Source: a virus (taxonomy: Duplodnaviria > Heunggongvirae > Uroviricota > Caudoviricetes). Taken from it: a stretch of 28,091 nucleotides of DNA. The notes beneath the pieces were generated by a model that was given only the letters and a program-made list of their open reading frames with translations, was not told where the DNA came from and did not search any database. The position numbers were made by a program, and so were the translations under genes. Location: the IMG/VR virus record IMGVR_UViG_2571042206_000004; one strand, 5' to 3'. Shown here piece after piece: positions 1-28,091 of the stretch; position 1 is the stretch's first letter, and each line of letters opens with the position of its first letter.

Positions 1-900
1 GTGGCTGGACCGGTTCAAGTTTATTCGTCAAATGGTTCTGCTCACCAATTCGTTACTTCCGTTAATGCAATTATCGTAAATCAATTTGCCAAATATTCAG
101 TAACAGTTAGTCCAAAAGCGCATACGGCAAGTACAACTGTTTCGACAATTGAGTTCTATGGAACGTATGGAACTGGCCGTATCCCGACGATTCGTAAATT
201 ACAAATTGAAGCGGGCACAAAGGCTACCGCTTGGAGTCCAAGCCCTCGTGATACAAAGGCTGCAATTGACGCCAATGCTTCTGCAATTCAAACGACCCAA
301 ACAAAAGTTGACAATATCGATGGTCGGCTAACCACTGCTACAGATTCGATTACGTCACTAAATTCGCGCATGTCTACAGCCGAAGGAAATATCAACAGCA
401 CAAATACTGCGGTTGGTGGACTTTCGACACGCATGGCAACCGCTGAGGGCAAGATCACCAATCAAAGTGATTCAATTGCATCGCTACAAAATAGCGTCAC
501 CTCAATCAATGGAACACTGGCAAACAAAGCCGATTCAAGCGCGGTCAATAACTTAACTAGCCGAGTGGAAACAGCCGAGGGCAAGATTTCAAGTCAAAGC
601 GGGCAGATTACTTCGCTTAGCAATAGCCTTGATCTAACAAACAGTAACTTGAACGACGTAAACGTTCTGGCGCGACTGTTATCTCTTGGCAAGCCTCTAC
701 GCGACGATCCAACTTTCAAAACGACCTCTGCTGGTGGTTTATCTGCATACAGTTTCCCTGCGGGAACTTCATGGGTTAAGCAAACTAAGTCAACAGACAA
801 CCCAACTGGCTCAACCCATGAAATGTTGATCAAAGCAACTCAAGCGTTGGGTGGGTGGTTGGTATCCAACTGCACCTACGCTTGTACTCACTGCAAATAA
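1..900 (+). pseudogene. Upstream (5'-truncated by the window) portion of the giant tail-tip/central tail fibre gene; leaves frame at ~855 and stops at 900
   Basis: The frame is open from base 1. It contains the phage module-end motif KLQIEAGTKATAWSPSP and S/T/N-rich heptad repeats of the same kind as the 851..6562 ORF. After QALGG the protein-like reading continues in the +1 frame. Confidence 0.8.
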
Positions 901-3900
901 AACCTTCTTAATTAAACAAATTATTAAGATGCCAGTGGGTACAAAATTACAAGCCATCGGTAATGCTACGGGTACGGGTGGATACATCCGAATCTTGGGT
1001 AATGATCTAGGAACTGGCAAATTTGAAACGTACTACTCTGTCGTACAAGGTGGGGCTGATTTAAGTGGCTCTACTATTCAAGGTCATTTCCGCGTAATTG
1101 CCGGTACTAACCCGCCAGTACCAACGGTTGATAATCCAGTCTTTGTGATTCTTGCTTCATACGAAGTATTTGATGTAACGGCTGTAAACGACACCATTCC
1201 AAAAGCTTATAGCGATGCTATTGCAGCCAATGCGAATGCGATTAACACCCTGTCAAACACTGTCAGCCAGCAGGGTAATACCATTACTTCCCATAGTAAT
1301 TCTATTACTCAACTAAATAACAGCATTTCAAGCATCAACGGCGCACTTTCGAGTAAAGCGGATGCGAGCGCATTACAGTCGCTTGATTCAAAAGTAACAC
1401 TAATCGACGGCAAAGTTACATCTAACTCTTCTGCATTAACAGCGTTGCAAAGCAGCTTTGAGGGAATTCCAAATCAAGGCGTGAACTTGCTCGGCCCTGA
1501 AATTTCCAACCCAATCGAAAAGCCAAATTGGATTTCAGGTCTTCCATTTGAAGTTATTCAATCACCAGATACGGTGAATGTGCGTGCGTTCCAATTCACG
1601 ATGCCTGCCAACACCACTAGCGGCACTTACTTCAACATTGGTGGCGGCCAAGTTCCGCGACAGTGGCTAACAGAAGGTACATACATTTTTAGTTTTGTTG
1701 CCAAAACTGTTGGCGGGACACCACCGCATGCTATTGAGTGGCAACTCTACAATGTAGATAGTACACGCCTGCGCTTTAATATTACCGCAACATTAACCCG
1801 CTATAGCGGGGTGTTCACGGTGCCCGCTGGTGGTGCCGCTGCATGTATGCTGTTAATCGGAAACCCTACAGGCAAACCTGCGGGACAAGTTATCAATATC
1901 GAAAGAATGATGCTTGAACGGCAAGTTGGCAACAACACAACCCCTTCGGCTTGGATTGCAGGTAGCGACCCAACCGGAATGATTCTTTCAACGCAAGCCA
2001 AGGCGACTGATTTATTCAACACAGCCACTAGCCAAAACGCCGCGACTGCGGGACGCGTCACTAGCCTCGAAAGTCGCATGACGACCACAGAAGGCAATTT
2101 AAACAAAAAGGCTGATGCTTCTGCGCTTCAAAACCTCGACACGAAAGTTACGAATGTCGATGGCAAAGTAACGTCAAATACCAATGCCATTACAGCTTTA
2201 AGTTCAACTTTAAGCAACGCTACTTCAAGCATTTCAATGAATGCGGGTAATGCACAGGGCGATTGGACATTCTTTAATACGTCAGGCGAATACTCAATTG
2301 TTGCACAAGCGGATGGCCAAGCGGGTCGTGTTATTCAACTTGGAAATAATGCTGGCAATGATATTGTTTGGATGCATCCGAATAACTTCATTCCTTTTGA
2401 TGCAACTAAGACATATCGACTTCGTGCGCGGTATCGCCGTCGTGCCGGAACAGGCACAATTTACCTCGGTGTCTCTCAGAAAACCCCAGACAAGGCACTA
2501 TACGTAACAACAGCCAACGCATTATCGGGCGATATGGGGTCTTCTAACTATGTTGTTAATGCGCACGCACCTGCGATCGATGAATGGCAAGAAATCGTTG
2601 CGTATATCAAAGGTCGATCAGCAGGAGCAGCATCGGGTTCAGGCTCAAAAACAAGCCCACGTACTGTTTCACAACAAGCAGGCTTCATCACGCCGATGTT
2701 TATTGCAAACTATTCGGCGCAAACGGGCATTGTTGAGCTTGATTACCTAATTCTGGAAGATGCAGAGGCAATTGTTGGCAATGATGCAAATGCATCAGCG
2801 ATTAGCGCTCTTGATACCAAAGTATCAGAAGTTGATGGACGCTTAACGACAGCAACAAATTCAATCACTTCGCTTAACTCTCGTATGAGTGCAGCAGAAG
2901 GGAATATCTCAGCGGCAAACTCGGCTCTAAGCGGTCTTTCAACGAGAATGACGGCTGCTGAAAATGGTTTAACCAATCAAAGTAATGCGATTACTAATTT
3001 AAGTAACAGCTTAACGGTTACAACCAATACAGCGAACGCTGCATTGCCTAAGATTCAGGGCGGTACTGGCGCAGCTAAGTTATTTAGAGGCGTTCTTGTA
3101 TGGCAGCAAAACGGCGCAAATCTAACTGGCAATATCGTAATCCAAACGCCAATTACCTTCACAAATAAAATGTTCCGACTTTCACTTACTGGCTATAACT
3201 ACTTGGCCGCTAAGAATGAAATTAATCTGAACATTGGGGGCTATGCATATTCGGGCACCTCTCTGCTTCAACATGGAGTGGTAAATTCGGGCACCATGCC
3301 AATTCGAGTTCGCATGGGTGTCCGAAATGGCACAGTAGTCGTTATTTTAACTTCTCAGGCACCAGGCGCTTACTGGCAATATCCAAAATTCAATATCGAC
3401 GCTGAAATTGGCTACACAACTCCACCAGATAGTTGGGCCGATGGTTGGTCAGCTAGTTTCATGGCTGAGGCAGACCTCGCATCTAATGGCATTTCTGCAA
3501 TCATTGAGCCGTCTTTATTAGACATTTCAACAACGCTTAATGCCACTGCTTCTGCAATTAGTAATCTGACAAATACTGTGTCTCAACAGGGCGATACAAT
3601 TACTTCTCACAGTAATTCTATTACCACCTTAACCAACAAGATTACTAACAATGATTTATCGAATCTTGTTCTTAATCCTGATTTCGTAGACCCGAAAAGC
3701 GATTGGACATCTGGCGTAATTGTTGATGCGACTGACGCAGCGCCTAACCCGCCTTCTGCAAAAGCATTAAGACTGAATAACCGTGATAGTTATTACGGTC
3801 CTTTCGTCAAATGTAATGTTGGCGACATGTTCTATGTTTCGGCTTGGTTTGCGACGCCAAATACATCAGCAACCGCTTCTGCCGTGCTTGGTTTCAATAC

Positions 3901-6140
3901 TCGGAACAGCGCAGGCACTTACACTTGGTATAGCGTTGCCATTAAGTCTACGGACAAAAATGCTTGGGGTATGGTGGAAGGTTATTTCACTGTGCCAAAT
4001 GGCATGGTTGATATTCGACCTTGGCTTCAAGTAAGTATTGCTGCGTCAGAAGCAGCGGGGCAGCAATGGCATGTTACGAACATTCAAGTACGTAACATTA
4101 CAGGTAATAAGAAGTTAGCAACCGACTTGCAAGCAACCTCGTCCGCCGTAACTGATTTAACTTCAAAAGTTACAAACATCGACGGTCGTTTAACTTCGGC
4201 ATCAAATAATATCGTTACGCTCAACAATAGCGTTACAAACATCAATGCCACCCTCGCCCAGAAGGCAGATGCGACAGCCTTAAATTCGCTCTCTAATCGA
4301 GTAACCACTGCGGAGGGGAATATCACAAGCCAAGGTAATTCAATTACCTCATTGACTAATTCCCTAGCGGTTAGTGGAAAGGCGGGCACAAACCTTCTCA
4401 TCAAATCCAATGTAGTTGGCACTTATGATGGTGTCTCATACCCACACCATACATACAAACTCGGTGAAGATTGGGAAGTTGGGGCTACATATACTTTAAT
4501 TTGGTGTGCTGAACATAAACGAGGGACTGGCGATACAAACTCATCACTTGCTGTATACGCAGGTGGTGGCTCACAACATCTGCAAGCCGTAGTAAATACG
4601 AATGGTAAGGTTGTCAGCAAAGTTACCTTTGTTAAAAACAGCGCAGTTGCCTCTGGCCCAATTATCCACTTCTACATGCTCAACCGTCCGACAGCCGACA
4701 AGGGTAGCGTTGGTACGGTTTATTGGGCGGTGCTTGTAAAAGGCGATGTACTCACGACTGATGCTTGGATTCCAAGCCCATATGATTATATCCCTGATAG
4801 CAATGCAAATGCCGCTGCTATCGCAAATCTTACTAATACAGTAAGTCAGCAAGGCAATACTATTACATCAAATAGCAGCAGCATTACCTCGCTCACTAAT
4901 CAAATCGGTAACACGAAGTCATATTCGCTGGTGACTTTCCGTAACGGCTCTGCCGTTGGCATGCCAAAGGCGGCTGGCGTCTACACTGGAAACAATACGC
5001 GATTATATGGATTTGGGCGCGGTTTAAATCTCATTGTGTTTAAAAATGGGGATGTTGAAAGCTGTACGCAATATGACACCTATGGCGACATCGTATCTGC
5101 ATGTAACGCCATCTATGCCGCTATCAAGGCGCTTGCATCGGGAACTTACTTTGCAATCGTGGGTACAGATAACATTGGCTCAGTTGGAAATTCAAACCCA
5201 AATACTGATTTACGTGCGCTTTTACTTGCTTCTGGTGCTGGCGACACATATTTCAGATCTTGGAACTGGAATGCTCTTCCTATTTTTGTAGGACGCAAAG
5301 ACCTAGATGCAGGCAATGGTATTCTCGGTATGTTTGATTCGACTGTTCCTAATCAGTGGATTGAATACCCGCTTAGTTTTGTGAATGGTGTACCTGTAGG
5401 TTTAGGTGACTCCCGAACTTTAACCACTCAACTGGATGCAAATGCTTCTGCCATTTCGTCATTGTCGAACACAGTGACTCAACAAGGTAAGGATATTGCT
5501 TCACATAGCAGTAGTATTACCTCGCTAAACAATAGCATCACCAATATTAACGGCACGTTAGCAACAAAAGCAGATAGTTCGGCTCTAACAAACCTCGCCA
5601 ACCGCGTAACTACAACCGAAGGTGCAATTACCTCTCAAGGCTCAAGTATTACTTCGCTGAATGCATCTGTGAATGGCTTATTAAAGGATGTTGCAGTATC
5701 CGATACTCGATCTACTAATCAGCCTCCATCGTGGTATTGGTCAAACTATCCATTGCGTATCGTTCGCGAGTTCAAGCAAGCCTCTGTGCTAGGTTTGACT
5801 GGCATGGGTACATATGTCTCCCTTGAAACATACGTTTATTGGATTGACCCATCTGGTGGCCCAATCATTCAAATTGCACGAGGTTCTTCTTCGGCTTTTA
5901 CTGCTGAACGAAGAAGTGCTGATTACAACTCGTGGTTCGCATGGTCTCAGGACATTAAAGCATTGAGTGATGGCTTATCGAATAAAGCTGAGGCCTCAGC
6001 GCTATCTTCACTTGATGCCAAGGTATCAACGATTGATGGAAAAGTCTCAACTCAGGCGACAAGTATTACCAATCTGCAAACAACTGTGGGTGGACATACG
6101 GCGTCAATTCAATCGCAGCAACAATCAATTGATGGATTGA
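259..6140 (+). repeat. About ten dispersed protein-level coiled-coil repeats separating globular modules of the tail protein
   Basis: Examples are DGRLTTATDSITSLNSRMSTAEGNI (319-393) vs DGRLTTATNSITSLNSRMSAAEGNI (2834-2908), TVSQQG(N/D)TITSxSxSIT near 1260, 3575, 4840 and 5470, and KAD(A/S)SAL recurring. Confidence 0.85.
847..862 (+). repeat. Tetranucleotide run TTGG-GTGG-GTGG-TTGG at the tail-gene frameshift
   Basis: Read directly. Deleting one GTGG gives TTG GGT GGT TGG TAT (L-G-G-W-Y) and fuses the two ORFs. Confidence 0.85.
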
Positions 6141-6562
6141 AATCAAGAGCAACTTTGAAGTTGCAATCCGGCAATTTAATTGGCGGTGTTGGGATTGAGA
6201 ACGATAGCAAAACCGTTGATTTCATTATTCAGGCTAACAAGTTCGCCATCGCTCCACCATCTAATGCCGCAGCGGGTTCTGTAGCGCCTAAATACGCATT
6301 TGTTTATCAACCGACAGCCACAACGTTGCCAAATGGAACAGTCGTACCTGCCGGACTGTATTTGGACAATGCGTCAATCGGCTATATCAACGCGGAAAAA
6401 ATCAATGCCTCAAGTTTAAGTGCAATTAGCGCAAATCTTGGAACTTTAACCACACTTAAGGATCCAACGAAGCCTAATGGAGCGCGAATGGTTATTACAG
6501 GTAGTTTGACTACCGTTTATGACGATAACAACGTGGCACGTATTAGATTAGGGATTTGGTAA
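851..6562 (+). CDS. Giant tail-tip / host-specificity (gpJ-like) fibre protein, C-terminal ~1900 aa; probably one gene with 1..850
   Basis: Coiled-coil repeats (TVSQQGNTITSHSNSIT-type) alternate with beta-rich CBM-like modules (e.g. NLVLNPDF...WHVTNIQVRNIT). An ILEI-like module lies at ~4930-5390. The end is DUF1983/gpJ-like (ATLKLQSGNLIGGVGIEND...FIIQANKFAI; SLSAISANLG...RIRLGIW). The GTG at 851 has no Shine-Dalgarno site. Confidence 0.85.
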   Translation: MGGWYPTAPTLVLTANKTFLIKQIIKMPVGTKLQAIGNATGTGGYIRILGNDLGTGKFETYYSVVQGGADLSGSTIQGHFRVIAGTNPPVPTVDNPVFVILASYEVFDVTAVNDTIPKAYSDAIAANANAINTLSNTVSQQGNTITSHSNSITQLNNSISSINGALSSKADASALQSLDSKVTLIDGKVTSNSSALTALQSSFEGIPNQGVNLLGPEISNPIEKPNWISGLPFEVIQSPDTVNVRAFQFTMPANTTSGTYFNIGGGQVPRQWLTEGTYIFSFVAKTVGGTPPHAIEWQLYNVDSTRLRFNITATLTRYSGVFTVPAGGAAACMLLIGNPTGKPAGQVINIERMMLERQVGNNTTPSAWIAGSDPTGMILSTQAKATDLFNTATSQNAATAGRVTSLESRMTTTEGNLNKKADASALQNLDTKVTNVDGKVTSNTNAITALSSTLSNATSSISMNAGNAQGDWTFFNTSGEYSIVAQADGQAGRVIQLGNNAGNDIVWMHPNNFIPFDATKTYRLRARYRRRAGTGTIYLGVSQKTPDKALYVTTANALSGDMGSSNYVVNAHAPAIDEWQEIVAYIKGRSAGAASGSGSKTSPRTVSQQAGFITPMFIANYSAQTGIVELDYLILEDAEAIVGNDANASAISALDTKVSEVDGRLTTATNSITSLNSRMSAAEGNISAANSALSGLSTRMTAAENGLTNQSNAITNLSNSLTVTTNTANAALPKIQGGTGAAKLFRGVLVWQQNGANLTGNIVIQTPITFTNKMFRLSLTGYNYLAAKNEINLNIGGYAYSGTSLLQHGVVNSGTMPIRVRMGVRNGTVVVILTSQAPGAYWQYPKFNIDAEIGYTTPPDSWADGWSASFMAEADLASNGISAIIEPSLLDISTTLNATASAISNLTNTVSQQGDTITSHSNSITTLTNKITNNDLSNLVLNPDFVDPKSDWTSGVIVDATDAAPNPPSAKALRLNNRDSYYGPFVKCNVGDMFYVSAWFATPNTSATASAVLGFNTRNSAGTYTWYSVAIKSTDKNAWGMVEGYFTVPNGMVDIRPWLQVSIAASEAAGQQWHVTNIQVRNITGNKKLATDLQATSSAVTDLTSKVTNIDGRLTSASNNIVTLNNSVTNINATLAQKADATALNSLSNRVTTAEGNITSQGNSITSLTNSLAVSGKAGTNLLIKSNVVGTYDGVSYPHHTYKLGEDWEVGATYTLIWCAEHKRGTGDTNSSLAVYAGGGSQHLQAVVNTNGKVVSKVTFVKNSAVASGPIIHFYMLNRPTADKGSVGTVYWAVLVKGDVLTTDAWIPSPYDYIPDSNANAAAIANLTNTVSQQGNTITSNSSSITSLTNQIGNTKSYSLVTFRNGSAVGMPKAAGVYTGNNTRLYGFGRGLNLIVFKNGDVESCTQYDTYGDIVSACNAIYAAIKALASGTYFAIVGTDNIGSVGNSNPNTDLRALLLASGAGDTYFRSWNWNALPIFVGRKDLDAGNGILGMFDSTVPNQWIEYPLSFVNGVPVGLGDSRTLTTQLDANASAISSLSNTVTQQGKDIASHSSSITSLNNSITNINGTLATKADSSALTNLANRVTTTEGAITSQGSSITSLNASVNGLLKDVAVSDTRSTNQPPSWYWSNYPLRIVREFKQASVLGLTGMGTYVSLETYVYWIDPSGGPIIQIARGSSSAFTAERRSADYNSWFAWSQDIKALSDGLSNKAEASALSSLDAKVSTIDGKVSTQATSITNLQTTVGGHTASIQSQQQSIDGLKSRATLKLQSGNLIGGVGIENDSKTVDFIIQANKFAIAPPSNAAAGSVAPKYAFVYQPTATTLPNGTVVPAGLYLDNASIGYINAEKINASSLSAISANLGTLTTLKDPTKPNGARMVITGSLTTVYDDNNVARIRLGIW

Positions 6563-6877
6563 ATGGCAAACGCTAGACTTGAAATAAGGTATCCAGATAA
6601 CTCAATCGCTTATGATTCGACAACGGATCATGTAATTACTTTTGTCACTACTGTAACGATTCAACAAAGTTCTTACAGCAAGCAAAACATTGCAGGAATT
6701 AATGATGGACCTAGGTGGGCTGTTCCAACTGACGCCATCTACACCAATGGTAGATACATAATCTTTAATGTAGAAATCACCTTTGGAAAAACTACTGGTG
6801 GAGCACCTGTAATTTATGCAAAGCATGATTGGGGCCTACCTCCAGAAACAAACACATTTAAAATATTTCATCACTAG
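6563..6877 (+). CDS. Tail-tip accessory protein (small, downstream of gpJ-like gene)
   Basis: The ATG abuts the tail-gene stop. The N-terminal ARLEIRYPDNSIAYDS resembles the G-L-E-I-x4-G-x-I-x-F-D-S motif of siphophage J-accessory proteins. Confidence 0.65.
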   Translation: MANARLEIRYPDNSIAYDSTTDHVITFVTTVTIQQSSYSKQNIAGINDGPRWAVPTDAIYTNGRYIIFNVEITFGKTTGGAPVIYAKHDWGLPPETNTFKIFHH

Positions 6878-6890
6878 GAGCTACGCAGTT

Positions 6891-7625
6891 ATGCCCATAG
6901 GTATTGAAATTAAAGACGATACTGGTGAAGTTGTTCTCAACAGTGAAAGCAAAGTCTTAGTAAAAGCTGGTGAAATCGTATGGACTGCACAAGATATGAC
7001 CAGTTCTAATTGGGCAACAGGTGCTCGTAACCCTGTTACTGGAAAATACGAAACGCTGTTCGTAGCGCCATATAAACTAGCAAGGGATGATCAAATAAAC
7101 TGGTGGCATGCTGACGATGCTGTAATTTTTAACCCGCAAACATTCACAGGTAGAGATTCTCAATACCAACCAGGTTTATATCAAGGCATTCATCAGGGAC
7201 GGCAGACTATATACTGCCGTCAGTATACAGAAGCCTTAGCTATAAGCTCATCTTCATCCGCATATTTAGAAGTACGAAATGCTAACAATGAAATTGTATG
7301 GGATTTGCAGACCTTCATGAATTCTCCAAGAATTCTTAAAATTGGAACATTTGAAGAAATGGTTGGAATTGATGAATGGAAAGCAAACGTTATACCTAAC
7401 GGTGTTCCGGGCAAGATGTGGATATGGGTTGATGGTATAAATTTCTTCTGGTTCAACGGCGAAGGGGGTGATTTGTACCCACTTCCTCCTACACAAAATT
7501 TCTTACTAGCTTGTTTTAAAGATACAACTCTCTATTTGCAACTGAGATTAAGTGAACCTGCTATCGGTGATACAGATACCAGATCTTGGGTAACAACTAT
7601 TTATGTAGGTTATATGCCAACTTAA
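6891..7625 (+). CDS. Tail-tip accessory protein (244 aa)
   Basis: AGGAG at 6876-6880 precedes the ATG at 6891, which is preferred over 6816. The motif IGIEIKDDTGEVVLNS is repeated internally as AYLEVRNANNEIVWD. Confidence 0.7.
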   Translation: MPIGIEIKDDTGEVVLNSESKVLVKAGEIVWTAQDMTSSNWATGARNPVTGKYETLFVAPYKLARDDQINWWHADDAVIFNPQTFTGRDSQYQPGLYQGIHQGRQTIYCRQYTEALAISSSSSAYLEVRNANNEIVWDLQTFMNSPRILKIGTFEEMVGIDEWKANVIPNGVPGKMWIWVDGINFFWFNGEGGDLYPLPPTQNFLLACFKDTTLYLQLRLSEPAIGDTDTRSWVTTIYVGYMPT

Positions 7626-7634
7626 GGAGTCGTT

Positions 7635-7886
7635 ATGTATTTATTAATACTTACTTTGATTTTGAATGGGGCTGAAGTTAATAGCGTAATTGCTGGGGAA
7701 TTTAAAACAGAAAGTGCCTGTTCCGCTGAAAGGGCCGAAATAGCTGTCGAAATGGCAAGTAATGAAGCGCATATGGAAAAGCTAAAGGGTTATGACAAAG
7801 TAATCATGAAATGTGTAAAGCAAGAAGTTAAATTGAACCGACCCGAAATGCCGAAAATTTTATGGAATGGTAAAGAAATTAGCTGA
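7635..7886 (+). CDS. Hypothetical phage protein with hydrophobic N-terminus and two Cys
   Basis: AAGGAG RBS before the ATG; MYLLILTLIL start; F-x4-AC...CVK pattern. Confidence 0.7.
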   Translation: MYLLILTLILNGAEVNSVIAGEFKTESACSAERAEIAVEMASNEAHMEKLKGYDKVIMKCVKQEVKLNRPEMPKILWNGKEIS

Positions 7887-7975
7887 CAAACCAGAAGTTT
7901 GTACCAGTAAGGACCTTTGCTAAAGTGCCGTTATTCTAGTCTGCTCTGTTATGATTTACTTTGTATTTAAGTAAT

Positions 7976-8003
7976 AAAAAAGGCTTCTCAAGAAAGCCTT
8001 TTT
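7976..8003. terminator. Bidirectional rho-independent terminator
   Basis: AAAAAAGGCTT-CTCAAGA-AAGCCTTTTT between convergent genes. Confidence 0.85.
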
Positions 8004-8018
8004 AATGAAGTCGAATGG

Positions 8019-8222
8019 TTACGCAGTACCGCCATTTTCTTCAGTAGTAGTGGTTTCATCTGCATAGACCAGTCCGACCAAAGCTAGACCAGGAGTCTTC
8101 CGATCGTAAATCAAGGTCAAGTTTTCAACCGGCTTTCCATTTTGGCCTTCGAGCAAGTTGACTTGCCCTAAAAGAACGTTCAAAAGGTTAGCTTCATCTT
8201 TCGTGATCTGCTTTAATGCCAT
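8019..8222 (-). CDS. Hypothetical 67-aa protein, antisense to the late operon
   Basis: AGGA lies 8 nt upstream of the ATG at 8222 (MALKQITK...), and the gene ends next to the bidirectional terminator. Confidence 0.7.
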   Translation of the reverse strand: MALKQITKDEANLLNVLLGQVNLLEGQNGKPVENLTLIYDRKTPGLALVGLVYADETTTTEENGGTA

Positions 8223-8278
8223 AGTAAACATCCTAAAAATTAAACAACGATAATTTTTACACACTCATAAATTATTAG

Positions 8279-8288
8279 TAAGTGCTTA
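8279..8288. promoter_or_regulatory. Palindromic motif TAAGTGCTTA (class I site)
   Basis: Context ATTAG-TAAGTGCTTA-TTTATAAA matches the sites at 12374 and 14328. It lies between the divergent 8222 gene and the holin. Confidence 0.6.
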
Positions 8289-8345
8289 TTTATAAAATAT
8301 AGTAAAAATGTTATATTTTCTCAACTAATCTAAGGCGAGAAAATC

Positions 8346-8738
8346 ATGACCGAACCAGTATCAACTACTATCGGTGGATTCGCTGCTTGGAAGGCATTTG
8401 GCATGACTATCGTAGTCGCAATCTGTGTGATGGCAGTTGCGGCTGTAGTGCTCATGATGCGGATGCCGAGATCTCCGAGAGAGTGGGGAGTTGGCTTGAT
8501 TACCACAGTAATTTCAAGCTTGGCTGGCGGCTCTTTCATCATCATCAAATTTAACCTTCACGCTTGGGCAACAGACGTATGGGGAATGATCGCTCTTGGC
8601 GGTTTCTTCTTCACATGTGGCTTGCCGGGGTGGGCTATTGTCCGTTGGATTTTCAACTATATCGAAAAGAAGGAGGGTTCCGACATTTTCGAAGTTGCAA
8701 CTGATATTAAAAACGACCTGAAGGAGTTTAAAGATTAA
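8346..8738 (+). CDS. Putative holin (three predicted TM segments)
   Basis: 130 aa with three hydrophobic stretches and a charged C-tail; its stop overlaps the endolysin start (TAATG). Confidence 0.75.
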   Translation: MTEPVSTTIGGFAAWKAFGMTIVVAICVMAVAAVVLMMRMPRSPREWGVGLITTVISSLAGGSFIIIKFNLHAWATDVWGMIALGGFFFTCGLPGWAIVRWIFNYIEKKEGSDIFEVATDIKNDLKEFKD

Positions 8739-9376
8739 TGAGTAGCATGGTATCCACGCTTGCATCAGTGCAAATGGCCCAGATTGCACAAACTTATTCT
8801 TGGCTTCGGGCGATGTCAGGAGGAAAGTTAACGCAAGAACAAGTAACCGCTGGTGATGAGATCATTGAAAAAGCGGGTTTAGAAACTTTTGCCAAACTCA
8901 TTGGTTACAAACTTGAATCTGGCGTTACAGGGCAATGGGATATTTCCGAAAAAGGATATGAACTTATTCGTGGATTTGAAGGTTTCAGGAATACGGCATA
9001 TCTGGATACAGGCAGTGTACCGACTATCGGGTTCGGAACAATCAAATATCCAAATGGCAAGGCTGTCAGAATGGGTGATACCTGCACACGCGCTCAAGCA
9101 GAAGAATGGCTCAAAAACGATTGTAAGTGGGTTGATGCATGTCTTGATAAGTGTGTGAAAGTGAAGGTGTCGCAAAATCAATTCGATGCACTGGCTTCTT
9201 TTGTTTACAACGTAGGTGAGACAGCTTTCGTTAAAAGCACAATGCTGGTTTTACTCAACCAAGGCAATTTTACTGGAGCTGCAAATCAGTTTGATCGTTG
9301 GGTTTTTGACAACGGTAAACGGATTCCTGGTTTGGTTAATCGCCGTTCTGCTGAAAAGAAATTATTTTTAGCATGA
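8738..9376 (+). CDS. Endolysin, GH24 phage lysozyme, with ~65-aa N-terminal extension
   Basis: Catalytic E-x8-D-x5-T in FEGFRNTAYLDTGSVPTIGFGT; QFDALASFVYNVG; GLVNRRSAEKKLF. Confidence 0.92.
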   Translation: MSSMVSTLASVQMAQIAQTYSWLRAMSGGKLTQEQVTAGDEIIEKAGLETFAKLIGYKLESGVTGQWDISEKGYELIRGFEGFRNTAYLDTGSVPTIGFGTIKYPNGKAVRMGDTCTRAQAEEWLKNDCKWVDACLDKCVKVKVSQNQFDALASFVYNVGETAFVKSTMLVLLNQGNFTGAANQFDRWVFDNGKRIPGLVNRRSAEKKLFLA

Positions 9377-9489
9377 AACTTTTAACCCTATTCATGCTGT
9401 GCATCCTGATTTCAGGATGTACAGCTTCTACTATTCAAAACAATATCCATGTCACTGTTTGTTTACAGTGTGCGCCTATGAGTCGTTAA
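9373..9489 (+). CDS. 38-aa lipoprotein (not in the ORF track)
   Basis: ATGA overlap with the endolysin stop. Translation is MKLLTLFMLCILISGCTASTIQNNIHVTVCLQCAPMSR, with a signal peptide and lipobox I-S-G-C(16). Confidence 0.75.
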   Translation: MKLLTLFMLCILISGCTASTIQNNIHVTVCLQCAPMSR

Positions 9490-9530
9490 TAATGGCTTCT
9501 TTTTTTCTTTCGTTTGTTACATTCCTGATG

Positions 9531-9539
9531 TTATTCACA
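9531..9539 (+). promoter_or_regulatory. DnaA box (TTATTCACA)
   Basis: Matches TTATNCACA; lies upstream of the iteron array. Confidence 0.5.
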
Positions 9540-9696
9540 ACATGCATCATCCTTGTTTTCTCTTATTTCCAAAACAGACATTAATTTGAATTTAAAACTT
9601 AAACATGTTTCGCTTCTTTCTGTGAACTCTTTTTTTTAAAAACGCTCTATGCTTTGAATTACAAGTGTTCTGATAATAACGGTACAAAAATTCCGT

Positions 9697-9705
9697 TGTG
9701 GATAA
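9697..9705 (-). promoter_or_regulatory. Perfect DnaA box (TGTGGATAA)
   Basis: Reverse complement of TTATCCACA, immediately after the first iteron. Confidence 0.8.
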
Positions 9706-9790
9706 CTTAAAACCTATTTGAATTTAAAATCTTTTCTTTTTTTCTTTTAGAGGGCCTGAAACGATTGCTAATAAATGCTTTGAAAGCCTA
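9706..9790. other. AT-rich candidate DNA-unwinding element of the plasmid origin
   Basis: T-rich tract between the DnaA box and the 22-bp iteron block. The 14-mer ATTTGAATTTAAAA occurs at 9584-9597 and 9716-9729. Confidence 0.55.
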
Positions 9791-10379
9791 TTAAGGTACA
9801 AAAACTCCGTTTCAGCGGTACAAATACTCCGTTTTAACGGTACAAAAAGTTTTAATTACGGTACAAATATTCCTTTTTAACGGTACAAAAATTCTGGCCT
9901 TTAATTTCAATAGCTTAAAAGGTACAAAAATTCCGTTAAATCGCTTTTAACGGTACATTTTCTCCGTTAAAAGTCCTATAAAGGTACAAAAACTCCGAAT
10001 AAGTACCTTTTAAAGCCATTTTTCCATTAACTTAAAGAATACATAAAAGGATTTCGGTACATTTTCTCCGTTCACACCCCTATAAAGGTACATTTTCTCC
10101 GCTAAGCAAATAGCCAAAATCAAGATAACGGTACAAAAACTCCGATAGGGGAGTCATAACGGTACATTTTCTCCGTTTAAAAACCCTATAACGGTACAAA
10201 AATTCCGAAGGAATGCATATAAAGGTACAAAAACTCCGGTAATGTCATTACATTGTCATGTTTTGGTCAAAATCCTTAAATATAAATCAGCTCAATTCCT
10301 GCTGGATAACTAGATTTACAAACATTATCTAATCATGTACCTTTTACGAAAACCAATAAAACCTTTCTGAACGGAATAT

Positions 10380-11501
10380 ATGGCAGAACTTATTAGGAAT
10401 TCAGATGTTTATAAAGCGAATGCATTGATTAATGCAAGCTACGCTTTGGACACTGCTGAGCAAAGAATAATTCTACTCGCCATTTTAGTTTCCAGAAACA
10501 AGAATGCAGATCTGACTGCCGAAACGATTATCGAGATTCCTGCTTCCTTATATGCCCAAAAATTTAATACAACAGTGAGCGCGGCATATAAAACACTGAA
10601 GGAAGCCGAAGATACCTTATTTGAAAGACGTTTTTCTTACACCACAATGCGAAATGGCAAGATTGAGGTGGTTCGGTCACGTTGGGTATCACGAGTTTCA
10701 TACGTTAAGGATGATGCATTATTAACGATCACCCTAGCTCCTGATGTGATTCCTCTAGTAACCAAGCTAGAAGGAACCTTTACCAAATATGCCATCGACA
10801 ATTTACGCGATGTGACCAGTAAATATGGCATCCGTCTGTATGAGTTGGTCGCTAGTTGGAAAAATTCGGATATACGTAAAACTCCTGTTTATGACTTCGA
10901 GGACTTCCGTGCCAAGATGGGCCTTCTTCCTCATGAGTATAGAGACAAGAAAAATCCCGAAAGTACGGATATGACCAACTTCAATAAACGTGTATTGAAG
11001 CCGGCAATTGATCAGATTAATAGTTTTACTGACCTGTTTATTACTGAAAAGAAAATCAAGACAGGACGTAATATCACGGGCATTTATTTTGAAGTAAGTT
11101 TAAAAACCGATAACTTCATTGAAGGCGAAGCGAAAGAAATCCATGACAGCAAGCCTTCTTCCGATTCAGCTAAAAAGACAGGCACTCCTTTAGAAAACAT
11201 TAGGCTTCCAAAAGTATCGACCCAAGAGTTTTTGGGTAGTGATCTCAGCGAAGAGGACCTTAACAAAGAGAACCCATTAAAAGAATTTATCGTTGAATCT
11301 GGCGTTTATAAGTCTGCTATTGAAAAGCCAGTAGAAGAAAAGGATGAATTTGAATTAAATGGCATAAAACGATTGTATGAGGCTCTATTAAAGCTGGATG
11401 AAGGCGTAACCAAGGAATACGTCCGCGAATATGCCCAGATTAAAGGCGTAACTCTACAACACGCATTAATTGAACTTTATAACTCTAAAAGACCGGCTTA
11501 A
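10380..11501 (+). CDS. repA: Plasmid replication initiator, Rep_3 family
   Basis: KANALINASYALDTAEQRIILLAI; RSRWVSRVSY; SKYGIRLYEL; NFNKRVLKPAIDQIN; adjacent iterons. Confidence 0.95.
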   Translation: MAELIRNSDVYKANALINASYALDTAEQRIILLAILVSRNKNADLTAETIIEIPASLYAQKFNTTVSAAYKTLKEAEDTLFERRFSYTTMRNGKIEVVRSRWVSRVSYVKDDALLTITLAPDVIPLVTKLEGTFTKYAIDNLRDVTSKYGIRLYELVASWKNSDIRKTPVYDFEDFRAKMGLLPHEYRDKKNPESTDMTNFNKRVLKPAIDQINSFTDLFITEKKIKTGRNITGIYFEVSLKTDNFIEGEAKEIHDSKPSSDSAKKTGTPLENIRLPKVSTQEFLGSDLSEEDLNKENPLKEFIVESGVYKSAIEKPVEEKDEFELNGIKRLYEALLKLDEGVTKEYVREYAQIKGVTLQHALIELYNSKRPA

Positions 11502-11617
11502 ACATTCCGGCACTTGGGTCTTTTCCGAAAACTTGGGTTTTTGAAGTGCTAACGAATAATTAAATAATACTTTCTATAATATTTAAGTTTTTATATTAAT
11601 TATTCGGAAACGATCGG

Positions 11618-12349
11618 ATGTCCCAAGTTGAAAAACAAATACCCAAGTATTTAGATTGGGCGGGTCACTTTTATGGCAATGACCTTGATTTAGAACATTA
11701 CGAAATTCTCACCATTCAATACATTCCCAAGAAAGAGCGGAAGCTAGAAACGCAGTTAATGACAACCAAGTGGTTTGACTATAGGCTGATGCATCCCATG
11801 CAAGCCACTTATTACTTCTTTCGGCTTTTCAAAAATGAATATCGAAACTTTTATAGAAAAGCTATTGATCATAAGGCGGCCGAATTCGTTAAACCCATTA
11901 AGGAGCGAGATTTCTTACTCAGCCGTGAGGCCTTGTCATTTTGGCGACTCAGACAGGCAATTGATGCTTTGGGAATGCGTTATGACTTCTATTTAAAAAC
12001 CGCATTTGATAAATGCTTTAAGGTGATTGCGAATGGTAGACCTTTGCCACCTAGACCTGCTCAACTAAAAAAAGAAGAACTGTTAATTGAAGTGTTCCAT
12101 GAGTGGGAGTCTTATTGTCAAGCTTCGCTCCAGATCGCTAAAAGTCCATATTTTACCGCTACACTTTTTCATAACAGTCCAATGCAAGTTGATTATGAAG
12201 ATTTTATTGTTAAGCAGGTGCGGATGCGTCAAGTGCAGCATTATGCATTAGGGACATGCATTTATCGCTATGATGCACTTCGCATTGAAAAAGCTTTAGA
12301 GTCTTTTGACATTTCGATCATCAACCAAGCTATTAAATCCAGTATTTAA
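11618..12349 (+). CDS. Hypothetical protein heading the phage replication operon
   Basis: 243-aa aromatic/basic ORF; no motif recognised. Confidence 0.75.
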   Translation: MSQVEKQIPKYLDWAGHFYGNDLDLEHYEILTIQYIPKKERKLETQLMTTKWFDYRLMHPMQATYYFFRLFKNEYRNFYRKAIDHKAAEFVKPIKERDFLLSREALSFWRLRQAIDALGMRYDFYLKTAFDKCFKVIANGRPLPPRPAQLKKEELLIEVFHEWESYCQASLQIAKSPYFTATLFHNSPMQVDYEDFIVKQVRMRQVQHYALGTCIYRYDALRIEKALESFDISIINQAIKSSI

Positions 12350-12373
12350 TGCTTTTTTCTCTTAAAATATTAA

Positions 12374-12383
12374 TAAGCGCTTA
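12374..12383. promoter_or_regulatory. Palindromic motif TAAGCGCTTA (class I site)
   Basis: The reverse-strand context TTATAG-TAAGCGCTTA-TTAATA matches the 14328 site. It is ~55 nt upstream of the Hfq-like gene. Confidence 0.65.
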
Positions 12384-12436
12384 CTATAATTTGATAATAT
12401 CGTTTTTATAGTAATTACTAATGTTTCGAGGTTTTA

Positions 12437-12868
12437 ATGAGCGAATGGCAGAAAGAACTTGCGATACAAAACAAGTTCGGCAATAGCGCTCCAATTTCAA
12501 AGGAGTCTATTTACTTAAATACGGAAGAAAAGCAAAAACTTCAATTTCAGCCGCGTAAAACGTATGGGCGTAGGCTGCCTGCGAACGAATGCGAAATTGA
12601 AGAAATGGGCTACATGAAGTTTGTTCGCAAGCTGCAAGAGCAAGAACAGGAAATTGTAGTCATTAAAACAGACGGCGAAGTTGTGCGTGGATACATCCGT
12701 GCTGCGGATGCAGAAACGATCTCGCTTCGTTGTTATTTGAATGGTGATAAAAACGGTCGTTATCGTGCGCGTGTTCTTTTCAAACACCAAATTTCCGAGT
12801 TCTCACCAACTAAGGGGATTGAAGACCTAGTTGATGAGCTAGAGAGAAAGTCGAAATCTAAATCTTAA
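12437..12868 (+). CDS. Hfq/Sm-like protein with ~55-aa N-terminal extension
   Basis: Manual alignment to E. coli Hfq: FVRKLQEQEQEIVVIKTDGEVVRGYIRAADAETISL vs [36 protein letters not shown], and LFKHQISEFSP vs VYKHAISTVVP (Sm2 motif). Confidence 0.75.
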   Translation: MSEWQKELAIQNKFGNSAPISKESIYLNTEEKQKLQFQPRKTYGRRLPANECEIEEMGYMKFVRKLQEQEQEIVVIKTDGEVVRGYIRAADAETISLRCYLNGDKNGRYRARVLFKHQISEFSPTKGIEDLVDELERKSKSKS

Positions 12869-12904
12869 ACGTAAGCCATCTATTTTCTATAAGGATTATC
12901 TTAT

Positions 12905-14308
12905 ATGTCTACTGCTGTGGCCGAAATTCATGAAGAAGAGGTCGTTGATAAAGAACTCGAAGGCTTCACCGAAGAAAAGTTTGATTACGACGATGAGTTT
13001 CAATCAAAAATTGCGGCTTTAACTTTACGTGACGATGAGTTTCTTAGAAGAGCCGCCCATATTCTGAAGCCAGAATTTTTCGAAAATCAGGGTGAAGCAT
13101 GTCTGGTCGATATTGCGCTCCAACACTTCAATAAATATGGATGTTCTCCTGATCCTGCTTCTGTTGTCCAAATTATCAAGGATAAAGCTGCTTCTAAAGT
13201 TTATAAGCGAGAAACTTTAGCGGCAATTGTGGAAGCAAGGAAGAAATTAATTGGCATCTATGTCACTGACAAGGCTTTCGTTGAAGAAAAGGTTGTTGAG
13301 TTCGCGCGAAAACAGGCGGTATCCAATGCGATTGTTAATTCTGTTCCTGATCTTGAGGCAGGGAATTACGCCAAGATTGAAGCGCGTATCAAGGAAGCTA
13401 TTGCGGTCGGATTGAATGAAGAGGGTGTTGGTTATGACTTCTTCGCTCAGGCGTTGAATCGTAAGCTGGCACGTATCGAGAAGCTGACAGGCAAAGTACC
13501 TCCGACAGGCATTACTACTGGCTGTAAAGAACTTGATGATCTGCTGTATCACAGAGGTTGGGGACGCAAGGAGCTGTCTCTATTAATGGGCGGTGCAAAA
13601 GCAGGTAAGACGCAAGCGCTTATTCACTTTGGCCGTATCGCAAGCTTTGCTAAATACAACGTTCTATATGTAACGCTAGAAGTTGGTAAAGACATTATTG
13701 CAGACCGTTTAGATGCCTCTATTTCAAAAGTGATCATGAAAGAATTGGCGTCGAAGGCTGCAAGTGTTGCAACTGCGGTCGAGACGGTAGCCAAGACGGC
13801 GGGCAAATTTATTATTCATGAATTTGGTTCCGGTACATTTTCTCCGTCACAGCTAAGAGCATTAATTGATAGGTATAAGAATCCTGGGCGGAACCCTGAT
13901 GGAACGATAAGACCGCCAATCAAGTTCGATATGATCATTGTGGACTATGCAGATTTGATGCGTCCAGATATTCGTACAAATGACCCAAAAGAGAACTCAA
14001 GAGTTGTCTATGTTGATTTACGCGCGATTGCTTTTGAAGAGAATGTGGCGTTACTGACAGCTACTCAGACCAACCGTGAGGGCTTTAAGTCAACGGTAGC
14101 CAAGGCAGAGCACGTAGCTGAGGACTTTAACAAAATCAGGACCGCTGACGTTGCAATCTCCATCAACATTACAGAGGAAGAGAGAGCGAAAGGTCAGGCT
14201 CGATTGTACTTTGCAGCTTCTCGAAACCAAGAGATGGGGGTTACTGTGGTGATTAAGCAGAATGTGTCCATGATGAGGTTCTTGGAAGAAGTGATTAGCG
14301 TCGAATAA
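12905..14308 (+). CDS. Replicative DNA helicase, DnaB/T4 gp41-like (SF4)
   Basis: Walker A GGAKAGKT; LYVTLE; Walker B IIVDYADLM; TATQTNR; ADV motif. Confidence 0.92.
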   Translation: MSTAVAEIHEEEVVDKELEGFTEEKFDYDDEFQSKIAALTLRDDEFLRRAAHILKPEFFENQGEACLVDIALQHFNKYGCSPDPASVVQIIKDKAASKVYKRETLAAIVEARKKLIGIYVTDKAFVEEKVVEFARKQAVSNAIVNSVPDLEAGNYAKIEARIKEAIAVGLNEEGVGYDFFAQALNRKLARIEKLTGKVPPTGITTGCKELDDLLYHRGWGRKELSLLMGGAKAGKTQALIHFGRIASFAKYNVLYVTLEVGKDIIADRLDASISKVIMKELASKAASVATAVETVAKTAGKFIIHEFGSGTFSPSQLRALIDRYKNPGRNPDGTIRPPIKFDMIIVDYADLMRPDIRTNDPKENSRVVYVDLRAIAFEENVALLTATQTNREGFKSTVAKAEHVAEDFNKIRTADVAISINITEEERAKGQARLYFAASRNQEMGVTVVIKQNVSMMRFLEEVISVE

Positions 14309-14327
14309 ATTTAACCCAATATTATAG

Positions 14328-14371
14328 TAAGCGCTTATTTATAAATTTGTGCTAGTATAAATAAGCGCTAA
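14328..14371. promoter_or_regulatory. Inverted pair of class I sites (TAAGCGCTTA and TAAGCGCTAA) forming a 14-bp inverted repeat
   Basis: AGCGCTTATTTATA (14330-14343) and TATAAATAAGCGCT (14356-14369), 12-nt spacer, upstream of primase. Confidence 0.7.
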
Positions 14372-14395
14372 TTTTATCTAATGCGATTTTGCAAT

Positions 14396-15490
14396 ATGAG
14401 CGATCAAGAAAGTTTAGCGGAGATATTAGACCGCATTGATATGGAGTATTGGCTTAACCGCGAAGGGTTTGAATACAAAGTAACTCGCGGAAAAAACGGA
14501 ATCCAGTTGAATGTTAAGGAATGTCCGGTATGTGGTAACTCAAGCTGGAAAGTCTATCTGAATCAGGATACGGGTTTGGGTAACTGCTTTCATGGTGATT
14601 GCGAAACCAAATTCTCGAAATGGAAGTTTATTAAGGCTGGTATAGGCGGTAATAGCCTAAGCAATAAAGAGATAGTCGAGCATGTTAAAGCAATTGCTCA
14701 GGAGCAGGGCTGGCAGCCAAAGCGCAAAAGTGAACCCACACAAACCAAAATTGGCGATCTAAAGCTTCCAAAAGCCTATGACTTGCCGATCATGGGTCAG
14801 AACCTAAAGTACCTTAAAGAGCGAAATATAACGCTCGATACGTGTCGTGAATTTGGACTGAAATTCTGTCAAAAGGGTTGGTTTGCATACATAGGCCCAA
14901 CGGGTGAAAAGCAATACCAAAACTACAGCATGAGAATCATCATTCCTGTCAGGGACCTTGAAGGCAAGCTTGTGTCTTTTCAGGGTCGGGACATTACAGG
15001 AAAGGCTGAAAAGAAGTATCTATTTCCTCCTGGTTTCGCGTCTACGGGCACTTACCTATATAACGGCCATAATGCCCTAGGTTACGTTGAAATCGTCATG
15101 GGAGAGGGTGCTTTTGACGCTATGGCGATATATCAAGCCTTCAAGGAAGACGAGTTCCTTTGCAATGTTGGAGTTGTCGCGTCATTTGGTAAGCATCTTT
15201 CGGTAGGTGGTGATGAATCTCAAATGGCTGAACTACTAAAGCTTAAAGATGAGGGATTGGAGTGCGTGACGATTATGTGGGATGGAGAGCCTGCCGCAAT
15301 TCTGTCTGCGATCGACGCATGTTTAAAGATAAATAGCTTTGGCATAAAAGCAAGGTTGGCCACGTTGCCTGCTGGATGTGACCCCAATGAAGTCGACCCT
15401 GAAATCGTTCGCACAGCGTATCGAAAAGCGATACCAATTACGCCAATTAGCGCAGTAAGTTTACGCATTAAGTATATGGGTAAAGTCTGA
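14396..15490 (+). CDS. DNA primase (zinc-binding + TOPRIM)
   Basis: CPVC...CFHGDC zinc domain; IIIPVRDLEGKLVSFQGR; TOPRIM MGEGAFDAMA and MWDGE. The start is 14396 or 14381. Confidence 0.9.
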   Translation: MSDQESLAEILDRIDMEYWLNREGFEYKVTRGKNGIQLNVKECPVCGNSSWKVYLNQDTGLGNCFHGDCETKFSKWKFIKAGIGGNSLSNKEIVEHVKAIAQEQGWQPKRKSEPTQTKIGDLKLPKAYDLPIMGQNLKYLKERNITLDTCREFGLKFCQKGWFAYIGPTGEKQYQNYSMRIIIPVRDLEGKLVSFQGRDITGKAEKKYLFPPGFASTGTYLYNGHNALGYVEIVMGEGAFDAMAIYQAFKEDEFLCNVGVVASFGKHLSVGGDESQMAELLKLKDEGLECVTIMWDGEPAAILSAIDACLKINSFGIKARLATLPAGCDPNEVDPEIVRTAYRKAIPITPISAVSLRIKYMGKV

Positions 15491-15553
15491 ATCGTATTTG
15501 ATTCCAAATCATTGTTTTTAAAATATTGTTGAAGTTTTCAAGGTGCTTTTACT

Positions 15554-16108
15554 ATGAGTTTAAAAATTGTGGTCAGAAGTGCCTACTCATTGCATACGAG
15601 TGGGACAAAATATTATTCGATGTTCTTGTTATCGGTACAGGACGGAGCTAAACGCAACACGCAATTATTCAAAATTTATGGCTCAGCGGTAAATCAAACC
15701 GCTCAAGTCAAACACCATCAAGAAGGTAATGGTGCAACTCTTGATACCGAATTTAATAAAACACTAAAAGTAAAAGGTAAAGCAGGTGAATATAGCGATT
15801 TACGTGAAAGCGAAATCTTGCACGAATTTGATAATTTCCATGATTTTATTACTTACTTGACTCTCGACTCTCAGATTAATGCCATTAGAGCGCCTTTCGC
15901 ATCAGCGATTACCGAAAAGGGTTTTGAAAAATACTTGGAAACCTTGTCTCAAACGTTCGGGATTCCAGTTGATGACATGTACAAATTTACATTCAACTAT
16001 GAATCAGAGGAAGAACGGCAACGAAAACAAGAAGAGGAAGAGCGTAAGGCAGCTCAGCTCATGGCACAACGACAAGAATTTTATGGTGAAGTTTTGGGGT
16101 CTTGGTAA
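15554..16108 (+). CDS. Hypothetical protein with possible degenerate WGR-like N-terminal domain
   Basis: GTKYY...LFKIYG...AQVK...EFNKTLKVKGKAGEY follows the WGR pattern loosely; the protein ends in GSW. Confidence 0.7.
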   Translation: MSLKIVVRSAYSLHTSGTKYYSMFLLSVQDGAKRNTQLFKIYGSAVNQTAQVKHHQEGNGATLDTEFNKTLKVKGKAGEYSDLRESEILHEFDNFHDFITYLTLDSQINAIRAPFASAITEKGFEKYLETLSQTFGIPVDDMYKFTFNYESEEERQRKQEEEERKAAQLMAQRQEFYGEVLGSW

Positions 16109-16599
16109 TGAACAGAGTAATTATTGGGGTTCCACACTGTCGGTTTATGGTGACAAAAACCACAACGAATGAAAAGGTTTTGGAGCTCACAGAATATTTT
16201 GCTGTCCACAAGCATACTCAAGATGAAGTATTAGGCTTGGCGATCAAGGCTGTTGATTACCATGATAACAAGGGCGGGTATCACCGAACGGTCGAAATTC
16301 TTGAAAAATACGAAGGACTTTCTTACTCAACAGTAGCAGAAAGGGTAAAGAATTTAAGTAAGGCTGCTGTACGTAATCTAGTTGATGAATTGTCTACCAA
16401 TTCGGATTCGATTAATCCAATTGAATATGCTCAATCAATTTTCGGTCGCGAAGCATCCAATATTTTTGACAAAGGGCGAGAAGCTGAGATCAAGTCAATT
16501 TTTCAAAATTATTTTGGACCTATCAGAAGCGAACTGAGCGAATTAATTCTTGATACAGATGAGTATGCTGCCTATAAAGGAGTTCAAGGATCATGGTAA
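16108..16599 (+). CDS. Hypothetical protein
   Basis: The ATG overlaps the upstream stop (TAATG); an alternative start is 16147. The protein ends in GSW. Confidence 0.7.
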   Translation: MNRVIIGVPHCRFMVTKTTTNEKVLELTEYFAVHKHTQDEVLGLAIKAVDYHDNKGGYHRTVEILEKYEGLSYSTVAERVKNLSKAAVRNLVDELSTNSDSINPIEYAQSIFGREASNIFDKGREAEIKSIFQNYFGPIRSELSELILDTDEYAAYKGVQGSW

Positions 16600-17201
16600 C
16601 TAAAACTCTTCCTGTACTCGATTTGGAATTATCCAGAAGCGGAACAAATGCCTATTACTGCGATTTTTGCCCTCATACTGGCAACCGTCCTAATTATGCT
16701 GCATGCCTAAAGCGTATCCATAATGTTCAGGAGGGAAATGAGCGCGAGGTGGATGCAGTTTGCGTAGTCGCTATCCACAGACATCACTGTGAAGCTGCCG
16801 AAATGCGTGAACGTGAAATTGAGGCAGGTAAGGCTCTCTATTACATTGATCGTTCAGAAATGCGAAAACAAGTTGGGAAGCGGCTGGCTAAACAAGGAAT
16901 TTCTATTTCTTCTAAATTTGATTATAAGTTAGAACTTACTAATATTAATGGTGAAAAACTAGATAAAGAAATTCCAGTTAATTCAAAGGGTAATTATTCA
17001 TTAAGTGATGCAATCAATACTAAACTAAAGAAAAATAGTTTGAATACCAAAGATGATCATGTAGAATCGCAACAAGAAAATAAAGTAAGCGCTAACTTAT
17101 ATATCGAGAGTGAGAGCTTAACTGTACCAAGTATCGAGAGCGGATTATCGCTTTTAGAAATTGCTAACCGTTTCAAAGCAAACACACAGGAAAAATTATG
17201 A
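16593..17201 (+). CDS. Hypothetical protein with N-terminal Cys/His cluster
   Basis: AAGGAG at 16577; CDFC...C...C...HHC; overlaps both neighbours. Confidence 0.75.
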   Translation: MVTKTLPVLDLELSRSGTNAYYCDFCPHTGNRPNYAACLKRIHNVQEGNEREVDAVCVVAIHRHHCEAAEMREREIEAGKALYYIDRSEMRKQVGKRLAKQGISISSKFDYKLELTNINGEKLDKEIPVNSKGNYSLSDAINTKLKKNSLNTKDDHVESQQENKVSANLYIESESLTVPSIESGLSLLEIANRFKANTQEKL

Positions 17202-17707
17202 GCAACGCAGAAGATTTATTAGAAGCTTTAATCAAGGCATTAAAAGAGTCAAATGTAGATGCTGAGGAATTACGCTTCATGACTTTGCTTCCTGATCACA
17301 TGCGCAAGATTCAGGATTTAACCGAAGAGTTTGTAAAAGCTCACGTTAATGGTCCACAACAGCTTGAAGTTTACATGAGAGCCATTATGGGGGTGGTTGC
17401 ACAGGTTCAAGCAGCATTAGTCGTGAATACCGGCACAGAATCAATTCAGGAATATGCACAATTATTGGCTCAAAAATCAGAAGATGAATATTTGCTTGAT
17501 CTAGGTCACATGCTTCGTGATTTTACCAATCATTGGCTAGCGGTCTTTCTGCAAGCTGCAAAAGAGCATTTCGGCGAAGAAGTATTTAAAGCTCATCAAG
17601 CCCATGTTAGAGAAGTGATTAAAAACGCTAAAAGCGAAATGCTGAAATCCAAAGAAGGCGATTCCCCATTTAAAGATTCATTTATTCCTTCATTTGCAAA
17701 GCAGTAA
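17198..17707 (+). CDS. Hypothetical alpha-helical protein
   Basis: ATGA overlap with the upstream gene; 169 aa. Confidence 0.75.
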   Translation: MSNAEDLLEALIKALKESNVDAEELRFMTLLPDHMRKIQDLTEEFVKAHVNGPQQLEVYMRAIMGVVAQVQAALVVNTGTESIQEYAQLLAQKSEDEYLLDLGHMLRDFTNHWLAVFLQAAKEHFGEEVFKAHQAHVREVIKNAKSEMLKSKEGDSPFKDSFIPSFAKQ

Positions 17708-17719
17708 TAAGGTGTAGCA

Positions 17720-19423
17720 ATGAATAGCGATCAGTTACTAGAGGCTTTAAACCAAATTGCATCTGAAAGCTCAAAAAATGAAAAACTAGCTTTACTCATG
17801 GATTTTGAAGCAGAAAAGGGGTTGTTCAGAGAAGTTCTGCGTTTGGCATATGACCCGTTTATTGTCTTTGGAATTTTGCCAAAAGCAGAAGATGCAGGAA
17901 CAGGGGAGTTAATGTTTGATGAGGTTGATACCCTTGAGTTCCTATCTAAGCTTAATAACCGTGAACTAACAGGCAATGCAGCGCGCGAAGCGCTGCGTAG
18001 CCAACTGGCTCAATTATCAGAGAAGTCAGGCGAGCTTTTAATTCGAATTTTAAGAAAAGATTTACGTGCAGGTTTTAGTGATGCAACGATCAACAAAGTC
18101 GTGCCTGATTTGATTCCTGTATTTCCATACCAACGCTGTTCATTGCCTAGTGAAGTAAAGCTGAAGGCATGGCCGTGGAAAGATGGCATTTATTTGCAAG
18201 AAAAAGCTGATGGCATGTTTGCCAACGGGACCAATTTAGAAGAGAAGTTCTTCTTGTCCTCACGCCAGGGCACGCCGTTACCTATGGAGCATTTTTCCGA
18301 CCTTACTGCGGAAATGAATATGCTGATCAAAGATGTCCAATATCATGGCGAACTACTTGTCGAGCGTGATGGTGTAGTTCTGCCGCGCAAGGTAGGAAAT
18401 GGCATCTTGAATTCGGTCACAAAGGGTGGCTCATTTGCTGAAAATGAAAAACCGATCTATATGATTTGGGACTTCATTCCGCTTAGCTCTGTTAAGTCAA
18501 AGGGAAAATTTGAAGCAGCATATAAACGCCGTATTGCACTGATTAAATCGATGCTGGCCAAGTTTAAGCCTAAGTATGTGCGGCTGATTGATACGCATGT
18601 TGTCCACTCATTGAGCGAGACTTACGATCACTTCTTTAATGTACTTATGCAGGGCAAAGAGGGGCTGGTAATCAAGCATCCAGAAGGTCACTGGAGAGAC
18701 GGTACAAGTAAACACCAAGTTAAATTAAAACTTGATGCGGATTGTGAGCTGGAGGTCGTGAGCATTAATCCGGGTAAGGTGGGTTCAAAGAACCAAGGGA
18801 GAGCTGGAGCTTTGCATTGTAAATCTGCATGTGGTCAAGTCATTGTGGATGTCGCCATCAAGAATGAAAAAATGCGCGACGAGGTGGATGCAAACCCTAG
18901 TGACTGGATTGGTCGAATAATCACTGTGCGTTCAAATGCCATTATGCGTCCATCCAACAGTAACCAGAATTACTCGTTGTATTTGCCGCGTATGGTTGAG
19001 GACTGCTATCGAATCGATAAAACGGAAGCTGATGATTTAAAACGTATTGAAGAGCAATTCAAAAACGCTATCGAAGCTGCCAAGAAGCTGGCAGAAAGTG
19101 AAGCGGTGGTGGTAGCGAGAGCAGCGTCTGTATCCTCAGCTCGTCCTTCGACATCTTTTGCGCGGTCTTACAGCAGCTCGTCCACACGCGCTCCGACCAC
19201 TACAAGTTTTCGTTCTAGTCCAGTTAAGACCGTGACAAAACCTAGTACGATTCGTTCTGTGAAGCCTGTTACAACGCCTGCTAAACCGATGCCTGTTTCT
19301 TCTTCATCTACACAGAAGAAATCGCGTAAGATTGGTTTCCAATATGATTACTATGCATTTACAGATTGCATCCCTTATTCAAGCGGAAGTTTCCAAGGTT
19401 GGAAGTGTATTGATCGGGATTAA
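17720..19423 (+). CDS. ATP-dependent DNA ligase (T4-like) with atypical Ser/Thr/Pro-rich C-terminal ~108 aa
   Basis: Motif I QEKADG; HGEL; WDFI; KEGLVIK; VKLK; OB-fold GRIITVRSN...SLYLPR; AAGGT RBS. Confidence 0.93.
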   Translation: MNSDQLLEALNQIASESSKNEKLALLMDFEAEKGLFREVLRLAYDPFIVFGILPKAEDAGTGELMFDEVDTLEFLSKLNNRELTGNAAREALRSQLAQLSEKSGELLIRILRKDLRAGFSDATINKVVPDLIPVFPYQRCSLPSEVKLKAWPWKDGIYLQEKADGMFANGTNLEEKFFLSSRQGTPLPMEHFSDLTAEMNMLIKDVQYHGELLVERDGVVLPRKVGNGILNSVTKGGSFAENEKPIYMIWDFIPLSSVKSKGKFEAAYKRRIALIKSMLAKFKPKYVRLIDTHVVHSLSETYDHFFNVLMQGKEGLVIKHPEGHWRDGTSKHQVKLKLDADCELEVVSINPGKVGSKNQGRAGALHCKSACGQVIVDVAIKNEKMRDEVDANPSDWIGRIITVRSNAIMRPSNSNQNYSLYLPRMVEDCYRIDKTEADDLKRIEEQFKNAIEAAKKLAESEAVVVARAASVSSARPSTSFARSYSSSSTRAPTTTSFRSSPVKTVTKPSTIRSVKPVTTPAKPMPVSSSSTQKKSRKIGFQYDYYAFTDCIPYSSGSFQGWKCIDRD

Positions 19424-19425
19424 TT

Positions 19426-19449
19426 GGGGCGGTTCTACCGCCTCTTCTT
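19426..19449 (+). terminator. GC hairpin, possible weak terminator
   Basis: GGGGCGGT-TCT-ACCGCCTC followed by TTCTT. Confidence 0.45.
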
Positions 19450-19456
19450 ATGAGGT

Positions 19457-20035
19457 ATGACGATGTTTGTATTGTTATCTGGAACAACGTGCAGCGGCAA
19501 AACAGCCATTGCTGACGCGCTGACCGAGAAATATGGGTTTAATCGTATTGTTACCACAACATCACGGCCGAAACGGGAAGGTGAGGTTGATGGTTTGCAC
19601 TACCACTTTATTACTCAAACAGAGTTTGATGCACTAAAAAAGGCTGATCAGTTCCTTGAGACAAATAAACATGGTAATTATGAATATGGCGTAACGATTG
19701 ATAATTTCAAAACCTTGCCAGATGATCGAAATGCCATAATTATTGTCGACCCAAATGGATATAAGAAGATTAAGCGTTATCTGAAAGCAAATGAAATTAA
19801 ATATCTTGGGGTTTTTGTCGACGCTGATATTAAAAGCCGTCTACAACGTTTAATTGTTCGAGCAGATCAGAAACTTGCGGAACGTTTAGAGGTCATGATT
19901 CAGGTCGAATCTCATTGGATAAACGAAATCAACCAGTACGATATGTTGATTCAGAATGATGAAACAATTGAAGATGCCTTAGAGCCGATTTTAGATCATG
20001 TGCGCCGTGCAGGACATTTAGATAAAATAGCCTAA
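19457..20035 (+). CDS. Guanylate kinase-like nucleotide kinase
   Basis: P-loop GTTCSGKT; GMP-binding TTTSRPKREGEVDGLHYHF and GNYEYG. GAGG spacing favours a start at 19463. Confidence 0.88.
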   Translation: MTMFVLLSGTTCSGKTAIADALTEKYGFNRIVTTTSRPKREGEVDGLHYHFITQTEFDALKKADQFLETNKHGNYEYGVTIDNFKTLPDDRNAIIIVDPNGYKKIKRYLKANEIKYLGVFVDADIKSRLQRLIVRADQKLAERLEVMIQVESHWINEINQYDMLIQNDETIEDALEPILDHVRRAGHLDKIA

Positions 20036-20074
20036 GCATTTTGATGAACAATTAAAATTTCCTAAAATAGAATG

Positions 20075-20107
20075 CTCCGATAATTTCAATAATTTCGGAG
20101 TTTTTTT
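20075..20107 (+). terminator. Rho-independent terminator
   Basis: CTCCGA(T)AATT-TCAAT-AATTTCGGAG followed by T7. Confidence 0.7.
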
Positions 20108-20728
20108 ATGCTACTAAAATCTGTTCCTGGTGTTTTGCCTGCACTTAAAAATAGCGATTTGGCAACTACGAAATTATGGACCACTCACATTGAAAGAATT
20201 ACAAATTATCAATTAAACGCCGTAATTGCTAAATTCAAGTTTAAAAATGAAGAAAGTCAAATTGATAAGGAAATTGAATACGCGGTTAGTCAGATTAATG
20301 ACGCTATTTATAACCGCCAAATCAACTCGGTAAAAATTGCCCGATTTAAATCAAAAAAAGATCATTCCATTACGGTGAGCAACCTAATTGCTGGTTTATT
20401 GAAGCTGAAGGAAGTTGAAAGAAAGGCTGTGTTGTTCTCATTAGAATCAGGATTAAGCCTTGATGAAGTGACAAACTTAGAAGTTAGACAAGCCAATGTG
20501 GCGGCTAGAAACTCAAAACTAGCGAGAGAAATTATTAAAAATTGCCCTGTGAGTATCAAAACAAACTATTTATTTTGGGAATCAAATGAGGAAAAGGAGC
20601 ATGAAAAGCTCAAAAATTTAGAGCAAGCTGTGTTTGAAGCCTTTGGTTTTGACTTCAAACTGCTTGCCCTAAAATACGAGAATATTATTTACGACGAATG
20701 GTTTGAATTTCTTGGTCAGACGTCGTAA
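20108..20728 (+). CDS. Hypothetical protein with degenerate tyrosine-recombinase-like segment
   Basis: ERKAVLFSLESGLSLDEVTNL resembles box I (R-x-AL...TGLRxxELxxL) but lacks the catalytic Arg; no HxxR box. Confidence 0.6.
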   Translation: MLLKSVPGVLPALKNSDLATTKLWTTHIERITNYQLNAVIAKFKFKNEESQIDKEIEYAVSQINDAIYNRQINSVKIARFKSKKDHSITVSNLIAGLLKLKEVERKAVLFSLESGLSLDEVTNLEVRQANVAARNSKLAREIIKNCPVSIKTNYLFWESNEEKEHEKLKNLEQAVFEAFGFDFKLLALKYENIIYDEWFEFLGQTS

Positions 20729-21144
20729 TTGTCGCCGAGTTTTTTGATTCGACGAGCCGTATATTCTTCTAAAGCTTCATTGAGCATGGTTGTAAAAGTG
20801 GTCTTGTTAGAACCCATGCCAATGGAGCTGATAGATTTAAGCCAGTTCAAACGAAGGTACATTTCTTGGCTAATATTGTTGTTAAAAGGACGTTGAATTA
20901 ATTTCAAGTCTTCAGGAGCAATATTAATGCCCTGACGCCAAGGCGCTTCACGGTCCTTTTTCTCTTTAGGTTTGCTTAATCCTGATAGCTCATCAAGCTT
21001 TTCAAAATCTACAGGTTTTTCATTAGCTTCTGGCGTTGCTGTTGCAGTTTGTACTGGAGCACTCTTGGTAAAATCAGAAGCATTTGAATTTTCAGCTTGT
21101 ACTTTTGCAGCTTTGCCTAATGATAATCCACCACGTCCACTCAT
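20716..21144 (-). CDS. Putative centromere-binding partition protein (ParG/RHH-like, type Ib)
   Basis: ATGA-coupled to parA; flexible N-terminus; C-terminal NISQEMYLRL...TMLNEALEEY has a strand-helix-helix pattern. Confidence 0.65.
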   Translation of the reverse strand: MSGRGGLSLGKAAKVQAENSNASDFTKSAPVQTATATPEANEKPVDFEKLDELSGLSKPKEKKDREAPWRQGINIAPEDLKLIQRPFNNNISQEMYLRLNWLKSISSIGMGSNKTTFTTMLNEALEEYTARRIKKLGDNYDV

Positions 21145-21818
21145 TTGAACAACTCCTCAGCCAATGCATTTACTTCTTCTGCTGCCTTAGAGGCACCAAT
21201 ATTTAACTCAATAACACCAAGACCCATGCCATAAGCTCTTGAATATGCAATACGGTCGTAATTTACTGAATCGAGAACTTTTGCAAAATCTTCAACTTCT
21301 TTAAACGCATTACGCGCATCGTCTAAAGCTGTGATACGTGCATTTGTCGGGACTTGAGTGATATAGATGTAGACATGAAGTGGATCGAGGTCCCTTTCAT
21401 TTACACGGATATTATTTGCTTCTTCAATTAATTCCAAAATTTCCCCAGTTGATTCTACGTCAGCTTGGTTAGGGCGAGTTGGAATAAGAATGGCATCGGA
21501 GCAAAGCAGCGCTTCACGGAAGCCAGAAGAGTCATAACCACCGCAATCGAGAATTACGTTGGGTGTTTCACTTTCAATTTTTGGAATGACTTTGTCAATT
21601 TCAGGTTGACCAAACAAATGATAAGTTTTGATTGAGCCGGTCTTTTCTAAGAAAGTTTGGGCTTGACGATAAATCCCCCATTTAACCGAATTTTTATTGG
21701 CGTCAAGGTCGACAAGAGCTACATCTTGTTTTTCATTATTGGCAATCCATGCAGCCAAATTGGTAGCCGTAGTTGTTTTGCCGACGCCACCTTTTGAATT
21801 GGCGATCAATAATTTCAT
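21141..21818 (-). CDS. parA: ParA Walker-type partition ATPase (short, type Ib)
   Basis: Deviant Walker A NSKGGVGKTT; VDLDAN; ILDCGG; LIPTRP. Confidence 0.93.
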   Translation of the reverse strand: MKLLIANSKGGVGKTTTATNLAAWIANNEKQDVALVDLDANKNSVKWGIYRQAQTFLEKTGSIKTYHLFGQPEIDKVIPKIESETPNVILDCGGYDSSGFREALLCSDAILIPTRPNQADVESTGEILELIEEANNIRVNERDLDPLHVYIYITQVPTNARITALDDARNAFKEVEDFAKVLDSVNYDRIAYSRAYGMGLGVIELNIGASKAAEEVNALAEELFK

Positions 21819-21906
21819 TAAATCCTCAACATAAACGTTGGCGAAAATCGTAGTGTAATAGTAAATGCGCTAGATAACAATGTATAAACTTGTATTCATT
21901 GATATG

Positions 21907-21936
21907 TAGAAATCTATATAGAAATCTATATAGATT
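21907..21936. repeat. Tandem 12-mer TAGAAATCTATA x2 with palindrome AATCTATATAGATT; candidate parS/par operator
   Basis: Read directly; ~90-120 nt upstream of parA. Confidence 0.55.
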
Positions 21937-22020
21937 ATTAATTTAAAAATCAGATTGTATTTAACCAAAACAAAATGTTTATTAGTTCTAATTGCTTACA
22001 TATAAATTCATAGGCTTAAA

Positions 22021-22428
22021 ATGCAGAATCAAATCAGACAATTAGAAGATGGAACTTTTGAAATAGGTACTTGGATTCAGAATGCAAATGGTGAAGTTGT
22101 GTTCTTTGATGCTACGAGTGCGAAAACTTTAGAAGAAGCAAACAAGATTGCTGATGAGTTGGATGATCAGGAATTTAAATTAGCCAAGAGCGAAATTGAT
22201 ATGCTTGGCGGCATTCAAGGTGCAAATAAGGTTCTGGAGCTCATGAATGAAAACGAAGCCGTTGCCGTTGAATTTGATAAAAACCGCTTTGATATTAATG
22301 AATTAAAATTCTACAACCAAAAAGATTTTGAGCAGCGAATGGATGATTACCTAGATAATGGTGAGACTGCAACTATCTATATGCAGACTTTGAAATCCAA
22401 AGCCTGCTGCACAAAACTAGATTTTTGA
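22021..22428 (+). CDS. Acidic hypothetical protein; C-terminus possibly frameshifted near 22373
   Basis: 135-aa ORF. An alternative frame reads YLYADFEIQSLLHKTRFLKF* to 22436. Confidence 0.7.
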   Translation: MQNQIRQLEDGTFEIGTWIQNANGEVVFFDATSAKTLEEANKIADELDDQEFKLAKSEIDMLGGIQGANKVLELMNENEAVAVEFDKNRFDINELKFYNQKDFEQRMDDYLDNGETATIYMQTLKSKACCTKLDF

Positions 22429-22432
22429 AATT

Positions 22433-23017
22433 TTAATTTAACTTTTCAGCAACTTGGCGGAGCAATTCCGGATCCGATGCAAAATATTTTTGCGTGGTCA
22501 GGATTGAGCTATGCCCCATCAATTGTTGAATTGAATAAATATCACCGCCCTTTCTTATTAGCCTTGTGGCAAAGGAACGTCGACCGGAATGGCTGGTTGC
22601 TTGAATACCAGCCTTCTTATAACAGTTATTAATCATGGTCACCATGCTATTTGGTGAGAATGGACCGCCCTTCTGCGATAAAAATAAAGGTGCGTCTGGA
22701 TCCTTTGGTCTTTCTTTTGTTATGTATTCTTCTACCAGTGATCTAGCGATTGGATTGACCAGGAATACCTCTCGGTAGCGGTTGCCTTTAGTAATATTAC
22801 CGAGCAATCGAATAATATCCTTCAGCTTACCCTTCTTCACCTCGTAAACATCGCCGACCTTTAACATTGATAATTCTTTAGCGCGAAGCCCAAGGAAGTG
22901 TGAGAAATACAAAACACATTTGTTCCGTAATGCATTTACGCCCGTTTGAGTGGCCAAAGTAATCTCAAGATCATCTTCTGACACATATGGGGCTTTTCCA
23001 GTTGTTGTTCTTGCCAT
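22433..23017 (-). CDS. Small tyrosine recombinase (catalytic domain only; resolvase/FimB-sized)
   Basis: R (GLRAKE), K (TKG), HxxR (HSGRR), H (MGH) and Y (TQKY) are intact. The start is 23017 (MARTTTGK) or TTG 23053. Confidence 0.9.
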   Translation of the reverse strand: MARTTTGKAPYVSEDDLEITLATQTGVNALRNKCVLYFSHFLGLRAKELSMLKVGDVYEVKKGKLKDIIRLLGNITKGNRYREVFLVNPIARSLVEEYITKERPKDPDAPLFLSQKGGPFSPNSMVTMINNCYKKAGIQATSHSGRRSFATRLIRKGGDIYSIQQLMGHSSILTTQKYFASDPELLRQVAEKLN

Positions 23018-23094
23018 AAATCGACCAAATAATTTTTTATTACATTTTTCCAAAAACGGAAAGGATATAAAAACAGTCTACCACATGTCGAAAA

Positions 23095-23136
23095 ATAAAA
23101 AATGTAATAAAAGAAGCCTTTTATTATATTTTTTAT
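23095..23136. repeat. 19-bp inverted repeat (1 mismatch) upstream of the recombinase; candidate crossover/operator site
   Basis: ATAAAAAATGTAATAAAAG-AAGC-CTTTTATTATATTTTTTAT. Confidence 0.7.
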
Positions 23137-23381
23137 GGACGAAACAACGAAAGTGCGTCATCATTCGACGTATACAGACTTTTCTGAATATGCAGCTATT
23201 TTAATGATGGATTTTAATGGATAAGCTGTGCTAAATTTGAATTTGTAACGTTTTCAAGTTTGGGAAAAAGTAAGAGGAAGTGAATATGCGAAAAGTTAGC
23301 CAAGTATTTAAAAAACATAAAATAATGCCCGATCTGATTCGGGCATTTTTAGGGAAGGCAAATGAGGTATTTACACTTGTT

Positions 23382-23846
23382 TCATTTCTGAGATCTGAAT
23401 GCCGATTCCTCCTTATTTTTTTGAAGCTCAGCGCGGTGCTTAATTGTCTCGCTTTCCATTTCCTTAATTACGTCAACAAACTTGTCACGAGTGTCTCCAT
23501 AAAAAGAAGGGTCTTCCATAGTTACACTGCGAATAGTTTTGACGATATTAATTTCGTTAGGGGTTAATGGAGTTTGCCCAGTGATTGACTCGACAACATC
23601 AATTAAGTCCGGTGCATATTCTTTTAGAACGCGTATAAGAAGGCGAGTAGGGTTTTCGCCTAATGCTAAAGCGGTAGGTTTGATTTTATCGATCGGTAAG
23701 CGAGTTTCACCACTCTTAATCATCGATAAAACGTTAGGGCGTTTAAAACCTATTTCCTCAGCAATCTCACGCTGGCTTTTAGGAGAATTCTCGATTAAGT
23801 CTGCGAGATATTCTGCCACGTTCATATTGTTGCGATTTTTAGCCAT
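23382..23846 (-). CDS. XRE/Cro-CI family HTH repressor (no S24 peptidase domain)
   Basis: GGAGAG RBS before the ATG at 23846; SQREIAEEIGFKRPNVLSMIKSGETRLP helix-turn-helix; 154 aa. Confidence 0.85.
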   Translation of the reverse strand: MAKNRNNMNVAEYLADLIENSPKSQREIAEEIGFKRPNVLSMIKSGETRLPIDKIKPTALALGENPTRLLIRVLKEYAPDLIDVVESITGQTPLTPNEINIVKTIRSVTMEDPSFYGDTRDKFVDVIKEMESETIKHRAELQKNKEESAFRSQK

Positions 23847-23928
23847 TTGCCTCTCCAAATACAGAGTTAAATTTTTCCTATGATGAGTCGTAATTCACTT
23901 TGTAATAATCCAGAACATGAGACCAAAT

Positions 23929-23950
23929 ATATACTCAGAACTGACTGATT
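23929..23950. promoter_or_regulatory. Class II operator A (consensus AATCAGTCA-N4-TGACTGATT)
   Basis: ATATACTCA-GAAC-TGACTGATT (perfect right half). Confidence 0.6.
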
Positions 23951-24000
23951 TTGAATTACAGCACTATTATAGGTGGTGGGGGGACTAATTTTATAGAAAA

Positions 24001-24022
24001 AATCAGTCACTCGTGAATTATA
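24001..24022. promoter_or_regulatory. Class II operator B
   Basis: AATCAGTCA-CTCG-TGAATTATA (perfect left half). Confidence 0.65.
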
Positions 24023-24170
24023 TACGCCCAAGTTTACAAACTAGATGCAGCGAATGCAAAGTGTATTCGATTGAATGGACTAATTTTTTCCAGATTTTTT
24101 GTTATTTTTTTTAGTCAAAAAAGGAAAAAATTACAATATGGCAATGTAGAAAGTCCAAAATTAACTATTT

Positions 24171-24219
24171 AAAATTAACCGTTTATATAAATTGTCTAAA
24201 AATTAACAGTTTATATAAA
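24171..24219 (+). repeat. 21-bp direct repeat x2 (AAAATTAACMGTTTATATAAA)
   Basis: Copies at 24171-24191 and 24199-24219 with one mismatch; partial copy AAAATTAAC at 24157. Confidence 0.75.
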
Positions 24220-24283
24220 CCCCATCAACTTACAAAACTTCACACTGTATTAAGTTTTGTTAATTATCACATAAGGAGAATTT

Positions 24284-24337
24284 ATGAATACGATCAACAA
24301 CTGGCTTTTAAATGTTCAAACAGTCACTTCTGACTGA
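24284..24337 (+). CDS. Candidate 17-aa micropeptide MNTINNWLLNVQTVTSD
   Basis: AAGGAG (within TAAGGAG) 5-6 nt upstream of the ATG; the stop lies inside operator C. Confidence 0.35.
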   Translation: MNTINNWLLNVQTVTSD

Positions 24338-24339
24338 TT
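24318..24339. promoter_or_regulatory. Class II operator C
   Basis: AAACAGTCA-CTTC-TGACTGATT. Confidence 0.75.
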
Positions 24340-24447
24340 TTATTAAAAGCTTTTGAGCGAACCCAAACTATAATATACGGGGCTGAAATGATGAGACGTA
24401 TATTAATAGCCTCTTCAAAATCTTGATAAATCAGAATGGTGATTTAA

Positions 24448-24648
24448 ATGACTGTGACATTGAATGATCAATTCCAAACTGTAGACTTGGATGAACTTGC
24501 TGAAATTTTAGAAAAAACAGAAGGTGTAGAAACACTGCTAAATGACGGGTTTTACACTATAAAGCGCTATAAGCATCTGAATTTAGGGGACATTGAGGTA
24601 ATTAATACCTGCGCTCCAAAAAGTATAGTTAGAGTGATAAATCCATAA
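24448..24648 (+). CDS. Hypothetical 66-aa protein
   Basis: GGTG RBS; first longer gene of the rightward unit. Confidence 0.65.
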   Translation: MTVTLNDQFQTVDLDELAEILEKTEGVETLLNDGFYTIKRYKHLNLGDIEVINTCAPKSIVRVINP

Positions 24649-24729
24649 TTTTTATAAGAATATCATTAGTGAAGTTAGCAAGATTGAGGCGGTGATTTGT
24701 CGCCCTCTTGCTGAAGCCAAACAAAACTC

Positions 24730-24758
24730 TATACACCCCAACTCTAAATCGTCATAAT
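24730..24758 (+). promoter_or_regulatory. Candidate sigma70 promoter for the vWA gene
   Basis: TATACA-17 nt-CATAAT, with operator D just downstream. Confidence 0.4.
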
Positions 24759-24770
24759 ATGATCATAAAT

Positions 24771-24792
24771 AATCAGTCATCACTGACTGAAT
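24771..24792. promoter_or_regulatory. Class II operator D
   Basis: AATCAGTCA-TCAC-TGACTGAAT, 5 nt before the AAGGA RBS of the vWA gene. Confidence 0.8.
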
Positions 24793-24807
24793 CGCTAAGG
24801 ATCTATT

Positions 24808-26865
24808 ATGAACAATCGCATTGCTAATTTACGCAACGCTATCGTTGCAATCACAAATGCTCTCATTGAGAAAAAAATTGAAGTAACTCAAATAGGTATG
24901 GAAGCATACGTCAAGTCTGACATTAATGGAAATCCGATTTCTATCAATTTACCGTACCTTTCGGACAATGCATCAGAAGAACTTATAAGAGCAATACAGG
25001 GATTCTTAGATCATGAGGTTGCACATGTTCTTTTCTCTGATTTTAAAGCCCTAAATAGCGTTGGCGATTACCTTTTAAAAAGTCTCGCAAATATTTTAGA
25101 AGACGCCCGCATCGAAAAATGCATGGCTGAAAAATTTAGAGGTTCTGGTTCTAACTTAGATCACACCGCACACTTCTTTTTAGAAGAGATGATTACTCCG
25201 AAATTTAAAGAAGTTATGGCGCATCCCGATGTTGATGAAACAAAGATTATGGGTATCTTGGCCACTCCATATCTCCGCAGCCTTTCGGGTCAATCAACTT
25301 TTGAAATTTATATGCGCGACAAGATTCATTTGTTGCCAAATATTCATGCTGCCATCAAACACCTTGCGCCACAACTTCAATCAATGCAGTCGTCTCAGGA
25401 TGCCGTTCGCTTAGCTAAAGAAATTTACAAAGCTCTAAAAAGTCCCGAAGACGAGAAACAACCCCCGCAAGATCAACAACAGGAAGAAGAATGTGATCAA
25501 CAAGGAAATGGTCAATCTAACGAAGATGAAGATGAGCAACCAGGCGGCTCAGGTGGCGGAAATTCTGACGAAGATGAAGGTTCAGATGCAGACGGTCAGC
25601 AAGGCGCTGGTGAGGGAGATGATGGCGATTCTGAAGAAGATGGTGCCGGTGAGTCTTCAGGCGATGCTGATGAGCAAGACGAACAAGGTGATGGAGGTAA
25701 AGGCGGTCAATCCGAAGATGAGGATGGTGGGAACGAATCAGATGGTAAAAGTGAGCGCCACCAAAATAAGTCTGACAAATCGAATGGTAAGGGCGACAGC
25801 AATGAAGGCAACGAGTCTAGCGACTCTGAGAATCAGACGTCAGAAAAGAAAAAGGAATTAAGAAAGCTTAATTTAGACGCTAAGGCGATTTTGCAAGAGA
25901 TCGACAAGGAGTCAGCGAATGATTTTGACGCCTCGTTTGCCGTTCAGTTAAGCAATGAAGCAAAAGACTTTGCTTGCACTGCGCCATATCTCGTTTATAC
26001 AAACAGATATGACGTTATCGAAACATTAAAAATTGGCAGAGATTACAAATCGTCCTTTATGGATGATTTAGATAGAGCAACCAATAAAATTACGGGAACA
26101 ATTCAAAAAGATTTGGAACGTCTTATGGTTGCTCGATCAGCAAGAACATGGGAGAACGGTTTACGGCAAGGAAAAATTAACCAGGCGTCACTTTCTCGTT
26201 TAGCTGTTAGAGACGACCGTATATTCCGTCGCAAACAAGAGAATCGTTCCAAAGATGTCGCTGTAACCCTCTTAATTGACTGTTCAGGTTCAATGAAGGG
26301 CGAACGCATTAACACAGCCTCTCAAGCGTCATATGCAATGTCATCTGTTCTTGACCGTCTCAACATTAATCATGAAGTTATTGGATTCACAACTAAAAAC
26401 GGTGATCCACACGCAAAAGAAAGCTTTACGCATAATGGCAAAACGATTCGATACACAAGAACGGAAGGTTTATATATGCCAGTCATTAAAGGGTTTAATG
26501 AGCGCTTAACGCTCGAAAACCGCCATCGTTTTGCATGGTTGCCTCATGTTAGGTTCTTAAACACGAATGTTGATGGGGAGTGTCTTCAAATTGCGGCACA
26601 GCGGCTAAGCGCTCAAAAAGAAGCACGGAAAATCATTATGGTGTTAAGTGATGGTAATCCAAATGGTAGCGGCCCGACCCCAACGCTAAACAAACACCTC
26701 AAAACAACCGTTCAGGAAATTTCTCGCTCAGGATTTGAAGTTATTGGAATTGGAATCAATACGCAAAGCGTAAAAGAGTTCTATCCAAAAAATGTCGTTT
26801 TGAGATCTGTTGCCGACTTACCTAACACGGTTATTGGCGAGCTTCGCTCATTACTTCTCAAGTAA
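24808..26865 (+). CDS. CobT-like protein: N-terminal zincin-like HExxH domain, acidic disordered linker, C-terminal vWA domain
   Basis: HEVAH (25012-25026) with downstream NILEDARIE; D/E/G/Q-rich ~25440-25850; MIDAS DCSGS (26278-26292); VLSDG. Confidence 0.88.
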   Translation: MNNRIANLRNAIVAITNALIEKKIEVTQIGMEAYVKSDINGNPISINLPYLSDNASEELIRAIQGFLDHEVAHVLFSDFKALNSVGDYLLKSLANILEDARIEKCMAEKFRGSGSNLDHTAHFFLEEMITPKFKEVMAHPDVDETKIMGILATPYLRSLSGQSTFEIYMRDKIHLLPNIHAAIKHLAPQLQSMQSSQDAVRLAKEIYKALKSPEDEKQPPQDQQQEEECDQQGNGQSNEDEDEQPGGSGGGNSDEDEGSDADGQQGAGEGDDGDSEEDGAGESSGDADEQDEQGDGGKGGQSEDEDGGNESDGKSERHQNKSDKSNGKGDSNEGNESSDSENQTSEKKKELRKLNLDAKAILQEIDKESANDFDASFAVQLSNEAKDFACTAPYLVYTNRYDVIETLKIGRDYKSSFMDDLDRATNKITGTIQKDLERLMVARSARTWENGLRQGKINQASLSRLAVRDDRIFRRKQENRSKDVAVTLLIDCSGSMKGERINTASQASYAMSSVLDRLNINHEVIGFTTKNGDPHAKESFTHNGKTIRYTRTEGLYMPVIKGFNERLTLENRHRFAWLPHVRFLNTNVDGECLQIAAQRLSAQKEARKIIMVLSDGNPNGSGPTPTLNKHLKTTVQEISRSGFEVIGIGINTQSVKEFYPKNVVLRSVADLPNTVIGELRSLLLK

Positions 26866-26901
26866 TTCGTGAGCAAGATAGTCAGTTGGGGTTATTTAAA
26901 T

Positions 26902-26923
26902 AATCAGTCAGTACTGACTATCT
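26902..26923. promoter_or_regulatory. Class II operator E
   Basis: AATCAGTCA-GTAC-TGACTATCT. It is also one arm of a 12-bp inverted repeat, AAGATAGTCAGT (26875-26886) / ACTGACTATCTT (26913-26924). Confidence 0.75.
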
Positions 26924-27004
26924 TTTCCTAGAAGATATTAGTATCATTCACGCATATTCAAAAGACAAAGTTTTGTCAAAATCTATCTTTGTGAGATTTA
27001 AAAA

Positions 27005-28091
27005 ATGACTGTAAATCAAAATGAAACAATCGCATGCGAAATTTGTAAAGCTCAAGTGCATTCTATACCTCATCACCTTAATACTGATCACCCAAAGGTG
27101 ACTTTTAAGAATTATAAATCTTCTTATCCTAATGCACCGACCCAATCGCCAGCTTTAATCGAGCGCATCAGAATGAAAGCGGAAGAGCAGAAGAAAAAGG
27201 CTCAAGAACAAGCGGCAGCTCAGCCAGCTCAACCAAGTTCGGTAATTCAAAAGCCGGGTTCGTTCGTCGCTAAAGACACCTTAGTTGCGCGTAATTTACA
27301 TGAAATTTTTGAAATCTCTGGCCCAGAAGGTAAAAACGCACAGGGTGATCCAATCCCAGTATCTTGTATTGAGAACTCATCATCACCAGACATGGTGCCT
27401 GAAATTAACAACACATACGTTTTTGAAATTGATGTGTTGAAAAATACCCTTATCGCGCTTGAACTGAATATTCCTTTTTATGTTTGGGGCCACAAAGGTA
27501 CTGGTAAAACAGAACTTATTGATCAGGTGGCTGCAAGAACTGGTCGACCAGTCGTTCGTATTCAGCACACCGCCAATACAGAAGAAGCACATATCGTCGG
27601 CATGTGGACTGTAGTTGATGGAAACATGACTTTCCAACTTGGGCCGTTGGCGTTAGCGATGAAGCATGGCTGGTTATATCTTGCTGACGAATATGACTTT
27701 GCGCAGCCAAGTGTATTGTCTGTTTATCAAGCTGTTATGGAAGGTAAGCCGCTCAACATTAAAGAAGCTGACCCTGAAAATCGCATTATCAAACCTCATC
27801 CAAATTTCCGCTTCTGTGCGACGGGTAACACCAATGGTACGGGTGATGAAACAGGTTTGTATTCAGGAACAACCATTCAAAACACGGCGAACTATGACCG
27901 CTTTGGCATGGTGATGGAAAAGCATTACATGTCTAAAGAAGATGAAGCAAAAGCCATTGTACGTCACACACAAATTGACCCAATAGATGCGAAAAATCTA
28001 GTTGAGTTTGCAACTAAGGTGCGCGCTGCTTATAGCAATAAAGAAATTAGCGATACGATTTCTTTGCGCTCTCTAATCTATGCGGCGAAAT
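27005..28091 (+). CDS. CobS/MoxR-like AAA+ ATPase with N-terminal C2H2-like zinc finger (3'-truncated; not in the ORF track)
   Basis: Hand translation from ATG 27005 is open to the window end. It gives CEIC...HLNTDH, Walker A WGHKGTGKT (~27485), Walker B LADEYD, sensor I ATGNT and Arg finger DRF. Confidence 0.92.
   Translation, partial: MTVNQNETIACEICKAQVHSIPHHLNTDHPKVTFKNYKSSYPNAPTQSPALIERIRMKAEEQKKKAQEQAAAQPAQPSSVIQKPGSFVAKDTLVARNLHEIFEISGPEGKNAQGDPIPVSCIENSSSPDMVPEINNTYVFEIDVLKNTLIALELNIPFYVWGHKGTGKTELIDQVAARTGRPVVRIQHTANTEEAHIVGMWTVVDGNMTFQLGPLALAMKHGWLYLADEYDFAQPSVLSVYQAVMEGKPLNIKEADPENRIIKPHPNFRFCATGNTNGTGDETGLYSGTTIQNTANYDRFGMVMEKHYMSKEDEAKAIVRHTQIDPIDAKNLVEFATKVRAAYSNKEISDTISLRSLIYAAK

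Follow-up and report, generated by a model that had tools for sequence, protein, structure and literature searches.

Hfq, first found as a host factor for an RNA phage, acts in Gram-negative bacteria as the central matchmaker of RNAs. Three surfaces of the protein bind RNA: a basic rim patch of Arg16, Arg17, and Arg19, which is needed for RNA annealing; the distal-face A-R-N site of Tyr25, Ile30, and Lys31, which binds A-rich RNA; and the proximal uridine pocket of Gln8, Gln41, Phe42, Lys56, and His57. In plasmids of Thermococcus and Methanococcales, a gene for a zinc-finger-Hfq-like protein adjoins a helicase gene within one transcription unit, and the authors of that study proposed a role in plasmid replication for these proteins (PMC3543421). 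A plasmid-borne Hfq paralogue is carried by Bacillus anthracis pXO1 (PMC5348863).

The window analyzed here, a stretch of 28,091 nucleotides, showed 100% identity with the Acinetobacter baumannii plasmid pABTJ2. A preliminary description of this DNA had pointed to an open reading frame at positions 12437–12868 on the plus strand as an Hfq/Sm-like gene of a phage-plasmid. The open reading frame is real: it encodes 143 amino acids and starts with an ATG codon preceded by a GAGG ribosome-binding site at 12428–12431. Its product (P0001) is identical to WP_000005905.1, a "hypothetical protein" of pABTJ2, and matched phrog_5258, a family of unknown function, over its entire length. Phage-plasmids of the pABTJ2 type are about 111 kb in size; at least 128 records of sequenced Acinetobacter plasmids belong to this type, most of them from clinical A. 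baumannii. The assignment of the element to the phage-plasmids was supported; its typing as SSU5/pHCM2-like was wrong, the window being of the Acinetobacter pABTJ2 type and SSU5 itself lacking the gene. A literature search found no paper on the Hfq-like gene, and two relatives carry an Hfq annotation in databases.

Profile and structure comparisons identified a complete Hfq-type Sm core at residues 56–126 (12602–12814, plus strand), and the earlier recognition of an Hfq/Sm-type protein was thus borne out. The Pfam Hfq profile (PF17209) aligned at profile positions 5–63 of 64 with residues 62–128 (E value, 2.4e-4), at a score of 21.1 bits that for this single sequence lies below the gathering score of 27; the same profile was matched by 21 of 21 family members, with a best E value of 6.7e-9. 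The score against TIGR02383, the equivalog model of the canonical RNA chaperone Hfq, was 14.1 bits, under the cut-off of 61.7. A further Pfam match, to CAK-anch_MAT1 (E value, 0.025), was taken as chance. Hfq chains were the only matches in a PDB sequence search with the protein, a profile built from 21 family sequences hit solved Hfq structures (3ahu at an E value of 1.6e-7), and hhalign aligned the protein with the host Hfq at an E value of 4.9e-6 and 20% identity in the core. The AF2 model, with a pLDDT above 90 in the core, placed helix α1 at residues 59–68, followed by strands β1–β5 at residues 72–77, 82–90, 94–100, 109–115, and 119–124. All of the top 50 matches of this model in a Foldseek search against the PDB were Hfq, and a VIA overlay of the modeled core on E. 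coli Hfq superposed 62 of 62 residues with a Z score of 11.3 and an rmsd of 1.0 Å. The Sm1 residues were Gly80, Gly85, and Asp91, the latter two being present in all 39 family sequences, and the Sm2 motif Phe115-Lys116-His117-Gln118-Ile119-Ser120 fitted the Hfq-specific pattern [YF]-K-H-x-I-S. The string LFKHQIS, residues 114–120, lies at 12776–12796, exactly where it had been read by eye. Within the Sm fold, the protein belongs to the bacterial Hfq branch, of which it is a divergent member extended at both ends.

The regions around the core differed in detail from the preliminary description. The N-terminal extension was present as described, with a length of 57 rather than about 55 residues (residues 1–57; 12437–12607, plus strand). 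The AF2 model predicted a helix at residues 2–15 followed by a low-confidence linker, in which the pLDDT was below 50 at residues 21–53. Trp4, Glu7, Phe14, Phe37, and Gln38 in this extension were invariant among the Acinetobacter relatives, and at least 90% of the 39 sequences of the family had Gln11. The insertion between β3 and β4 (loop L4) was likewise present, and by hhalign against the host Hfq it comprised 9 residues, not about 11 (residues 101–109; 12737–12763, plus strand); the length of the β3–β4 segment was highly variable in the family, at 5–23 amino acids compared with 4 in Hfq. The description of the C-terminal tail as basic was too simple, as AF2 predicted an acidic helix at residues 129–142 (12821–12862, plus strand) with a short basic KSKSKS end and a net charge of 0. 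The sequence IEDLVDEL in this predicted helix was conserved in the Acinetobacter clade only.

The placement of the gene within a replication block was supported, as were the helicase gene directly after it and a promoter of its own that bears a palindrome. Upstream on the same plus strand were the genes for the Rep3-family plasmid initiator RepM (10380–11501), assigned by Pfam and found only in the Acinetobacter lineages, and for a conserved 243-amino-acid all-α protein of unknown function (phrog_2500; 11618–12349), which was always upstream of the Hfq-like gene. Downstream, also on the plus strand, were the genes for a DnaB-like replicative helicase of 467 amino acids (12905–14308; Pfam DnaB_C, E value of 1.3e-11; phrog_19, E value of 1.2e-86) and a DnaG-type primase (14381–15490; Pfam and PHROG). 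The helicase gene starts 36 nt past the Hfq-like gene and has an AAGGA ribosome-binding site at 12891–12895. The promoter-like site (12362–12390, plus strand) consists of TTAAAA, a 17-nt spacer, and TATAAT, and the palindrome TAAGCGCTTA at 12374–12383, previously called a class I site, is real and lies within the spacer between the −35-like and −10-like hexamers. In 25 of 28 relatives the same intergenic gap contained the promoter-like motif GTCA-N4-TGA-N1-2-TATAAT, whose equivalent in the window is TAAGCGCTTA-CTATAAT. The Hfq-like gene is the first of a unit running on into the DnaB-like helicase gene. Neither Rfam nor ARAGORN detected an RNA family or any other match in the window. Contigs with this stretch were found in 14 RNA-seq runs from 8 studies, such contigs being no proof of transcription; two runs examined as raw reads had none on the stretch, a result without bearing on expression. 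In one run (X12) there was a contig break between 12104 and 12190, with a mean depth of 60.6 upstream and 9.98 downstream, which weakly suggests lower expression of the Hfq-like/helicase unit than of rep.

The order 243-amino-acid protein, Hfq-like protein, DnaB-like helicase, and primase was found at every collected locus (about 30 distinct elements; 23–69% identity), where the presence of an Hfq-like gene is by construction because the loci were collected by Hfq-like similarity. In most relatives, the stop codon of the Hfq-like gene and the start codon of the DnaB gene overlapped by 1–4 nt or were at most 2 nt apart. This replication block is common to a large clade of tailed phages and phage-plasmids of roughly 105–120 kb, including the cultured Pseudomonas phage nickie. 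Single-sequence tblastn searches of cultured phages with P0001 and P0027 returned nothing, and the nickie homologue surfaced through its helicase neighborhood and profile comparison. In SSU5 and the Rhizobium phage RHEph10, the homologue of the 243-amino-acid protein was followed directly by DnaB with nothing in the Hfq-like slot, and the family profile had no match anywhere in SSU5. The synteny across SSU5/pHCM2-like elements suggested as a check in the preliminary description thus did not hold, and because SSU5 and RHEph10 keep the module without the Hfq-like gene, the gene is accessory and not core. We also considered whether the Hfq-like protein is a stand-in for a missing SSB; no Pfam SSB was detected either in pABTJ2, the 107-kb plasmid, nickie, and BUCTxx99 or in SSU5 and RHEph10, which lack the Hfq-like gene, and this idea gained no support because there was no complementary pattern of SSB and Hfq-like genes. 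In Stenotrophomonas phage BUCTxx99 and Xanthomonas phage JGB6, the same slot is occupied by open reading frames of 68–69 amino acids in which an Sm1-like G..G..D pattern was seen by eye; these had no significant match (E values of 0.38–2). The nearest of the genomes searched, which carries near-identical DNA, contained both a canonical hfq (103.6 bits) and the Hfq-like gene (21.3 bits), and the host keeps its own canonical Hfq.

Surface residues were counted in 39 family sequences aligned to the Hfq numbering. The rim residues Arg16, Arg17, and Arg19 were replaced by Gln67, Glu68, and Glu70 in the Hfq-like protein, so that the basic rim patch is absent; in the family, the Arg16 position was Glu in 28 and Gln in 9 (37 of 39), and the Arg19 position was mostly Gly or Asn. 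The distal site is also absent, with Ile76, Glu81, and Val82 in place of Tyr25, Ile30, and Lys31, and Glu occupied the Tyr25 position in 24 of the 39 sequences. As judged from these residues, two of the three RNA-binding surfaces of Hfq, the rim and the distal face, have been lost. In the proximal pocket, Lys116 and His117 were kept, and Gln8, Gln41, and Phe42 were replaced by Tyr59, Ala92, and Glu93. Most of the family had His, Lys, and Tyr at these three positions, with an aromatic residue at the Phe42 position in 30 of 39, and the positions of Tyr55, Lys56, and His57 were Phe in 39, Lys in 39, and His in 38 of the 39 sequences. Unusually for a nucleic-acid binder, the Hfq-like protein had an approximately neutral Sm core and a helix 1 that was not basic. 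Conservation in the family was highest in the RV-L-FKH-x-ISEF strands, which in Hfq join the subunits and line the proximal pore. This conservation of the β4-L5-β5 region suggested that the Hfq-like protein probably still forms a ring. The absence of the rim and distal sites together with Glu at the Phe42 position makes it unlikely that the protein is a classical sRNA–mRNA matchmaker or a stand-in for the host Hfq, and for the same reasons a rewiring of sRNA control, as once envisaged for this gene, is unlikely.

Among the functional options listed in the preliminary description, that of a nucleic-acid-binding replication factor agrees best with both the synteny and the translational coupling. 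We consider it an evenly balanced proposal that the Hfq-like protein is an accessory nucleic-acid-binding ring, made with the helicase and acting in phage-type DNA replication. A single-surface, probably ring-forming nucleic-acid binder would then work with the phage helicase and primase, and the ring might, for instance, handle single-stranded DNA or the 3′ ends of RNA at the origin or the fork, or might assist or regulate the helicase. An independent parallel is offered by the Thermococcus plasmids, whose zinc-finger-Hfq-like gene adjoins that of the helicase (PMC3543421). The gene order, taken by itself, would fit a replication role and a post-transcriptional control of replication genes alike.

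The strongest alternative, to which we give an appreciably smaller chance, is that the phage uses the protein as an RNA chaperone or post-transcriptional regulator, which through its retained proximal face would bind phage or host RNAs at U-rich 3′ ends or leaders. The ring would tune RNA stability or translation, in one version by autoregulation of the helicase–primase messages, and the adjacency to the helicase gene would reflect only the timing of co-expression. Membership of the Hfq family by profile and fold is consistent with such a role, as is the annotation of two relatives as RNA chaperone or RNA-binding protein Hfq. Because most members keep the aromatic residue at Phe42 (30 of 39, with Lys at Gln41) and the Lys56/His57 pair, invariant save for one sequence at His57, it is quite possible for the family that U-rich RNA is bound on the proximal face and that its role is therefore one in RNA regulation. 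However, the whole family lacks the distal site and the rim Arg patch, Gln8, Gln41, and Phe42 are Tyr, Ala, and Glu in this protein, and no Rfam RNA family was found in the window; moreover, a general RNA regulator would need neither so tight a translational coupling to DnaB nor a fixed position.

Somewhat less probable is a previously unrecognized kind of replisome accessory factor, in which a six-fold Sm ring would dock on the six-fold DnaB-like helicase or on the 243-amino-acid protein. Made in step with the helicase, the docked ring might help to load or regulate it, or might keep hold of single-stranded DNA or of the 3′ ends of RNA primers at the fork. It is doubtful that the Hfq-like ring, and not the 243-amino-acid protein, is a dedicated loader that opens the DnaB-like hexamer or brings the helicase to the origin. 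The gene does occupy the classic loader position, directly before the helicase gene, with which it is translationally coupled, and no DnaC-like or other recognizable loader was detected in the replication block by Pfam and PHROG. The Hfq-like protein itself had no loader match in Pfam, NCBIfam, or PHROG, Hfq being its sole family match. SSU5 and RHEph10, however, keep the helicase, the primase, and the 243-amino-acid protein with an empty slot, and a loader that is essential could not be left out; the dispensability of the gene in these two phages indicated that the Hfq-like protein is not the core loader. The universally present 243-amino-acid protein is a better candidate for the loader or initiator. 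This protein had no match in a Foldseek search against the PDB (best E value, 0.64), an Atlas search yielded no usable match, a VIA wide search gave a best Z score of 4.9, and only uncharacterized relatives were found in AFDB; without a detectable known fold, it is the probable core helicase partner. Subversion of the host Hfq, by co-assembly with host subunits or competition for partners that would disable or redirect the host sRNA network, is very improbable. In its favor, the host has a canonical Hfq, both proteins have an Sm fold, and there is a resemblance between the FKH-ISxF strands and the Hfq subunit interface. Against it, the core identity to the host Hfq is only 20%, and the gene, coupled to the phage helicase, is conserved at one locus in phages of hosts as different as Acinetobacter, Betaproteobacteria, and Pseudomonas, which suggests a phage-internal partner.

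Large DNA phages and phage-plasmids of an entire clade carry what is predicted to be a stripped-down Hfq ring, its gene tied to that of the replicative helicase. If the favored role in DNA replication is correct, the functions of Sm rings would be extended, and the protein would offer a natural "one-surface" Hfq for dissecting the job of each surface. If the ring is a replisome accessory, Sm proteins would take a direct part in the DNA replication of a large phage and phage-plasmid clade, and the Hfq-like genes linked to helicases on archaeal plasmids would form a parallel. If it is an RNA regulator, it would be a lever, carried by a phage, on the gene expression of an important hospital pathogen. 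In each case, a name can now be given to a gene that most records list as "hypothetical".

In comparison with the bacterial Hfqs of E. coli, A. baumannii, B. subtilis, and L. monocytogenes, the Hfq-like protein has the same Sm fold across the 62-residue core, the same Sm1 G..G..D, and the same Sm2 F/Y-K-H-x-I-S. It differs from them in being extended by 57 amino acids at the N-terminus and not by a C-terminal tail, in its 9-amino-acid L4 insertion, and in being encoded in a phage-plasmid helicase operon. The pXO1 Hfq is likewise an extra copy on a large extrachromosomal element beside a chromosomal Hfq, whereas its host is Gram-positive, and the title and abstract of the source link it to no helicase or replication module. 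WP_000614153.1, "RNA chaperone Hfq" of A. baumannii plasmids of about 107 kb, shares 40% identity over the Sm core. These plasmids have the same gene order (Rep, hypothetical protein, Hfq-like, DnaB, primase, and ligase) and represent a sister phage-plasmid lineage of the same host; the protein, however, has 179 amino acids with a longer N-terminal extension and was named Hfq by PGAP, whereas the pABTJ2 protein was left "hypothetical". Gp117 of Pseudomonas phage nickie (89 amino acids, "hypothetical") is a homologue according to hhalign (E value, 1.6e-7), the family HMM (5.7e-11), and a structural rank of 2 in BFVD. Its gene occupies the same slot between the homologue of the 243-amino-acid protein and DnaB and overlaps the helicase start, and the Nican01 homologue of gp117 is annotated "hfq: RNA-binding protein Hfq". 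Unlike the pABTJ2 protein, gp117 has only a short N-terminal extension and an Sm2 of FKS instead of FKH, and nickie, which is in culture, has a genome record that is linear and 112 kb long, without a Rep3 initiator near the gene. The zinc-finger-Hfq-like proteins resemble the phage-plasmid protein in combining an Hfq-like domain with an extra N-terminal module and in having a gene beside that of a helicase, but they are archaeal, their gene lies downstream of the helicase gene, and the N-terminal module is a C2H2 zinc finger. The helicase linkage of the archaeal genes probably arose independently of that in the phages.

The ORF at 12437–12868 (+) proved to be a real gene encoding 143 aa with an ATG start and a GAGG sequence five bases upstream, and the LFKHQIS sequence read in the preliminary description was confirmed at 12776–12796. 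The product is recorded in the plasmid pABTJ2 as a hypothetical protein (WP_000005905.1), and it matched phrog_5258, a family of unknown function, from end to end. Residues 62–128 aligned with positions 5–63 of the 64-position Pfam Hfq model with an E value of 2.4e-4 and 21.1 bits, which falls below the gathering score of 27. A phmmer search against PDB sequences returned Hfq chains only, with alignments spanning helix 1 through FKHQISEFSP (YKHAISTFAP in Hfq). Two large searches yielded a small, diverged family, in which all 21 aligned members matched Pfam Hfq (best E value, 6.7e-9). The profile of these 21 members matched solved Hfq structures with an E value of 1.6e-7 and found another 20 Hfq entries at values under 0.01; a 39-sequence family profile aligned with the host's own Hfq at 4.9e-6. 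AlphaFold2 modeling on the family alignment gave an Sm topology with pLDDT above 90 across the core (residues 56–126). The best 50 PDB matches of this model in Foldseek were all Hfq, and a second structural aligner superimposed 62 of 62 residues on E. coli Hfq with a Z score of 11.3 and an rmsd of 1.0 Å. The Sm2 motif was of the Hfq type (F-K-H-x-I-S), not of the archaeal or eukaryotic type. The early assignment as an Hfq/Sm-like protein was therefore upheld by the family profile, the model and the Sm2 motif, and the protein belongs securely to the Hfq branch of Sm proteins.

Outside the core, the N-terminal extension, first put at about 55 residues, comprised 57 residues, with a predicted helix at 2–15 followed by a linker of low confidence in the AlphaFold2 model. 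The extension was basic (+3 to +7) in most relatives and neutral in the protein of the window. A close variant (P0003, 87–89% identical) departed from the protein of the window (P0001) in the linker only, at residues 9–35, and the differences resembled a compensated frameshift; this pattern suggests that the linker sequence is under little constraint. The insertion in the β3–β4 loop (L4) was present, but it amounted to 9 residues relative to the host Hfq rather than about 11, and it is not a defining feature because the length of L4 varied greatly across the family. The C-terminal tail described as basic (19 residues) did end in KSKSKS, but it was predicted to be an acidic helix and had a net charge of 0. 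The helix sequence IEDLVDEL was kept in the Acinetobacter clade only. Many betaproteobacterial relatives (L030, L032, L034, L036, L037, L040, and P0025) ended in a short similar motif, for example TEEGHAV, EGQSA, or EGNA, which might be a docking peptide; the Acinetobacter protein lacked this motif and had the IEDLVDEL helix instead.

The rim, distal, and proximal residues of Hfq have well-established roles, and their equivalents were compared using alignments to Hfq and 39 family sequences. At the proximal pore, Y55, K56, and H57 of Hfq correspond to F115, K116, and H117, with F in 39, K in 39, and H in 38 of the 39 sequences. The arginine patch of the rim (R16, R17, and R19) is replaced by Q67, E68, and E70; R16 was E or Q in 37/39 sequences and R19 was mostly G or N. 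Residues Y25, I30, and K31 of the distal A-R-N site correspond to I76, E81, and V82, and Y25 was E in 24/39. In the proximal uridine pocket, Q8, Q41, and F42 correspond to Y59, A92, and E93, the family having mostly H, K, and Y; the F42 position was aromatic in 30/39. The net charge of helix 1 was close to −1 in most members, and the Q52 position was a nearly invariant Arg (36/39). Judged from these alignments, a single one of the three Hfq surfaces appears to be conserved. Conservation within the family was highest in the stretch RV-(I/L)-FKH-D-ISEF, whose equivalent in Hfq forms the strands that join neighboring subunits and line the pore. Conservation of this stretch is the one argument that the protein would form a ring. 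The nearest genome with near-identical DNA encoded both a canonical Hfq (103.6 bits), whose tail is long and Gly-rich as is usual in Acinetobacter, and the Hfq-like protein (21.3 bits).

The region 10300–15500 was 100% identical to pABTJ2, a circular Acinetobacter baumannii plasmid of 110,967 bp, and likewise to more than 120 similar plasmids. The element is of the Acinetobacter type and not SSU5/pHCM2 itself. The window encodes a giant tail fibre, a lysozyme, a Rep3 initiator (10380–11501, +) behind iterons, ParA, an integrase-family protein, an HTH repressor, and CobT/CobS-like proteins. About nine iteron-like repeats with the core GGTACA(AAAAC/TTTTC)TCCG lie at 9905–10239, upstream of the initiator gene, in agreement with the oriV iterons reported for pABTJ2 (PMC4411360). 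That paper attributes "many phage-like elements" and a Rep-3 replicon to the plasmid and makes no mention of Hfq (PMC4411360). The label "phage-plasmid" is fair because phage-type genes occur with a Rep3 replicon and IMG/VR files identical stretches as viral contigs.

Relatives gathered from assemblies, species-representative genomes, and IMG/VR comprised roughly 30 distinct elements, including those of Betaproteobacteria and Massilia, mostly on contigs of 85–118 kb, in addition to near-identical copies of the element of the window. The order of a 243-aa protein (11618–12349, +), the Hfq-like protein, a DnaB-like helicase (12905–14308, +), and a primase (14381–15490, +) was found in every collected locus, the Hfq-like gene being present by construction since the loci were collected by similarity to its product. 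Ligase and guanylate kinase genes usually came next, and the Rep3 initiator was restricted to Acinetobacter lineages. The Hfq-like protein was the least conserved of the block (mostly 22–45% identity to the protein of the window outside the immediate Acinetobacter clade; about 50–60% for the helicase and primase). In most relatives its stop codon overlapped the helicase start by 1–4 nt or lay within 2 nt, with start codons chosen mechanically; such an arrangement usually points to translational coupling. In the window, the two genes are 36 nt apart and a separate AAGGA site precedes the helicase gene. Two loci had unusual features: in L033 (6149–8962) the helicase ORF was 937 aa, about double the normal length, and may contain an intein, and in L002 (4128–5141) the helicase and primase genes were separated by an inserted HNH/NUMOD4-like gene.

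The gap between the 243-aa and Hfq-like genes, surveyed in relatives L002–L045, contained GTCA-N4-TGA-N1-2-TATAAT in 25 of 28 non-redundant relatives, and this motif occurred only 37 times across all their loci. Its equivalent in the window is a promoter-proximal element fused to a −10 box, TAAGCGCTTA-CTATAAT (12374–12390). The class I site proposed to precede the gene was found here, as the palindrome TAAGCGCTTA lies within a TTAAAA-17-TATAAT promoter-like site; further copies precede the holin (8279) and primase (14328 and 14362) genes. From the conserved motif and the stop/start overlap, the Hfq-like gene is predicted to be the first of a conserved transcription unit that also includes the helicase gene. 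The evidence on expression consists of the presence of the stretch in RNA-seq contigs of several studies. In one run (X12), a contig spanning rep and the larger part of the 243-aa gene ended at 12104 (mean depth, 60.6), and a separate contig from 12190 covered the Hfq-like, helicase, and primase genes (mean depth, 9.98); this difference in depth gives a weak hint that the helicase unit is transcribed separately, at a lower level, in the carried state.

A single-sequence tblastn search of the phage collection with the Hfq-like protein gave no match. Helicase homologues with 37–45% identity were found in phages of 103–122 kb, and in Pseudomonas phage nickie an 89-aa "hypothetical" gene lies between the homologue of the 243-aa gene and the helicase gene, overlapping the helicase start. 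Its membership of the family is clear (hhalign E value, 1.6e-7; family HMM, 5.7e-11; BFVD structural rank 2), and the homologue in Nican01 bears the annotation "hfq: RNA-binding protein Hfq". PGAP applies the name "RNA chaperone Hfq" to a 179-aa homologue in a sister lineage of Acinetobacter plasmids of about 107 kb. In SSU5 and Rhizobium phage RHEph10, the homologue of the 243-aa gene is followed directly by the helicase gene, and the family profile had no match anywhere in SSU5, so that the synteny expected across SSU5-like elements did not extend to SSU5. The module core therefore consists of the helicase, the primase, and the 243-aa protein; the Hfq-like gene, often present as an insert, is dispensable. 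In Stenotrophomonas phage BUCTxx99 (L050:3281–3490) and Xanthomonas phage JGB6 (L054:2286–2492), ORFs of 68–69 aa in the same slot did not match the family profile significantly; by eye they show an Sm1-like G..G..D pattern and may be further diverged Sm-like proteins. Nickie has the Hfq-like gene with no Rep3 initiator nearby, which suggests that the gene serves phage-type replication or expression and not the maintenance of a Rep3-driven plasmid.

Gene order and reading frames place an Hfq-fold protein, predicted to be co-transcribed and often translationally coupled with the DnaB-like helicase, in a replication module that has persisted across deep divergence. We consider it about an even chance that its subunits form a ring that uses the pore-proximal face to bind a 3′ end or single-stranded nucleic acid, perhaps aided in most relatives by the basic N-terminal arm, and that acts with the helicase and primase as an accessory factor. 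A phage RNA regulator would also act through the proximal face, the gene position reflecting timing only; this explanation, the main rival, is possible and clearly less probable. That the protein is a dedicated helicase loader is improbable, as its gene is missing from SSU5 and RHEph10 and the universal 243-aa protein is a better candidate. The latter (phrog_2500) is homologous to SSU5_038, RHEph10 gp031, and nickie gp118, and in all relatives examined its gene lay upstream of the one for the DnaB-like helicase. The AlphaFold2 model of the 243-aa protein was all-alpha and very confident (pLDDT 93.5), with no fold match in the PDB (Foldseek best E value, 0.64; VIA wide best Z score, 4.9) and only uncharacterized relatives in AFDB; the protein is a candidate for the role of initiator or helicase loader in this group of phages. 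Poisoning of host Hfq, for which we found nothing specific, is very improbable.

Two relatives are already annotated as Hfq in databases, and our literature search found no paper on the Hfq-like gene in pABTJ2, phage-plasmids, or nickie-like phages. By its sequences, the family is a branch of Hfq set apart by its coupling to the helicase, its N-terminal extension, and rim and distal surfaces that appear to have been lost. In a probably independent parallel, zinc-finger-Hfq-like genes of Thermococcus plasmids directly adjoin a helicase gene, and a role in replication was speculated by the authors (PMC3543421).
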